From a virus, in the IMG/VR virus record IMGVR_UViG_3300028392_000038, positions 32,001 through 96,000 of that record: DNA of 64,000 nt; one strand, given 5' to 3'. Positions 1-64,000 of this stretch are shown here, piece after piece. Positions within the stretch are counted from its first letter, which is position 1. The number at the start of each line of letters is the position of its first letter. The position numbers were made by a program, and so were the translations under genes. Below the pieces are notes generated by a model. That model saw only the letters and a list, made by a program, of their open reading frames with translations, had not been told where the DNA came from and ran no database searches.

Positions 1-3000
1 AAGAACATCAACTTTGAAAGGACTACCAGTAGAAGGAACAAGACCAATACCAACATTAACACCATCATCCCATATAGAACTAGTAGATGATAAAGTAGTA
101 GATGATGTATAATATGGAGTGTAATTAGTAACACCTGTTAAAGAAACAGATGATCCACTTGATCCAGATGATCCATTAGATCCTGATGATCCATTAGATC
201 CTGATGATCCACTTGATCCAGATGATCCACTTGATCCAGATGATCCACTCGATCCAGATGATCCACTTGATCCAGAAGTACCATTAGTTCCGTCAGTACC
301 ATTAACACCAGATAAACCAGATGTTCCACTTGATCCAGAAGTACCAGAAGAGCCGGATGTACCAGATGATCCAGAAGTACCAGATGATCCAGATGTACCA
401 TTTGATCCATCAATACCATTTACACCACTAATACCTGATGATCCAGAAGTACCAGATGATCCAGAAGTACCAGATGATCCAGAAGTACCAGATGATCCAC
501 TTGTACCAGAAGAGCCGGATGTACCAGAAGAGCCGGATGTACCAGATGATCCAGAAGTACCAGATGATCCAGAAGTACCAGAAGAGCCGGATGTACCAGA
601 AGAGCCGGATGTACCAGATGATCCAGAAGTACCAGATGATCCAGAAGTACCAGATGATCCAGAAGTACCAGATGATCCAGAAGTACCAGATGATCCAGAA
701 GTACCAGATGATCCAGAAGTACCACTTGATCCACTTGTACCGGAACTACCAGATGTACCATTAGATCCATCAATACCATTCACTCCACTGATACCACTTG
801 ATCCACTTGTACCTGATGATCCACTTGTGCCTGATGATCCAGATGTTCCACTTGATCCACTTGTGCCTGATGATCCAGATGTTCCACTTGATCCACTTGT
901 GCCAGAAGAACCAGATGTTCCACTTGATCCAGAAGTACCAGATGATCCAGATGTACCAGATGAACCAGAAGTACCACTTGAGCCGCTCGTACCAGATGAT
1001 CCAGAAGTACCACTTGATCCACTTGTACCAGATGATCCAGAAGTACCACTTGATCCACTTGTACCAGATGAACCAGATGTTCCACTTGATCCAGATGTAC
1101 CAGAAGAACCAGAAGTACCTGATGATCCACTTGTACCGGAACTACCAGATGTACCTGATGATCCACTTGATCCAGAAGTACCATTTGTACCATCTGTTCC
1201 ATCTATACCAGATAATCCAGAAGTACCACTTGATCCACTTGATCCAGATGATCCAGATGATCCAGATGTACCAGATGAACCACTTGTACCTGATGATCCA
1301 GATGTTCCACTTGATCCAGATGTACCATTAGATCCATCAATACCATTCACTCCACTGATACCACTTGAGCCGCTCGTACCTGATGATCCACTTGTACCAG
1401 ATGTACCTGATGATCCACTTGTACCAGATGTACCTGATGATCCACTTGTACCTGATGATCCACTTGTACCTGATGATCCACTTGTACCAGAAGTACCAGA
1501 TGATCCAGAAGTACCAGATGATCCACTTGTACCAGATGATCCACTTGTACCAGATGATCCACTTGTACCAGATGATCCACTTGTACCAGAAGTACCAGAT
1601 GATCCACTTGTACCAGATGATCCAGAAGTACCATTTGATCCATCAATACCATTTACACCGCTAATACCAGAAGATCCAGATGTTCCACTTGATCCAGATG
1701 TACCAGATGATCCAGAAGTACCACTTGATCCAGATGAACCAGATGAACCAGATGTACCTGAACTACCACTTGTACCGGATGATCCAGATGATCCAGAAGA
1801 ACCAGATGTACCTGAACTACCACTTGTACCGGATGATCCAGATGTACCACTTGATCCAGATGTACCTGAACTACCACTTGTACCGGATGATCCAGAAGTA
1901 CCAGATGATCCACTTGATCCACTTGATCCACTTGTACCGGAACTACCAGATGTACCATTTGATCCATCAATACCATTTACACCGCTAATACCAGATGATC
2001 CACTTGAACCAGATGTTCCACTTGTACCAGATGATCCACTTGTACCAGATGATCCACTTGATCCAGAAGAACCAGATGATCCACTTGAACCAGATGTTCC
2101 ACTTGTACCAGATGATCCACTTGTACCAGATGATCCACTTGATCCAGAAGTACCTGATGATCCACTTGTACCAGAAGTACCAGATGATCCAGAACTACCT
2201 GAACTACCACTTGATCCAGAAGTACCTGAACTACCACTTGTACCGGAAGATCCACTTGTTCCATTTGATCCATCAATACCATTAACACCGCTAACTCCAG
2301 AGGATCCACTTGTACCAGATGTACCAGATGAACCACTTGTACCAGATGATCCAGAAGTACCAGATGATCCAGAAGTACCAGATGATCCAGAAGTACCAGA
2401 TGATCCAGATGTACCAGATGATCCAGAAGTACCAGATGTTCCAGATGATCCAGATGTTCCAGATGATCCAGATGTACCGGATGATCCACTTGTGCCATTA
2501 GACCCGTCAATACCATTCACTCCACTGACACCAGAAGATCCAGAAGTACCAGATGATCCACTTGAACCAGAAGTTCCGGATGATCCACTCGTGCCAGATG
2601 AACCAGAAGATCCACTTGTACCAGAAGATCCACTTGTACCAGATGATCCAGAAGTACCTGAACTACCACTTGTACCACTTGATCCAGATGTACCAGAAGA
2701 ACCAGATGTACCACTTGATCCAGATGTACCAGAAGAACCAGAAGAACCAGAAGAACCAGATGTACCACTTGATCCAGAAGAACCAGATGTACCACTTGAT
2801 CCAGAAGTACCAGATGTTCCACTTGATCCAGATGTACCAGAAGAACCAGATGTACCAGATGTACCACTTGATCCAGAAGTACCAGATGTACCACTTGATC
2901 CAGAAGTACCAGATGTTCCACTTGATCCAGATGTACCAGATGTACCACTTGATCCAGAAGTACCTGATGTTCCACTTGATCCAGATGTACCTGATGATCC

Positions 3001-6000
3001 AGATGTACCTGATGATCCAGATGTACCTGATGACCCAGAAGTACCAGAAGATCCACTTGTACCTGATGATCCAGATGATCCAGAAGTACCTGATGACCCA
3101 GAAGTACCAGATGATCCAGAAGAACCGCTTGATCCAGAAGAACCGCTTGTACCTGATGATCCACTTGATCCAGATGTACCATTTGATCCATCAATACCAT
3201 TTACACCGCTAATACCAGATGATCCAGATGAACCGCTTGTACCAGAAGAACCAGATGATCCACTTGTACCAGATGATCCACTTGATCCAGAAGTACCAGA
3301 AGATCCACTTGTACCTGATGATCCAGAAGAACCAGATGTACCGGATGTACCTGATGAACCACTTGATCCAGATGTTCCACTTGACCCAGATGTACCAGAA
3401 GAACCACTTGTACCAGATGTTCCACTTGATCCTGAAGATCCACTTGTACCAGAAGAACCGGATGTACCAGAAGTACCAGATGATCCAGAAGTACCAGATG
3501 ACCCACTTGTACCAGAAGTACCCGATGATCCAGAAGACCCACTTGTACCAGAAGTACCCGATGATCCTGCTGATCCACTAGATCCTGCTTGAGCTAAAAG
3601 ATTCCAATATGCCAAATTGATTGGATATGGTCCATATGATGGAGCAATACAAATATAAGATGAACCATTATATTGTACAACATCATTGATGCTAAAACTA
3701 TGGTTTATATCCCAATCTCCATACCAATGAATAGAAGTACCTGAACTACCACTTGTACCAGATGATCCAGAAGTACCAGATGATCCAGAAGTACCAGATG
3801 ATCCAGAAGTACCGGATGATCCAGATGATCCAGATGTACCTGATGATCCACTTGTACCGGATGAACCACTTGTACCAGATGATCCAGAAGTACCAGATGA
3901 TCCAGAAGTACCGGATGATCCAGATGATCCAGATGTACCGGATGAACCACTTGTACCGGATGATCCAGATGATCCAGAAGTACCAGATGTACCGGATGAT
4001 CCAGATGTACCGGATGATCCACTTGTGCCATTAGACCCGTCAATACCATTCACTCCACTGACACCAGAAGATCCAGAAGTACCAGAAGTACCAGATGATC
4101 CACTTGATCCAGAAGTACCAGATGATCCACTTGTACCAGAAGATCCGGAAGTACCTGATGATCCAGAAGTACCAGATGATCCACTTGATCCAGATGTACC
4201 AGATGTACCAGATGATCCAGATGTACCAGAAGATCCAGAAGTACCAGATGAACCAGAAGTACCGGATGTACCTGAAGTACCACTTGATCCAGATGTACCA
4301 GAAGAACCAGATGTCCCACTTGATCCAGATGTACCAGAAGAACCAGAAGAACCAGAAGTACCTGATGATCCACTTGTACCAGAAGATCCAGAAGTACCTG
4401 ATGATCCACTTGTACCGGAACTACCAGATGTACCACTTGATCCAGAAGTACCGGATGAACCACTTGTACCGGAAGAACCACTTGATCCAGATGTACCATT
4501 TGATCCATCAATACCATTCACACCACTAACTCCAGATGATCCAGATGTACCGGATGAACCAGAAGTACCACTTGATCCAGATGTACCAGAAGAACCAGAA
4601 GATCCAGAAGTACCAGATGATCCACTTGTACCAGATGATCCACTTGTACCAGATGATCCACTTGTACCAGATGATCCACTTGTACCAGATGATCCACTTG
4701 TACCAGATGATCCACTTGTACCAGATGATCCACTTGTACCTGATGATCCACTTGTACCTGATGATCCACTTGTACCTGATGATCCACTTGTACCACTTGA
4801 TCCAGAAGTACCTGATGATCCACTTGTACCAGATGATCCACTTGTACCAGATGATCCACTTGTACCAGATGATCCGGAAGTACCAGAAGTACCAGATGAT
4901 CCACTTGTACCTGATGATCCAGATGATCCAGAAGTACCAGATGATCCACTTGTACCAGAAGAACCAGATGATCCAGAAGATCCAGAAGTACCTGATGATC
5001 CGGAAGTACCAGATGATCCACTTGTACCAGATGATCCAGATGATCCAGATGTACCACTTGTACCTGAACTACCAGAAGTACCTGATGATCCACTTGATCC
5101 ACTTGTACCAGAAGATCCACTTGATCCAGAAGTACCGGAAGATCCAGAAGTACCTGAACTACCACTTGTACCTGAACTACCAGAAGTACCTGATGATCCA
5201 GATGAACCACTTGTACCTGATGTTCCAGAAGTACCTGATGATCCACTTGTACCGGAGGATCCACTTGTTCCATTTGATCCATCAATACCATTAACACCGC
5301 TAACTCCAGAGGATCCACTTGTACCACTTGATCCAGATGATCCAGAAGTACCGGATGATCCAGAAGTACCGGATGATCCAGATGAACCACTTGTACCTGA
5401 TGTTCCAGAAGTACCAGATGATCCGGATGTGCCTGAACTACCACTTGTACCACTTGATCCAGAAGTACCAGATGATCCAGAAGATCCAGAAGATCCACTT
5501 GTACCAGATGTACCAGAAGATCCAGAAGTACCTGAACTACCACTTGTACCAGAAGAACCAGATGATCCAGAAGATCCAGAAGTACCTGATGATCCAGATG
5601 ATCCACTTGTACCACTTGATCCAGAAGTACCACTTGATCCAGAAGTACCGGATGATCCAGAAGTACCGGATGATCCAGAAGTACCGGATGATCCAGAAGT
5701 ACCGGATGATCCAGAAGTACCGGATGATCCAGAAGTACCGGATGATCCAGAAGTACCAGTTGATCCAGAAGTACCAGTTGATCCAGAAGTACCACTTGAT
5801 CCAGAAGTACCACTTGATCCAGAAGTACCACTTGATCCAGAAGTACCACTTGATCCAGAAGTACCGGATGATCCACTTGTACCATTAGACCCGTCAATAC
5901 CATTCACTCCACTGACACCAGAAGAACCAGAAGTACCAGATGATCCAGATGAACCAGAAGTACCGGATGATCCACTTGTACCGGATGACCCAGAAGTACC

Positions 6001-6987
6001 TGATGATCCAGAAGTACCAGAAGAACCAGAAGATCCGCTTGTACCACTTGTACCACTTGTACCTGATGATCCAGAAGTACCGGATGATCCAGAAGTACCT
6101 GATGATCCACTTGATCCAGAAGTACCTGATGATCCACTTGATCCAGAAGTACCTGATGATCCACTTGATCCAGATGTACCTGATGATCCACTTGATCCAG
6201 ATGTACCTGATGATCCACTTGTACCTGATGTTCCAGAAGTACCAGATGATCCGGATGTGCCTGAACTACCACTTGTACCTGATGTTCCAGAAGTACCAGA
6301 TGATCCGGATGTGCCTGAACTACCACTTGTACCGGATGTACCTGAACTACCACTTGTACCGGATGTACCACTTGTACCGGATGATCCAGATGTTCCACTT
6401 GTACCGGATGATCCGCTTGTACCACTTGATCCAGAAGAACCAGATGTTCCAGATGATCCAGAAGTACCTGAACTACCACTTGTACCAGAAGAACCAGATG
6501 ATCCAGATGATCCAGAAGTACCTGAACTACCACTTGATCCAGATGTACCATTTGATCCATCAATACCATTCACACCACTAACTCCAGAAGAACCAGATGT
6601 TCCAGAAGTACCTGAAGTACCTGAAGTACCAGAAGTACCAGAAGTACCAGAAGTACCTGATGATCCATCAAGACCACCTATTAACCAATTAGAACCATTA
6701 CTAGTTAAATATAAACTATCATATTGAGAGAGTGTTTTTGTTAAAGATCCATCTATAGTTTGAGAAGAAGTAGTATTAACTGTAATAACACCACTACCAC
6801 TATTTTTTACAATATAAAACTTACCTGCTACACCAACTGATGTTGGTAAAGTAACATTAAATGTCCCAGAACAATCTATAAAATGATCATTAACTCCTAT
6901 TACATAGGCTGTTATTGTTGAATAATAAGGGAACGTAATTCCACCTAAAGATATAATACCGCGTCTAGTGACGAATTCATTAGCCAT
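1..6987 (-). CDS. Giant Gly-X-Y (GSS/GTS) repeat virion fibre protein, >2,329 aa, runs off the window start
   Basis: ATG at 6987 (MANEFVTRRGIISLGG...). Frame spot-checked as continuous at 6987, 3601, 301 and 1 (...GVNVGIGLVPSTGSPFKVDVL). Absent from the ORF track because its stop lies outside the window; the track's PDDP/MIQKYQ/VLLDH ORFs are its shadow frames. Confidence 0.9.
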   Translation of the reverse strand, partial: MANEFVTRRGIISLGGITFPYYSTITAYVIGVNDHFIDCSGTFNVTLPTSVGVAGKFYIVKNSGSGVITVNTTSSQTIDGSLTKTLSQYDSLYLTSNGSNWLIGGLDGSSGTSGTSGTSGTSGTSGTSGTSGSSGVSGVNGIDGSNGTSGSSGSSGTSGSSGSSGSSGTSGSSGTSGSSGTSGSSGSSGTSGSSGTSGTSGSSGTSGTSGTSGSSGTSGTSGSSGTSGSSGTSGTSGTSGSSGTSGSSGTSGTSGTSGSSGTSGSSGSSGTSGSSGSSGTSGSSGSSGTSGSSGSSGTSGSSGTSGSSGTSGTSGTSGSSGSSGTSGSSGTSGSSGTSGSSGTSGSSGSSGTSGSSGVSGVNGIDGSNGTSGSSGTSGSSGTSGSSGTSGSSGTSGSSGTSGSTGTSGSTGTSGSSGTSGSSGTSGSSGTSGSSGTSGSSGTSGSSGTSGSSGTSGSSGTSGSSGSSGTSGSSGSSGSSGTSGSSGTSGSSGTSGTSGSSGSSGSSGTSGSSGTSGSSGTSGSSGTSGTSGTSGSSGSSGTSGSSGTSGSSGSSGTSGSSGVSGVNGIDGSNGTSGSSGTSGSSGTSGTSGTSGSSGSSGTSGSSGTSGSSGTSGSSGTSGSSGSSGTSGSSGSSGTSGSSGTSGTSGSSGSSGTSGSSGTSGSSGTSGSSGSSGSSGTSGSSGTSGSSGSSGTSGSSGTSGTSGSSGTSGSSGTSGSSGTSGSSGTSGSSGTSGSSGTSGSSGTSGSSGTSGSSGTSGSSGTSGSSGTSGSSGTSGSSGTSGSSGTSGSSGTSGSSGSSGTSGSSGTSGSSGTSGSSGVSGVNGIDGSNGTSGSSGSSGTSGSSGTSGSSGTSGSSGTSGSSGTSGSSGTSGSSGTSGSSGSSGTSGSSGTSGSSGTSGSSGTSGTSGTSGSSGTSGSSGTSGSSGTSGTSGSSGSSGTSGSSGTSGSSGTSGSSGTSGSSGSSGTSGTSGSSGVSGVNGIDGSNGTSGSSGTSGSSGTSGTSGSSGSSGTSGSSGTSGSSGSSGTSGSSGTSGSSGTSGSSGTSGSSGTSGSSGSSGTSGSSGTSGSSGTSGSSGTSGSSGTSIHWYGDWDINHSFSINDVVQYNGSSYICIAPSYGPYPINLAYWNLLAQAGSSGSAGSSGTSGTSGSSGSSGTSGTSGSSGTSGSSGTSGTSGSSGTSGSSGSSGTSGTSGSSGTSGSSGTSGSSGSSGTSGTSGSSGSSGTSGSSGTSGSSGSSGTSGSSGSSGTSGSSGSSGISGVNGIDGSNGTSGSSGSSGTSGSSGSSGSSGSSGTSGSSGTSGSSGSSGTSGSSGTSGSSGTSGSSGTSGSSGTSGSSGTSGTSGSSGTSGTSGSSGTSGTSGSSGTSGTSGSSGTSGTSGSSGTSGSSGTSGTSGSSGTSGSSGSSGTSGSSGSSGSSGTSGSSGTSGSSGTSGSSGTSGSSGTSGSSGTSGSSGTSGSSGSSGTSGSSGTSGSSGSSGTSGSSGVSGVNGIDGSNGTSGSSGTSGSSGTSGSSGTSGTSGSSGTSGSSGTSGSSGTSGSSGTSGSSGTSGSSGTSGTSGSSGVSGVNGIDGSNGTSGSSGTSGSSGTSGSSGSSGSSGSSGTSGTSGSSGTSGSSGSSGTSGSSGTSGTSGSSGSSGSSGSSGSSGTSGSSGTSGTSGSSGSSGISGVNGIDGSNGTSGSSGTSGSSGSSGSSGTSGSSGTSGSSGTSGSSGTSGSSGTSGSSGTSGSSGSSGSSGTSGSSGTSGSSGSSGSSGTSGSSGTSGSSGTSGSSGISGVNGIDGSNGTSGSSGTSGSSGTSGTSGSSGTSGSSGTSGSSGTSGSSGTSGSSGTSGTSGSSGTSGSSGTSGSSGTSGTSGSSGTSGTSGSSGTSGSSGISGVNGIDGSNGTSGSSGTSGSSGTSGSSGTSGSSGSSGSSGSSGTSGLSGIDGTDGTNGTSGSSGSSGTSGSSGTSGSSGTSGSSGTSGSSGTSGSSGTSGSSGTSGSSGTSGSSGTSGSSGTSGSSGTSGSSGTSGSSGTSGSSGTSGSSGTSGSSGTSGSSGTSGSSGTSGSSGTSGSSGTSGSSGISGVNGIDGSNGTSGSSGTSGSSGTSGSSGTSGSSGTSGSSGTSGSSGTSGSSGTSGSSGTSGSSGTSGSSGTSGSSGTSGSSGTSGSSGTSGSSGTSGSSGTSGSSGTSGSSGTSGSSGISGVNGIDGSNGTSGSSGTSGSSGTSGSSGTSGSSGTSGLSGVNGTDGTNGTSGSSGSSGSSGSSGSSGSSGSSGSSGSNGSSGSNGSSGSSGSSVSLTGVTNYTPYYTSSTTLSSTSSIWDDGVNVGIGLVPSTGSPFKVDVL
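148..6669 (-). repeat. Low-complexity 9-nt-unit tandem array encoding (G-S-S/G-T-S)n
   Basis: Units GGATCATCT/GGTACAAGT/GGATCAAGT/GGTACTTCT, punctuated by about 15 G(I/V/L)SGVNG(I/T)DG(S/T)NG-type motifs and one non-repetitive insert (3590-3733). Confidence 0.97.
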
Positions 6988-7054
6988 CTATCAATTTTTT
7001 TCTTTTTTCACTCTCCAAAAGAAAAGTCGTTTAAGCAGAATAACTCCACTTGTT

Positions 7055-7064
7055 GTATATATAA
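7055..7064 (-). promoter_or_regulatory. Late-type promoter motif (TTATATATAC)
   Basis: Same W-ATATATA core recurs upstream of nearly all structural genes. Confidence 0.55.
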
Positions 7065-7113
7065 AATTGTAAATGCTTATTTTAGGAATATAGTTGAAAA
7101 TTAAGTAGAAAAA

Positions 7114-9774
7114 TTAAATAATTCTTATACCCGTATCTACTGACCATGTACCAGAAGTTACAACAGATTGAAGTGTTACATTACCAGCAATTATAACAAC
7201 ATTAAACTCAATTCCTATTGTAGAACCATTCAAGTCAGGTGTAGATGTATCAGTAAAGGCAACATTAGTTCCGTTCCAAGTAGCCATTACAGTACCAGTT
7301 CTTCTTTGATTAGAAGAACCAGAAAGATGATAATCAAAATAAACACCATTACCAGCAGAAGATGTAAATGAAACTATTGAAGTTGTACCAGATGTAAGAC
7401 CTGATGTAGCACTAGTATTAAGAATAAGTTGACCGGAAACTGAGAATGTAAACCCATCATATGTCAATCCAGTATTTGCTAATGCTGAATTTGTAGATGA
7501 TCCAGTAGCTGTTAATATTCTATAATCGGATGGATTTATAATAGAATTGAATCCTGTTCCAGAAGTACCACTAGTTCCTGATGTACCTGATGATCCACTT
7601 GTTCCAGAAGATCCACTTGTACCATTAGAACCATCTGTGCCATTAACACCAGATAAACCGGAAGTACCAGAAGATCCGCTTGTACCTGAAGATCCACTTG
7701 TACCTGAAGATCCACTTGATCCAGATGTTCCACTTGTACCAGATGTACCACTTGTACCAGATGATCCGGAAGTACCAGAACTACCACTTGTACCAGATGA
7801 TCCGGAAGTACCAGAACTACCACTTGTACCAGAAGATCCAGATGTACCAGAAGATCCAGAAGTACCAGAAGTACCAGAAGATCCAGAAGTACCAGAACTA
7901 CCACTTGTACCAGAAGATCCAGATGTACCAGAAGATCCAGATGTACCAGAAGATCCAGATGTACCAGAAGATCCAGATGTACCAGAAGATCCAGATGTAC
8001 CAGAAGATCCAGATGTACCATTAGATCCATCAATACCATTAACACCACTAATTCCGGATGATCCAGAAGTACCAGATGATCCAGAAGTACCAGATGATCC
8101 AGAAGTACCACTTGATCCAGAAGTACCAGATGATCCAGAAGTACCAGATGATCCAGAAGTACCACTTGATCCACTTGTACCCGAACTACCACTTGTACCT
8201 GAGCTACCGGATGATCCGCTTGTACCACTTGACCCAGAAGTACCAGAACTACCACTTGTACCAGATGATCCAGAAGTACCGGATGTACCAGAAGATCCAC
8301 TTGATCCACTTGTACCAGATGATCCAGAAGTACCAGATGATCCAGAAGTACCAGATGATCCAGAAGATCCAGAAGATCCAGAAGATCCAGATGTGCCTGA
8401 ACTACCAGATGTACCAGAAGATCCAGATGATCCACTTGTACCTGAGCTACCACTTGTACCTGAGCTACCGGATGTACCTGAGCTACCGGATGTACCGGAT
8501 GATCCGCTTGTACCACTTGATCCAGAAGTACCAGAAGATCCACTTGTGCCACTTGATCCAGAAGTACCAGAAGATCCACTTGTACCTGAACTACCACTCG
8601 TGCCGGATGATCCACTTGTACCTGAACTACCAGATGTACCAGAAGACCCACTTGTACCACTTGTACCACTTGATCCAGAAGTACCGGATGATCCGGATAT
8701 AACCATTAGGTCCCAATTAGGATTTACATCAGGTGTAGAAGCACCAGCCAATATATTAGCAGTCGCTATATATACAGAATATGGAGAACCATATTTAACA
8801 ACATCATTTATACCATAAGGTAGTGAAGATGACCAAAGACCTAGCCAATTTATATCTAAACCATTAAACCCAGATGATCCACTTGTACCAGAACTACCAG
8901 AACTACCAGAAGATCCACTTGTACCAGAAGATCCACTTGTACCTGATGATCCAGATGTGCCACTTGTACCTGATGATCCAGATGTGCCACTTGTACCTGA
9001 TGATCCAGATGTACCAGATGATCCAGATGATCCAGATGATCCAGAAGATCCAGAAGATCCACTTGATCCAGAAGATCCATTAGAACCATCTGTACCATTA
9101 ACACCAGATAAACCGGAAGTACCGGATGACCCAGAAGATCCACTTGACCCACTTGATCCTGATGATCCAGAAGTACCTGATGATCCACTTGACCCACTTG
9201 ATCCTGATGATCCAGAAGTACCTGATGATCCACTTGTTCCAGATGATCCAGTTGATCCTGATGATCCACTTGATCCACTTGATCCTGATGATCCACTTGT
9301 ACCAGAAGATCCTGATGATCCACTTGATCCTGATGATCCACTTGATCCACTTGTTCCAGATGATCCACTTGATCCACTTGATCCTGATGATCCAGTTGAT
9401 CCTGATGATCCACTTGATCCACTTGTTCCAGATGATCCACTTGATCCAGATGATCCACTTGATCCACTTGATCCTGATGATCCAGATGTACCTGATGATC
9501 CAGGTATTGATGCTGTCCAAGTAGCAACACCATTAGTATCACTAATTAAAATATAATTAGAACCTTGAGTACCATCTTGTAATTGAAATGCCCCAGATTG
9601 TGTTGAATATATATGGACTTTTGTGTTAGGAGAAGCAGTACCAATACCTAGTCTGTTATTCGTGAAATCCCAATGTAATTGATTAGAATTCTCACTTACA
9701 GTGCTATTAGTTCCTAAGAATAAAATTGACCCTTGTGTGCCTCCTCTAACTTGTTTGATATTCAACTGACCCAT
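7114..9774 (-). CDS. Gly-X-Y (GSS/GTS) repeat fibre protein, 886 aa
   Basis: N-terminal RLGIGTASP fibre motif, GSS repeats, internal W-x-G-x-W...Y-x-INDVV-x-Y module, beta-rich C-terminal domain. Confidence 0.9.
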   Translation of the reverse strand: MGQLNIKQVRGGTQGSILFLGTNSTVSENSNQLHWDFTNNRLGIGTASPNTKVHIYSTQSGAFQLQDGTQGSNYILISDTNGVATWTASIPGSSGTSGSSGSSGSSGSSGSSGSSGTSGSSGSSGSTGSSGSSGSSGSSGTSGSSGSSGSSGSSGSSGTSGSSGSSGSSGSSGSTGSSGTSGSSGTSGSSGSSGSSGSSGTSGSSGSSGSSGSSGSSGTSGLSGVNGTDGSNGSSGSSGSSGSSGSSGSSGSSGTSGSSGTSGTSGSSGTSGTSGSSGTSGSSGTSGSSGSSGSSGTSGSSGFNGLDINWLGLWSSSLPYGINDVVKYGSPYSVYIATANILAGASTPDVNPNWDLMVISGSSGTSGSSGTSGTSGSSGTSGSSGTSGSSGTSGSSGTSGSSGTSGSSGTSGSSGTSGSSGTSGSSGTSGSSGTSGSSGTSGSSGTSGSSGSSGTSGSSGTSGSSGSSGSSGSSGTSGSSGTSGSSGTSGSSGSSGTSGTSGSSGTSGSSGTSGSSGTSGSSGSSGTSGSSGTSGSSGTSGSSGTSGSSGTSGSSGTSGSSGTSGSSGTSGSSGISGVNGIDGSNGTSGSSGTSGSSGTSGSSGTSGSSGTSGSSGTSGSSGTSGSSGTSGSSGTSGTSGSSGTSGSSGTSGSSGTSGSSGTSGSSGTSGSSGTSGTSGTSGTSGSSGSSGTSGSSGTSGSSGTSGLSGVNGTDGSNGTSGSSGTSGSSGTSGTSGTSGTGFNSIINPSDYRILTATGSSTNSALANTGLTYDGFTFSVSGQLILNTSATSGLTSGTTSIVSFTSSAGNGVYFDYHLSGSSNQRRTGTVMATWNGTNVAFTDTSTPDLNGSTIGIEFNVVIIAGNVTLQSVVTSGTWSVDTGIRII
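7553..9503 (-). repeat. (GSS/GTS)n coding array of the second fibre gene
   Basis: Same 9-nt units as the upstream array; insert at about 8697-8860. Confidence 0.95.
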
Positions 9775-9800
9775 TAATTAGCGTAATTATATTTTATCTT

Positions 9801-9810
9801 GTATATATTA
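9801..9810 (-). promoter_or_regulatory. Late-type promoter motif (TAATATATAC)
   Basis: About 27 nt upstream of ATG 9774; recurring motif. Confidence 0.6.
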
Positions 9811-9841
9811 ATTAACCATAATGCTTTTTAATAAAAGAAAT

Positions 9842-9869
9842 AAAAAAAAGGGAAGTTTTCTTCCCTTTT
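9842..9869 (-). terminator. Intrinsic terminator
   Basis: AAAAGGGAAG/CTTCCCTTTT stem with U-tract on the minus strand, downstream of ORF 9892-11022. Confidence 0.75.
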
Positions 9870-9891
9870 GAAATATAAAAATTATTTTTTA

Positions 9892-11022
9892 TTAGTATTC
9901 ATAGATAATATCAACCTTATCAATTGCGGCTAAACTGAATCCAGATGTAGCAGCGTTCCAATAAAGTTCATCCCCTGATGTTATAGAACTAAATGTTCTA
10001 ATAATAAGACTATCAGGACTAAAATAACAATCAACTGATGAGTATGTACCATCACCTATTCTTTGAAGTTGACCATTAATAAAAACTTGAACTCTAGAAT
10101 AATCAGTAGGTGTATAACTAATTGTTATTCCGGTTGGTGAATATTCATATAAACAAGATGTTGGTGTACCATATTGATAATAAGGTGTTCCACCACCACC
10201 GATAGCTTGTAATTGACCTAAGTTATTAATTGTGATTGTAGTTTCATCTACAGAAACACTTAAAGTAGCTCCAGCACTAAGAGTTAAACCGGGACCAGCT
10301 GTAAAACCTGTACCAGAACCAATTGTATAATTGGAAAGTAATTGTCCTACATATTGAAATGCTAATCCTTTAGGACCTAGTGATAATCCACCACCTGGAG
10401 ATGGACCAAGACCTTTCATAAAGTCTATTTTAGCAGTACCAACAAGTGATAAACCCTCAAATGTAGTTACATCAAATTGAAAGTTATACCCAGTTGTTGC
10501 TGCTAGATCCTTAGGTGTATAACCTGGATCAAATCTAATTAGACCAGAGAAGTAATCTACCTCATAATTAGCATTCGGATATGTTATCCATGAACCATCA
10601 CTTGGGTGATAAAGTCTAAACTCTAATCCTGTAGATGGAAAACCTTCAGCATTTGGAGCATCTGATGGGTTTATTAATGGTTTATTCCAATCAACAGAAG
10701 GCTCAAATCCATCAACCACAGGAGATGGAGTACCTGAGTCAAAAAACCAAGTTTGGTAATTTGAGTTAGGCAAAGGATATAAGTAAGCCAAAGAAGATGT
10801 TGATCCAACAGCTCTAATAGTAATATTATCAGCAAATGAAGAAGCTGAAGCAATAGTAGAACCACAATATGGTACTGGACTCATCCATACTTCATTGGAT
10901 TTAACATTATGAGCACTCTTATATCTTTCATTACCAGCTGTATTTGTTGATAATGTAAGAACCTTACCTAGTGCGTGGAAAAAACCACCTTTTAGCTGTA
11001 CTGTTGAATTTAAATTAGGCAT
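9892..11022 (-). CDS. Putative virion structural protein
   Basis: G/S/T-rich; C-terminal VFINGQ..IGDG..CYFS..GDELYWN domain shared with 13891-14901. Confidence 0.75.
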   Translation of the reverse strand: MPNLNSTVQLKGGFFHALGKVLTLSTNTAGNERYKSAHNVKSNEVWMSPVPYCGSTIASASSFADNITIRAVGSTSSLAYLYPLPNSNYQTWFFDSGTPSPVVDGFEPSVDWNKPLINPSDAPNAEGFPSTGLEFRLYHPSDGSWITYPNANYEVDYFSGLIRFDPGYTPKDLAATTGYNFQFDVTTFEGLSLVGTAKIDFMKGLGPSPGGGLSLGPKGLAFQYVGQLLSNYTIGSGTGFTAGPGLTLSAGATLSVSVDETTITINNLGQLQAIGGGGTPYYQYGTPTSCLYEYSPTGITISYTPTDYSRVQVFINGQLQRIGDGTYSSVDCYFSPDSLIIRTFSSITSGDELYWNAATSGFSLAAIDKVDIIYEY

Positions 11023-11036
11023 ATCTTAATTTATTT

Positions 11037-11228
11037 TTATTTTATATCATTACTTTGTTCATCACTAGGCAAACTATTATAAATTTGTCTAACTGACACA
11101 TAAAAGAAATTGAATTGTTCCTTTGTCATAGGAATTACTTGATAATTACCATCCATTTTCATAGATAAAAAGTAAACATCTTCTCCAACTTCATTTTTAA
11201 ACATTTTATTAAATTTTACATCAACCAT
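11037..11228 (-). CDS. Small hypothetical protein
   Basis: 63-aa ORF filling the gap in a co-oriented gene run. Confidence 0.6.
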   Translation of the reverse strand: MVDVKFNKMFKNEVGEDVYFLSMKMDGNYQVIPMTKEQFNFFYVSVRQIYNSLPSDEQSNDIK

Positions 11229-11271
11229 ATTGTCTTTTTATTTTTTAATTACTTATTAGATCTAACTTTTC

Positions 11272-13803
11272 TTACGATGGTGTAACAAATGTTATTTCAC
11301 TCATATATAAATTTTTTGAAGCAGCAGTACCAATAGTTGATCCATCTGCTATACCAACAAATAACCAAACCTTTCTACAAGTAAAACTTAAAGATTGTCT
11401 ATTGTAAGCGATTGCATAACCACCACCAGAACCTAAATAGTAAGTATTAGCTGTTGCTCTACCTGGATATGTAGCTGCGTTACCAGATAAGAATAAAAAC
11501 TTATCAGGTAGTGAATTACTACCACTGGAGTCAAATCCAGCCAAGATAACCAAATCTTGAGTACCTGCTGAAGATGTTTGAGTATCTCTATCTAAATATG
11601 CTTCTAAGAAGTTTGAAGGATTAAATACAAAACGACCAGTAGAGATATCAGATGAATATCCACTATTAGCTCCATAAGAAGTAACATGCCATCTATATCC
11701 ATTAAATACTAAAGGAGTTGTTGTACCAGATCCAGATCCAATATTATCATAAATATTAAATGTTTTATTTGATCCTGATAAACTAGAATAGTTAACAGAG
11801 TTAGTTTGATTTATCAAAGGAAAAAAGTTTTGAAAATTAGTTTGTGGATAAATAACTCTACCAAAAATATATTGTAACTCATCAGAAGGTAAAGTAACAT
11901 TTGATACAAAAGCAGCACTACCATTAGTAGTCAAAACACTACCTGTTAACAATCTACCTGTTTCACTTTCCAAAGGATCATTAAAGTATGACTTTGAGGC
12001 TGAGTTAACAGTATCAAATAACATAGCCTTATATCCTGAGTTATATGATGCAACAGAAGCCCAATCATATAATGTAGATGTTACTCTAGTAACACCAGAA
12101 GATGATATAGTATTATTAGATGAAAAACCAGGTATCCAATATCCTGTAGCATTTACAGTAGATGTTCTTGAATATGTTAATCCTGATTTATCCCAATTAA
12201 GATTCCAACCGGTAATAGCTGTTCCAGCGGCTTTAGTTCCATCTGAATGACCATCTAAAGTTCCAGTTGTAGACATATTAGTTGTACTAAAATCTATTTG
12301 TTTACTACTTGGAAATGTTATATCATTTAGTAAATCAACACCTGATGCTGTTAATGCAAAAGTTGAACCACTATCATAAAAAGCAACACCAGAATAATAA
12401 ACTAAAGTAGGTGTCAATTCATCAAAAACAACCGAACCAGATAAATTAGCACTAGAAGGTGATAAATCATTATCAAAGAAATAACCTGTAAGAGTAGAGA
12501 ATCTATATTCACCTGGAACCAAAGGTGAACCAGCACCCGGACCATATCCACTATTATAATGTGTAACTTTCCAACCAGTATATTTACCACCATTCGGAAA
12601 AATAGTTGATAGGTTAATAGAACCAGAAGCAGCTGCTTTATATCTATCACTATCAGGAAGAAAACTACTAACATTTATTGATAAACCAGCTGGAGTACTA
12701 TTAAAAGTACCAGTACCAGTTAATGATATTGTCATACCTCTAATTTCTGTTCCAACATCGTCAAATAATTGAAATTGTAAAGTTGTAGATAAATCATAAC
12801 AAGCAAATTCAGCCTCACTAAAAGCGGATGAAATTGTACTTGTAGCATTTCCTACAACAGGTCTTGTTGTACTAGCCGTAAAATCAGTAGAAGGTACCCA
12901 AGTACCAGTTGAATAAGAACCTGTATTACCAGGAGTAGAATTATAAGTATTTGATGTAGGATCAGCAATATATCTAGATGTAGCAGCAGTATTTAAACTA
13001 GGAGCAAAATATGCAACATAATCAGGTTGTGGTATCCATACTGTTACCGTAACTGGAGTATCTTGTGTAACTAAAACAGCTGAAGATGTTGTACCAGGAT
13101 GAGCGGGTACAGTAATAACACCACCTCTAAATATAATGTTTTCAACATTACTATAAGTCATACCGGTATTATAATCAGCAACTGATAAGTTAAATGAACC
13201 ACCCAATGATGTGAATTGCACCCAAACAATATCAGTAGTACCAATAATAGCAGTGGTATCAGGAGATGAAACAACCCAACCTTGATCAGCGTATGAATTA
13301 CCTTCTTTGATAAAACAATATTCACCACCATCTACTTCAGCAGATGGATCACCATCAAAGTCAGTAGATCTAGTTAATAAATTAGTAGTTGTGTAATCAT
13401 ATATACCATTTACCCATCTATCAGTTGTTGAGTTAACAACAATTCTATCACCAGCACTAAATGATGCTGAGTTTATACCATCAATTGAAGAAAATGAAAA
13501 TGAAAGTGTAGCTCCTACACCAGAAACACCATTACTATATGTATATCCAAATTCAGTAGTAACATCACCAATATAAATAACTCTAGCAGCTTCTTTTGGA
13601 TTTAAACCAACAGCAACAGCATCAACATATTCCTTGTTAACAACATCATTACCAACTAAAATATCAGAAGTTTCTCTTCTTAAAAAAGTACCAGAAGCAA
13701 AACTCATGGTAGCAGAGGCTGTAAATGTTACTAAACCTGAACCATTTAATTTATCTAATGATGTCGATGTATCTCTAATTTGTTTACCGTCCAACAAACC
13801 CAT
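11272..13803 (-). CDS. Putative virion structural/fibre protein
   Basis: DVVNKEYVD..AVGLNPK..AR and NGIY..LTRSTDFD motifs typical of phage fibre proteins; S/T/G-rich. Confidence 0.75.
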   Translation of the reverse strand: MGLLDGKQIRDTSTSLDKLNGSGLVTFTASATMSFASGTFLRRETSDILVGNDVVNKEYVDAVAVGLNPKEAARVIYIGDVTTEFGYTYSNGVSGVGATLSFSFSSIDGINSASFSAGDRIVVNSTTDRWVNGIYDYTTTNLLTRSTDFDGDPSAEVDGGEYCFIKEGNSYADQGWVVSSPDTTAIIGTTDIVWVQFTSLGGSFNLSVADYNTGMTYSNVENIIFRGGVITVPAHPGTTSSAVLVTQDTPVTVTVWIPQPDYVAYFAPSLNTAATSRYIADPTSNTYNSTPGNTGSYSTGTWVPSTDFTASTTRPVVGNATSTISSAFSEAEFACYDLSTTLQFQLFDDVGTEIRGMTISLTGTGTFNSTPAGLSINVSSFLPDSDRYKAAASGSINLSTIFPNGGKYTGWKVTHYNSGYGPGAGSPLVPGEYRFSTLTGYFFDNDLSPSSANLSGSVVFDELTPTLVYYSGVAFYDSGSTFALTASGVDLLNDITFPSSKQIDFSTTNMSTTGTLDGHSDGTKAAGTAITGWNLNWDKSGLTYSRTSTVNATGYWIPGFSSNNTISSSGVTRVTSTLYDWASVASYNSGYKAMLFDTVNSASKSYFNDPLESETGRLLTGSVLTTNGSAAFVSNVTLPSDELQYIFGRVIYPQTNFQNFFPLINQTNSVNYSSLSGSNKTFNIYDNIGSGSGTTTPLVFNGYRWHVTSYGANSGYSSDISTGRFVFNPSNFLEAYLDRDTQTSSAGTQDLVILAGFDSSGSNSLPDKFLFLSGNAATYPGRATANTYYLGSGGGYAIAYNRQSLSFTCRKVWLFVGIADGSTIGTAASKNLYMSEITFVTPS

Positions 13804-13832
13804 AATTTATTATTTATTTTTTAATTTATAGT

Positions 13833-13842
13833 GTATATATTA
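13833..13842 (-). promoter_or_regulatory. Late-type promoter motif (TAATATATAC)
   Basis: About 30 nt upstream of ATG 13803. Confidence 0.6.
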
Positions 13843-13890
13843 TTTATAAAATATCTGTTTTAACTTTTTTAATTATTTTTTAATTCTTTT

Positions 13891-14901
13891 TTATACTAAA
13901 TAATGAACTGAAATTCTCCAACTTGTGTATAAATCTATTCCAGCAACCAAACCATTCCAATAAAGACCATCACCTGCCTGAACAGCATTAATACCCACAA
14001 AATCTTTAGCACTAGCACCAGAATCATTACTAAAGTAACAAGAACTACTCATAGTAGAACCATCACCAACTTCAAATTCTTGACCATTAACATAAACTGA
14101 AATATAAGATTTATTAATAGGAACATTTGATAAGGTTAATCCAGAAAATTGACCATCCCCAGTTGTGTCATATGACATAATATAATTCTTATCAGCATTA
14201 CTCATTAAACCACCACCGGTAATCGGACTAACCCAATTAAATATACCATTACTATCAACCGATAATAAGTATCCGGCAGTTGGACCACTTAGTGAACTAA
14301 GAACACTAGCTGTTAAACTATTAGGTAAAACAAAAGAGGAAACAGATGGACCATAAACCGTATTTTGAACCGTATATCCAATTGTATCACTATCATTAAA
14401 ACTAGTAGTAGCACCAGCAACAAAGCTAACAAAAGCAAGGGATCCATAGTTAGAGAAAGATCCACCACTCATTACTAAACCACCATTTGCAATAACAACT
14501 TGTCCATAATTAACAAAATTACCAGCAATAGTTAAATCACCATATATCCAGTATTGATAATTTAACGGAACTAAAATATTATCACTCGGTTCAATATAAT
14601 ACTTAACACTAAGTCCTCCCCCACCGGAACCACTAAATACCTCCCAGTTATTATTATCCGTAATATCAGTGCCACCTGGATTCAATAAATTATATTGTAG
14701 TTGATATGTTTGATGATCATCAATCACATAACACATCATACCCCAATCTCTTCTCTCAACTATAATAGCATCTCTATCAGTACTAGATGTAGCGAAATGC
14801 AAACCACCTTTTATTTCAGTAGCATAAGCGGATGCTATCGGCATTGTGTCCGTTAGTGGTCTAATCGCTGCGCCTACAAGTGTACCTACATTTTGAGCCA
14901 T
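13891..14901 (-). CDS. Putative virion structural protein
   Basis: EIKGG..RDAI..RR.WGMMCYV N-terminal domain; C-terminal domain paralogous to 9892-11022. Confidence 0.75.
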   Translation of the reverse strand: MAQNVGTLVGAAIRPLTDTMPIASAYATEIKGGLHFATSSTDRDAIIVERRDWGMMCYVIDDHQTYQLQYNLLNPGGTDITDNNNWEVFSGSGGGGLSVKYYIEPSDNILVPLNYQYWIYGDLTIAGNFVNYGQVVIANGGLVMSGGSFSNYGSLAFVSFVAGATTSFNDSDTIGYTVQNTVYGPSVSSFVLPNSLTASVLSSLSGPTAGYLLSVDSNGIFNWVSPITGGGLMSNADKNYIMSYDTTGDGQFSGLTLSNVPINKSYISVYVNGQEFEVGDGSTMSSSCYFSNDSGASAKDFVGINAVQAGDGLYWNGLVAGIDLYTSWRISVHYLV

Positions 14902-14919
14902 TTTTTAATTTTTATTTTT

Positions 14920-15942
14920 TTAACTTATAGTGAATAATGATGCCATACCATAAGTAGTATTACTTACCCACACTTCATAATTCGATGTAATACCATACTG
15001 ATTAACAAGTGGTGAATTTGTTCTAACTCTTGTAAAAGCGGTATTTGGTAATCCATTTACTGAAAAAGATGGTGTGTAAGAACTGGCTACGCTACTAGGC
15101 CATGCAAATATTAAATACCAACCATTACCATCTATTCCATCATATGTTTTAGTTTTTGTTGCTGAAAGTTCACTTCCAAATGCTTGTCCATTAGCACTAG
15201 CTCCTGTTAATGATCTTATAACAGAATCTGTAGTAACAGTAGAAACCAATGATGCTAATCCCGGATTACTAGTAAGATTTGGATTTCCTATACTACTTAA
15301 ATCAATCCTACCCCAATATCTTTTATTTTGCCAATATAATGTAGCACTAGTAGAAGGAGATGAAACACCATCACTAACAGACATATAAAATGTATTTGTC
15401 TGTTGAACAGATGAGTTTATAGTAGCAACACTATAAGTACCTAAAACATTAGTTTTTGTTCCAGTTTGTGAGTTACCAGTAGGTATAATACCAGTACCAT
15501 CAACTGTTATAACAGTAATAGGAGTATTTCCATTCCTAGTAACTGACCAATTTAAACTTAATAAAGTACTATAACCAAACTCTCTTGGATTAGGAGATGA
15601 AACTGATAGAGAAACCGAAGGAGAAGCGTATGGATAGAATACTCTATCTAAAGCGTCTTGGACAGTTCCACTAAATGTAGAACCAGTAGGAACGCCACCG
15701 ATAGTAGCAGCTGTTGAAGGAAGTGTTCTGTTATAAGTAACATCATTACTACCTATACTAGCACTAAGTCCAGAAATTTTTTCCCATAAGGTAAATACGG
15801 AATCTCTAACATCTTTAGCTTGAATCTGATTAGCAGTATTATCCGGAATTTTAACCAATAGTTCCTGAATAGTACTATAACTATTAGCAGATGAACTACC
15901 ACCAGTTGGTGCGGGTGGTCCAGAATAGGTTCCTATTAACAT
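14920..15942 (-). CDS. Putative virion structural protein (Ig-like beta-rich)
   Basis: 340-aa S/T-rich ORF; late motif at 15961-15970. Confidence 0.7.
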   Translation of the reverse strand: MLIGTYSGPPAPTGGSSSANSYSTIQELLVKIPDNTANQIQAKDVRDSVFTLWEKISGLSASIGSNDVTYNRTLPSTAATIGGVPTGSTFSGTVQDALDRVFYPYASPSVSLSVSSPNPREFGYSTLLSLNWSVTRNGNTPITVITVDGTGIIPTGNSQTGTKTNVLGTYSVATINSSVQQTNTFYMSVSDGVSSPSTSATLYWQNKRYWGRIDLSSIGNPNLTSNPGLASLVSTVTTDSVIRSLTGASANGQAFGSELSATKTKTYDGIDGNGWYLIFAWPSSVASSYTPSFSVNGLPNTAFTRVRTNSPLVNQYGITSNYEVWVSNTTYGMASLFTIS

Positions 15943-16014
15943 ATTTTAAAACGCATTTTCTTATATATTAAAAATATAAAATCTATAATCATTTTAGTTT
16001 CTAATTATTTATCA

Positions 16015-16024
16015 TATATTTGTA
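16015..16024 (+). promoter_or_regulatory. Bacteroidota-type -7 promoter TATATTTGTA (early)
   Basis: Matches TAnnTTTG; identical 10-mer at 19918, 29799, 34239, 42954. Confidence 0.7.
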
Positions 16025-16026
16025 AT

Positions 16027-17190
16027 ATGAAAGAAAATCTAATTAATTTTATTGATCAAAAGTCTCCAGGTGCAATTCCACTACTTATTGTAATAAGAGG
16101 ATCTCACGCATATGGGACTAATATTGAAACTTCAGATACTGATTATTCAGGTATATTTGTTCAATCAGAAGATGATATTTTAGGAAATAAATATCTTGAA
16201 CAAATAAATGATGATAAAAATGATACTGTTATTTATGAGGTTCGTAGATTTTTAGAATTGGTTTCTAAAAATAATCCTACAGTTTTAGAATTACTTAACA
16301 CACCAGAAGATTGTATTCTATACAAAGATCCTGCTTTTGATATTATTCTTGAAAATAAAGATAAATTCATTACTAAAATTTGTGCTAATTCTTTTGGTGG
16401 ATATGCTAAGATGCAAATTCAAAAAGCTAAAGGTCAAAATAAAAAACAAAACTGGGAAAAAGATAAAGTAACTAGAAAGACCCCTCTTGATTTTTGTTAT
16501 TTGCATAAAGGAGAGAAATCATTTAATTTATCAGACTTCTTAGAAAGTAACAATATGGATCAAAAGTTTGGAGGATTATCTAAATCACCACACGGAAGAG
16601 ATGTGTATTCATTTTTCTATGATTTTATATCAGATAGTTACTTCAATGATAAAAAAAGTTTATTATTTAGATTTTTAAAACTAAAAACTATCTATCTAAA
16701 CAGAGAACCTATCGGTTTTAAAGGTATATCATTCGAAGACTCAAATGATATAAGACTGAGTTCAATACCATTCAATTGTCCAAAAAGTTTCTTTATTGGT
16801 CATGTATCTTACAATAAAGATGCTTATACTCAACATTGTAATGATTATAAATCTTACCAAACTTGGTTAAATGAGAGAAATGAGGCTCGATGGGTAGATG
16901 TTAAATCTCAAAAAATTGACGGTAAGAATATGATGCATTGTAAAAGATTAATGCAAATGTCTAGAGAGATTGCTGAAGGAAAAGGTATTATTATCCGTAG
17001 AGAAAATGCTAAAGAACTTATTTCTATTAGAAAAGGAGAGATTGATTTACAAACTTTAATTGATTCTGTTGAATTAGAAATTGTAGAAATTGATAAACTT
17101 TTTACTAATTCTAAACTACCAGATAGTGTAGATAACAATTTTATTCATGAATTGATTGTTAAAATAAGGAAACAATTATATAATAAATAG
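16027..17190 (+). CDS. Pol-beta superfamily nucleotidyltransferase (RlaP/YcgL-like)
   Basis: GSHAYG..SDTD, NNPTVLELL, SF.GYA..Q and DGKNMMHC.RL motifs. Confidence 0.85.
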   Translation: MKENLINFIDQKSPGAIPLLIVIRGSHAYGTNIETSDTDYSGIFVQSEDDILGNKYLEQINDDKNDTVIYEVRRFLELVSKNNPTVLELLNTPEDCILYKDPAFDIILENKDKFITKICANSFGGYAKMQIQKAKGQNKKQNWEKDKVTRKTPLDFCYLHKGEKSFNLSDFLESNNMDQKFGGLSKSPHGRDVYSFFYDFISDSYFNDKKSLLFRFLKLKTIYLNREPIGFKGISFEDSNDIRLSSIPFNCPKSFFIGHVSYNKDAYTQHCNDYKSYQTWLNERNEARWVDVKSQKIDGKNMMHCKRLMQMSREIAEGKGIIIRRENAKELISIRKGEIDLQTLIDSVELEIVEIDKLFTNSKLPDSVDNNFIHELIVKIRKQLYNK

Positions 17191-17193
17191 ATT

Positions 17194-17808
17194 ATGGGAA
17201 AAATACAAATAGAAGGATTGATATTTATAAGTGGATTACTAATTGGTTGTCTTATAACTTATATACTTTCTAATTTAATTAGTAGGTCTAAAAATAAAAG
17301 TATATTAAAAGATAATATAAATCAATTTATTCAAATACTTAAAAATATAAAATCAGATAAAACTAAATTCAAAAGTAGAGTAAATAACACAATCTACATA
17401 GAAACTAATTTAAGTAATTATGGTGATGTTGGTCTTGTTTGTCTTTTAGATAAAAAAGACATCTCTATTTTTAAAGATGAAAAATGCATCTATACATCTA
17501 ATCTAATAAATAGGGATTTAATAAATGAAATAACAAAAGCCATTGAATTAAAACACAATAAAGATATAAATGATGTTGTTGAGATATTAGGATTTGTTTT
17601 TTCAAGAGAAGATTTTGAAAAGTCATTCAATGTTAATATTAAAGAAATAAAAAATGGTGTTAAAAAAGAGGAGTCTGATATTGAAAAAATTCTTAAAAAG
17701 AATAAGAAAAGATTTGATATTGATGAAATCTTAGATAAGATAAGTAAAGTAGGTATTAAAAATTTAACAGAAGAAGAAAAACAATTTTTAAACAACTATA
17801 ACAAATAA
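17194..17808 (+). CDS. Membrane-anchored protein with C-terminal DUF6576-like motif
   Basis: N-terminal TM segment; C-terminal IDEILDKISKVGIKNLTEEEKQFL. Confidence 0.65.
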   Translation: MGKIQIEGLIFISGLLIGCLITYILSNLISRSKNKSILKDNINQFIQILKNIKSDKTKFKSRVNNTIYIETNLSNYGDVGLVCLLDKKDISIFKDEKCIYTSNLINRDLINEITKAIELKHNKDINDVVEILGFVFSREDFEKSFNVNIKEIKNGVKKEESDIEKILKKNKKRFDIDEILDKISKVGIKNLTEEEKQFLNNYNK

Positions 17809-17813
17809 AACTT

Positions 17814-18041
17814 ATGATAAAAGAACTAACACTGAAAAGTTACGAGTATTTAATGATTGAAACATTTAAAAGGATAAAAGAAAATAAACATTATGATGTA
17901 AACTTCAAACCTTATAGAAAAGAATTACTTAAAAATTTACTCACATTCTTTGAGGAAAGAGAAGAATATGAAAAGTGTAAAATGATACATGAACTTATGA
18001 CATCAAGATATAATCACGAATTAAACTATAAAAAAATATAA
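17814..18041 (+). CDS. Hypothetical protein
   Basis: FFEEREEYEKC motif; operonic spacing. Confidence 0.65.
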   Translation: MIKELTLKSYEYLMIETFKRIKENKHYDVNFKPYRKELLKNLLTFFEEREEYEKCKMIHELMTSRYNHELNYKKI

Positions 18042-18042
18042 T

Positions 18043-18360
18043 ATGATAGAAGGATCAACAATGAGAGTAGGAGGAAGACCTCTAAAACACTGGATTGGAA
18101 CAAAGTTACAATCTTGGGGAGCAAAAATTGCAAACAAAAATAAACATATAGTGGTAACAAATCCATCTTGTAAGTTATTTAATCCATTCACTTTAGTAGT
18201 AAATTTCACAGTGGATAATATTGATAAATATCAAGTTGTTCTACAAGGAGATTATAAAAAAATATACAAAGAGGTTGGTGATAATATACCGGAACTGACC
18301 GAAAGAGAATTATTTCTTATAATATCTGAAAACAAAAGAGAATGGTTCAAAAAAGAATAA
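18043..18360 (+). CDS. Hypothetical protein
   Basis: Tightly packed ORF. Confidence 0.6.
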   Translation: MIEGSTMRVGGRPLKHWIGTKLQSWGAKIANKNKHIVVTNPSCKLFNPFTLVVNFTVDNIDKYQVVLQGDYKKIYKEVGDNIPELTERELFLIISENKREWFKKE

Positions 18361-18361
18361 T

Positions 18362-19039
18362 ATGAATATAGTTCAAAATCCAGATGGTTCAATTTCAATT
18401 ATAGATGATGAAATTGGTCAAATAAAAGATATATCTGATTTAACATATGAAAGATCTGAAATTCCTCAATATTTAATTGATGAGTGTAATAAATTATCAC
18501 AAATTGAAGATAAAACATATTTTATATTTGACAAATCTATTTCTTCTTCTATTAAATTAAAATATAATCCAAATAAAGAAACTATTAGAGATATTAAAAT
18601 TGATGAGATTTTAGAAGATACTGGTAAATATCATATTGATGATGAATTAGGATTCAAAGACCTACCATCTAGATTTTCATACTATGATACTGAAACAAAA
18701 CTATCTGATAGATATGTTAGATATAAATTTGTATTAGACTTCATAAAAAAATTAGGATTTATACCATCTGAATTTAACTTAGGACCTGAATATGAACAAA
18801 GTTATTCACTTGAGATAAATTATACATTAAATAAACAAAATGTAGCATTAGGTGAGTATATACATAAATATATCTTAAGATTAAGACCTAATTTATTTAT
18901 ATCTATAATTTCTGATAATTCTTTTGTATATGATACATTTTTTAATAAAAATAAAATTATCAATGTTCTAAATGAAACTTGTCCGATTGAATTCAAGTCA
19001 GTAATAAGAGATATAAAAATAGAAGAGATTATGAAATAA
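18362..19039 (+). CDS. Hypothetical protein with two IRDIKIxEI motifs
   Basis: IRDIKIDEIL internal and IRDIKIEEIMK C-terminal. Confidence 0.7.
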   Translation: MNIVQNPDGSISIIDDEIGQIKDISDLTYERSEIPQYLIDECNKLSQIEDKTYFIFDKSISSSIKLKYNPNKETIRDIKIDEILEDTGKYHIDDELGFKDLPSRFSYYDTETKLSDRYVRYKFVLDFIKKLGFIPSEFNLGPEYEQSYSLEINYTLNKQNVALGEYIHKYILRLRPNLFISIISDNSFVYDTFFNKNKIINVLNETCPIEFKSVIRDIKIEEIMK

Positions 19040-19068
19040 AAAGAGGAAGATTTACTTCCTCTTTTTTT
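19038..19068. terminator. Bidirectional intrinsic terminator
   Basis: AAAAAGAGGAAG-loop-CTTCCTCTTTTT between convergent genes. Confidence 0.85.
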
Positions 19069-19897
19069 ATTTAAGTAAATTGTAATACTCGTTAAAATGT
19101 TTAATTCTATCCGGCAGTCCAATTGTTCCGCCATTTACTCTTTTTGTTACTGATGTTACGGTAGCATCATCAGCACCTTTATCACAGATAGACCAAAGTT
19201 TATTAGAATCAAAGAAGAAAGCGGCAGAAGCTAAAGGATATTTAGTAGCTACTAAATCTGGGTTACCAACTGTATCTTCTCCAATAAATTGAGCAAATTT
19301 TGTATAATTAGATTTTCCGGTTAATTGTATATAACCTCTGCCTCTAAATTTATAACCTTCTTTTGTAGACTCATCACCATTACCCATTCTATTACCATAA
19401 ACTCTTGATGCAATCATTTCTGGTTTTTTCTCATATTGAGCAGCAGTTGTTCCATCAAAATACTTACCAAAAGTTCCTAATAATCCTTTTGCACTGTAGT
19501 TTAAGTTTTCATTAACTGCTTTAAACCCACCACTTTCATGACCACATTGTGCCAGGAAGTGAGATAATCTTAAAGGATTAGTAATATTAAATTTAGCAGC
19601 AGTATCAGGTATTTGAGCGATAACAGAATCAGGAACATGTCCTTTTAATTTTTCTAATTTAAAATCACTTGGTGGAATAACAACATTTGCAACTGGTTGA
19701 CTTGTTGTAGTCTCTGATCCAAATAACTTAACCCAAGATGAATCACCAATTATACCATCAGCAGTTAAACCATTTTTTGATTGCCACTCTTTTACTAATT
19801 TTTCAGTACCAGGACCAAATGAACCATCAGCACTGGTTCCTAATTTCTCTTGGAGTTTTTTTACATCCTCTCCTTTAGATCCAACTTTTAATAACAT
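19067..19897 (-). CDS. Endolysin: PG-binding domain plus GH19 lysozyme/chitinase domain
   Basis: LLKVGSKGEDVKKLQ..DG.FGP.TE; HFLAQCGHESG, ENLNYS, FRGRGYIQLTG, VNGG..GL.DR. Confidence 0.92.
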   Translation of the reverse strand: MLLKVGSKGEDVKKLQEKLGTSADGSFGPGTEKLVKEWQSKNGLTADGIIGDSSWVKLFGSETTTSQPVANVVIPPSDFKLEKLKGHVPDSVIAQIPDTAAKFNITNPLRLSHFLAQCGHESGGFKAVNENLNYSAKGLLGTFGKYFDGTTAAQYEKKPEMIASRVYGNRMGNGDESTKEGYKFRGRGYIQLTGKSNYTKFAQFIGEDTVGNPDLVATKYPLASAAFFFDSNKLWSICDKGADDATVTSVTKRVNGGTIGLPDRIKHFNEYYNLLK

Positions 19898-19917
19898 AAT
19901 TTTATAATTTTTTTTTG

Positions 19918-19927
19918 TATATTTGTA
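19918..19927 (+). promoter_or_regulatory. Bacteroidota-type -7 promoter TATATTTGTA
   Basis: Upstream of ORF 19963; overlaps the divergent late motif of the endolysin. Confidence 0.55.
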
Positions 19928-19962
19928 TATATTGAATATTAAAAAATTAAAATTTACAATTT

Positions 19963-20199
19963 ATGGATGAAAATATAGATAAGGTTAAACCGTATCAAAG
20001 GTTACAAGCGGTTTTATCAGATGGTAAATTTTCAAAAGATTTAAAACTAACTGATAGAGGATTATCTATAATAGATGATATATTAGATGGAGGTATAGAA
20101 AAAGAAACCTTTTGGATTAAAATTAAAAGCTTTTTTTTGAAAATAGACTCTAAGATATTTGTCAAACAAAAAATAGTTAATAATTTTCAAAAAAGATGA
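19963..20199 (+). CDS. Hypothetical protein
   Basis: 78-aa ORF after early promoter motif. Confidence 0.55.
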   Translation: MDENIDKVKPYQRLQAVLSDGKFSKDLKLTDRGLSIIDDILDGGIEKETFWIKIKSFFLKIDSKIFVKQKIVNNFQKR

Positions 20200-20219
20200 G
20201 TAAATTCAAAAAAACAAAC

Positions 20220-20807
20220 TCAAATGTCATAAACACCATTAAATTGGTGAAAATCTTCAAATCCATTAAGAGAATCTCTGTGTCTTTGCCAATTTTCCCA
20301 CATATTTAGTATAGGAGGTTTGGGTGGTAAATACTCACTCATTTGTCTTATTCTTTGATAATACATCATATCTACATCTTTGAAAATATTATTCATTCTT
20401 TCCAAGGCAAATTTATTAGCGTCTTTTTCTAACTCAATATAAGATTTGAAAAATTCTTCTTTATCTTTTCTAAATATTTCAGCATGAACATCATGACCTT
20501 CTCTTCTATATTGCATAACATGACCCATTTCATGAAATATTAAAAATATAACCATTGGGAATGTTTGTTCTGTTAAGAACTGACTATTCACTACAACCGA
20601 TTCATCTTTAAAATAATATCCAAAGAAATTTCTATTTAATTGTCTAAATTCAATTTTTACATCAGGATATTTAGAAAGTTCCTCCAAGAAAGAAGGAATA
20701 AGTGTAGGGTATTTATTGGATATCCTATTTAAATAGACTTCTAACTCTTGTGGTATTTGATTATTATTCTCATTTTCAAAGATTTTATATCTTTTTAAGT
20801 ATTTCAT
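20220..20807 (-). CDS. HExxH zinc metallopeptidase (ImmA/IrrE-like)
   Basis: IFHEMGHVMQY ... ELEKDANKFA. Confidence 0.75.
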   Translation of the reverse strand: MKYLKRYKIFENENNNQIPQELEVYLNRISNKYPTLIPSFLEELSKYPDVKIEFRQLNRNFFGYYFKDESVVVNSQFLTEQTFPMVIFLIFHEMGHVMQYRREGHDVHAEIFRKDKEEFFKSYIELEKDANKFALERMNNIFKDVDMMYYQRIRQMSEYLPPKPPILNMWENWQRHRDSLNGFEDFHQFNGVYDI

Positions 20808-20848
20808 ATTAGTATTAATATTTAGAATATATCATGATGTTACATGTT

Positions 20849-21556
20849 TTAAGAAATCCAGATAAAATGATCATTTGATTCTTTTTCAAATTTATAATCA
20901 CCTAAACAATCAGTTATTGTTTTAATTAGTTTTTCTTCAGTAAAAATATCAGACAATTTAGATTCAAATATATCTTTATCTATTAATCTGGACAATTCAA
21001 TAGAAATATCAGTAACTATTTCAAATTTACTTTTAGATATTTCATCATAAAGATGATCAAACATATTGTATTTAATTACATTTATTTCTTCTAAAGAATA
21101 AATTATAACATTACAATCTTGTTTTTCCCAATCAGAAATTTTGAATATGTGTTTATCAGAATCAACTGAATCAATATGACCTAAATTAGTATCAAAATAA
21201 TCAGCCAAAACTTTTTCCATTTTTTGAGTTGATTTTTCAATTCCCTTATATAAACATTCTTTCATAGAATGAATTTTGAATTCACTTGATTCAAATACTT
21301 TAAAAGATTCAAAAGTAATAACTCCATCTTTTTCCATAGCCTCTCTATCATCTAAAATATCTTTTAGAATTACATCAGCTCTTTTAATATCTTTCATCTT
21401 GTTCTTTTCTAAAAATCTACTAAATCTTTCAGAACCAGGTTGTAAATATCTTTTAAGATTTGATGGTCTTATTTTATGTTGTTCAGTATACTCATCAAGT
21501 AATCCATTTATTATTTGATAATACTTATTAACATCTTCTCTATTATTAATCGACAT
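20849..21556 (-). CDS. Hypothetical protein
   Basis: 235-aa ORF; internal VITFESFKVFES motif. Confidence 0.7.
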   Translation of the reverse strand: MSINNREDVNKYYQIINGLLDEYTEQHKIRPSNLKRYLQPGSERFSRFLEKNKMKDIKRADVILKDILDDREAMEKDGVITFESFKVFESSEFKIHSMKECLYKGIEKSTQKMEKVLADYFDTNLGHIDSVDSDKHIFKISDWEKQDCNVIIYSLEEINVIKYNMFDHLYDEISKSKFEIVTDISIELSRLIDKDIFESKLSDIFTEEKLIKTITDCLGDYKFEKESNDHFIWIS

Positions 21557-21842
21557 CTTGATTGTTATCTTTTTTCAAATCAAATAAGCTAACAGCTTCT
21601 TGATCCTCTTTTCTATCTTCTATATTAATACCTCTAACTTCAGCAATTTCATACCATTCATCTTCAGGTAATTCTTCAATTTCAGTTGAACCACATTTAC
21701 AAGATTTAGATTCTTTGTTAAATTCTTTCCAAATATTATCACACTCATCACATGAATAGTAACTAGTTAAAAAGTTTTTAGTAGTAACTGGAACCGTCTG
21801 TGAAAAGTCAAATGTTTCAAATTTTTTCAAATGTTTCATCAT
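21546..21842 (-). CDS. Small Zn-ribbon protein
   Basis: CDEC...CKCGS; leader MKHLKKFETF. Confidence 0.65.
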   Translation of the reverse strand: MMKHLKKFETFDFSQTVPVTTKNFLTSYYSCDECDNIWKEFNKESKSCKCGSTEIEELPEDEWYEIAEVRGINIEDRKEDQEAVSLFDLKKDNNQDVD

Positions 21843-21978
21843 TGTGAATATTATGTTTCATCTATATATTAAATAATTTTTACTCTTTTTATTAAAAAAC
21901 ATTGGAAATTTTAAAACAAAGACATATATTTTTTATATATAATACTCAAATACAAAAAAAACAAAAAATAAAATACCT

Positions 21979-22167
21979 ATGAAAAAAATCGCAATCGTAT
22001 TATTCGCAGTAATCTCTTTAACATCTTGTGGTGGTGGAGAAGCTAAATGTGAAGGTAGTAACTGTGACTCAACAGCAGTTGTAGCACCAGTAGCTGACTC
22101 TTTAGCTCCAGTAGCAGATACATTAGCAGTGGATACTACAGCAGTAGTTACTCCAACTGTTAAGTAA
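21979..22167 (+). CDS. Small lipoprotein
   Basis: MKK + hydrophobic stretch + LTSC lipobox; D-(S/T)-(A/L/T) repeats in the tail. Confidence 0.75.
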   Translation: MKKIAIVLFAVISLTSCGGGEAKCEGSNCDSTAVVAPVADSLAPVADTLAVDTTAVVTPTVK

Positions 22168-22192
22168 TTATTAACTACTTCCGAATGAAACT

Positions 22193-22221
22193 AAAAGAGA
22201 GAATTAAATTCTCTCTTTTTT
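22193..22221 (+). terminator. Intrinsic terminator
   Basis: AAAAGAGAGAATT/AATTCTCTCTTTT stem followed by U-tract. Confidence 0.8.
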
Positions 22222-22259
22222 ATTTTTAAACTTATTCAAGTAAATTATAAATAATTAAT

Positions 22260-22985
22260 ATGAGAATTGAATGCCAAGATAATTTAATATTTATGAAATC
22301 AATAGAAGATAATTCTATTGATGTTATTTATTGTGATATTCTATACGGAACCGGTAGAAAATTTTCAGACTACCAAGATTTAAAACCAATCAAATCAGAT
22401 ATTGAAGAACACTATATACCTCGTATAAAAGAAATGCACCGTGTTCTAAAAGAAACAGGAACTATTTATCTTCAAATGGATACTAAAATAAATCATTGGA
22501 TCCGTTGTATTATGGATGATATCTTTGGATATGAAATGATGAGAAATGAAATTATTTGGTTTTATAATACCGCACCAAGAAAGAAAATGGACTTTGGAAA
22601 AAGACATGATATAATTCTAAGATATACAAAATCAGATAATTATAAATTTAATCCACCAAGAGAACCTTATTCACTATCAGCTCCAAGAGGATATGAAAAA
22701 GAAAAATACTACCATCCAGAAGGTAAAGTTATTGGTGATGTTTGGCAAATGAATATATTAGGTCAAAATGATAAGAAAGAAAGAGTAGGGTATGATACTC
22801 AAAAACCTAAACAACTTATAGAAAGAATTATAACTTCATCTTCTGATGAAGGAGATACAATTGCTGATTTCTACTTAGGAAGTGGAACAACAGCTTTAGT
22901 TGCTAAAGAATTAAATAGAGATTTTATTGGATGTGATATAAATCCAAAGGCAATTGAACTCACTAATCAAAGATTAAATAAATAG
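22260..22985 (+). CDS. DNA amino-methyltransferase (N6A/N4C, beta class)
   Basis: SIDVIYCDILY (motif IV position), NEIIW, TQKP..LIERII, DFYLGSGTT. Confidence 0.88.
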   Translation: MRIECQDNLIFMKSIEDNSIDVIYCDILYGTGRKFSDYQDLKPIKSDIEEHYIPRIKEMHRVLKETGTIYLQMDTKINHWIRCIMDDIFGYEMMRNEIIWFYNTAPRKKMDFGKRHDIILRYTKSDNYKFNPPREPYSLSAPRGYEKEKYYHPEGKVIGDVWQMNILGQNDKKERVGYDTQKPKQLIERIITSSSDEGDTIADFYLGSGTTALVAKELNRDFIGCDINPKAIELTNQRLNK

Positions 22986-23030
22986 ATTCTTCAATTTTAT
23001 ATATAGATTATATACTTTAATATATAATTT

Positions 23031-23933
23031 ATGAACTTAAAGCAAACAAGAGATTACTATAATAATAAACCCGTTGAATATGTGGTGAGAGAACATTATG
23101 AGTTAATTGAAGATAATGAGTATATTCCAAGATTTTCACTTAAAAATGTTAAAGACATCGCTGATATTCCTATCAATGAGCCTATTAAATATACTGAAGA
23201 AGTTATAAAGAAGTGTATTAAGTATGGTATGGTTATATTAATAAACTATAAAGGTGAAAAAGATTCTCATTTTGCAGGACATGAAAGGGTTGTTTACCCT
23301 ATGGTTCTTGGTAAATCAACACAAGGTAAAGTTCTTTTAAGAGGGTGGCACTTAAATGGTTGGTCTGTTTCAAATAAAAGACATATTAATAAAATCTGGC
23401 GTTTATTCAGAGCTGATAGAATTCTATCTGTTACTTTCACTGGTTCTTTTTACCGTTTACCTCCAGCTGGTTATAATATGAATGACAAAGGAATGAGAGG
23501 TGGTATTATAGTAAAAGCTGACTTTGCTCAAATTAGAAAGAATCAACAAGATTTAGTTAATAAGAATAAAATTCAAAATAGAGAAGAGGTTACTCTTGGA
23601 GATGAACAAAGAAAATTCATAACTATTAGAGTAAAAGAAACTGATACTAAATTAGATTTAATAAAACCATTTGAAAATGCTTATATCAATAATTCTAAAG
23701 ATATGGCAAATGTTAGATTATCATTTCTTAAAAGTGTTTATGGAAATAAATATGTCGCTATATTAGGAGCACTTGGTCAACCAGGTAATACTGTTAAAAT
23801 ATTAACAGATAAAGGTTCTCAATTAGGAGTTTATAAAGTATTAGATTCTATTACAGGTGAGGTACTAAAAAGCATTAAAAATGTAAAAGGAAACACTATT
23901 TATGATCTTTATCTGTTTGATAAAAAAGTTTAA
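23031..23933 (+). CDS. WYL-like domain protein
   Basis: INYKG..ERVVYPMVLG..LLRGW..WRLFRADRI. Confidence 0.65.
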   Translation: MNLKQTRDYYNNKPVEYVVREHYELIEDNEYIPRFSLKNVKDIADIPINEPIKYTEEVIKKCIKYGMVILINYKGEKDSHFAGHERVVYPMVLGKSTQGKVLLRGWHLNGWSVSNKRHINKIWRLFRADRILSVTFTGSFYRLPPAGYNMNDKGMRGGIIVKADFAQIRKNQQDLVNKNKIQNREEVTLGDEQRKFITIRVKETDTKLDLIKPFENAYINNSKDMANVRLSFLKSVYGNKYVAILGALGQPGNTVKILTDKGSQLGVYKVLDSITGEVLKSIKNVKGNTIYDLYLFDKKV

Positions 23934-23942
23934 AAATAGAAT

Positions 23943-23952
23943 TAATATATAG
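23943..23952 (+). promoter_or_regulatory. Late-type promoter motif (TAATATATAG)
   Basis: Core ends 4 nt before the ppk2 ATG. Confidence 0.55.
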
Positions 23953-23955
23953 TTT

Positions 23956-25110
23956 ATGATACAGAATTTTAATAATTTCATTAATGAGGAATTAAGAATA
24001 GATAAGTTAGATGATAAATCGCTTAATCAATTAAAGTTAAATTTAATGGATAGGTTATCAGAATATAGAACTTACATTCTTAATAACATAATTTATAATA
24101 TGGCTACTAATAAAGTAGAGTATAAAGAATTTGAAAACATAGATATTGCAACTATATTAAGAGAACTTAATAATGAATTCACAAATGAAGTTGTTCAAGA
24201 TATGAACATAGAAACTTTTTTAAGAAAGTTAAATCAAATATTAGACCTTCAAAAAAGAAACACTAAAAGAAGAATAAGAGAAGAGTTTGATGAATATTAT
24301 AATTCAATTGAACAAAGAGTTTCTAAAATATCTAGAGGTGAAGATGAAGAACATTTTGATGCGGTTGAAGGTGAAGACTCTTTAATAACTAGAAAACAAT
24401 ATGAAACTGAGAAGTTTGGACTACAAGTTGAATTGTTAAAATTACAAGAATGGGTAGTTAAAAATAAGAAAAAAGTGGCTATTGTATTTGAAGGAAGAGA
24501 TGCTGCTGGTAAAGGATCTACTATTAAAAGATTTACAGAATACCTAAATCCAAGAGGATTTAAGATTGTAGCACTTGGATTACCAACTGATGAAGAAAAG
24601 AAAAATTGGTTTGCGAGATATGAAAAATATATGCCTCAACCAGGTGAAATAGTTTTCTTTGACCGTTCTTGGCACAATCGATCAATTGTTGAGCCAGCGA
24701 TGGGTTATTGTTCAGAAGAACAATATATTGACTTCATGAATAATGTAAATAAATGGGAGGATCACTTAGTGAAAGATGAAGATATTATCTTAATTAAGTT
24801 TTGGTTCTCTATCACTAAAGAAAAACAAGAGTTAAGATTTGATTTAAGAAAATCAAACCCATTAAAATATTGGAAGTTTTCTCCAAATGATGCTAAAGTA
24901 ATTGATAAATGGGATATTATTGGTAAATATAAAAACCAAATGTTTAGTAAAAATTCAACACCTTTGTGTCCGTGGGTAATTATAAATAGTAACGATAAAA
25001 AGATAGGTAGATTAAATGCCATCAGATATGTACTGAGTGTTATTCCATATGATGGAAGAGATGAAAAATCTTGTGAATATTACCCAGAAGTTGTAAATAT
25101 TTTAAAATAA
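23956..25110 (+). CDS. ppk2: Polyphosphate kinase 2 with about 140-aa N-terminal extension
   Basis: LQVELLKLQEWV, FEGRDAAGKG (Walker A), FFDRSW, KFWFSI, P.K.WK.SPND. Confidence 0.93.
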   Translation: MIQNFNNFINEELRIDKLDDKSLNQLKLNLMDRLSEYRTYILNNIIYNMATNKVEYKEFENIDIATILRELNNEFTNEVVQDMNIETFLRKLNQILDLQKRNTKRRIREEFDEYYNSIEQRVSKISRGEDEEHFDAVEGEDSLITRKQYETEKFGLQVELLKLQEWVVKNKKKVAIVFEGRDAAGKGSTIKRFTEYLNPRGFKIVALGLPTDEEKKNWFARYEKYMPQPGEIVFFDRSWHNRSIVEPAMGYCSEEQYIDFMNNVNKWEDHLVKDEDIILIKFWFSITKEKQELRFDLRKSNPLKYWKFSPNDAKVIDKWDIIGKYKNQMFSKNSTPLCPWVIINSNDKKIGRLNAIRYVLSVIPYDGRDEKSCEYYPEVVNILK

Positions 25111-26018
25111 TGGATAAAAGAATATTATCATTTGATAAGTTCAAATTACATTGTAACGACATATTTAATAATAAATATGATTATACTAAATCAGAGTATC
25201 TAGGGATGAAACACCCTATAGAAATAATATGTCCTATACATGGAGAGTTCACACAAAAGGCACATAGTCACTATTTGGGACATCACTGTTTTAAATGCTC
25301 AGGTAATAAAAAGTTAAAAAATGAGGAAATAATAGAACAATTTGTTAAAAAACATGGAGGTAGATATGACTACTCAAAAGTAAATTATGTAAATAATAAA
25401 ACGAGAGTTGAAATAGTATGTAAAATACACGGATCTTTCTACCAATCACCATATGAACATAAAAATGGACAAGGTTGTCCAAATTGTATTAAAAATAGGA
25501 AATTAGATAATAACATGTTTATAGAATTGGCTAATGATGTACACGATTTTAAATATAAATATAGTGATGATTATTTTAATAGTAAAACAAAGGTAAATAT
25601 TATCTGTTCAAAACATGGTGAATTTAAGATGACGCCAAATCATCACATAAGGGGACAAGGTTGTCCAAATTGCAAAAGTTCATTAGGTGAACTACTGGTT
25701 AGAAAATATTTAACTGATAATAAGATTAATTATGAAAGACAGAAGCTCTTTAAAGATTTGGTTAATAGTAATAAAAGACATTTATTTTTTGACTTCTATT
25801 TAACAGATCATAATATCTGTATAGAATATGATGGTATACAACACTTTCAACCAGTTGTCGCATTTGGTGGTCAAAATTCATTTAATAAAATTTTAAAAAA
25901 TAATGAAATAAAAAATAAATATTGTCTAATTAATAATATAAAGCTAATAAGGATACCATATTTTAAAATAAAGGAGATTAAAAATATTCTAGATATAGAA
26001 ATTAATATAAAAAATTAA
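25110..26018 (+). CDS. Putative homing endonuclease (DUF723-like Zn repeats plus Vsr-like PD-(D/E)xK domain)
   Basis: 3x YDYS..IIC..HGEF..H..G.GCP.C; FDFYL..ICIEYDG.QH..LIRIPY. Confidence 0.8.
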   Translation: MDKRILSFDKFKLHCNDIFNNKYDYTKSEYLGMKHPIEIICPIHGEFTQKAHSHYLGHHCFKCSGNKKLKNEEIIEQFVKKHGGRYDYSKVNYVNNKTRVEIVCKIHGSFYQSPYEHKNGQGCPNCIKNRKLDNNMFIELANDVHDFKYKYSDDYFNSKTKVNIICSKHGEFKMTPNHHIRGQGCPNCKSSLGELLVRKYLTDNKINYERQKLFKDLVNSNKRHLFFDFYLTDHNICIEYDGIQHFQPVVAFGGQNSFNKILKNNEIKNKYCLINNIKLIRIPYFKIKEIKNILDIEINIKN

Positions 26019-26067
26019 TATATAATAAAATAAAGGTTATTAACCTAGAAAAAATAAATATAATAAA

Positions 26068-26652
26068 ATGAGTATTAAATCATTCGATTCATTTAATGAA
26101 AAAAAATGGATACAAGACGCGATTAAAAATCCAGGAGCATTGAAAAAGTCAATGGGTAAAGGTGAAGATGAGAAACTTACTAAAGCTGAAATAGAATCTG
26201 AGTTAAAAGAACTTAAAGCTAAAGATAAAGATCCTAAAAAACCAGGAGCTCAATTAGGTAAAAAAGATGCTACTAAAAAAAGAAGATTAGAGTTAGCTAA
26301 AACCTTAAGATCATTCAAAGAACACCAAGAAACAGATAATTATATGTTCTTTGGTAATTTAGAAACTATGAAAAGATTAGTTGATGAGTTATTAGAAATG
26401 GATCATTCACAAATTGACTCTATCTTAAATGAACATGATTGGGCATCTGACCATATTTCAGTAGCTACTGAAAACCTAGAACAAGTATTTGATTTCTTAG
26501 CAGGACATAATTTACCAGATGGTGAAATGGAACATGAAATGGAAGAACATGAAGAAGAACACCACGAAGAAGAACACCACGAAGAAGAGGAAGAACACGA
26601 AGAGGAAGAAGAAAATGGTGGTTTAATGAAATTCGGAGAATTCGGATCTTAA
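26068..26652 (+). CDS. Hypothetical protein with His/Glu-rich tail, possibly virion-internal
   Basis: Leader MSIKSFDSFNE; KWIQDAIKNPGAL; EEHEEEHHEEEHH tract. Confidence 0.7.
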   Translation: MSIKSFDSFNEKKWIQDAIKNPGALKKSMGKGEDEKLTKAEIESELKELKAKDKDPKKPGAQLGKKDATKKRRLELAKTLRSFKEHQETDNYMFFGNLETMKRLVDELLEMDHSQIDSILNEHDWASDHISVATENLEQVFDFLAGHNLPDGEMEHEMEEHEEEHHEEEHHEEEEEHEEEEENGGLMKFGEFGS

Positions 26653-26671
26653 AAAAAAATAAATAAAACAA

Positions 26672-27259
26672 ATGTCATACACAAGAGAACAAATACAATC
26701 TGCTATTTTAGCAAAAGGATATCTTTGGTTTGAAGATGATTCAAAGGGTCCAAACATTGTTGGGGTCAGAAACTCAGCAACTGGTCAAGTGGTAACAAAC
26801 GCATTTGATGATACTTTAACAATATCTTATAAAGAAAATGGTGAATGGAAATTTAATTCTTGGCCAGCAACTACTGACCCTGGTAAAAAAGGTGTTTTAG
26901 AATACCACAATGCTGCTGGTGTTGCTAGATTAGTTGAAGGTCAATATATCGGATCACATGGAATTGGATTACACCAAGGAAAATATGAAGCTCTTAGACA
27001 AGCAAAAAATGTTAAAGTTTATAGAGATGCTAATAAGGACTTAACTTATAATGAGGATAAAACACAAGAAGGTGTTTTTGGTATTAATATTCATAAGGCT
27101 GGAGCTGATTCTACCTATGTAGAAAACTGGTCAGAAGGATGTCAAGTATTCAAAAAATCTGCCGACTTTGATGCGTTTATGATTATATGTAATAAGTTCA
27201 AATCTAAAAATGGTAACTCATTTACTTATACTTTAATTGAATCATCTGATATAAAATAA
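26672..27259 (+). CDS. YkuD/L,D-transpeptidase-like cell-wall enzyme
   Basis: TTDPG, GINIHKAG..WSEGCQV (H..S.GC catalytic motif). Confidence 0.7.
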   Translation: MSYTREQIQSAILAKGYLWFEDDSKGPNIVGVRNSATGQVVTNAFDDTLTISYKENGEWKFNSWPATTDPGKKGVLEYHNAAGVARLVEGQYIGSHGIGLHQGKYEALRQAKNVKVYRDANKDLTYNEDKTQEGVFGINIHKAGADSTYVENWSEGCQVFKKSADFDAFMIICNKFKSKNGNSFTYTLIESSDIK

Positions 27260-27271
27260 TTAAAACATAAT

Positions 27272-27301
27272 AAAAAAGACCTCTCATTTGGGAGGTTTTT
27301 T
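27272..27301 (+). terminator. Intrinsic terminator
   Basis: GACCTCTC/GGGAGGTT stem with U-tract. Confidence 0.75.
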
Positions 27302-27347
27302 GTTTTTAAATAACTAAACAAAAGTTGATATTTAAGATACAAAATAA

Positions 27348-27758
27348 ATGGAAGAGCTGGATAGATTTTTACATTTCTTATTAGAGAATATAGATGATAG
27401 AAGAGTGCATATTTCTAAGAAAGTAAAATATGGGTTCCAACATTTCTATCTAACATTTAATATAGACCAGGTAGATAAAGATGGACAAAAGTTGTATCAC
27501 AATAACATACTATCTATTACAATAGATAACAGAAATAATTGTATTGATATAGATTCAGAGATAAATGGTAAGTCTATTGTTATAGAAGATGAAGAGTTTG
27601 TTAGAAGGTGGTCTACTATCTTAGATGAATTTTTAAGTAGAGAGATTACTCAAAAGATATCTGGTATTATAGATATAACTCTAAGCTCTTGTGAGAATAA
27701 GAATTTACACAGAGATTATAAAATGAAAAAAATATTTAAAGACGATGAATCTATATAA
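27348..27758 (+). CDS. Hypothetical protein
   Basis: 136-aa ORF; C-terminal RDYKMKKIF. Confidence 0.65.
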   Translation: MEELDRFLHFLLENIDDRRVHISKKVKYGFQHFYLTFNIDQVDKDGQKLYHNNILSITIDNRNNCIDIDSEINGKSIVIEDEEFVRRWSTILDEFLSREITQKISGIIDITLSSCENKNLHRDYKMKKIFKDDESI

Positions 27759-28239
27759 TCAAGAAGAAGTAGATAGAATTAATAAAGTTAAAGATACCAA
27801 TGATAAATTAGAAGATTTCTTTAATGGAAAAAGAGGAGAGTGGAATAAAATTGTTGAACCACTTTTTAAAGTTCTCACTACCGATTTATCTAATCCTTCA
27901 AATTCTAAACACATATTAGAAGCTCAGTCTTTAGCTCTAACACATAGACAACAGATTAATGAACAGATTAATTTCTTCTTAAATAAAAGAAGTAAGGAGA
28001 CTACTAAGATTAAGAAATTAAGACAAGATAAGTTTGTATTTTATGCTACTGGATTTGGAATCAAAACAAACTTGGGTGAAAAAGGAATTCTTATTGACGG
28101 TCACTTAGCAGAAAATGATAGATCATTGGAACTAATAGAATCTTATATTGAATTCCTAAGAGATACTGTGAGAAATTTAGAAAGTTTATCTTATTCAATT
28201 AAGAATATGATTGAGTTATTGAATTACTTAGGTAAGTAA
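27745..28239 (+). CDS. UvsY-like recombination mediator
   Basis: Helical 164 aa ending YIEFLRDTVRNLESLSYSIKNMIE, resembling the UvsY C-terminus. Confidence 0.55.
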   Translation: MNLYNQEEVDRINKVKDTNDKLEDFFNGKRGEWNKIVEPLFKVLTTDLSNPSNSKHILEAQSLALTHRQQINEQINFFLNKRSKETTKIKKLRQDKFVFYATGFGIKTNLGEKGILIDGHLAENDRSLELIESYIEFLRDTVRNLESLSYSIKNMIELLNYLGK

Positions 28240-29366
28240 TGCTTAACTTCTATTCCAAGCTTTTTAAGTTCTTCATGTCCTTGGCAACAATCATCACAAA
28301 GTTCATCTTTACCATATGAACCAGGATAAACTAAATTCATGTATAATTTACCGTTGCAACGATCACAAGGATCACATTCACCTGTTACAGAATGTAACAT
28401 ATAATCACCCTCACTTGGTAGGTTAGAAAGTAGTTTTTTCTTTTCATCTAAGAAACACATAGTATCAATAAATGGATAATGTTTAAAGTCACCATCTAAT
28501 TTAACAGTTACCTCACCAAAGACATCTTTGCCCTTATATACAAATAAAACATTGTTTTCAATATATGAGTTCATTTTCTTTTTATATAGGAACCCATTAT
28601 CTTCAGCGAATTTCTTAAATCTTAATTCATCAGAATCACGATTAACATAAACTCTGTCCATGAAATACTTAGCCTCACAAGGAGAACTTTTTAATTTCCA
28701 AACAATAGCTCTTCCGTGTATCATATCATCTTTATCTACATAAATAAGCAATTGAACCTTTGATTCATTTTCTGTATAAATATCAAATGTTTTCTTACTC
28801 TCATCCGACATACAAGATCCACCTAAACTACCAGATCTACTAAAGTATTTTTTCTCATTATAATATTTTGCAATATCAGATCCTTTAACTAATTTGAATG
28901 ACATAGAAGTATCTATTTTAGATGCTTTGAAAGCATTAACAAAGTTTTCTATATCTTTATCTTTAACATCATCAAGATCACCACTATCATCATTGATTAA
29001 ATCAACAAGATATTTAATTATCTTTCCAATTTTAACCTCGTTTCTACCTTTCATTGTATATGGTAGGGAAGCATCATCATCCGGATCCCAATCTTCAGGA
29101 ACCTTAGTATTCATTATAAATGATAACTTATCATTTGAATCAGTTAGATCAAAATAGTTTTGTTTAACATCAGAATCATCAAAATAATTCTGATCATCAA
29201 TAATATCAATAATAGCTTGTGATATTTCACCTACTTTACCTTTTTCTTTTGAAAGGTTTTGTAACTTAAACATGAAATCGGATGACCCATAAATTTCAGC
29301 TTCTAAAAGTAATAATAAATTACTCTTGAAACTCTCTAACAAAAAACTATTGTATTTCTTAATCAT
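28224..29366 (-). CDS. Conserved phage protein (SCM/GRA.W/MDR.Y/YP..DT family), paralog of 43191-45080
   Basis: GSLGGSCM, GRAIVWK, FMDRVY, YPFIDT; C-terminal CxxC..CxxC. Confidence 0.75.
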   Translation of the reverse strand: MIKKYNSFLLESFKSNLLLLLEAEIYGSSDFMFKLQNLSKEKGKVGEISQAIIDIIDDQNYFDDSDVKQNYFDLTDSNDKLSFIMNTKVPEDWDPDDDASLPYTMKGRNEVKIGKIIKYLVDLINDDSGDLDDVKDKDIENFVNAFKASKIDTSMSFKLVKGSDIAKYYNEKKYFSRSGSLGGSCMSDESKKTFDIYTENESKVQLLIYVDKDDMIHGRAIVWKLKSSPCEAKYFMDRVYVNRDSDELRFKKFAEDNGFLYKKKMNSYIENNVLFVYKGKDVFGEVTVKLDGDFKHYPFIDTMCFLDEKKKLLSNLPSEGDYMLHSVTGECDPCDRCNGKLYMNLVYPGSYGKDELCDDCCQGHEELKKLGIEVKHYLPK

Positions 29367-29415
29367 ATAACTAAATAATTTTGATTACATATATATAAAA
29401 AATTAAATATCATAA

Positions 29416-29790
29416 ATGAAATTACCAAAATTTATTCTTAAAAAAGATTGGAATATAGAACCTGAATTTGCCGGTATAAAAAATAAAATACTAATATTTA
29501 GTAAAGGTAAAGTATTTGAGGCGGATGATAATGGTGATTACATTATTGAATCACTTTATGGTAGAATGGTATCAGATGTTGAAGGTATGAAATCAGCTAA
29601 TGATAATGGTGATATTCTTTTTGATATAATAGAAGAAAAGAAAGATATTGAAATTAAAGTTGAAGAAGTATCTGATAATGATGAAGAAATAATTAAAAAC
29701 TGGAGGATCCAATTAGATGTTAAGACTTCAAGAAAGAAGTTAAAGGAAATTGAAAAAATCATCAATGAAAAAGTAAAAGAAATATTATAA
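29416..29790 (+). CDS. Hypothetical protein
   Basis: 124-aa ORF. Confidence 0.65.
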   Translation: MKLPKFILKKDWNIEPEFAGIKNKILIFSKGKVFEADDNGDYIIESLYGRMVSDVEGMKSANDNGDILFDIIEEKKDIEIKVEEVSDNDEEIIKNWRIQLDVKTSRKKLKEIEKIINEKVKEIL

Positions 29791-29798
29791 TTTATCCG

Positions 29799-29808
29799 TA
29801 TATTTGTA
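29799..29808 (+). promoter_or_regulatory. Bacteroidota-type -7 promoter TATATTTGTA
   Basis: Directly before ATG 29810. Confidence 0.7.
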
Positions 29809-29809
29809 T

Positions 29810-30160
29810 ATGAATCTATCTCTTATATTTATAAGTATATTACCAGTAGTAATAATCATCTATCTATTTTTTAAAATGTATTTAAATAGTAGAAAGAGAG
29901 AACAGCAATTAGATATAATAGACCATTGGTCAGAGTTTAATCAAACATTAATAGATTGGGGAGAAGAAATATCAGATATTCATATGAAACATGAGTATAC
30001 ACACTTTTGTGCGTCCGAAATTTCTAGAGGATTTAAAAATGAGGATAACCATGAATGGGATAAGAGAATTAGAAAAGAAGTGATTGATAAGTTTATAAAT
30101 CACATACCTTCACTTAAACAAGAAGTAAGAGAAGAAAAAATAAACAAAATATTAAAATAA
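29810..30160 (+). CDS. Membrane-anchored hypothetical protein
   Basis: Start moved to ATG 29810; N-terminal TM segment; C-terminal VREEKINKILK. Confidence 0.65.
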   Translation: MNLSLIFISILPVVIIIYLFFKMYLNSRKREQQLDIIDHWSEFNQTLIDWGEEISDIHMKHEYTHFCASEISRGFKNEDNHEWDKRIRKEVIDKFINHIPSLKQEVREEKINKILK

Positions 30161-30170
30161 CTAAAAATAT

Positions 30171-31250
30171 ATGAAAGTAAACACCTCTCCAGTAACTTAT
30201 TCATCCATCGTTGAGATTGGAGAATTAGCAGCAAAATTAGAAAAAGAAACCGGTGACAAATATCTTAAACTTCATCGTGGAGTTATGGATGTCACAACAA
30301 TAGACTTGAACTCGTTTTCTCAAAAAATTGATTTCAATCAAAAGAAAATCCAACAATATGGTGGCAATGATGGTGATGCCAACCTTATTGAAACTATAAA
30401 AGATAAATTTCATCTTAAAGACCATTATGTAATGACTGTTCCTGGTGGAATGGCTACATTAGACGTAGTTATCAACTCACTATCAGATAAAACATTCTGG
30501 GTTCCTAAATATCATTGGGGTTCTTGGAATAAGATTCTTACTATTCACGGTAAAGACATCAAAACATTTAATGACTTTGATATTAGAAATGCTGCAGTTG
30601 GTGAAGGTGTTGTAATGTTATGTTACCCTTCAAATCCAACAGGTTATGCTCCTAAATTTGAAGACTTAAAAGCATTTGCTGATGTTTGTAAAGAAAGAAA
30701 TCAAACTCTTATTCTAGACTTACCATACTATTACTTATTCAATGAAATGTCTGATAAAATCTATGAACTTTATTCAGATAATGTTATTGTTATTTCTTCA
30801 TTTTCTAAATCAGTTGGTTTATCGGGATTAAGAGTTGGTTATATCGCTACTAAGAATAAAGAATTATATGATACTATGAAGATTCGTTCTTTATATAAGT
30901 ATAACTCTATCTCAACAATTCCTCAAGAAATTATCAATCAGTTACTTACTTCTAATCAAGGTCAAACGGCATTTGATAATTACAGAATGAAAACAAAAGA
31001 ACATGTTACAAAGAACATTCAATATTTATCAGAGAATGGTTTGTTATTTGATGAATATACGGATATTCCAACCGGTCCATTTGCTATTATCAATAAAACT
31101 TTTGATGAATTACTTTCAGTTAAAATTTCAAGTGTTCCCCTAAATAAATTCACATTCAAAAATACTGAAGAACATTTAAAAAACTTATCAAGAATTTCTG
31201 TATCAGTAGACCATGATTTGTTTGTGGAGTATTTTGATAGACTGAAATGA
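30171..31250 (+). CDS. PLP-dependent aminotransferase, class I/II
   Basis: PSNPTG, ILDLPY, SFSKSVGLSGLRVG (PLP lysine), terminal R. Confidence 0.9.
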   Translation: MKVNTSPVTYSSIVEIGELAAKLEKETGDKYLKLHRGVMDVTTIDLNSFSQKIDFNQKKIQQYGGNDGDANLIETIKDKFHLKDHYVMTVPGGMATLDVVINSLSDKTFWVPKYHWGSWNKILTIHGKDIKTFNDFDIRNAAVGEGVVMLCYPSNPTGYAPKFEDLKAFADVCKERNQTLILDLPYYYLFNEMSDKIYELYSDNVIVISSFSKSVGLSGLRVGYIATKNKELYDTMKIRSLYKYNSISTIPQEIINQLLTSNQGQTAFDNYRMKTKEHVTKNIQYLSENGLLFDEYTDIPTGPFAIINKTFDELLSVKISSVPLNKFTFKNTEEHLKNLSRISVSVDHDLFVEYFDRLK

Positions 31251-31259
31251 ATTAAAACT

Positions 31260-31291
31260 AAAAACCCTCTGATTAATCAGAGGGTTTTTTT
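31260..31291. terminator. Bidirectional intrinsic terminator
   Basis: Perfect palindrome AAAAACCCTCTGATTAATCAGAGGGTTTTT between convergent genes. Confidence 0.9.
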
Positions 31292-32060
31292 ATTTTTTAA
31301 AATTATCTGAATAGGTAAAATTAGCATTTAAGTTTGGCTGAGTAGGTTTATCATTCACAGGAACCTCAATATTTTTAAATTTTTCTTCAACTTCTTTTGG
31401 GTTACAGTATTTAGGATTCATTACTACAACCATATCATAATTCAAAGGTTCTGAGCTTAATATCTTTGGGTCTCCTGTTTTTATCCAAATATAATCACTT
31501 TCTTTGAATAAATGTTGATATACACTTTTTTTAACTTCTGGACTAGACCCGCTCTCACTTACTATATATCCAACATTTGGATCATCTAATAAAGCTCTAT
31601 AAACTTTATAACCAAAATGCTCAATGTCTAATGTCGGTAGATTTTCACCTTTTGAACCTTCAAATCCTGTTTCTTGATTTGGTTCGTATTTTTGACCACC
31701 TGGTTTTTTCCCATGATACCAATGTATTTGATTTTTAGGAGTCAATATAATATAGTTCATATTCTTCCAAACTTCCCAAGCAGTTGTATCAGCAGTCCAT
31801 TCATACTTAGTGTATTGATTATCGCGGTTAGTCTCTAATCCTTTGTACCAGAATGATTGCATAGAACCAGGTTCACCCATTTTATGATCTTTCATTTTTT
31901 TCATAACACTGATACCTTCCTCGTCATTAAAAAATATATCAAAAGATTTTGCACCAGGTTCACTTACACCACGTTTATCTTTTGATAACAAAACAGATAC
32001 CTCCTTATATTTAGCTTCTGTAATTAATATAAATTGTTCATATAACTTTAAGTATTTCAT
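31290..32060 (-). CDS. Hypothetical protein
   Basis: Leader MKYLKLYEQFILITE. Confidence 0.7.
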   Translation of the reverse strand: MKYLKLYEQFILITEAKYKEVSVLLSKDKRGVSEPGAKSFDIFFNDEEGISVMKKMKDHKMGEPGSMQSFWYKGLETNRDNQYTKYEWTADTTAWEVWKNMNYIILTPKNQIHWYHGKKPGGQKYEPNQETGFEGSKGENLPTLDIEHFGYKVYRALLDDPNVGYIVSESGSSPEVKKSVYQHLFKESDYIWIKTGDPKILSSEPLNYDMVVVMNPKYCNPKEVEEKFKNIEVPVNDKPTQPNLNANFTYSDNFKK

Positions 32061-32062
32061 CA

Positions 32063-32452
32063 CTACTTTTTCTTTTTTCTTGCCTTAGCAGCCTTCGCTT
32101 TAGTCCATAGGTTAGCATCTGCTTTTCTAGCACCACCAGCGCCAGTAATAAATGAATTTACTCTTCCAAAGGCCCATTGATGTTGAGCCACACCAGGTCT
32201 ATGACCAGCGTTCCAAGCTTGCATTCCTTTAGCAAAAACTTTTCTTAAAATCCCCATAGGAATTCCAGATGCCTTTGATTTTTTACGAAGAGAAGCAGTA
32301 ACTCCTGATTTTTTATTTTCATATAACTCATCGGTTTCATCTAAATCATCAACCATTTCATTTGTGAAATCATTTGTTAATTCATAATCTTCGCTTTCAA
32401 GATAAACTGAAAAATCTTCAGTTAAATCTGTAAAATTCAATAAGTGTTTCAT
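32063..32452 (-). CDS. DUF5824-like basic domain protein
   Basis: KSKASGIP.GILRKVF.KG..AW..GHRPG...QWAFGRVNSF. Confidence 0.6.
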   Translation of the reverse strand: MKHLLNFTDLTEDFSVYLESEDYELTNDFTNEMVDDLDETDELYENKKSGVTASLRKKSKASGIPMGILRKVFAKGMQAWNAGHRPGVAQHQWAFGRVNSFITGAGGARKADANLWTKAKAAKARKKKK

Positions 32453-32458
32453 AATATA

Positions 32459-33379
32459 TTAATCTTTTTTTCCAAACATTCTTTGGTAGGCTTTAGTTGC
32501 TGCGGACTTTTTAGTTTTAACTCTTTTCCCTTCACCACCTTTACCAGATGTGTAATCAGCATCCCAATCTTTTTTGTATTCTTTCTTGCCAACAAATCTA
32601 TCAATTTCTTTTTTCATTTTACCTGGATTTTTAGTTAGATACTTACCAGGTATTTTACGACCCTTATATCTCTGTGACTTAACTCGTTCTTCTACAATCT
32701 CTTCATCTTCTTTCCAATTAAAATTTCTCCTTAAATAATTGAACGCCGTATCATAAGCATTTAAAACTTGCATTGGCTCAGTTCCATATTTACTCATAAT
32801 TTTATCACCAACTCTTATAACCTCTTTAATTACCCATTCTTTCCAAGACTTATCATCTTCTCCAAATAAAATAGTATCAATTACTAAATCTATTGTTTCT
32901 TTATCAAACATGGAAAGATCTTTCTCCATATCTTCTATAATACCATCGGTATCTGCCGTGTTATCCATAACACCAATTTTAGAAAAACTTACAATTCTTT
33001 TAATGACATCTTCAGCCTCTGATTCTTTTATAGAAGAACTATACTCACTTGATTCAGAAACACCTAATATCATTTGAATATCTTTTTCAATCATATCTAA
33101 CCCTTCATCAATTGATTCAACATCTTCTGTAAAATCTATAGTTTCACCAACTACTTTTGTTAGTATTAAATCATCTATGTCAAACTCATATCTAATTGAT
33201 AACTCACCTGTTGAAAAGTTAACTAGTAACTGATGGTCATTTTTATTTTCCCACTCATAGATAAAATTCTGACCAGATGAAATACCTTCAACAAGGTCTT
33301 TTAATTCTTGCATTTTAACATCTATGATGCTATCATTCTCAACAAACTCTCTTATAAATTGATCCCACTTTTTTATCAT
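32459..33379 (-). CDS. Hypothetical acidic protein with basic tail
   Basis: Start moved to ATG 33379 (MIKKWDQFIRE), 5 nt after TAATATATA. Confidence 0.7.
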   Translation of the reverse strand: MIKKWDQFIREFVENDSIIDVKMQELKDLVEGISSGQNFIYEWENKNDHQLLVNFSTGELSIRYEFDIDDLILTKVVGETIDFTEDVESIDEGLDMIEKDIQMILGVSESSEYSSSIKESEAEDVIKRIVSFSKIGVMDNTADTDGIIEDMEKDLSMFDKETIDLVIDTILFGEDDKSWKEWVIKEVIRVGDKIMSKYGTEPMQVLNAYDTAFNYLRRNFNWKEDEEIVEERVKSQRYKGRKIPGKYLTKNPGKMKKEIDRFVGKKEYKKDWDADYTSGKGGEGKRVKTKKSAATKAYQRMFGKKD

Positions 33380-33447
33380 AGGTTTATATATTAAATAAAC
33401 AAAATCTATTTTTTTCAATATATCATGTAGTAAAAACTATACCAAAA

Positions 33448-34230
33448 ATGGCAAATAAAGTTAAGTTCAAAATTAAATCTGAAAAATTCACAGACTTCAT
33501 CTCTAAGCTAGATGATCTAACCAAGATAGAAGATACTATCAAATTAAAAATTGATAATGATAATATCTTAATGTACTCTATGATGGGTGGTAATGTGATG
33601 CTAGCATTCAAAAACTATCTAATAAACACAAGAGATTACTTTGACTATACTGATGATTTAGAATACTCAATTGATATTATTATCGCTAATGCTAAAAAGT
33701 TTGTGAAAAATCTTAACTTCATTAAAGACTCTGATAAAGTTACTATGGAGATTTCTTATAAAGAATCACCAGATGATGAAAATATTATGAATGGTAGATC
33801 CTTACAAGTTGTTGGTGGTAAGTTAAAAGTAAATTGGATGGCAGCTGAGCATTTTGAAATGAGAGATATTAACAAAGTAGCTCTTAAACAAAGATTAGAT
33901 TTAAAAGGTAGAAAGTGGAACTTCTCAATTAGTAAGTCAGATTTTTCAGATGTTAAGAAATTATCTAATATTAATGGTGAAAGAATTATCAATATCAATA
34001 TTATAGATGGTAAAGTACTTCTATCAGAAAATGCTGCCTGGGAATTAGAAATAGATTCAATTGATGTAGATAGAAATGCAAATCTAATGTTAAACAAGAA
34101 ATTCCTTTCTTGTATTAGTGATGAAATGGAGAATATAGAATTTAATATATTTGAAACATTTATGTTAATCAAAGATGATATATCAAATTTGATGCTTTCG
34201 TTCGAACAAGATTTCTCAGAAGATGAATAA
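33448..34230 (+). CDS. Putative sliding clamp (gp45/PCNA-like)
   Basis: 260 aa, two-fold repeated beta-alpha-beta pattern, acidic tail, near polB; weak by-eye similarity only. Confidence 0.5.
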   Translation: MANKVKFKIKSEKFTDFISKLDDLTKIEDTIKLKIDNDNILMYSMMGGNVMLAFKNYLINTRDYFDYTDDLEYSIDIIIANAKKFVKNLNFIKDSDKVTMEISYKESPDDENIMNGRSLQVVGGKLKVNWMAAEHFEMRDINKVALKQRLDLKGRKWNFSISKSDFSDVKKLSNINGERIININIIDGKVLLSENAAWELEIDSIDVDRNANLMLNKKFLSCISDEMENIEFNIFETFMLIKDDISNLMLSFEQDFSEDE

Positions 34231-34238
34231 TTTTTCCT

Positions 34239-34248
34239 TATATTTGTA
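34239..34248 (+). promoter_or_regulatory. Bacteroidota-type -7 promoter TATATTTGTA
   Basis: Directly before ATG 34251. Confidence 0.7.
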
Positions 34249-34250
34249 TA

Positions 34251-34664
34251 ATGAATTCAGAAGACGCTTTTTACAAAAATAAATTTTTATTAGTAGAACA
34301 CAATGCTCAATTATTATATGATGATTCCAACCACAATATCAAAGAAGTAAGAAGAATAAGATTAATATATGATCACAGATCATGTATCATGTATCTTGAT
34401 GAGAGATTTAATGATTTAGAATTTCGAGGATTCAGCGGCAGGTTGAGCCCCAATAAAACAGTTGAGATATTTTTTAAAAATAGAGAAGATAAATTAATTG
34501 ACTATCTAAAAGATAAATATCAAGAATTAAAAAATTCAGACTTTAGATATAAAAGAGGTGATGGATATGAAGGTGATAAAACATTATACTTAGAAGACTT
34601 TATAGAATATCTAAAAATAGAAAACAGAGATAAAAAAATTGAAAAAATATTAGAAAATGAATAG
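34251..34664 (+). CDS. Hypothetical protein
   Basis: C-terminal NRDKKIEKILE. Confidence 0.65.
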   Translation: MNSEDAFYKNKFLLVEHNAQLLYDDSNHNIKEVRRIRLIYDHRSCIMYLDERFNDLEFRGFSGRLSPNKTVEIFFKNREDKLIDYLKDKYQELKNSDFRYKRGDGYEGDKTLYLEDFIEYLKIENRDKKIEKILENE

Positions 34665-35010
34665 AAAAGAAAGAGTTGATTTAAATAGAGCTAGAAGAAG
34701 AGTAGCTTGTTTATTTTTATTTTTAATGTGCTCACTTTATTGGATTAAAGGATTATATGAGGATATAGACTCTATTAAAGTAGATAAATCATTTATACAA
34801 ATCTCAATTAATAATAAAGATACTACTATATCTAGATTGACTAAAAAGATAGATTCTCTTAAGGAATTAACTAAACCTATAGAAGTTGTTCTTCCACCAA
34901 AACCAAAATGGATTAAAAAAGACACAACACATGTTTTTGATAGTTTGAAAATTAAAATAAATCCAGATACTATTGAGTTAAAACCAGATACATTAAACAC
35001 CTCTAATTAG
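34657..35010 (+). CDS. Single-TM membrane protein
   Basis: Basic N-terminus, TM segment, coiled coil, Pro-rich tail. Confidence 0.6.
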   Translation: MNRKERVDLNRARRRVACLFLFLMCSLYWIKGLYEDIDSIKVDKSFIQISINNKDTTISRLTKKIDSLKELTKPIEVVLPPKPKWIKKDTTHVFDSLKIKINPDTIELKPDTLNTSN

Positions 35011-35020
35011 AGGGGTTTTT
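34995..35020 (+). terminator. Intrinsic terminator
   Basis: CCTCTAATTAGAGG hairpin followed by TTTTT. Confidence 0.65.
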
Positions 35021-35063
35021 ATTTTAAATCATTAAACTTTTTTTAATAGATATTATACAAATC

Positions 35064-35582
35064 ATGATTTTGAAAGAAAAAAGAAAACATAAAATAAACG
35101 GAGAAGTTCGCTTTCCTCAAGTTAGAGTTATAGGTGATGATGAACCAATACTGATGAGTTCATATGATGCATTTCAATTAGCCAAATCACAAAATAAAGA
35201 TATTATTTTAATAAATGAAAATCAAACAATACCTATTGTTAAAATAGAACAGTATAATAAATTCCTTTATAACTTAGAAAAATCCGAAAAAGAAAAGAAA
35301 AAGAATTCAGTAAAGTCTGTTACTAAAGAAATTCAATTAAGTCCTGAAATATCTGACAATGACCTGGGTACCAAATCCAGAAAAAGTAAAGAGTTTTTAG
35401 AAGATGGTAATAAGGTTAAAGTTGTTTTACAATTAAAAGGTAGACAAAAGGCTTCTCCAGAAAGAGGTCAAATAGTTATGCTTAAATTTTTTACATTAGT
35501 TGAAGAACTTGGTGTTGCTGAAAGTCTTCCTAAATTAGAAGGAAGTAAATGGCATATGATGATTAAGCCAAAGAAGAAGTAG
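35064..35582 (+). CDS. infC: Translation initiation factor IF-3
   Basis: ING.VRFPQVRVIG, P.VKI..Y.KFLY, KEIQLSP.I..NDL.TK..FL.DGNKVKV..KGR, PKLEG. Confidence 0.93.
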   Translation: MILKEKRKHKINGEVRFPQVRVIGDDEPILMSSYDAFQLAKSQNKDIILINENQTIPIVKIEQYNKFLYNLEKSEKEKKKNSVKSVTKEIQLSPEISDNDLGTKSRKSKEFLEDGNKVKVVLQLKGRQKASPERGQIVMLKFFTLVEELGVAESLPKLEGSKWHMMIKPKKK

Positions 35583-35625
35583 ATTTTAATTTCAAAACTT
35601 TCTTTTTTTATTTTATATAAAATGT

Positions 35626-37103
35626 ATGACTAAAGAAGAAAAAATTAAAAAGATAGAGTCATTAAGGAAACAAGCGACAGAGTTAAAAAAAGAGGTAGAC
35701 TATTTTAATGCCCTCCAATTAGCCTTGAAGTTGGTACTTAATGGTTCTTATTTTTTACCCCCTATTTTGAAAAGAATAGGGGGGAAGATTAAGGAGCATT
35801 TGCAACAAGCTACTTCATATTATATAATAATCACGTAGCAGGTACAATCACAGCACAAGGCCGTGACCTTACCAAAACAATGGATAAGGTTAATGAAGAC
35901 TATTGGTATAATCAATGGCAAAATGACCATGAACTTCACTATAAAATGGGTATTAAAAACATAACACCTATTTCAAAAGATGAACATGTTTCTATTTATG
36001 CTGATACAGATTCATTATTTGTTTCATTCAAACCAGCAGTAGATCATTGTGACTGGACCAATCTTATATTCAATGATGATTATCTTAATTCAGTAGATAA
36101 AAAGTTCATCATCCTTTCTAAAGAACTTCCAAAATTCAACAATACTAATTGTGTAGGAACTGCGCATAATATTAAAGAGTTTAGTGAACTATTAAACGCA
36201 GAACATGAGTTAGTTTTAATATGTGGTAACTTTGTTAAAGATAGAGATTTAGTAAAGATGATTAAATCTGGTTCTGTAAAGAATGAGATAAAATGGAATT
36301 GGTCTAATGAAATAGATTTCATACAAGGATTAGACCATTATAGATATGGTGGTTATTTTAAAAAGTGTTTAGAAGATTATGCTGGATCTTTTGGTGTAGA
36401 GAACAAAGAAGACTTTGAGTTAGAAAGAATATCAGAATCTATTATCAATATTGCTAAAAAGAAATACATTCAACATATCTTATTTGAAGATGGTATTCCT
36501 TATGATAGATTAAGTTATATCTATCCTAAAGGTGTAGAACTTGTTAGGTCATCTACTCCAGCTTTTGCTAGAGATAAAATTGTTGGTATTGTTAAATATT
36601 TATTCACACATCCTGATACTTTTAATATTAAAGATTTACTAAAACTAGTTAAAGGACTAAGAAAAGAATTTGAATTGGCGGATATAGATGATATTTGTAT
36701 GCAATCTTCTGTTTCTAACTATGAAATAAAAGTTCTTAATGATAAGTCATTGCCTTTAAACTTTATAAGTGGTGCTCACTTTGCGGTTAAGTCAGCAGCT
36801 CATCATAACTATCTTTTACTAAAGAGTAAAGAATATCAACAGAAATATGAGTTTATAAAATCAGGTAATAAGATTAAATATTATTGTTGTAAAGATAAAT
36901 CTATAACTGATATGTTTGCTTATACTCGTGGTTCTTTTCCGGTTGAGTTTGCTCCACCTATTGATTATGATGAACAGTTCTCTAAGTCTATCTTATCTCC
37001 TATCAATTCAATTATTGAACCATTAGGAATGCCTGAGATTACTAAAAGGTTGTCGGTGGTGATGGATATTTTCTCAGGTATGGGTGGAAAAGGAGCTTTT
37101 TAA
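35626..37103 (+). CDS. Family B DNA polymerase, C-terminal subunit (gp43B-like), interrupted by a 41-nt insertion
   Basis: 35626-35751 ends QLALKLVLNGSY; frame resumes at 35793 GAFATSYFILYNNHVAGTITAQGR, then YADTDS (motif C), AKKKY, KGVELVRSSTP; no exonuclease domain or motif A in the window. Confidence 0.88.
35752..35792 (+). other. 41-nt hairpin insertion (coding gap) in PolB motif B
   Basis: TTTTTACCCCCTATTTT-GAAA-AGAATAGGGGGGAAGATTAA; removing it restores TAT GGA (YG). Confidence 0.85.
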
Positions 37104-37906
37104 TCTTCTTTATAAACAAAGTTTTTATCCGGTATTAAATAATAATTAACTCCATTTTCATCTAATTGAGTTTTGATATCTTTTCCTTTGAAAATCCAAT
37201 TACCTAGTTTTTTATTCACATCTGATATTAAAACTAAGTAGTGTGTTTTGATTTCTGTAAAATAACCGCTTATATAAACTTTATAAAATTCACCTTCTTT
37301 ATTAATAGAAGAAAGTGTTTTTGTTTGTATAGTGTATGTATTTCCTTTATAGTTAAAAGTACCATCAATACCAGCGATATCAACTTTATGAGAAGATGGT
37401 TTATCAATTGATATATCTGTTTTAAGTATTTGAGTTGCGAACTTAGAGAAAAATGTATTTGCTATTTCTTCTTGTGATTGACCTTTATCAGATGCTCCTT
37501 CTAAAGTTTTATAGATTCTCTCAAACCATTTCCCACCTGGTTCAAATAGTTTTAACTTATTAGTCTCAATCCAATCAATCATACTATCTGGTGTTGAAAA
37601 TGTAGATCGCCCGTTATCAATTTCATTAGCTATCTTAATCATTTCCCAAAGTATAGCAATGTTCTTTTGAGCTTTTGTTAATAATTCAGCTCTAACTTCT
37701 CTTCCGTTACGGATTAGAATTTCATTACCACTGAAACTACCATAAATATCTCTTAATATTCTTTTAATAGCTAGTTCTTTTTTCTCTGCTTTTTCTTCAG
37801 TGAATAAGATAGGTTTACCCGCCATAAATAACTTAACTGGCTTATATGAAGCTTTGTACTTATCTTGGTAAGCCTCATTTATAAAATTTGAATACTTTTT
37901 AATCAT
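37100..37906 (-). CDS. Hypothetical protein, possible PD-(D/E)xK fold
   Basis: G..QEE...DIAGIDG..IQTK; leader MIKKYSNFINE. Confidence 0.6.
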   Translation of the reverse strand: MIKKYSNFINEAYQDKYKASYKPVKLFMAGKPILFTEEKAEKKELAIKRILRDIYGSFSGNEILIRNGREVRAELLTKAQKNIAILWEMIKIANEIDNGRSTFSTPDSMIDWIETNKLKLFEPGGKWFERIYKTLEGASDKGQSQEEIANTFFSKFATQILKTDISIDKPSSHKVDIAGIDGTFNYKGNTYTIQTKTLSSINKEGEFYKVYISGYFTEIKTHYLVLISDVNKKLGNWIFKGKDIKTQLDENGVNYYLIPDKNFVYKED

Positions 37907-37937
37907 GATGTATATATAAAATAAGGATATATAAATT

Positions 37938-38168
37938 ATGAAAAATGATGAATTATATCCAGAATTTATTACTTATTTAGATAGTCAAGTAAATGAAGGA
38001 AGAATTAGTAGAAATAAGTTTGCTCTTTTGAAAATAAGTCATTCTTATTTTCAAACATTTAAAACAAAGTTTGAAATAGATGAACTTTTTAGAGAAAGAG
38101 TTATAAAACTACATAAATCCGAGATAAGGGATAGAAAAATTGATGATATATTAGATGATATTGATTGA
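37938..38168 (+). CDS. Hypothetical protein
   Basis: C-terminal IRDRKIDDILD. Confidence 0.65.
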   Translation: MKNDELYPEFITYLDSQVNEGRISRNKFALLKISHSYFQTFKTKFEIDELFRERVIKLHKSEIRDRKIDDILDDID

Positions 38169-38547
38169 TGAAACAATTATAGATAATATAGAGGTTGGTT
38201 TCTATGACGGAATGGATATTGATAAACTTTTAAATCATCCAAAAGATGGATCTAATGGTTTTATTTACTGTTTCATAGAGAATTGGATAAATGAAATTAA
38301 ATCATATAATAGACAAAGAAAAATATCATCAGTGATTGATGGTGTTGTATATGAGGAATTTGAATGGGATAATATAAATAATAATTATATATGTGTTTAT
38401 CAAACAGAGGGTATGTTGATTAAAGATGTTTACGAGACAATAAGAAAGAAGTTAGAAATAAACCGATTAGATATTCAACCTTGGATTCCAGTTAGTGGAA
38501 TAGACAAAGGAGCAATTAAGATAGAAAATAAAAAAATAGATGATTAG
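38155..38547 (+). CDS. Hypothetical protein
   Basis: Internal NRQRKISSVID. Confidence 0.6.
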   Translation: MILIDETIIDNIEVGFYDGMDIDKLLNHPKDGSNGFIYCFIENWINEIKSYNRQRKISSVIDGVVYEEFEWDNINNNYICVYQTEGMLIKDVYETIRKKLEINRLDIQPWIPVSGIDKGAIKIENKKIDD

Positions 38548-38565
38548 GAATAAATATATATCATA

Positions 38566-39042
38566 ATGATTATGAAACATCTAATGAGATATGAGGGATA
38601 TACTTCCAAAGAAAGAACTGATGATATTTTAGATAAAATATCTAAGTATGGTATTGTATCACTAACTCAAGCTGAAAAGGATTTTTTAGATTCTCATTCT
38701 TCTGGTGAAGAAGAAGATTTTCATGATAAAATAGCAAAGAAAGAACAAGAAACAGTATTTGAAGATGATAGCGGTTACTTCAAGTTTGAACACAGGGAAA
38801 CTGAAGTATTTGATGATGAAATACATTATATAGGAACTATTTATGTTCCGGATTTAGAACTACCAAATGGTAAAAGAATTGAAGGTAGATTAGATGGTAA
38901 AATAATAGTCTATAAAAGTGGACAAAACTCACCTGATTTTGAGAGAGATGATTATGATATATTTGAATTCTGTAATGGGTTGGAATATGAACTTGATAAT
39001 TTCATTGACTATGTTGTTGGTGAATTAGAAGAAAAAAACTAA
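38566..39042 (+). CDS. Hypothetical protein with N-terminal DUF6576-like motif
   Basis: TDDILDKISKYGIVSLTQAEKDFL. Confidence 0.65.
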   Translation: MIMKHLMRYEGYTSKERTDDILDKISKYGIVSLTQAEKDFLDSHSSGEEEDFHDKIAKKEQETVFEDDSGYFKFEHRETEVFDDEIHYIGTIYVPDLELPNGKRIEGRLDGKIIVYKSGQNSPDFERDDYDIFEFCNGLEYELDNFIDYVVGELEEKN

Positions 39043-39092
39043 TATTTAAATTTTAATATATATAATCTATAATAAAAAAATAATTTAATATC

Positions 39093-39662
39093 ATGATTAA
39101 AAAATATAACGCTTTTGTTGAAGGTAAAGTAAATGAAGAGTTTGTAATGGCTGAGCCTAGACCAGGAACTACTGAAGTATCTCCAGGTACAATTGAAAAA
39201 CCAGGTACAATGCCTGAGCCTCCAACTCCTATCAGAAAAGATAGAACTTCTCCAGTTCCAGCACCTGCTAAAGCAGAACTTGAACCTAAGGAGGTAGAAG
39301 GAGGTGATGTTTATTCTGACAATTTAAATACTTTATCAGAATTATTACCAGGATCAACAGTGTCAAATAATTCAGTTATTTACAAAGCTGAAAATGGCGA
39401 AGAAAAAACAATACTATTTCCATCTGAGACATTTAATGACGAGACAGGTGAAGGTATATTTCATGTTGATAAAAAGAAGTTTAAAACCGCTCAAGAAGTT
39501 GCTGACTATTTATTAGCAAGTGAATCTACAGAAGAAATTTCAGACGAGCGAGAAGTGTCTGACCAACAGGCAGTTGAGGACTTAGAGATGACAATGCAAA
39601 AAGAATCTAAGAGTTACAAATCAACAAGAAAATTTGAAAGTTTTAAGAATAAAAAGAAATAA
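39093..39662 (+). CDS. Pro/Glu-rich hypothetical protein, possibly virion-internal
   Basis: Leader MIKKYNAFVEGKVNEE; C-terminal RKFESFKNKKK. Confidence 0.7.
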   Translation: MIKKYNAFVEGKVNEEFVMAEPRPGTTEVSPGTIEKPGTMPEPPTPIRKDRTSPVPAPAKAELEPKEVEGGDVYSDNLNTLSELLPGSTVSNNSVIYKAENGEEKTILFPSETFNDETGEGIFHVDKKKFKTAQEVADYLLASESTEEISDEREVSDQQAVEDLEMTMQKESKSYKSTRKFESFKNKKK

Positions 39663-39692
39663 AAAAAACCCACTCAATTGAGTGGGTTTTTT
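39661..39692. terminator. Bidirectional intrinsic terminator
   Basis: AAAAAACCCACTCAATTGAGTGGGTTTTTT. Confidence 0.9.
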
Positions 39693-39704
39693 AATTTAAG
39701 TAAA

Positions 39705-40022
39705 TTACTTATCAGTTGGTTCATCAGTAGTTGTTGTATTTCCAGCTTCTGCATTATGTTTAGCTACACTAACTTTACTTCCTGTAAAATTCTTATAACC
39801 AATTAGGGCGGCACCAATCATTGTAAAAGCAACAGCTTGATTAATTACATCCATACTTTTATCAATAAACATTCTGTCAATTACTCCAAGTAAAAAAGAT
39901 AGGCTACCAATAGTTACAATCATAAATCCAGATGTAGATGTTACTGATGTTTTTCCATCAGGATTAGAAGTCATTTCACCAAATGACCATTTTTTAATGT
40001 CTCCAATTTTAGGTAAATTCAT
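39705..40022 (-). CDS. Two-TM membrane protein, holin candidate
   Basis: DGKTS followed by two hydrophobic helices and a polar tail. Confidence 0.5.
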   Translation of the reverse strand: MNLPKIGDIKKWSFGEMTSNPDGKTSVTSTSGFMIVTIGSLSFLLGVIDRMFIDKSMDVINQAVAFTMIGAALIGYKNFTGSKVSVAKHNAEAGNTTTTDEPTDK

Positions 40023-40102
40023 AGTAATATTATTATTTTTTATAAGATATATATAATTTTAGGAAAGTAACATTTTTCAATATATAACTTATTGAAAAAA
40101 TT

Positions 40103-40576
40103 ATGAGATTAATAAGAATACTAAAATTTCTATATACATCAGAACATCCACACTTCTTATCAGTAGATAAAGACTTTTACTCCAGGTGGAAATTGATTAT
40201 CAGAGGAACAGTAACACTAAATAAAAATTATAAATCATGTGAGATTTATAGAAAGAAATACAAAATGATGGAAGATTTTGTAGTTATTGGACTTAAATAC
40301 AATGGTAAAAATGTTAAAAGAAGAACTAGCGGATACGCTAAAGAATTTATAGAACAACACAAAGACGCGAAATGTCTTTACTGTGAAACTAAACTAAATG
40401 ATAGAAATGCTACAGCAGACCATATAGTTCCAATATCTGATGGTGGTAATAACTGTCAAGTTAACTTAATAGTTTGTTGTAAGGATTGTAATAATGAAAG
40501 AGGTAATATAGAATTCAAAACTTATATTTCAATGAAAAATAAGAAATATAAAAATATAAATAAATTGTTTATTTAA
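40103..40576 (+). CDS. HNH endonuclease
   Basis: CLYC..TADHIVPIS.GG.N...NL..CC..CN..RG. Confidence 0.88.
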   Translation: MRLIRILKFLYTSEHPHFLSVDKDFYSRWKLIIRGTVTLNKNYKSCEIYRKKYKMMEDFVVIGLKYNGKNVKRRTSGYAKEFIEQHKDAKCLYCETKLNDRNATADHIVPISDGGNNCQVNLIVCCKDCNNERGNIEFKTYISMKNKKYKNINKLFI

Positions 40577-40771
40577 TTATCTCCAAGTAAGATGTTTATA
40601 CTTATCTCTAAATGTATCTGAAGTAGTTACTGAGGTTAGGTTTTTATATTCCTTTTCAGAATAAATTCTATTAGCACCTTTTAATTTATAGTAGATTCTA
40701 CCATTTGATCCTTCTCGGTATAACCAACGACCATCTATATTTGTCCAACCTGTATCTGGTAAAATTATCAT
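40577..40771 (-). CDS. Small hypothetical protein
   Basis: TAATATATA 4 nt before ATG. Confidence 0.6.
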   Translation of the reverse strand: MIILPDTGWTNIDGRWLYREGSNGRIYYKLKGANRIYSEKEYKNLTSVTTSDTFRDKYKHLTWR

Positions 40772-40791
40772 AATCTATATATTAATATAAA

Positions 40792-41982
40792 TTAAAGATT
40801 TTTTATAGAATCAAACTTTTTATTATAATCAGCAACTTCTACATCTCTTTTCTTTCTCCTGAACTTTGGAATCCATTTGATGTCTAATACATCTTTACTA
40901 AAAAAGTCTTCCAGATTCAATTTCTTATAGGGATCCGGTACTAATTCAGCTAGCTTATTAATATCTTTTACTTTACTTATTCTATGTAATAATCTAAAAG
41001 GATCTTCTACATTCTTTTTATCAACTATATCTTCAAATAACTTTTTCCACAAAAATACAGAGAATCCCTCCTTTACCTTTTCTTCAGACTTTTTATAACC
41101 AGCTTCATCATTATCAAAGAAGTATTGAATATCTAAATTATTATCTTCTAAGAATCTATAATCAGTATTCACACCAACCAATCCAATTGAATTAGGAAAG
41201 AATAAAGAATCTAAATATCCTTCAAATACAGTTATTTTTTCTCCTAAATCAACATTTAAAATGTTAAAGTAGTAAGATAATTTATTATAAATAACCAATT
41301 CAGTAATATCTTGTTCTGGTAAGTCTTTACCAAGACTTACCCATTCAAGTAGATTCTCATAGTTATAAATTTTGAAACTACGGCGCTTACCTTCTTTTAG
41401 ATTACGTGTTTGCATTCCTAAAACTTTATTACCTCTTCTGTTTAATGAAACTATAATCCATTCAGATTCATCTTCATTTTTCCAATACTTAGCTTGATAA
41501 ATATTTGTATGATATTCAGGTGGTATTCCTCTACCAACTAAATACTTATAAACTCCACCATTAACTTGAATAGGTTTGAAATCAGATATAGGTGTTAAAT
41601 CAGCACTAAAAACCCTTTCAAGTTCTGTTAAATCAATTAAATTTTCAAACTTAGCATCAACAAAATCACCTTCATAATCAGAATAAGTCATAACACTATT
41701 TAAGTGTTCAATCATTTCTAATTTTTTATCAGGATCTAATTGTTCATTGAAATCCTTACACATTCTATCAAATGTAGTTTTCTTATCACAGTTGAAACAA
41801 ATAAAGATTAAACGGTTATAGTAAAAGTTACCTCTCTTTTTGTGTTCAGATTTCCCATCACCACAATACGGACAGCATATATTTAAACGATCCGAGTAAG
41901 AAACTATCTTCCTTCTATGATTGGAAGTAAACTCCTTATTAAGGATTTTTTGAAATATGTCATTTATGTAATTCTTATCCAT
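40792..41982 (-). CDS. DNA primase (gp61-like)
   Basis: CPYCGD..CFNC Zn finger; TOPRIM VFEGYLDSLF..FFDNDEAG..KDIN; start moved to ATG 41982. Confidence 0.88.
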   Translation of the reverse strand: MDKNYINDIFQKILNKEFTSNHRRKIVSYSDRLNICCPYCGDGKSEHKKRGNFYYNRLIFICFNCDKKTTFDRMCKDFNEQLDPDKKLEMIEHLNSVMTYSDYEGDFVDAKFENLIDLTELERVFSADLTPISDFKPIQVNGGVYKYLVGRGIPPEYHTNIYQAKYWKNEDESEWIIVSLNRRGNKVLGMQTRNLKEGKRRSFKIYNYENLLEWVSLGKDLPEQDITELVIYNKLSYYFNILNVDLGEKITVFEGYLDSLFFPNSIGLVGVNTDYRFLEDNNLDIQYFFDNDEAGYKKSEEKVKEGFSVFLWKKLFEDIVDKKNVEDPFRLLHRISKVKDINKLAELVPDPYKKLNLEDFFSKDVLDIKWIPKFRRKKRDVEVADYNKKFDSIKNL

Positions 41983-42041
41983 TTGTGTTTTTTCTAACAA
42001 TAAGGGCAATCAATTTTAATATATATTATAAAATAGATATA

Positions 42042-42953
42042 ATGTTTATGTATTTATCATTTAATGATGCTAGAATAATTGTAAGAGAACAGAGGTTAAG
42101 AAATACAATCGACTGGTATAATTGGATAAAGGGTAAGTCTGATATTTATAATATACCATCCAATCCAAATAAAACATATTCTAAAGAATGGGTTTCATTA
42201 TCAGACTGGTTAGGATCTGATAATGAATCATTTAATAATAGAGTGTATTATGATTATGAATACTGTAAGATTTTTGTTAAAAAATTAAATTTTAATAATA
42301 GAAAGGAATTTTACGAATTTGCTAAGAATAACCTTGATAAAAAAATTCCAAATAGACCAGACCATGTATATAAAAAACAAAATAAATGGGAAGGTTGGCA
42401 GAAGTTCCTATCTATTGAAAAAACACCACCTATACACAAGTGTAATTTATTTTTAACATATGAAGAGGCTAAAAAATTTATAAGTGATATAAAATTCACA
42501 CAACAATCCGAGTATATAAATTACATAGAGAATAATAATATAGAGTTTTTGCCAAAAAGACCAGACTATGTTTATAGAAATAATTGGATTGGATATTTAG
42601 ATTTTTTAGGATGTGAGACTAATAGAAAATCCTTTGGTGAAAAAAAAATAAAAGAATTTTTAGATCAAAATTCAATCAATTATATAAGAGAAAAGAAATT
42701 TGAAACTTGTAAAAACATCAAAGAGTTACCATTTGATTTTTATTTACCTGATTATAAAATATGTATAGAATATGATGGAGAATTACATTATAGATCATCT
42801 AAAATATTTGGTGGTGAATCAACATTAAAAAGAATCAAAAAAAATGATGATATAAAAAGCAAATGGTGTTCGGAAAATAATATTAAATTATTAAGAATAC
42901 CATATAAAAAGAAAAATAAAATATTTAAAATACTAATTTCGGAAATTATTTAG
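42042..42953 (+). CDS. Putative homing endonuclease (integrase-repeat-like modules plus Vsr-like domain)
   Basis: 3x Y.EA/C..F..(I/L)P..P..Y..W..W..FL; LPFDFYLP..CIEYDG..H..LLRIPY. Confidence 0.78.
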   Translation: MFMYLSFNDARIIVREQRLRNTIDWYNWIKGKSDIYNIPSNPNKTYSKEWVSLSDWLGSDNESFNNRVYYDYEYCKIFVKKLNFNNRKEFYEFAKNNLDKKIPNRPDHVYKKQNKWEGWQKFLSIEKTPPIHKCNLFLTYEEAKKFISDIKFTQQSEYINYIENNNIEFLPKRPDYVYRNNWIGYLDFLGCETNRKSFGEKKIKEFLDQNSINYIREKKFETCKNIKELPFDFYLPDYKICIEYDGELHYRSSKIFGGESTLKRIKKNDDIKSKWCSENNIKLLRIPYKKKNKIFKILISEII

Positions 42954-42963
42954 TATATTTGTA
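42954..42963 (+). promoter_or_regulatory. Bacteroidota-type -7 promoter TATATTTGTA
   Basis: Directly before ATG 42966. Confidence 0.7.
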
Positions 42964-42965
42964 TT

Positions 42966-43208
42966 ATGAATTTAAAAGAAGTGCACGAAAGTAAAAGAGA
43001 TGTTAGAGATTCTGATATTCCAAATGAATGGAAAGAAAGTTTTAATCAATTTATGATGGGTCAGACCTGTCAAGCAGAAACTAATGAAGATGGTTCTATA
43101 AAAGAATTCATTTACTACTTTCACGACTTCAGTAGATGGTATTATATGAATCAGAAGGTAATTGAAAGAGATATTAAAATCAATGATGTGTTAAAAAGTA
43201 AGAAATAA
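42966..43208 (+). CDS. Hypothetical protein
   Basis: C-terminal ERDIKINDVLK. Confidence 0.65.
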   Translation: MNLKEVHESKRDVRDSDIPNEWKESFNQFMMGQTCQAETNEDGSIKEFIYYFHDFSRWYYMNQKVIERDIKINDVLKSKK

Positions 43209-45080
43209 ATATCTCTTATAAACATCAGTACCAAATAATTCATAATCAAATGTATTACATATTTTTGATATGATTTTAATTATTCTTGTATCTGTTCCAA
43301 ACCAGATATGGTATTTTTTTTGTAATTCTTCATCTATTTTGTCACCGCTAACGCAAAATGTTTTTATATTATCTTTGAATCCACTAAGAGCTAAACCTGA
43401 TACATTATAGTTAGGATTGAATCCATTTTTCTGCGTCATCCAAGCAAAAAGAGCAGGTATGATATCTTCAGCTACCGGTATATTATCTTTACTCAATCCC
43501 CAATAAACACCTCTTAATTGTTTTCTAAACATATCATTAGATTCTATTTCTCTTATAACATCTTCTTTATTGAATTTACCTTCTCTATTAATTGTTCTTA
43601 CTTGTTCTACAACAATAGGTCTTACTATAATTCTGTAGTCTAAACCTCTTTTTTCTTTATCAATTAGTTCTTCTTCTAATTTATCATAAAGTTTATCATG
43701 ATTATCATCATCATATAAAAAAGTATACTCGTTTGTATATGGATCTTTTATATACTTTTTTCTACTATAATACTTACCATCTATTTCAATGTAAAGATCT
43801 TTTCTATCTTTTACACAATAATCAACACCATCGGTAGATATCCTGACTCTAATAACTGATTCATCTTTGGGATATAACCAATCACCTAACATCTCTGAAT
43901 AAATAACATCTACAGAGAAAAACCATTCATTATGATATTGCGATTGAACAACATCATCGGTTGGAGCAGCATACTCATCTTTATATTCTAAGTATTTAGC
44001 ATCATCTCTATATAGAAAGTCATTTACATTTTCACAATAAACAGCACTATTTTTTGATATATATTCACTATACCATTCTGACCAAACAACATTATCTGAT
44101 ATATAACCACCGTCAGTTTCTTGAATTTTAATATAACCACCTTCCGGCCAAAGAGATTCATCATTACATAGGAGTAGACTTTCATTATTATAACAAATAA
44201 ATGTATCCATATAAGGATAATATTCAAAATCATTATTATCTAATTTAACATACATAATCCAATCTGTTTTAGATTGACCATAATATCTCATTCCTTTTTT
44301 ATCAGCCCACTCTTGAAATAATATTTTATCAGAATCATTATTTGTATAAATTCTATCCATGTAGTAATCTTCTTTACAAAATTGTCTACCTTCTTTATGA
44401 TGATATAGTTTCCAAATAAGAGCTCTTCCAGTTATCTTATCATCGTCACCTTTTAGAATTAGTATTTGACAAACTTTAGGATTTTTAACATAGATATCTA
44501 AATAGTTTTGACAGCTTTTATATCTCATACAAGAAGCACCTAACTGGCCTTTTCTATTTTCATAATTATCTTCTAAATACCAGTGTCTAATATCTTCACC
44601 AGATAATAATTGTAAATTAGAATTATCTTCATCTTTACTATCAAATGTTGCTTTATATAAATTAACAAATTTTTCAATGTCTGAATCTGGAATAGATTTA
44701 CCAGCTTCTGAGAATGTTCTTCTAGACCATCTACCAACATTCATTTCAGTTCTAGATTCATTCCAGAACTCAGATCCATCCATTTTTATATAAGCACCTT
44801 TTGTAAATAACTCTTTATCAATATCCATTTCAGGATATTTTCTCAATATTCTATTTACCTGAACAAATGAAATAGTATCATTCTTATCAGTTATGTCTAT
44901 TAATGTATATTGTGTAAGAACTTGATTGGATCTTTCAGCTTGTAGAAGTAATTTAGCAACTTCTGATCTATTTTCTATTTTTTTAAGTAAACTTCTGAAT
45001 TTTTCAGAATAATATAATTGAGAGGTATTACTTTTAACAGTCTCTAAAATATAGTCTAAATAATCTGATAAATATCTCAT
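43191..45080 (-). CDS. Conserved phage protein, paralog of 28224-29366
   Basis: GQLGASCM, GRALIWK, YMDRIY, YPYMDT; start moved to ATG 45080 (MRYLSDYLDYILE). Confidence 0.75.
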   Translation of the reverse strand: MRYLSDYLDYILETVKSNTSQLYYSEKFRSLLKKIENRSEVAKLLLQAERSNQVLTQYTLIDITDKNDTISFVQVNRILRKYPEMDIDKELFTKGAYIKMDGSEFWNESRTEMNVGRWSRRTFSEAGKSIPDSDIEKFVNLYKATFDSKDEDNSNLQLLSGEDIRHWYLEDNYENRKGQLGASCMRYKSCQNYLDIYVKNPKVCQILILKGDDDKITGRALIWKLYHHKEGRQFCKEDYYMDRIYTNNDSDKILFQEWADKKGMRYYGQSKTDWIMYVKLDNNDFEYYPYMDTFICYNNESLLLCNDESLWPEGGYIKIQETDGGYISDNVVWSEWYSEYISKNSAVYCENVNDFLYRDDAKYLEYKDEYAAPTDDVVQSQYHNEWFFSVDVIYSEMLGDWLYPKDESVIRVRISTDGVDYCVKDRKDLYIEIDGKYYSRKKYIKDPYTNEYTFLYDDDNHDKLYDKLEEELIDKEKRGLDYRIIVRPIVVEQVRTINREGKFNKEDVIREIESNDMFRKQLRGVYWGLSKDNIPVAEDIIPALFAWMTQKNGFNPNYNVSGLALSGFKDNIKTFCVSGDKIDEELQKKYHIWFGTDTRIIKIISKICNTFDYELFGTDVYKRYLFLTF

Positions 45081-45101
45081 AAAAGTATATATAAAAAAAT
45101 C

Positions 45102-45308
45102 ATGGAAGAAATGCAAGCATTTGATAAAAAAATTAAAATAGTAAAGTGTAGCTATGATACATTTTGGTATAAAGACCTAGTGGGTCAAACTTTAACATTT
45201 GAGGATTATTCACCAAGAGATTATTATGTTAGAATGAATGATGGTATACTGCGTAGTATATTAGTAAATGATGTAGAATTTGTAGATAAAAAAAGTCCTC
45301 TTATTTAG
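45102..45308 (+). CDS. Small hypothetical protein
   Basis: IKIVKC..FWYKD.VG SH3-like pattern. Confidence 0.6.
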   Translation: MEEMQAFDKKIKIVKCSYDTFWYKDLVGQTLTFEDYSPRDYYVRMNDGILRSILVNDVEFVDKKSPLI

Positions 45309-45318
45309 AGGACTTTTT
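45290..45318. terminator. Bidirectional intrinsic terminator
   Basis: AAAAAGTCCTCT-loop-AGAGGACTTTTT. Confidence 0.85.
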
Positions 45319-46429
45319 ATTTAATCTTTTTTTTACGATTCTTAAAAATTTCTTTTGTTGTTTTTGTTAAAAATCTTGTTTGAGCTTTTAATCTATCTCT
45401 AAAAGGATTATTCTCAGAACCTCCTTGTAGAGTGTTACTAGAAAGTTCTCCTGTTGCTAGTGTGTTAAAATTAGTAAAAGGCATAATTGAAGATGACATT
45501 GGATCACCTGCTCCTCCACCAAAATTAGATTGAGTTTCTACAACTGTATTAGTTGAATTTAATTCAGTATTTAAATCTGAAGGAAATGTTCTAACTTTTT
45601 TAGTTATATTTAAAGGATCCTTAGTACCCTTAACAACAACCTCCTTAATATTAGGAAACCTTTCATTGTGTAGGTTATCAACTAAGTCTTCAATGTGTTT
45701 AACATTTTTTAAATCATCATCTGAAAAACCTATTTTAGCATTCATTCCTAATGATCCAGCAAAATTATTAATCTTATCATTGAACTCTAAAAGAACTTCT
45801 TCTTTAGCTTTTTCAGGATTTGAAGGAGATCCACCTCTTGAAGGAGAAGAAACACCAACAAAATCACATGTGTCTAAATACATTTTAACCAATTCGTTTT
45901 TTGATGGTTGACCTCTAAGTATTCTTTCTTGTGTTATATCTTGTTTAAATAAGTAAGCAAATTTCAAAAGATTATTATACATAGAATATAATTGATCCTC
46001 TGTTAAAATATTATCAATTATCCAATCAATACCTAACCTCATTCCTTCTGATTCATGTCCTCTTGCCGTTATAATAGCAAATACCGATCCATTTGAAAGA
46101 CATTCAATAAAATCATTCCAAGCTGGTCCAAATCTTTTCATAGATATTGATTTTTTAACATCATCTAAAAAAGCATTTATACCTTTGGGTCCATCATCTC
46201 TAAAATCAGAGAAAGCATCTTCTTGTGTTCTCCAATTTTCTTTGTCTCCTCTGACTTCCGCAAACTCAGCCGTAGAAACATCAGTTGGTATCCACTCACC
46301 ATCTACTTTTTTATCCATGTGTATGACAGTAGTCATATTAAGAATATTATCATCCCAATCAAAGGCATAATAAAGTAAATAGTCAGAATCTTTATTTTCT
46401 GAGATGTATTGATTAAATCTTTTAATCAT
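45317..46429 (-). CDS. HAD-superfamily hydrolase-like protein
   Basis: AFDWDDNI (motif I), IITARGH (II), K (III), GFSDDD (IV). Confidence 0.75.
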   Translation of the reverse strand: MIKRFNQYISENKDSDYLLYYAFDWDDNILNMTTVIHMDKKVDGEWIPTDVSTAEFAEVRGDKENWRTQEDAFSDFRDDGPKGINAFLDDVKKSISMKRFGPAWNDFIECLSNGSVFAIITARGHESEGMRLGIDWIIDNILTEDQLYSMYNNLLKFAYLFKQDITQERILRGQPSKNELVKMYLDTCDFVGVSSPSRGGSPSNPEKAKEEVLLEFNDKINNFAGSLGMNAKIGFSDDDLKNVKHIEDLVDNLHNERFPNIKEVVVKGTKDPLNITKKVRTFPSDLNTELNSTNTVVETQSNFGGGAGDPMSSSIMPFTNFNTLATGELSSNTLQGGSENNPFRDRLKAQTRFLTKTTKEIFKNRKKKIK

Positions 46430-46435
46430 ATAAAA

Positions 46436-46807
46436 TTATTTCTTTTTATTTAAAAAAGATTCGAAAGTCTTTAATGATTCCATTTTTTCTTCCTCTTCTT
46501 CGTCTTGAGATTCTTCTTCGTCTTGAGATTCTTCTTCGTCTTGAGATTCTTCTTCGTCTTGTAACTCATCTTCTAAGTCTTCAGATCCTTCTTCACCACC
46601 AAAATCTTCTTCTTCACCACCAAAATCACCGAATGATTTTACTTCTTCTCCGCCTTCTTCGGTTTCAGTTTCTTCAGCTCCTTGAGCATCAGTTTCAAGA
46701 GAAAATTCTTCAACAGTCTCACCGTCTTTCATAGCAGTAACTGATAACATACCAGCTGTCTCTTCAATAACGATTTCGTAACCGTTCATTTCTATTGTAG
46801 TTTTCAT
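46436..46807 (-). CDS. Highly acidic small protein (scaffold/internal-like)
   Basis: Start moved to ATG 46807; E/D-rich; C-terminal LKTFESFLNKKK. Confidence 0.7.
   Translation of the reverse strand: MKTTIEMNGYEIVIEETAGMLSVTAMKDGETVEEFSLETDAQGAEETETEEGGEEVKSFGDFGGEEEDFGGEEGSEDLEDELQDEEESQDEEESQDEEESQDEEEEEKMESLKTFESFLNKKK
46494..46561. repeat. 18-bp tandem repeat x3.8 (QDEEES)
   Basis: TCTTCTTCGTCTTGAGAT units. Confidence 0.9.
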
Positions 46808-46926
46808 ATAAATAGTTATTTTTTTGTATATATTAATTATCAAATATTAAAATTCGACAGTACTAATATCTTTTATATATTAAACTTTTACTCCTATTAT
46901 TTATAAAAAACAAAAACAATCAAAGA

Positions 46927-47604
46927 ATGAACGATTTTAGAAAATTTGCAAATGATAAAATGGTGAGCACCACTTACCTTAATGACTACTTTAAAAAACT
47001 AAATATAAGAAATAACACAACTCAATTAATTGAAAGTAACGGAATGTCTGTAGATATATTCTCAAAGCTTCTGGATGATAGAATAATATTTCTATGTACT
47101 GAAATAGATTCAGATATATGTAATATCATTAAAGCTCAGTTAATGTATCTTGAGACACAAAATGATGATGATATTAAAATCTATATTGATTCTCCTGGTG
47201 GATCTGTTTATAGTGGATTAGGTTTATTAGATGTTATGGATTATGTTAGTCCAGATATCATTACAGTCAATACGGGACTAGCTGCGTCAATGGCAGCAGT
47301 TATATTATGTTCTGGTTCAAAAGGTAAAAGAAGAGCTCTTAGAAGAAGTAGAACAATGATTCACCAGCCGATGACTGGATTTGGATCTTATGCTCAAGCA
47401 ACTGATATAGAAATTGAATCAAGAGAGATTAACTCTCTAAAAAGAGAACTTTATGAAATTATATCAGAGAAGACCGGACAAAACTACGATAAGGTATTTA
47501 AGGATGGTGATAGAGACTATTGGATGTCCGCCCAAGATGCTAAGAAATATGGAATGGTTGATGAGATAATACAAAAGAGAGATAGTAAAAAGACCAAAAA
47601 ATAA
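46927..47604 (+). CDS. clpP: ATP-dependent Clp protease proteolytic subunit
   Basis: DIFSKLL.DRIIFL, YIDSPGGSV, GLAASMAA (Ser), MIHQP (His), DRDYWM (Asp). Confidence 0.95.
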   Translation: MNDFRKFANDKMVSTTYLNDYFKKLNIRNNTTQLIESNGMSVDIFSKLLDDRIIFLCTEIDSDICNIIKAQLMYLETQNDDDIKIYIDSPGGSVYSGLGLLDVMDYVSPDIITVNTGLAASMAAVILCSGSKGKRRALRRSRTMIHQPMTGFGSYAQATDIEIESREINSLKRELYEIISEKTGQNYDKVFKDGDRDYWMSAQDAKKYGMVDEIIQKRDSKKTKK

Positions 47605-47646
47605 ATCACATATCCAAGGGGTTGATGTATATTTTATATATACAAT

Positions 47647-48603
47647 ATGGAAAATTATATAAACGATGATGAGAAGGAGTATAACTCTTTTATCTATCAA
47701 TGGGAAGATATTAAATTGAATAAATTTTATATTGGGTCACATTATGGTAGTATTAATGATGGTTATCTATTTGGTGGTATAGACATCAAAAAGGAGTATA
47801 AAGAGAGACCAAATGATTTTAAAAGGAAAATATTATCATATCATTTGGTTTCTGAATATTTGGAGATAAGAAAAATAGAAAAAGAATATCTTATAAAAAA
47901 TGACGTTGAAAATAATGATTTTTTTTATAATAGAACTAATGAATCATATGGTGGGTATCATAAAAAATCTGTTGAAAGGAGACTAAATGATATTGATGAA
48001 AATGGCTTAAATCATTTTCAGAGATCTGCCTTAAAAATGGTCAAGACTAGAAAAGAAAACGGTAGCTATAAGACGTCAAAAATAAAGGAGTATATTACTA
48101 AGAATGATATAATGTCTGATATAAAAAATAAAATATCAAAAACTTTGATGGGTAGAAAGTGGGTCAATAAAGATGGAGAAATAAGATATATTAGAGAAGA
48201 AGAATTCTTAACATATCTAAAAGATGGATGGAGTGATGGATTGAAATATAATATATCATATGATGAATGTAAAAAAATAGCAATTGATAATAATATAAAA
48301 TCAGCATCAGAATGGTATAAATACTCAAGTGAAGTAGATTTACCGACACATCCAGAAAGAAGGTATAAAGAATGGATAAGTTGGAATAGTTTTCTTGATA
48401 AGAAAATTATAAATTATATATCATATGATGAGTGTAAAAAAATAGCAATTGATAATAATATAAAATCAGCATCTGAGTGGAAAAAATTAACAAAGTATAT
48501 AAAGAATATACCATCTAATCCAAGTAGAAAATATAAAGAATGGATAAATTGGTATAGATTCTTAGATAAAGAACATTTTGATATTTCTATTTCTCTTCTT
48601 TAA
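47647..48603 (+). CDS. GIY-YIG (Seg-like) homing endonuclease with integrase-repeat-like C-terminal modules
   Basis: FIYQW..KFYIGSH.G..DGY..E..FYN; two SYDECKKIAIDNNIKSASEW..P..P..YKEWI.W..FL repeats. Confidence 0.78.
   Translation: MENYINDDEKEYNSFIYQWEDIKLNKFYIGSHYGSINDGYLFGGIDIKKEYKERPNDFKRKILSYHLVSEYLEIRKIEKEYLIKNDVENNDFFYNRTNESYGGYHKKSVERRLNDIDENGLNHFQRSALKMVKTRKENGSYKTSKIKEYITKNDIMSDIKNKISKTLMGRKWVNKDGEIRYIREEEFLTYLKDGWSDGLKYNISYDECKKIAIDNNIKSASEWYKYSSEVDLPTHPERRYKEWISWNSFLDKKIINYISYDECKKIAIDNNIKSASEWKKLTKYIKNIPSNPSRKYKEWINWYRFLDKEHFDISISLL
48253..48480 (+). repeat. 63-bp near-identical direct repeat (48253-48315, 48418-48480)
   Basis: Internal domain duplication with 165-bp period. 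Confidence 0.9.
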
Positions 48604-48608
48604 GACAC

Positions 48609-49121
48609 CTATTCTCCTAATAAAAAATATTGGAACTTACTAGATATCATATCTAATTCATATTCCAAATCTTTTTTATCAATTATTTTAATAATATCAC
48701 TATTAGGACAAAATACATAATCTTCTGATTGGAGTTCTGCCATAAACTCTACTTTCTTTTCAATAGGTAGTCGCTTAAACTTTCCAAATACCTTATGAAA
48801 TTTGGGAAATAAATCTTTGGAAAGAAAAACTTCCTCATCATATTCTTGTCCTAATCTCATAGGTCCAATTCCTCTTACTCTTATTTGATTAGCAATCTCA
48901 TTATTAGATAAGTTTCTAACCGAAATTGGAATTCTTGTTAGTTTATTTAACATAGGATAAAGTGACCATGAACTAGCACCTCTTTTAATCACATCAGATA
49001 CATTAGGATAATCTATCCATCTTTCAGGACTAATTTGTGAATTAGCTGAGCTAAGATTCAATAGGTATTTATCATTATCATCAGCAGATTCAAATATTTT
49101 GTATTTTTTTAAGTATTTCAC
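48609..49121 (-). CDS. Hypothetical protein (GTG start)
   Basis: Leader MKYLKKYKIFES. Confidence 0.7.
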   Translation of the reverse strand: MKYLKKYKIFESADDNDKYLLNLSSANSQISPERWIDYPNVSDVIKRGASSWSLYPMLNKLTRIPISVRNLSNNEIANQIRVRGIGPMRLGQEYDEEVFLSKDLFPKFHKVFGKFKRLPIEKKVEFMAELQSEDYVFCPNSDIIKIIDKKDLEYELDMISSKFQYFLLGE

Positions 49122-49144
49122 TTCTTATATATAATATATAAGAA
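49122..49144. promoter_or_regulatory. Palindromic divergent promoter spacer
   Basis: TTCTTATATAT-A-ATATATAAGAA is the entire intergenic region. Confidence 0.7.
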
Positions 49145-49810
49145 ATGAAAAAGTTTTCTAAATTAATAACAGAATCAAAACAAGAAACATGGACAAAACA
49201 TCCATTAGTCAATCCTGTTGATTGGGATGAGATATTCAAACCTTTGATAGAACACATTGAAAGTAATCTTATATCAAAAGTTCCACCTCCGGGTGAAGGA
49301 ATTTTTAGTAGTAAAACTAAAGGAGCTTTAGATAATCTAATAGATTCAATTTCTGAAGACTACTCTCAATATTTTCAAAATGTTGTTGCTGATGGATCAC
49401 AAGAATCATTCTTTAGTGCGTATGATATAAAAGTATCTTATAATGATATTATGGATTGTATTCAACCTATTTTAGACCAAACAAATGATATTGAGGATTA
49501 TCCAAATTGGGATGGTGGTTATCTTTACATAGGTGCCAAAAATTTGAACTATAGAAATTTAGAAGAATTTATAGAAGATATAGAAGATATTCATTTAAAG
49601 TTAAAAATGTTGAATGTTGATTATAAAATCCAAATACATACCGATAATACAGATGTGAATCTAATCAAAACATCTACAGATATAACTAAGAAAATAAAAG
49701 ATGTAACTGATTTACCTGGATCATCTTCCGAGAAGGCGGTTAAATCAATTAAGGAAGTTTCAATTTTCATTTTCAATAAAGAAACGGTTCAAGTCGGAGA
49801 TTTAGACTAA
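49145..49810 (+). CDS. Hypothetical protein
   Basis: Leader MKKFSKLITES. Confidence 0.7.
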   Translation: MKKFSKLITESKQETWTKHPLVNPVDWDEIFKPLIEHIESNLISKVPPPGEGIFSSKTKGALDNLIDSISEDYSQYFQNVVADGSQESFFSAYDIKVSYNDIMDCIQPILDQTNDIEDYPNWDGGYLYIGAKNLNYRNLEEFIEDIEDIHLKLKMLNVDYKIQIHTDNTDVNLIKTSTDITKKIKDVTDLPGSSSEKAVKSIKEVSIFIFNKETVQVGDLD

Positions 49811-49811
49811 T

Positions 49812-49837
49812 AAAAAAACCCACTAAAAAGTGGGTTT
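49812..49837. terminator. Intrinsic terminator
   Basis: AAACCCACT-loop-AGTGGGTTT between convergent genes. Confidence 0.75.
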
Positions 49838-49860
49838 AATTTTTTTACAAAAAAATCTAA

Positions 49861-50214
49861 TTATTTCTTTTCAGAAGGTTTAGCTTTTTTCACAGCTGGT
49901 TTAGCAGAAGGTTTAGCAACTGTTTTTGTAGCTGGTTTAACTTGCTTCGCAGCAGGCTTAGCAACTGGTTTTTCAGTCTTAGGTTCAGTCTTTGCTTTAG
50001 ACTTAATATCTTTAGCAGTAACTTTTTTCTCTTCTTTCTTTTCAGCAGCTATTTCAGCTAATCTGTTTTCAATTACTTTAGTTGGTTCTTCAACTTTAGC
50101 TTTCTCAACTTTAGGAGCCTCAGTTTTTTCAACTGTTACAACTGGCTTTTCGGCTATAGTAATAGCTTCTTCTTTCTTTCCAAATAGATTTTTAAAGAAT
50201 GATAATATACTCAT
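49861..50214 (-). CDS. Lys/Ala/Pro-rich (histone H1-like) protein
   Basis: KPVAKPAAKQVKPATKTVAKPSAKPAVKKAKP; amphipathic N-terminus. Confidence 0.65.
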   Translation of the reverse strand: MSILSFFKNLFGKKEEAITIAEKPVVTVEKTEAPKVEKAKVEEPTKVIENRLAEIAAEKKEEKKVTAKDIKSKAKTEPKTEKPVAKPAAKQVKPATKTVAKPSAKPAVKKAKPSEKK

Positions 50215-50324
50215 AATTTAGTTTATTTTTTATTATATATCTATTTCTTTATCTTCCCTCTATAAAAAACCTCAAAAATTCCACAAATTTAAACACTTAG
50301 TATTATTTTATATATAACAATGAG

Positions 50325-51056
50325 ATGAAATTTAGATATGATAAAGAAACTGAAGAAATAGTTGTTACGTCAGCAACTAGAATTGAATACCACCAAGTTG
50401 GTCTTTGGTTAACTCGTCATGTCAAAGGATATAGATATATGCCAGCATTTAAAATGGGTGTTTGGAATGGACAACAAACCTATTTCAAAAATGGTAGAGT
50501 AAATATAGGTCTTTGGAAAGAAGCTATGAGGGGATGTAAAGAAATTGATGCTCCTTTTATTTTAGAAAATAAAGAAGACTTTCCACTAAACAAAGATGTA
50601 ACATTAGAAAAGGTTAAAAACTTCTGTAATGAATTCTTTAAGGATCATAAAGTTAAAACTAAAGATGGTCAATGGGTTCCTTTTACACCCTATGAACATC
50701 AAATAGAATCAGCATTTAAAATACTTAAAAATAGATTCTGTATGGCAGAGGTTGCTACATCTGGTGGTAAGTCACTAATCATATCTATAGTAATGTTTTA
50801 TACATTAAAGAATATGAATCCAGATGCTAAGTTTCTTATCATAGTTCCATCAATTACTTTAGTTACTCAGTTCTATGATGATTTATTAAAAAATTTCCAC
50901 GGAGAGAACAATATTACTAATATATATAATAATTATTATTTGGAGATAGAATTGGTTGATAATACTATTTTAAAATTAAAACCAAATGATAAAATAATAA
51001 CAAAAAATAGAGGAGAAATTTTTGCAAAAGATTTAACTGAGCTAGACGAAATATGA
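50325..51056 (+). CDS. uvsW: UvsW-like SF2 helicase, N-terminal half, with intein-N-like tail
   Basis: GVWNG, PYEHQ (Q motif), ATSGGKS (Walker A), IIVPSITLVTQ (Ia); ends ..TKNRGEIFAKDLTELDEI. Confidence 0.85.
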   Translation: MKFRYDKETEEIVVTSATRIEYHQVGLWLTRHVKGYRYMPAFKMGVWNGQQTYFKNGRVNIGLWKEAMRGCKEIDAPFILENKEDFPLNKDVTLEKVKNFCNEFFKDHKVKTKDGQWVPFTPYEHQIESAFKILKNRFCMAEVATSGGKSLIISIVMFYTLKNMNPDAKFLIIVPSITLVTQFYDDLLKNFHGENNITNIYNNYYLEIELVDNTILKLKPNDKIITKNRGEIFAKDLTELDEI

Positions 51057-52294
51057 GAAAACTGGAGAAAAATGAGATTTTAGAAAAATTCAAAGAAAAG
51101 CACAGTAATAATTATGACTACTCAAAGTTTGAGTATGTCGGTTATCACAAAAAAACAATAATAATATGTAAAATACATGGTGGATTTTTACAAACTCCAT
51201 CTAAGCATATAATAGGACAAGGATGTAAAATATGTAATATTAAATATTCTATTGGTGAGATAAAAGATAAGTTATATAAAATACACGGAGATAAATATGA
51301 TTTTATTTTTGATGATGATGTAATAGATACTAGATCGAAAATAAAAATAAAATGTAATCATGGAATAAAAGAATTACAAATACGATCTTTATTACAAGGA
51401 CAAGGATGTATTTCTTGTAAGGGTAAAAAATGGACAGAGTTTGACCTGAAGAATTATCTAATTAAAATTCATAGTGAATTAGTATATGAAGATGGATTTA
51501 TGAATGGTCAATTTCTAAAAGTTATTTGTAAAGAACATGGTGATTTTAATATTAAAAAGGATAGACATTTAAGTGGACAGGGTTGTCCAAAATGTTCTAA
51601 AAGAAAAAAATATGACCAAACATTTTTTATAGATTCTATTAGTAAAAAATTTAATAATTTAAGTTATGATAATTGTATTTTTATTTCTTTTAATAAAAAG
51701 GTTATAATAACTTGTACAAAACATGGAGATTTTGAAACGTATCCTAGTTATCTATTAAATGGTAATGGTTGTAAAATATGTAGAAATGAAAATAATTCAC
51801 ATTCCAAAGAATATTTTTTACAAAAATGTTTAGAAAGACATCCAGAAATAGATCATAGTATTTTAGAATATAATGGTGTTAATAATAATATTAAATTGAT
51901 TTGTAAGAAACATGGTATATTTGAACAAAAGGCGGGGTATTATTTGAATTATAGCAAAGGTTGTAAATATTGTAATGAGACAAAGGGAGAGAAACAAATT
52001 AGAATTTATTTAGAAAATAACAACCTAAAATATAAACAACAATATAAAAATCATGGATTTATTTTTGATTTTTATATACCAGATTACAATACATATATAG
52101 AGTTTAATGGTAGACAACATTATGAACCTATAGAATTTTTTGGTGGTGTTAAGTCATATAATAAACAATTATCAAAAGATAAATTAAAAGATCAAATTTT
52201 AAAAAATGAGAATATAAAATTGATAAAAATAGGATATTGGCAAATAAATAAAGTTGATTGTATTTTAAAAAAAGAATTAATAAATGAAAATTAA
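51053..52294 (+). CDS. Homing endonuclease (multiple DUF723-like Zn repeats plus Vsr-like domain) inserted within uvsW
   Basis: 5x C..HG.F..G.GC..C-type repeats; FDFYIP..IEFNG.QH; overlaps both helicase halves. Confidence 0.85.
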   Translation: MRKLEKNEILEKFKEKHSNNYDYSKFEYVGYHKKTIIICKIHGGFLQTPSKHIIGQGCKICNIKYSIGEIKDKLYKIHGDKYDFIFDDDVIDTRSKIKIKCNHGIKELQIRSLLQGQGCISCKGKKWTEFDLKNYLIKIHSELVYEDGFMNGQFLKVICKEHGDFNIKKDRHLSGQGCPKCSKRKKYDQTFFIDSISKKFNNLSYDNCIFISFNKKVIITCTKHGDFETYPSYLLNGNGCKICRNENNSHSKEYFLQKCLERHPEIDHSILEYNGVNNNIKLICKKHGIFEQKAGYYLNYSKGCKYCNETKGEKQIRIYLENNNLKYKQQYKNHGFIFDFYIPDYNTYIEFNGRQHYEPIEFFGGVKSYNKQLSKDKLKDQILKNENIKLIKIGYWQINKVDCILKKELINEN

Positions 52295-53285
52295 AAGAAT
52301 ATCTAAAATAAAAATAGATGATGAAATAAGAGTAGAAGAAATAATGTCAGATAGACCAAGAAAATTCTCAGGTACTGAAAATCCTAACTTTTATATTGGC
52401 ACTTATCAATCTTTAGAAAAGTGGCCTAAAACATTTTTTCAGCAATTTCACACGGTGGCTTGTGATGAGGCACATGGTTCAAAAAGTAAGACAATAACAT
52501 CTATTCTAGAAAATACTTTTAAACATGCTTATTCAAGATTTGGAGTCTCTGGTACTTTTCCGGAAGATGATACTTGTGAAATACTAACCATACAATCTGT
52601 ATTAGGTCCAAAGATTACAGAGGTTTCCGCAAATGAATTAAAAGAAAAGGGTATCATCACACCAATGGATATTAAAGTTGTGATAATGAATCATAATGAC
52701 TCTGAATTTGCTGAAAGAATTAATATAATAAAGAAAAGTGGAAATGGTAAAGACGCATTTGATTTAGAAAAAGATTATATTCATATCTCTGAAAGAAGAT
52801 TAGACTTCATTAAAAAGATAGTAGATAAATGTGACTCAAATACATTACTACTATTTCATACAATTGAATATGGTCAAAGTATTTTTAATAAGTTACAGAA
52901 AGAATGCTCTGATAAGGAATTTTATTATATTGATGGTGAGATATCTGGTAAGAAAAGAGAAGTTATTAAAAAAGAAATGGATAAAACCGATGGTAAAACC
53001 AAAGTATTATGTGCGAGTTTTGGGACATTATCTACAGGTGTCTCGATTAATGCCATCTTCAATGTTATATTTGCTGATTCATTTAAGTCAGAACAAATTA
53101 TTATACAATCAATAGGTCGTGCTCTTCGTTTACATGATGATAAAAAGAAAGCTAATATATTTGACTTAGTTGATGTTTTCTCATCAGGTGAGATGTCTAA
53201 TATTTTGTACAGACATTTTAAAGAAAGAGAGAAGTTTTATATTAAAAGACAGTATCCTTATAAAATTACTAAAATTAATCTATAA
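52284..53285 (+). CDS. uvsW: UvsW-like SF2 helicase, C-terminal half, with intein-C-like leader
   Basis: MKIKRISKIKIDD then TYQSL, CDEAH (Walker B), GVSGT (III), STGVSI (V), QSIGRALR (VI). Confidence 0.88.
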   Translation: MKIKRISKIKIDDEIRVEEIMSDRPRKFSGTENPNFYIGTYQSLEKWPKTFFQQFHTVACDEAHGSKSKTITSILENTFKHAYSRFGVSGTFPEDDTCEILTIQSVLGPKITEVSANELKEKGIITPMDIKVVIMNHNDSEFAERINIIKKSGNGKDAFDLEKDYIHISERRLDFIKKIVDKCDSNTLLLFHTIEYGQSIFNKLQKECSDKEFYYIDGEISGKKREVIKKEMDKTDGKTKVLCASFGTLSTGVSINAIFNVIFADSFKSEQIIIQSIGRALRLHDDKKKANIFDLVDVFSSGEMSNILYRHFKEREKFYIKRQYPYKITKINL

Positions 53286-54890
53286 TTACTTACTAGATTG
53301 AGCATCTTCTACATCCTTAGATGTTATTAAAGTGTAAGTAAATTTATTACCATACTTAGCTTTATGTTTATCTAATAGTCCAAATATTTGATCTAAGTGA
53401 GATGGATCTGGTATAACTTGACATCCTTCTGACCAATTATAAACACCATATGTATTTTTACCTTGAGCTCTATTAAATGCTTTATGTATTAACATACCTG
53501 CTGATCCAGAACCTTCCTTACTAAAGGTTAATTTATCATCACCATTTGCAGCATCTCTATAAAACTTTTGAACACCTGGTCTTAAACATTTTTCACCATG
53601 ATACTCACCAATTTGCCAAGAGTCAACATACTGAGCCGGTTTCAATATTCCTAATCCCCCTCTTTCTTTAATTTTAGGTATATCTTTGTGTAGAATAGAG
53701 TACTTACCACCAACCTGAGAATCTCCTTTACTTCCATATTTACCTGGTATAGTAGAGATAGGAAACCAAACAACTTTTGATGCTCCTTCATCATTTTTAT
53801 AAACAAGATAAATTCTATCTTTGAATTGGTTTGAATATCCTTGGCCAGGATATTGATATCTAACTCCAATTATATTCATTTGCCATGCTTTATCATAAAC
53901 AACATATCCTTTTTTCCTAAGAGCTTTCAAAATTGTTTCAGCATCAGCATTTACTTCTTTTGATGCAGGTGGAATATTATCAGCAGTTATAGGTGGCCCA
54001 CCTGGAGTACCTGGTTCGGTGGTGGGTTGATTAACATTACCATTGGTGTCACCAGCAGCAGTAGTTAAAGTACCTTCAATCGGAGTGGCTGACTTAGGTG
54101 TGAAAGTAATAGGTTCTTTCATAACCAACTCATTCTTCTGAATTGTTGATTTCCAAGTATCACCAACTTGACCATCTGTTACTCTATTATCCTGTGTAGG
54201 TATAATAGATGAATCTATATAACCATTGTCATTTAAATTAACATTCTTAGAAAGAAATTTAGGATCTTTAAGAGCTTTATACTTTGCAAGAACATCTATA
54301 AATGATGAATTAGCAACAACCGGAGCTAATAGATTACCTAAGTAAGGTCCATTTAATAAGTTATCTACAAACTCATCAAACCAATTTAAGAAGTTAGTAC
54401 CAAGTATAGCTTGTTGATTTGCATTACCAGAACCAATATTAATAGTACCCATATTATCTTTTAGATTCATATCAATACCACCATCTCTTAAATTTATTTG
54501 AGTTATCTTATAATCTAAAACAACACCCTCTTTATCATTAACAAAAAATTGAGTTTTATGATCAAAGAAAATAGACTTCATTGAAGTATAATCTTTACCA
54601 TCTAAATTTTGTAACTTCTTTTCTAAATTTATATTATAATGTTCAGAATATAAAAATTCAGGTTTGTATATATTTCCTTGATCAAAAACAATAGTAACTA
54701 TTTTACCCTTTTCAGGAACATTAAATCCATTACCATTCAAGTCTTTCCAAGGATTAGCCCAGGGTATATCCTCTGTAGGTATTTCATCAAATATATCCAA
54801 TGCTCTAACTTTAACCCTTCCGAGTTTTTTAGGATCATCATTATCTTCGACTACACCAATATAAGTTTTATTAGCTTCAACTTGAATCAT
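53286..54890 (-). CDS. Baseplate spike protein (gp5-like OB fold) fused to a YkuD-like domain
   Basis: YIGVVEDNDDP.KLGRVKVR..IPWA.P..VP.KG..V..F; C-terminal LIH..WSEGCQV..FTYTLI. Confidence 0.82.
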   Translation of the reverse strand: MIQVEANKTYIGVVEDNDDPKKLGRVKVRALDIFDEIPTEDIPWANPWKDLNGNGFNVPEKGKIVTIVFDQGNIYKPEFLYSEHYNINLEKKLQNLDGKDYTSMKSIFFDHKTQFFVNDKEGVVLDYKITQINLRDGGIDMNLKDNMGTINIGSGNANQQAILGTNFLNWFDEFVDNLLNGPYLGNLLAPVVANSSFIDVLAKYKALKDPKFLSKNVNLNDNGYIDSSIIPTQDNRVTDGQVGDTWKSTIQKNELVMKEPITFTPKSATPIEGTLTTAAGDTNGNVNQPTTEPGTPGGPPITADNIPPASKEVNADAETILKALRKKGYVVYDKAWQMNIIGVRYQYPGQGYSNQFKDRIYLVYKNDEGASKVVWFPISTIPGKYGSKGDSQVGGKYSILHKDIPKIKERGGLGILKPAQYVDSWQIGEYHGEKCLRPGVQKFYRDAANGDDKLTFSKEGSGSAGMLIHKAFNRAQGKNTYGVYNWSEGCQVIPDPSHLDQIFGLLDKHKAKYGNKFTYTLITSKDVEDAQSSK

Positions 54891-54929
54891 AAAATTATAT
54901 ATTAATAAAAAGTTCCTCTTATAATAATT

Positions 54930-56939
54930 TTATAAAGGTCTTTTGGCTTTATTAAATAAATTTGAAATTGACTCACCAACAAAGTTTTCAAAAGCATCTC
55001 TAACCAATTTAGATGATAAATATAATTCACCATTAAATTGTGAGTCATATATATTCTTAGGTGGTAACATAGAATTATACCCGGCACTACTAGCCATAGT
55101 ATTTAGAGTCTTAGTTAAAAGAGCTGTTCTTTTTGCTATAACTTGATTAACAGCAGCAATTCCAGTATTAACAATTCTTTTTGCAAATCTAGCACCAGCA
55201 CTATCAGAGTTTAACCATGATTCTTTTGGTGCTCTGGATTTTTCAGAATCTAGTTCTTTCTTACTTAATTCATCATTCTTTTTCTTAAACTCAGTAGTAA
55301 CTGAATTATCATAGATAAGTTTAAGATTGGATTCTTCTTCCTTACTCATGGACGCATTTTTTTCTTTGAATGTCTCTCCGGGTGGAACAGGTTCATATAA
55401 TAGAGCTGAATTTTCTATTATATTATCACTACTGGCTGATTTTATTCTTGCTATATTAATAGACTTCTTTTCTGTAGAGTTTTTGTCTAGTTCCATTTGA
55501 GATTTTTCATAATCAAAAAAAGATTTTTTCATATCTTCAACAGATCCAACATTTTGCAATGATGAAAATCTTGGATTATTTGATAAATTGGGTTTATCTT
55601 GTCCAGAAGTTTTAACAGCATTTATATCATTTCCTTTATTTGGCGGACCAGATGGGTCTCCTTCACCAGCACCATTAGCGGATGTTTTGTCTTTAAGAGC
55701 ACCATTAGAGTCAGTTCCCATACCATCAGAGTTTTTATTACTTGATTGACTCTGATTTGAGTTATTTTGAGTGTTTGGATCATTTGATACGGTTTGAACA
55801 TCATTATACCTAACAATATCAACAATTGCTTGTGGTACACTGGCAGATACCGCCTCACCAATTGTTGAATTAGTTGAACTAATAGGAACAGTATATTCTA
55901 AAAATCTATCAAAGGGGGTTACTGTAAATGGATTATATGAACCATTATTTAAACTACCATATGCTTCGGATATTGGATCAAAAGCATCTACCCTCATAGT
56001 TGAGTGTTTATATGTAAATCCTACACTATATCCCTCATATGCAGCTGGTTGAGTCGCTAAATCAATAACATCACCGTGTGGCATCTTATCAAAGAATAGT
56101 TGACAATCATATAAAGTATAAACATATCTATTAACATTATCTCTTAATGTTTGTAAACCAGATAATGGATCATCTCCTAAAACATTTTGCAACTTCACAA
56201 AGTTTCTAACTTCCGAAACTATTATATCACAATCAAACCTTAATAGGTTCTCCGGAATCATAGTTTTTCCAGACATTCTAGACCAATAAAGTGATTTGTA
56301 AAGGGCAGCCATTCTACCTACTCTTAAAGTAACATCTTCTGTGAAATCCAACTTAATCATATCTTTACCATAATCAACAAATGAGTTTGGTGTCTCCATA
56401 GTATTTGCTTCTACTAATCCATCTAACCCAGTTACTTTAGTTAGATAATAATAGAATCTAGAATTAACTGGGTTATCAGGATCTGCTGATTGACCAAGTG
56501 GTTGTGTATCTAAATTAGATCTAAAAAATTGAAAAAATGTTTTCTTAAAACTTTCCCAAACAACCCTTCTTGATACCATTTCATCACTTGTTACAATATT
56601 ACTATCAAAAAAACTCTGAACACTTTCTTGAATAACTGATGAAAAAAGAGGAGACTCTTGAGTTCTGATTATCAAATCAAATCCAAACATTACGGGATCT
56701 TCCTTAGCCGCTCTATTACCAGTATCTGGTCCAAATGGTGAATAATCTACAGTATTCTTAAATAAGTCTAATGGTATTTGACTAACCTCTGATAAGCCAT
56801 GTCTGAAAAGATCTTGACCACCATCATTGAAAAGAGCATATAAATTTCTAGTTGGTATGGGTTTAGGACCACCTCTTTCAAATGGTGATGTTGTAAGATT
56901 CTTATCAAATCTTTCTTTGGTTGTTAGAAATTTTGCCAT
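54930..56939 (-). CDS. Putative baseplate/tail-tube-associated protein
   Basis: EDPVMFGF, IPENLLRFDC.I.VSE.R; baseplate context. Confidence 0.55.
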   Translation of the reverse strand: MAKFLTTKERFDKNLTTSPFERGGPKPIPTRNLYALFNDGGQDLFRHGLSEVSQIPLDLFKNTVDYSPFGPDTGNRAAKEDPVMFGFDLIIRTQESPLFSSVIQESVQSFFDSNIVTSDEMVSRRVVWESFKKTFFQFFRSNLDTQPLGQSADPDNPVNSRFYYYLTKVTGLDGLVEANTMETPNSFVDYGKDMIKLDFTEDVTLRVGRMAALYKSLYWSRMSGKTMIPENLLRFDCDIIVSEVRNFVKLQNVLGDDPLSGLQTLRDNVNRYVYTLYDCQLFFDKMPHGDVIDLATQPAAYEGYSVGFTYKHSTMRVDAFDPISEAYGSLNNGSYNPFTVTPFDRFLEYTVPISSTNSTIGEAVSASVPQAIVDIVRYNDVQTVSNDPNTQNNSNQSQSSNKNSDGMGTDSNGALKDKTSANGAGEGDPSGPPNKGNDINAVKTSGQDKPNLSNNPRFSSLQNVGSVEDMKKSFFDYEKSQMELDKNSTEKKSINIARIKSASSDNIIENSALLYEPVPPGETFKEKNASMSKEEESNLKLIYDNSVTTEFKKKNDELSKKELDSEKSRAPKESWLNSDSAGARFAKRIVNTGIAAVNQVIAKRTALLTKTLNTMASSAGYNSMLPPKNIYDSQFNGELYLSSKLVRDAFENFVGESISNLFNKAKRPL

Positions 56940-56958
56940 AGTGTTCTATATATTAATT

Positions 56959-59900
56959 TTATGCAGTACTATCTAGTTTAGTATAAAGTTTACCAAGTTC
57001 TGTAGTTGTAATTAAATCCTTAGCATTAAATCCTAAATTAGATAATTCACTATTAAATGGAGACCAATAGTTAGGTATAAGACTCTTCTTAATCTCAAAG
57101 TGATGATATTCAACAACACCGTGTCCTTTGACAACACCATTCGCTGGATCACTACCACCCCATTCAGCACCCCAAGTTATATCACCTTGTGACTTAACCC
57201 ATGTCCATATAGCCTTGGTTAATTGAGGATCCGCCGCTAGATTTTTGTTATCTCCTATTCCTAACCAGTTAAGTTTAACACCTTGTTTGTTATAAACATA
57301 ATAATCTCTCTTATATGCTGGTCCAAATAATATATCAATAGCTAATCCTGATCCGTGTAATGATCCTGCAGCTCTTGCTCCTCCACCTTTTAATGAAGCA
57401 GCTAAATCTCTACAAATACCATTATTTCCTAACTTAGTTTTAAATCCTTGTGAAGTAAGATAAGCACCCAAATCATCAACTATCTTTATCAATCTATGTC
57501 CAGCGACACCTTGTCCACTACTAGCGATATATTTTAAACCACTTTTAGTTTTTACTAAAAGTTTTCCAGCTTTAAGTGGCTCCGTTGGTTTTGGAGCAAC
57601 TACAGTAGGTTGAGGAGTAGATGCAGTACTAGTTACTGGTTGAACTAAAGGAGGAGCATCTGTATTTGTCAAATCAGTTGGATTTGTTGTTTTCTCAACT
57701 TGATTATTTGGTGGAATAGCACCGTCCGCAGCTTCTTCAGCTAATATTTGTTCTTCATCAAATTCTTCTTTTGACACTTCTAACTCTCTCTTAATTAAAG
57801 AAACCTCTTGATTATAGGATCCTCCACTATAAATAAATTTTATCTCAGTTATAAACCAATCACCTGATATTCTTTCATTTTTAATTTTAGCAGATGGTGA
57901 AGATCCTTTATTTGTAAGTAGCAATACAACTTTTTGAAATCTATATAAATTATAATTTGGACTTGGTAATGTTAATTTAATTCCTATCTTTTGTAAGTCA
58001 TCTATATTTTGTGAGTTATGCACATATGAATAATTATAATTCGCATGTGCGTTATCAGGATCTAATTTACCAACATAAGTAGTATTAACATTTTCCTTAT
58101 AAAAATTTTCGTCCTGAGGAGATCCTTTCATAATAATTGATTTACTACCTTCTGATGTTATAGAGTCTATATCAAATATTAAATATTCCTTTTTAAAAGA
58201 ATCATAATATTTTGAGACATTCAAATAACCCTTTTCTAAAGAAACAGATGTTGAATTATTTAAAATTTTATATTCACTCACATATGAATCAGTCTCTTGA
58301 ACTGATCTATCATTACTTAATGATATTCTTTGAACTCTTTTATCATCACCTGTAACATCTTTACCAAATCCAGATGAATCAACTCCCTTATCTTCTGAAG
58401 CATCTCTTGATAATTCTTTTTCAATATCTACATAGTTAAAGTTATAGAAAAAGTCAATGTAACCATATGAAAACCCTTCATCAGAAATATATGAGTAAGA
58501 TAAAATTTCATCCATGAAATCATATACTTTCTGTCCTGTATTTATCCAAGTCATTTGATCTTTTGAATCGGTTATATTTGAATTGAATCCTAGACCAACT
58601 TCCTTACAAATATCTTGAAGAGCAAAAAAGCTAGTTTTTTTACTATATGATTTGAACTTACGTAAATGCAAACCATTAACATTTAAAACTCCTTTGATTG
58701 TATATACATCTCCGTTTACAGAAAAATTAGATATTTTAAATTCTAATAAAATATGTCTAATATTTTTTGTTCTAGATGATAAGAATATTTTTATTTTAGT
58801 ATCATCTAAAGGAAAACCCTTATCTTTCATCAAGTTCATACTATCTTTAAAAGATAAAGTTAGTGTTGGTAAAAGGCCACTATGATAAAGAGCAAAGTAT
58901 TCTATATCTCTATCATCAATTTGATAGGCATTATACCAAACAAAAGGTCTTGTACCGATATCAGATGCCCATTCTTTTAAGAATTTCTTAGACTCTCCTT
59001 TATGTTTTATTTTAATAGGTTCAACTTTAATAGTTGGAGGGAAAATGTTACTTAAACCAGGAGTTACCTCATCAATTTTTTGAGGATTATCTTCATTTTC
59101 ATCACCCTTAGAACTCTCTTGAGCTACCGGTTCATTAGATGGTGTAGTTGTAGTATCAACTGGAGAAGAAGCAGTCGCAGTTTGCACACCAGTGGTAGTT
59201 GGTGGAGTAACAGGAGTTGGTGGTATATTTGGATTTGGTGGTAAACTACCACCAGTTATCAGCTTATAAAAAAGAGGAGCTCTATTTCTAGCCTTTGTGA
59301 ACCCACCTAAAGTATCCTTAGGAAATACTATATCTCCATCACCACCAGTATAAATACCTTCTTCATAATGAAGAGCCACTGGTTTACCACCTTCAGTTTT
59401 ACCAGGACCAGCAGTTGATTGATATAAAATTCTTACAGCTGCTGCTATATCTTTTATACTATTCATAGTATCAATAGAACTATTACCTTTAGTAATACCA
59501 TATTGACTAAATAAAGTGGCTTTCATTGAACTAAAACTATTAATATAGTATTGGACAAGAGCTTTAGCTGCTGTATCCAAATTTTCCATTAACTCTGGTT
59601 TGGCATTTAAGTCTAAGTTTAATCCTTTTCCTATATTTTGATAGTTACCTCTAAAGGTTAACTGATTAAATCCTCTACCTCTGAATGTCCATCCATCTTG
59701 TGTTGGTGGAGCACCATTACCGTAGTTATCACCATATACAATACTAAAAAATTGTTTCTGGTCTGTCTTAATAACATCTATTTGAGCATCTGTATAAGAT
59801 TTAAATCTTTTTCCAAAAATAGTTCTAATTCTAGCAGCCGAAGTTGTAGCATATGAACCTTCTCCCTTTGGAACAAAATCAGATTCTTTAGAAACTATAC

Positions 59901-60027
59901 CACATAACCCAGCTTGAAATATTGCATTAGTAATACCTTTTTGCTTGCATGCGTTAACTACAAGAGAAATAGTATTCTTCTTAGTAAGTGATATGTTATT
60001 AAAATATTGTTGAGATTTAGATGCCAT
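56959..60027 (-). CDS. Baseplate hub-like protein with N-terminal GH19 and C-terminal M15-like peptidase domains
   Basis: KES..DGWTFRGRGFNQLT.RGNY; hub C-terminus SGDWFITEI..QEVSLIKRE; SLH..GLAID..WG.EW..EYHHFE. Confidence 0.75.
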   Translation of the reverse strand: MASKSQQYFNNISLTKKNTISLVVNACKQKGITNAIFQAGLCGIVSKESDFVPKGEGSYATTSAARIRTIFGKRFKSYTDAQIDVIKTDQKQFFSIVYGDNYGNGAPPTQDGWTFRGRGFNQLTFRGNYQNIGKGLNLDLNAKPELMENLDTAAKALVQYYINSFSSMKATLFSQYGITKGNSSIDTMNSIKDIAAAVRILYQSTAGPGKTEGGKPVALHYEEGIYTGGDGDIVFPKDTLGGFTKARNRAPLFYKLITGGSLPPNPNIPPTPVTPPTTTGVQTATASSPVDTTTTPSNEPVAQESSKGDENEDNPQKIDEVTPGLSNIFPPTIKVEPIKIKHKGESKKFLKEWASDIGTRPFVWYNAYQIDDRDIEYFALYHSGLLPTLTLSFKDSMNLMKDKGFPLDDTKIKIFLSSRTKNIRHILLEFKISNFSVNGDVYTIKGVLNVNGLHLRKFKSYSKKTSFFALQDICKEVGLGFNSNITDSKDQMTWINTGQKVYDFMDEILSYSYISDEGFSYGYIDFFYNFNYVDIEKELSRDASEDKGVDSSGFGKDVTGDDKRVQRISLSNDRSVQETDSYVSEYKILNNSTSVSLEKGYLNVSKYYDSFKKEYLIFDIDSITSEGSKSIIMKGSPQDENFYKENVNTTYVGKLDPDNAHANYNYSYVHNSQNIDDLQKIGIKLTLPSPNYNLYRFQKVVLLLTNKGSSPSAKIKNERISGDWFITEIKFIYSGGSYNQEVSLIKRELEVSKEEFDEEQILAEEAADGAIPPNNQVEKTTNPTDLTNTDAPPLVQPVTSTASTPQPTVVAPKPTEPLKAGKLLVKTKSGLKYIASSGQGVAGHRLIKIVDDLGAYLTSQGFKTKLGNNGICRDLAASLKGGGARAAGSLHGSGLAIDILFGPAYKRDYYVYNKQGVKLNWLGIGDNKNLAADPQLTKAIWTWVKSQGDITWGAEWGGSDPANGVVKGHGVVEYHHFEIKKSLIPNYWSPFNSELSNLGFNAKDLITTTELGKLYTKLDSTA

Positions 60028-60051
60028 TAATTATATATAATTTTAGATAGG

Positions 60052-60546
60052 TTATGATGGAAGTAAGCCACCACCTATAACAATATCTGGGCCAGTAATA
60101 CTAACAGCATTGGTCGGTGTTGATAACACGGTTGGTGGTAATGAATAATTCTGTTCAAGATAGTTCTTTCTATTATTATCTTTTCTAGTAGATTTATTTC
60201 TATTTAGTAGTCTTTGAACTACTTGTTTTTGTGTTTCTTCTACTCTGAATAAATTGATATCATCTTTTCCCGGATATTTAATAATATCTCCGTTTTTGAT
60301 ATTCAATGGGTTATCAATTCTATTAACATTTAATAAAATATCAACATATTCAGTAGTGCCATATATTCTATAACAAAGAATATCTATTCTCATCTCTTCA
60401 TCTGGTTGAACATACCAATAATTAAGATTAACATCTCTTCTACTAATAAAAGTACTTTGAGTTAGATCAAAAAAATACTCTTGACCTAATTCCTTGTCTA
60501 ACTTTTGTTTGACTCTTCTTACATTATCTAAATCATAAATTTTCAT
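60052..60546 (-). CDS. Baseplate wedge protein (gp53/LysM-like)
   Basis: YVQPDEEMRIDIL...IYG....DILL..N.IDNPLNIK.GDII. Confidence 0.8.
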   Translation of the reverse strand: MKIYDLDNVRRVKQKLDKELGQEYFFDLTQSTFISRRDVNLNYWYVQPDEEMRIDILCYRIYGTTEYVDILLNVNRIDNPLNIKNGDIIKYPGKDDINLFRVEETQKQVVQRLLNRNKSTRKDNNRKNYLEQNYSLPPTVLSTPTNAVSITGPDIVIGGGLLPS

Positions 60547-60563
60547 GTTATAAAATTATTTTA

Positions 60564-62591
60564 TTAAACAAGACCTTCATCTTCTCTATTTTGTAACTCA
60601 CTATTAATAGAAGCTTTTTCTTCTGTAAGAGATGTATATTTTGGATTTATTGTCGAGTATTGATATGTTGATCCAAAAGCATTAGTTCCTTTGTTAGTAA
60701 CAGTCTCAGATGTGTTTTTCAATTCATCATCTATTTTATTATTTCTATATTTTAAATCTTCATTAGAAGCTGCCCTTATTTGAGAATCTGTTAATGGTTT
60801 TGACTGACCTGTTTTACCAACATCAGGTAGACCACCAGTAGTGGGAACATTACCTTGTAGTTGAGGACCAATAACTGGATTTGGTTTAACATCATTAACA
60901 GCTGGTGTAGCAGGAGTACTTAACTCATTTGTATTTTTAACTTTATCTGGATCAATTTTAGAATTAGTATTTGATTCTTGACCAGAACCAACTGCAAATG
61001 TTTGATTAGATTGAGTTCCACCGGTATTTTGTGTTCCATCTGCAGTACTACCAGCATCAGCAGGTCCACCAATTGGTGTATTATCAGATGATTGTGTTGA
61101 TCCTGGAGGGGCAGGTGCTGTGTTATCAAGAGCAGCTGGTGTAAAATCTCCACCAGCAGTTTCCTGCCATGATGAAGGACCAGCTTTATAAGATCTTCCT
61201 TGACCTTGTGCAAATCTAGCCATTATTTCTTGAAGGCCTAGTGGTCTAGCATTGGTCATAGTAAACTCAGCAGTTATTCTAGATGGTAAATCATTGAATG
61301 CTAATGTTTCTCCAAATTTTATAGTTACTTCCTTCACAATCATATCACCTGAACAAAAAAGAGGTCTTTTAGGATTGCCTATAGTAACATGATATGTACC
61401 AGATGATTGACCAGTTAAAGCATTTATAATACCAAATATTCTAACCTCAAATTTCTTAACAATTCCAGTAATCACAGATAGTAGAGAATTGATAAATTTA
61501 TCAAAAATAGCACCACCATCAGGTTCCTCACTTTTTTCTGCATCATCTGTATCTTTTTTCTTACCAAGACCTAAAGCATCTAAAATAGTATTTTTTATTG
61601 CTTTTAGAGCTTTTACCGCGCCTTCTATTAAATCTGATATAGCTTGTTTCGGGTTATTTTTCATTTTTGTTAAAAACTCCTTAGCTTTTGTGCCAGCTTT
61701 TTCACCACCATTTAAAAAAAATACAGATTCTTGTGTACCAAATTTAGCAATATTACCTATAATATCATAAAATGCTTTAGTTGGATCTAACCCACCTATA
61801 AATTTTTGCTCATACTCAGCTACAACTTTTACTGATATAGAGCATTGTAAACCAGATCCAGTTTCATCATCAGCAATTGTTTTTCTCATCATAGCTTCTT
61901 TAATTAAATTTGGACTACCAGAAGGTATTGTATCAGCTCCTTTTTCATCAATAAGTCCAATATCTTTCATAATCTGTCTTTGCCATATTTCAGTAAATCC
62001 AGGAAGTGGAGTAATACCAAATCCACCAGCCGCGGCATCACCAGTACCACTTAGTCTAAATTGATCACCTATATCACTTAAAACTTTTTTAAATCCACTT
62101 TCTGCTGCTACCCATTCTTCACCAAATGATATATCAAAAAAATCTTCTCCTGGTTTTCTCCAAGTAACTATAGTAGAAACTGGAGTGGTTGCTTTAGATA
62201 AATCATTACCTACGGCAGCACCAAACTTTCTACAAACTATAAGTCTGTTGTTTGGATAAACGCCTAAAAATCTTAAATAAGCAAAATCCGCAGCTTTTAA
62301 TTGTACATTAGTTAGTGAATTTTTTGACCAATCAATTATTGATTGTGTTCTAACATCATATATGTCATTAGTATGTGGTTTTGGATCTACTTCTGATATT
62401 TGCTTTTCAAATTGACCATCTTCCGAATCTGGTTTGATTGGAAAATAAGCAACAGAATCACTACCATACATTGAATTTTCGTAATTAGTATTAGACTCAG
62501 GTTCACTTTTTTTTGAAATTCTATTATATTGAGTAGTTGCCTTATTCTTTTTAAAGTTAGGACTTGATACTAATCCAAGAGGTGATGACAT
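60564..62591 (-). CDS. Putative baseplate tail-tube cap/initiator protein
   Basis: DFAYL..LG..PNNRLI..RKF; YHVTIGNP.RP...GDM...DLP...ARP. Confidence 0.55.
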   Translation of the reverse strand: MSSPLGLVSSPNFKKNKATTQYNRISKKSEPESNTNYENSMYGSDSVAYFPIKPDSEDGQFEKQISEVDPKPHTNDIYDVRTQSIIDWSKNSLTNVQLKAADFAYLRFLGVYPNNRLIVCRKFGAAVGNDLSKATTPVSTIVTWRKPGEDFFDISFGEEWVAAESGFKKVLSDIGDQFRLSGTGDAAAGGFGITPLPGFTEIWQRQIMKDIGLIDEKGADTIPSGSPNLIKEAMMRKTIADDETGSGLQCSISVKVVAEYEQKFIGGLDPTKAFYDIIGNIAKFGTQESVFFLNGGEKAGTKAKEFLTKMKNNPKQAISDLIEGAVKALKAIKNTILDALGLGKKKDTDDAEKSEEPDGGAIFDKFINSLLSVITGIVKKFEVRIFGIINALTGQSSGTYHVTIGNPKRPLFCSGDMIVKEVTIKFGETLAFNDLPSRITAEFTMTNARPLGLQEIMARFAQGQGRSYKAGPSSWQETAGGDFTPAALDNTAPAPPGSTQSSDNTPIGGPADAGSTADGTQNTGGTQSNQTFAVGSGQESNTNSKIDPDKVKNTNELSTPATPAVNDVKPNPVIGPQLQGNVPTTGGLPDVGKTGQSKPLTDSQIRAASNEDLKYRNNKIDDELKNTSETVTNKGTNAFGSTYQYSTINPKYTSLTEEKASINSELQNREDEGLV

Positions 62592-62657
62592 TATATTAAT
62601 TAATTTTTATTATATATTAATTAATTATTAATCTCTATTAAATCTTATGTCTGATTA

Positions 62658-63047
62658 TTAATAATCACGAATAATTTGAGAATTACTGAACTTAGATAAG
62701 TTACCAAATACATCATCTATGTATTCTGGATTTTTTCTAAATTCATTATAAAATATCAAAACATTGAAGTTATTTTGACCGAGGATTTTTTTAAGGTTGA
62801 GAAGTTTTTCTATTGAGAATTCATTATCAAAGTCAGGTATGTAATAAATATCTTTCTTTTTATCTATGGCTTGTTGTATCTTTTGGAATATTAAAATCTT
62901 AAGATATGTTCTATCATTGGAAAAGTCTACCTGTTCCTCGTCTATAATCTTTTTAATATCAATTATATACTTATTCTTTACTCTATTAATTTTGATATAC
63001 TTATCAAACTTCTTTCTTGTTTTGCAATAGACGCAGAAAAACTCCAT
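62658..63047 (-). CDS. Hypothetical protein
   Basis: Start moved to ATG 63047 (MEFFCVYCKTRKK). Confidence 0.6.
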   Translation of the reverse strand: MEFFCVYCKTRKKFDKYIKINRVKNKYIIDIKKIIDEEQVDFSNDRTYLKILIFQKIQQAIDKKKDIYYIPDFDNEFSIEKLLNLKKILGQNNFNVLIFYNEFRKNPEYIDDVFGNLSKFSNSQIIRDY

Positions 63048-63156
63048 TAATACCCATATTTTTTGTATAATTAAAAATATATATAAAAATAAAATCTTCT
63101 CCTGGACATTTTTATTATAATTTGATTTTGATAAAAGGATTTTAATATATACAAAC

Positions 63157-64000
63157 ATGAAGAAGTACTCAGATAAGTTTTTAAACCAAACAAATAAATT
63201 AAAGAAAGCAAAGGTTGGCTTTGAGTTTGAATTTTATATGAAAGATATATCTTTCTATAAGACTTTAGAATTATTAAACCAAGAACTAAGTCCTGTTAAA
63301 GTTTGGGGTTTCAGACAATATCACTCTGATTTCACTCCAGATGAAAAGAATTTCAAAATTGAACCAGATTTATCAGGTGGATCTAACATGGTTGAATTAG
63401 TTACTGGTCCATTAGATTATTATGATGCTAAATATTATTTAATTAAAATAGTTAAATTTATTCAAAATTATGGATACACAAATGAAAAATCATCTGTGCA
63501 TTTTAACTTATCATTCAATGGTGATAAAAATCTTAATGACTTAAACACTCTTAAATTAATATTAAACACTGATGAAGATGAAATCTATAGAGTTTATCCA
63601 TCTAGAAAAGATAATGTTTACGCAAAATCTGTTAAGAAAATGATACCATTCAAAGAATATGATTTCTTTAATATATCAATTGATGTTGTTAAAAATAATT
63701 TAAGATTACCAAATGATAAGTATTATGGTATAAACTTCTTACACATTAACAATGAAAAAGAATCTCAAAGATTAGAGTTAAGATATATTGGCGGTAAAGA
63801 TTATGAAAAGAATATTGGTAACTTAATTTATTTTATGGATAGATTTATTATCAATGTTTATGATTCAATCGATGTGTCATTCAACTCAGAAGATATTATT
63901 AAATTAGAAGAACACTTAGAAAAAAATATTTCTCAGTTTAAAAATATTTCTAAGTATGATAACTTTATAGTAGATTTCCCAACTATTCAAATTCAAATAG
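63157..64000 (+). CDS. Putative amidoligase (COOH-NH2 ligase) family protein, truncated by the window end
   Basis: Not in ORF track. MKKYSDKF..KVGFEFEF..IEPDLSGG..ELVTGPL..GYTNEKSSVHFNLSF..KYYGINF..RLELRY.GG. Confidence 0.8.
   Translation, partial: MKKYSDKFLNQTNKLKKAKVGFEFEFYMKDISFYKTLELLNQELSPVKVWGFRQYHSDFTPDEKNFKIEPDLSGGSNMVELVTGPLDYYDAKYYLIKIVKFIQNYGYTNEKSSVHFNLSFNGDKNLNDLNTLKLILNTDEDEIYRVYPSRKDNVYAKSVKKMIPFKEYDFFNISIDVVKNNLRLPNDKYYGINFLHINNEKESQRLELRYIGGKDYEKNIGNLIYFMDRFIINVYDSIDVSFNSEDIIKLEEHLEKNISQFKNISKYDNFIVDFPTIQIQI

Follow-up and report, generated by a model that had tools for sequence, protein, structure and literature searches.

Remnants of a split intein as a candidate non-covalent clasp for a phage UvsW-like helicase divided by a homing endonuclease gene

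How essential phage proteins divided by a homing endonuclease gene (HEG) are reassembled, and where the tails at the break originate, has been an open point since the work on Aeh1 NrdA and T4 gp39/gp60. The question arises again at positions 50325-53285 of the window (the whole stretch of 64,000 nucleotides that was analysed), where the N-half of a UvsW-like helicase, a putative Vsr-type HEG and the C-half of the helicase follow one another and neighbouring genes overlap (Table 1). The split helicase belongs to a large freshwater phage. The reading that we favour, with a probability of roughly 0.6, is that gutted split-intein stubs clasp the two helicase halves without joining them.

Table 1. 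Positions of the features of the split helicase locus within the window
Feature	Position	Strand	Content or basis
N-half, UvsW-like SF2 helicase, 243 aa	50325..51056	+	UvsW-type N-terminal domain, Walker A, motif Ia, then N-tail
Walker A (TSGGKS) in N-half	50757-50774	+	
Motif Ia (IIVPSITLVTQ) in N-half	50838-50870	+	
Mobile cassette, 1434 nt	50895..52328	+	blastn of window against L004/L089/L001
N-tail, 40 aa (YYLEIEL...LTELDEI)	50934..51053	+	Homologue of residues ~55-93 in a split-intein N fragment (100 aa)
Free-standing HEG, 413 aa	51053..52294	+	Putative zinc-ribbon repeats and Vsr/DUF559-like C-terminal nuclease domain
C-half of helicase, 333 aa	52284..53285	+	TYQS, DEAH, SGT, RecA domain 2
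C-tail, 14 aa (MKIKRISKIKIDDE)	52284..52325	+	Homologous to first 14 residues of a split-intein C fragment
DEAH in C-half	52464-52475	+	

The split helicase and the inserted cassette

Features of a UvsW-like SF2 helicase were found across the two halves, including the N-terminal domain, two RecA domains and motifs I, Ia, II (DEAH) and III-VI. The Pfam models DEAD, ResIII and Helicase_C matched the helicase halves, and the best PDB match of both was T4 UvsW (2OCA; 8.3e-10 for the N-half and 3.8e-31 for the C-half), which aligned to residues 21-188 of the N-half and 36-299 of the C-half. In the Pfam scan UvsW_N scored 21 bits, which is under its cut-off of 25.3. The split falls in RecA domain 1 with Walker A and motif Ia on the N-half and DEAH and motifs III-VI on the C-half, and the Pfam DEAD profile was likewise divided (profile 2-77 at N-half 124-198, profile 69-162 at C-half 10-95). 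The open reading frames, the Pfam DEAD matches and the 2OCA alignments bear out the preliminary description of this locus, which placed the cut between motif Ia and TYQS/DEAH inside RecA domain 1.

The N-half and the HEG are joined by an ATGA overlap with the HEG in a different frame, and the C-half shares the reading frame of the N-half and overlaps the HEG by 11 nt. The HEG is translationally coupled to both helicase halves. An Rfam scan of positions 50000-53500 returned no family at E<=1 and no ribozyme. The preliminary description had also proposed a HEG between overlapping genes with no ribozyme and the layout of a fractured gene; the former was confirmed by the coordinates and the empty Rfam scan, and the latter by the free-standing HEG that separates two co-oriented helicase genes. 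Contigs from independent lake metagenomes span both junctions and therefore the split arrangement is not an assembly artefact. Many diverged lineages share the arrangement, lake metagenomes of 16 studies also contain it, and the N-half was represented in public data by 15 clusters of near-identical length. The sole contig from RNA run X20 (269 nt) was confined to the HEG interior and is uninformative on both splicing and expression of the helicase halves. As the relatives are huge phages, use of another genetic code was considered; it was rejected since readthrough of TGA or TAG at the N-half stop gave a few codons followed by more stops.

The HEG matched PHROG 559 at E=2e-62 and had strong matches to PHROG 681 and 9084 (homing endonuclease). 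Its Pfam matches to DUF559 and DUF4379 were weak and below cut-off, and a search of NCBIfam gave no match. Matches in Staphylococcus phages carry the annotation group I intron-associated VSR homing endonuclease.

In a blastn comparison with the sibling phage L004 (93% DNA identity) homology stopped at window position 50894 and restarted at 52329, and 84 nt of the cassette-less sibling allele were replaced by the 1434-nt cassette. The cassette contains a recoded helicase stretch (LLKNFHGENNI), the N-tail, the HEG and the C-tail, and adds a tail of 40-45 aa to the N-half and one of 14 aa to the C-half. Most intact orthologues, including L001, L002 and dozens of IMG/VR and metagenome loci, have neither tail, and these tail-free forms carry about 20 other residues at the tail position. 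The tails are absent from uninterrupted orthologues and arrive with the HEG cassette, as in CTE/NTE-tail systems. Native helicase sequence restarts after the C-tail at IRVEEIMS, which is present in intact orthologues; of the C-half start that had been described as a tail, the first 14 residues were indeed foreign and the IRVEEI after them was native helicase sequence.

Presence and absence of the cassette were scattered over the helicase tree, on which gain and loss are not distinguishable, and differed between genomes of 93-96% identity. The cassette-less allele was found together with the cassette allele in the same lake samples. High tail identity within the near clade to which the window belongs is partly a result of horizontal spread of the cassette. 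The tails were kept while the HEG was swapped for an HNH type (L057) or lost (L034). The fused helicase form of 575 aa was found in three clusters (L034, P0100 and P0101), the split form being far more widespread and diverse. The preliminary description had held that tails occurring in intact orthologues as ordinary helicase residues would speak against its reading; tails in intact orthologues were found only in this small fused clade, where the tail module is an extra insert and not ordinary helicase sequence, with 81% identity against 95% in the rest of the protein. Among cultured phages, a tblastn search with the fused module had no significant match.

Split-intein ancestry of the tails and loss of the splicing elements

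The best phmmer match of the N-tail in the PDB was the NrdJ-1 split intein (E=0.0085), with N-tail residues 16-45 aligned to intein residues 75-104 and finishing at the NrdJ-1 split site. Among 1.84e9 representative proteins the N-tail matched P0018 (E=6.8e-6, 59% identity), the N part of a UvsW-like helicase that bears a canonical Cys1 intein N fragment (IntN). Matches of the tail to TPR and FN3-repeat proteins in the same search (P0016, P0017, P0019, P0021 and P0022) were rejected as spurious motif or repeat matches. An HMM built from the tails gave 59.7 bits for the P0018 IntN, 25.6-29.0 bits for three sister-phage IntN (L004, L018 and L037) and just 3.3 bits for a fourth (L041); apart from L041, the alignments were in register at IntN positions 53/55-91/93. 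With hhalign, the tails matched the canonical inteins of the sister phages at a probability of 97.8% (E=1e-12); these split inteins are inserted at DE|AH in the same UvsW-like helicase. The counterpart of the C-tail in the L004 IntC is MKIKKIKKIEHSDN, and the C-tail scored 40 against the IntC start with a runner-up of 24 among the 111 ORF N-termini of the window (shuffle p=4.6e-4). These alignments and profiles support the earlier suggestion that the N-tail resembles the distal portion of a split-intein N fragment, and the C-tail the opening strand of a C fragment, and they make descent from a class-1 split intein demonstrable.

When scanned on their own against Pfam and NCBIfam at E<=10, the tails gave no Hint model and no match. 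A 21-aa C-tail query had no phmmer match in the PDB because the query was too short. A metagenome scan with a 51-aa tail query confirmed no locus, the loci having been obtained with alignment A1 as query, and the profile of alignment A3 against the PDB was dominated by helicase columns and was uninformative on the tail module. A second truncated-intein-like split site was observed in the same helicase family, in RecA2.

Only IntN positions ~55-93 and IntC positions 1-14 are retained, giving ~54-55 intein-derived residues as compared with 133-135 in canonical relatives for which both halves were in hand. The first ~54 IntN residues are absent, including block A and Cys1; the N-tail has no Cys, and its junction residue (position 199) is T/S/A across clusters. 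Block B, which reads TPNH, TGNH or TPDH in canonical relatives, has its TxxH replaced by KPND (50979-50990) in the window and by NPDD, KPDD, DPDS or SPND in other lineages, with the catalytic His absent. Blocks F and G and the terminal Asn are also absent, the C-tail having no counterpart of VYNLRIEDNHNYFVNNLCVSN|C, and the +1 residue is Ile/Leu so that the C extein has no Cys/Ser/Thr nucleophile. None of the seven site-1 split lineages with DNA, and none of the three fused forms, has the catalytic elements. The statement of the preliminary description that every splicing residue is missing therefore stands on alignment to canonical IntN and IntC. With all of these elements gone, the residues left in the tails do not permit trans-splicing.

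Selection on the tails and their putative role

Tail omega was ~0.05-0.48 with saturated dS across six cassette lineages, helicase core omega was ~0.05-0.16, and tail dN was about twice that of the core. Hydrophobic and Gly positions of the tails were strictly conserved and C-tail residues 1-11 were invariant despite synonymous changes beneath them. The tails are under purifying selection. Net charges in the window were -3 for the N-tail and +2 for the C-tail (+5 over its first 10 residues), and across lineages ranged from -2 to -7 and from +2 to +5, respectively, with the same polarity as the canonical pair. Association of split-intein fragments includes an electrostatic capture step (PMC11766414), with which this charge opposition agrees.

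The natural fused form L034 gave a confident predicted fold (AF2), and the 28 best-scoring entries when this model was compared with PDB cluster representatives were all inteins or Hint domains. The retained piece is thus predicted to adopt the centre of the Hint fold, in a model possibly influenced by the network's memory of inteins. The N-half alone had a mean pLDDT of 56.5 with values of 27-37 over the tail, from a shallow alignment and hence not taken as disorder. An earlier proposal that half of the Hint fold has been kept is consistent with the predicted central Hint part, but the retained residues are not one pseudo-symmetric half by sequence order and instead flank the canonical split site.

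In the favoured reading, a mobile cassette has entered a surface loop of RecA domain 1 of the UvsW-like helicase and parted the ATPase site, leaving Walker A/Ia on one side and DEAH on the other. The cassette is a free-standing, putatively Vsr-type HEG between two short coding stubs, themselves class-1 split-intein leftovers (~40 residues before the canonical split site and 14 after) from which the splicing parts have been deleted or replaced (Cys1 with the first ~54 residues, the block B His, blocks F/G, Asn and the +1 nucleophile). Overlapping, translationally coupled genes would yield the helicase halves as two separate proteins, and the acidic N-stub and basic C-stub would meet as split-intein fragments do, with electrostatic capture first, after which the C strand would complete a small beta sheet. 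The outcome would be a pendant partial-Hint module of ~55 residues with a non-covalent hold on the halves, through which the RecA1 fold and the ATPase site are proposed to reassemble. With every splicing residue gone, the stubs most likely only clip the halves together. We infer that N-stub and C-stub bind in trans and that helicase function needs this binding. The points in favour of a clasp are indirect, being the purifying selection, the charge complementarity and the persistence of the tails through HEG turnover. The tails of Aeh1 NrdA are essential for activity (PMC3045599), which is a precedent for tails mattering. As a counterpoint, two halves of one RecA domain may associate unaided.

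That the stubs are tolerated intein relics, the halves reassembling through the split RecA1 and the stubs being a harmless pendant or solubility aid, is a less probable reading but deserves weight, as the Aeh1 NrdA heterodimer forms without its tails, which are needed only for higher assembly and activity (PMC3045599), and the T4 TOPRIM insertion hangs outside its domain with little effect on activity (PMC11461880). The elevated tail dN and the lower identity of the module in the fused clade point the same way; the fused clade keeps the module without need of a clasp, and selection could therefore be only for a harmlessly folding insert. Tail omega well below 1 at saturated dS in the six lineages, the strictly conserved hydrophobic and Gly positions and C-tail residues 1-11, and the conserved opposite charges argue against mere relics, as does the fact that the segment kept is exactly the fragment-capture part of split inteins (PMC11766414) with all else deleted. 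The order of events may instead have been reversed, with a contiguous splicing-dead mini-intein stub as in L034 being a functional insertion domain first and the HEG invading its loop later. The existence of the fused form in three clusters, unrelated nuclease families (Vsr and HNH types) in the HEG slot and the silence of the tree on gain or loss would suit this order, which is nevertheless improbable given the wider spread and diversity of the split form, a break exactly at the canonical split-intein site with intein-like ends (…DEI stop / MKIK…) of the same style as in the canonical fractured alleles of sister phages, and a cassette that is present or absent, tails included, between 93-96% identical genomes.

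Covalent joining of the halves by non-canonical protein splicing or an RNA-level mechanism would explain their shared frame and a layout that mimics fractured genes with splicing inteins (PMC2677866). We consider it highly improbable on account of a junction without a conserved Cys/Ser/Thr, the missing block B His, blocks F/G and terminal Asn with Ile/Leu at +1, the ~54 intein-derived residues in place of 133-135, and overlapping genes with no Rfam ribozyme. The interruption lies inside the catalytic domain, as might be expected if the helicase were a pseudogene decaying after disruption by the HEG; both halves are full length with all motifs present, the core omega is low, and the arrangement is kept across many diverged lineages and the lake metagenomes of 16 studies, which leaves this account scarcely credible.

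Implications and comparison with known systems

One phage has a canonical split intein in this helicase and its sibling, at 93% identity, has one that is truncated and catalytically gutted; intermediate states exist in which the HEG has been swapped, or lost with the halves re-fused. The decay path from protein splicing to mere association thus becomes directly testable, as do the portion of the Hint fold that is enough for fragments to recognise each other and a natural, charge-complementary two-piece binding module of ~55 residues with possible use in protein engineering. Tentatively, and with the balance of probability still against it, split inteins may decay to a minimal (~55 aa) splicing-free heterodimerisation module as a general route by which HEG cassettes are kept harmless in essential genes. 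If that is true, the same decay would explain the second split site in RecA2 and might explain the classical, so far unexplained CTE/NTE tails of T4 gp39/gp60 and Aeh1 NrdA, and engineering would gain from nature an orthogonal protein clasp of very small size.

Engineered splicing-dead split inteins serve as affinity or association tags, their fragments associating non-covalently and with high affinity without ligation. They keep the whole Hint fold with point mutations, whereas the window module keeps less than half.

Fractured genes that combine split inteins with a free-standing Vsr-like HEG, such as gp41-1 and NrdJ-1, have been described (Dassa et al. 2009, PMC2677866). The locus resembles them in gene order (an N part whose end is intein-N-like, then the free-standing HEG, then a C part that starts intein-C-like), in the probable HEG family, in its phage and metagenome setting and in the sequence homology of its tails to those inteins. 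The split inteins of fractured genes carry six motifs and five catalytic residues (PMC2677866), whereas the window tails lack the splicing motifs and the catalytic residues. The insertion also lies in the loop after motif Ia, unlike the canonical sister-phage alleles at DE|AH.

The preliminary description had inferred that the clasp would let a HEG sit inside a replication gene with neither RNA nor protein splicing. This was overstated, as such an arrangement is already documented in Aeh1 NrdA-a / mobE / NrdA-b (Crona et al. 2011, PMC3045599), an essential gene interrupted by a free-standing HEG, and in T4 gp39 / mobA / gp60, where the CTE/NTE tails form a TOPRIM insertion of ~70 aa (PMC11461880; 10.1101/2022.08.31.505936) that hardly alters activity when the construct is fused (PMC11461880). 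The T4 gp39/gp60 locus has a 50-nt bypass and the window locus does not; no intein relationship is described for the T4 tails in either report, and sequence support for linking them to the window tails was weak (hhalign P=0.002; tails HMM against T4 gp39 not significant). Aeh1 NrdA shares with the window locus the free-standing HEG within the gene and the lack of either kind of splicing. The function of the Aeh1 tails was shown experimentally. Intein ancestry is demonstrable from sequence and predicted fold for the helicase tails, no sequence match having been found for those of Aeh1, and the Aeh1 charge polarity is reversed, the N-part tail being basic. That the Aeh1 tails are degenerate split-intein remnants had already been speculated (PMC3045599), and it stayed speculation because no sequence match existed. 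The concept itself is therefore precedented in Aeh1 NrdA and T4 gp39/gp60, and what is new here is that the intein origin of such tails is visible in the sequence.

Organisation of the split helicase locus

The first and third of three overlapping genes in the window encode proteins that, on sequence grounds, together make up a single UvsW-like SF2 helicase. Pfam DEAD/ResIII was matched at consecutive profile positions by residues 122-203 of the N-half and 10-95 of the C-half, and T4 UvsW (2OCA) was the best solved match for both halves in a structure-database search, with N-half residues 21-188 aligned to UvsW 21-178 and C-half residues 36-299 to UvsW 207-458. Walker A and motif Ia are carried by the N-half while TYQS, DEAH, SGT and RecA domain 2 are carried by the C-half, which divides the ATPase site. 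The gene between the halves is assigned as a homing endonuclease gene (HEG) of the Vsr/DUF559 type with zinc-ribbon repeats; its product matched PHROG 559 (E=2e-62) and the annotation of its relatives in Staphylococcus phages reads "group I intron-associated VSR homing endonuclease". These matches and the ORF positions bear out the layout given in the preliminary description, helicase halves separated by an endonuclease gene with overlapping stop and start codons. No Rfam family was found at E<=1 in the helicase-HEG region.

Two other ORFs of the window were noted. A 318-aa ORF with a GIY-YIG-like start (…YNSFIYQWEDIKLNKFYIGSH…) and an internal direct protein repeat (NISYDECKKIAIDNNIKSASEW…, present twice) has a relative at the same place in the related locus L009; it probably encodes a further free-standing homing endonuclease. 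Immediately upstream of the helicase, and encoded on the other strand, is a 117-aa low-complexity ORF rich in Lys, Ala, Pro and Glu (…KPAAKQVKPATKTVAKPSAKPAVKKAKPSEKK); its position is conserved in L004, L009, L018, L037 and L041, and its product resembles a basic protein of the histone-H1-like or DNA-binding type.

Coordinates of features in the window and in related phage loci (L) and protein clusters (P)
Feature	Position	Strand	Basis or remark
N-half of UvsW-like SF2 helicase, 243 aa	50325-51056	+	ORF, Pfam, 2OCA match
Middle gene, HEG, 413 aa	51053-52294	+	Frame differs from N-half; HEG ATG overlaps N-half TGA
C-half of helicase, 333 aa	52284-53285	+	N-half's frame; 11-nt overlap with HEG end
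N-tail, 40 aa	50934-51053		End of N-half
C-tail, 14 aa	52284-52325		Start of C-half
Cassette	50895-52328		N-tail, HEG, C-tail
318-aa ORF	47647-48603	+	GIY-YIG-like start
Relative of 318-aa ORF	L009:3782-4558
117-aa ORF	49861-50214	-	Low complexity
Canonical DE|AH cassette	L004:5796-7079		= window 52470-52506
HNH-type ORF between tails, 275 aa	L057:1152-1979
Second-split-site relatives	P0023, P0024, P0028, P0038, P0066, P0067; L011, L028, L042, L049, L050; L041:6941-7732		L011, L028, L042, L049 and L050: first ORF ends ~aa 480-503
Last helicase piece	L049:7841-8176

Tails and endonuclease gene as a cassette

Uninterrupted helicase orthologues of 536 aa were found in huge uncultured phages (L001, L002), and dozens more among IMG/VR and metagenome loci. 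Intact orthologues hold ~20 residues (e.g. VEMREKNSDTIISGSHVPCD) between QFYDNI.EYN.G.NNL and (V/I)R(V/I)EE(V/I)MS, where the window reads TNIYNN, then YYLEIELVDNTILKLKPNDKIITKNRGEIFAKDLTELDEI up to a stop codon, then the HEG and finally MKIKRISKIKIDDE. This alignment sets the junctions and agrees with the earlier view of the tails as non-helicase sequence, with ~20 other residues in their place; the IRVEEI after the C-tail is native to the helicase.

The window's source genome is covered by an IMG/VR contig of 116 kb, roughly half complete, and flanking DNA in its sibling contig L004/L089 is ~93% identical. This identity ends at window 50894 and returns at 52329, with 1434 nt in place of 84 nt. 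Split genes are scattered over a tree built from the N-terminal 193 helicase residues, where the window pairs with L004 (96% identity), which is without a cassette at this site after motif Ia (site 1), and cluster P0003 pairs with L057, whose tail type differs. Lake metagenome contigs span both cassette junctions, and a cassette-less allele (…NIVEYNMGVN…) was present in the same lake samples as the cassette-bearing allele (window 50879/52329 in run X4; 50879 in run X7), conditions where homing could be ongoing. The identity break, the scattered tree and the co-occurring alleles together argue that the tail-HEG-tail unit behaves as a mobile cassette.

A Vsr-type HEG of 296-413 aa lies between the tails in the window, L009, L056 and L062, and the L107 HEG, also Vsr type, has at least 352 aa as the contig ends within the gene. 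In L057 the slot between the same two tails holds an unrelated HNH-type ORF with ATGA-style overlaps kept, which is a HEG replacement within a conserved tail pair. Naturally re-fused helicases (L034, P0100 and P0101, all 575 aa) have no HEG and link the tails by a two-residue turn, …KLTDKHKI-DG-IAIKRIIKNKLDKPL-RIEEIMS. The tails persist while the gene between them varies (Vsr type, HNH type or absent). Tail sequences within intact orthologues, which the preliminary description held would count against its reading if they were ordinary helicase residues there, were found in the fused forms only, as an extra insert, and not in L001, L002 or the dozens more.

The helicase is fractured at DE|AH in a textbook split-intein layout in L004, L018, L037 and L041, each with an N fragment (IntN) of 100 aa that begins CLHPDS…, then a free ORF, then a C fragment (IntC; L004: MKIKKIKKIEHSDNVYNLRIEDNHNYFVNNLCVSN) of 33-35 aa followed by Cys. 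The L004 cassette (100-aa IntN, a free-standing but different ORF of 277 aa, and 35-aa IntC then Cys) lies ~140 nt downstream of the window's cassette site, and since L004 lacks the window's cassette, this single gene hosts two mobile cassettes as alternatives. A second split site was seen in relatives only, in RecA domain 2 after …IKKxME.T, and the helicase is therefore in three pieces in some phages. The fragment there ends in another tail (…VEYTILNFGDYEIEFKSDFKVLLSNG.YK.AKDI..DDDIDD.F…) without Cys1 or TxxH, which aligned with canonical IntN positions 41-95 (hhalign 72.7%, P=3e-5). The last helicase piece is 1.4 kb downstream in L049 (MARIVDKRKEIREEG-TTKVLVASYG…) and was not found nearby in several of these loci; in the window, the C-half is uninterrupted at this second site.

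Relation of the tails to split inteins

A plain phmmer search of the PDB with a 45-aa N-tail query had its single best match in the NrdJ-1 split intein (E=0.0085), and the alignment (TILKLKPNDKIITKNRGEIFAKDLTELDEI vs KTIRCTPDHPVYTKNRGYVRADELTDDDEL) stops at the NrdJ-1 split site. Only two meaningful matches were found among 1.84 billion protein cluster representatives, another split variant and P0018, a UvsW-like N part ending in a complete Cys1 IntN (…SYLIEIELENNTIIKVTPNHKFLTKNRGWVEATELTELDEF…; E=6.8e-6, 59% identity to the N-tail). With an HMM of the tails, P0018 reached 59.7 bits and the IntN of L004, L018 and L037 reached 25.6-29.0 bits, always at IntN positions ~53-93; L041 IntN reached 3.3 bits only. 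Hhalign of the tails against canonical inteins gave 97.8% (E=1e-12). With the DE|AH inteins of sister phages these make five independent lines for an intein origin of the N-tail. The C-tail matches IntC residues 1-14 with a BLOSUM score of 40 vs 24 for the next best (111 ORF N-termini in the window; shuffle p=4.6e-4). Judged by these comparisons the tails are split-intein remnants, and the resemblance to a distal N fragment and first C-fragment strand proposed in the preliminary description is upheld.

None of the lineages examined retains the first ~54 intein residues, which include Cys1 and block A, or blocks F and G and the terminal Asn; the +1 nucleophile is absent or replaced, and the block B Thr and His are replaced (KPND, NPDD, KPDD, DPDS or SPND; TPNH, TGNH or TPDH in canonical relatives). 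About 54 intein-derived residues are left, compared with 133-135 in those canonical relatives for which both halves are available. The proposed loss of every splicing residue (block A/Cys1, TxxH, block F, terminal Asn, +1) thus extends across the lineages examined, and splicing by these remnants is predicted not to be possible.

A 70-aa fused segment was modelled with AlphaFold2, using split tails as partial alignment rows (mean pLDDT 86.5; residues 11-60 at 92-97). The model is all-beta, with the C-tail equivalent a 10-residue strand and the remaining strands all from the N-tail part. Its top ~40 Foldseek matches in the PDB were almost only inteins or Hint domains (probability 0.99-1.0, query-normalised TM 0.54-0.67, no E-value <0.046 for this very short query). 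It corresponds to gp41-1 intein residues 39-102 and NrdJ-1 56-127, the distal IntN plus IntC start, and the structure searches, as had been anticipated, point to a Hint fold for the predicted fused module. Folding the N-half by itself produced a model of poor quality (tail pLDDT ~30), not leaned on because its alignment was shallow. Within the fused clade the module has 81% identity vs 95% for the rest of the protein, in small numbers, which fits a relaxed need after fusion.

Tail function and known systems

Selection was compared in seven site-1 split lineages with DNA (window, L009, L056, L057, L062, L107 and L110), in which tail synonymous sites are saturated. Tail dN/dS was ~0.05-0.48 vs 0.05-0.16 for the helicase core, so the tail is constrained, less than the core, and the first 11 residues of the C-tail do not vary although their codons carry synonymous changes. 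Opposite charges are conserved (N-tail -2 to -7, C-tail +2 to +5), a pattern shared by the canonical L004 IntN/IntC pair. In the capture-and-collapse model an anionic, disordered IntN part and cationic IntC carry out fragment recognition (PMC11766414), and the part kept here is the part assigned to that step. The best reading, to which we give a probability of roughly 0.6, is that the tails form a splicing-free association module, or clasp: the two stubs would bind each other as split-intein fragments do, a step that we infer, and so would tether the helicase halves such that RecA1 could re-form. That the stubs are merely tolerated relics is the main rival and seems rather unlikely to us, set beside this constraint and charge pattern; in its favour, the tails of Aeh1 NrdA are essential for activity yet dispensable for heterodimer formation (PMC3045599), and with the halves fused, the T4 TOPRIM insertion changes activity little (PMC11461880).

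Dassa et al. 2009 (PMC2677866) described fractured genes with the same layout as the window locus; their split inteins, however, carry all motifs and splice, so the window locus lacks four defining features of an intein though homologous to inteins. Functionally it would belong with HEG cassettes that add CTE/NTE tails. Full-text literature searches turned up no description of natural truncated, catalytically dead split inteins used this way. Of the known cassettes with CTE/NTE tails, for T4 39/mobA/60 exchange and loss of the HEG have been described, as has secondary fusion that retains the tails (10.1101/2022.08.31.505936), and for Aeh1 nrdA/mobE a degenerate split-intein origin was explicitly speculated with no sequence match found (PMC3045599). 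With the window locus, fractured genes that depend on protein splicing and split genes that do without splicing are connected at the sequence level, a link previously missing.
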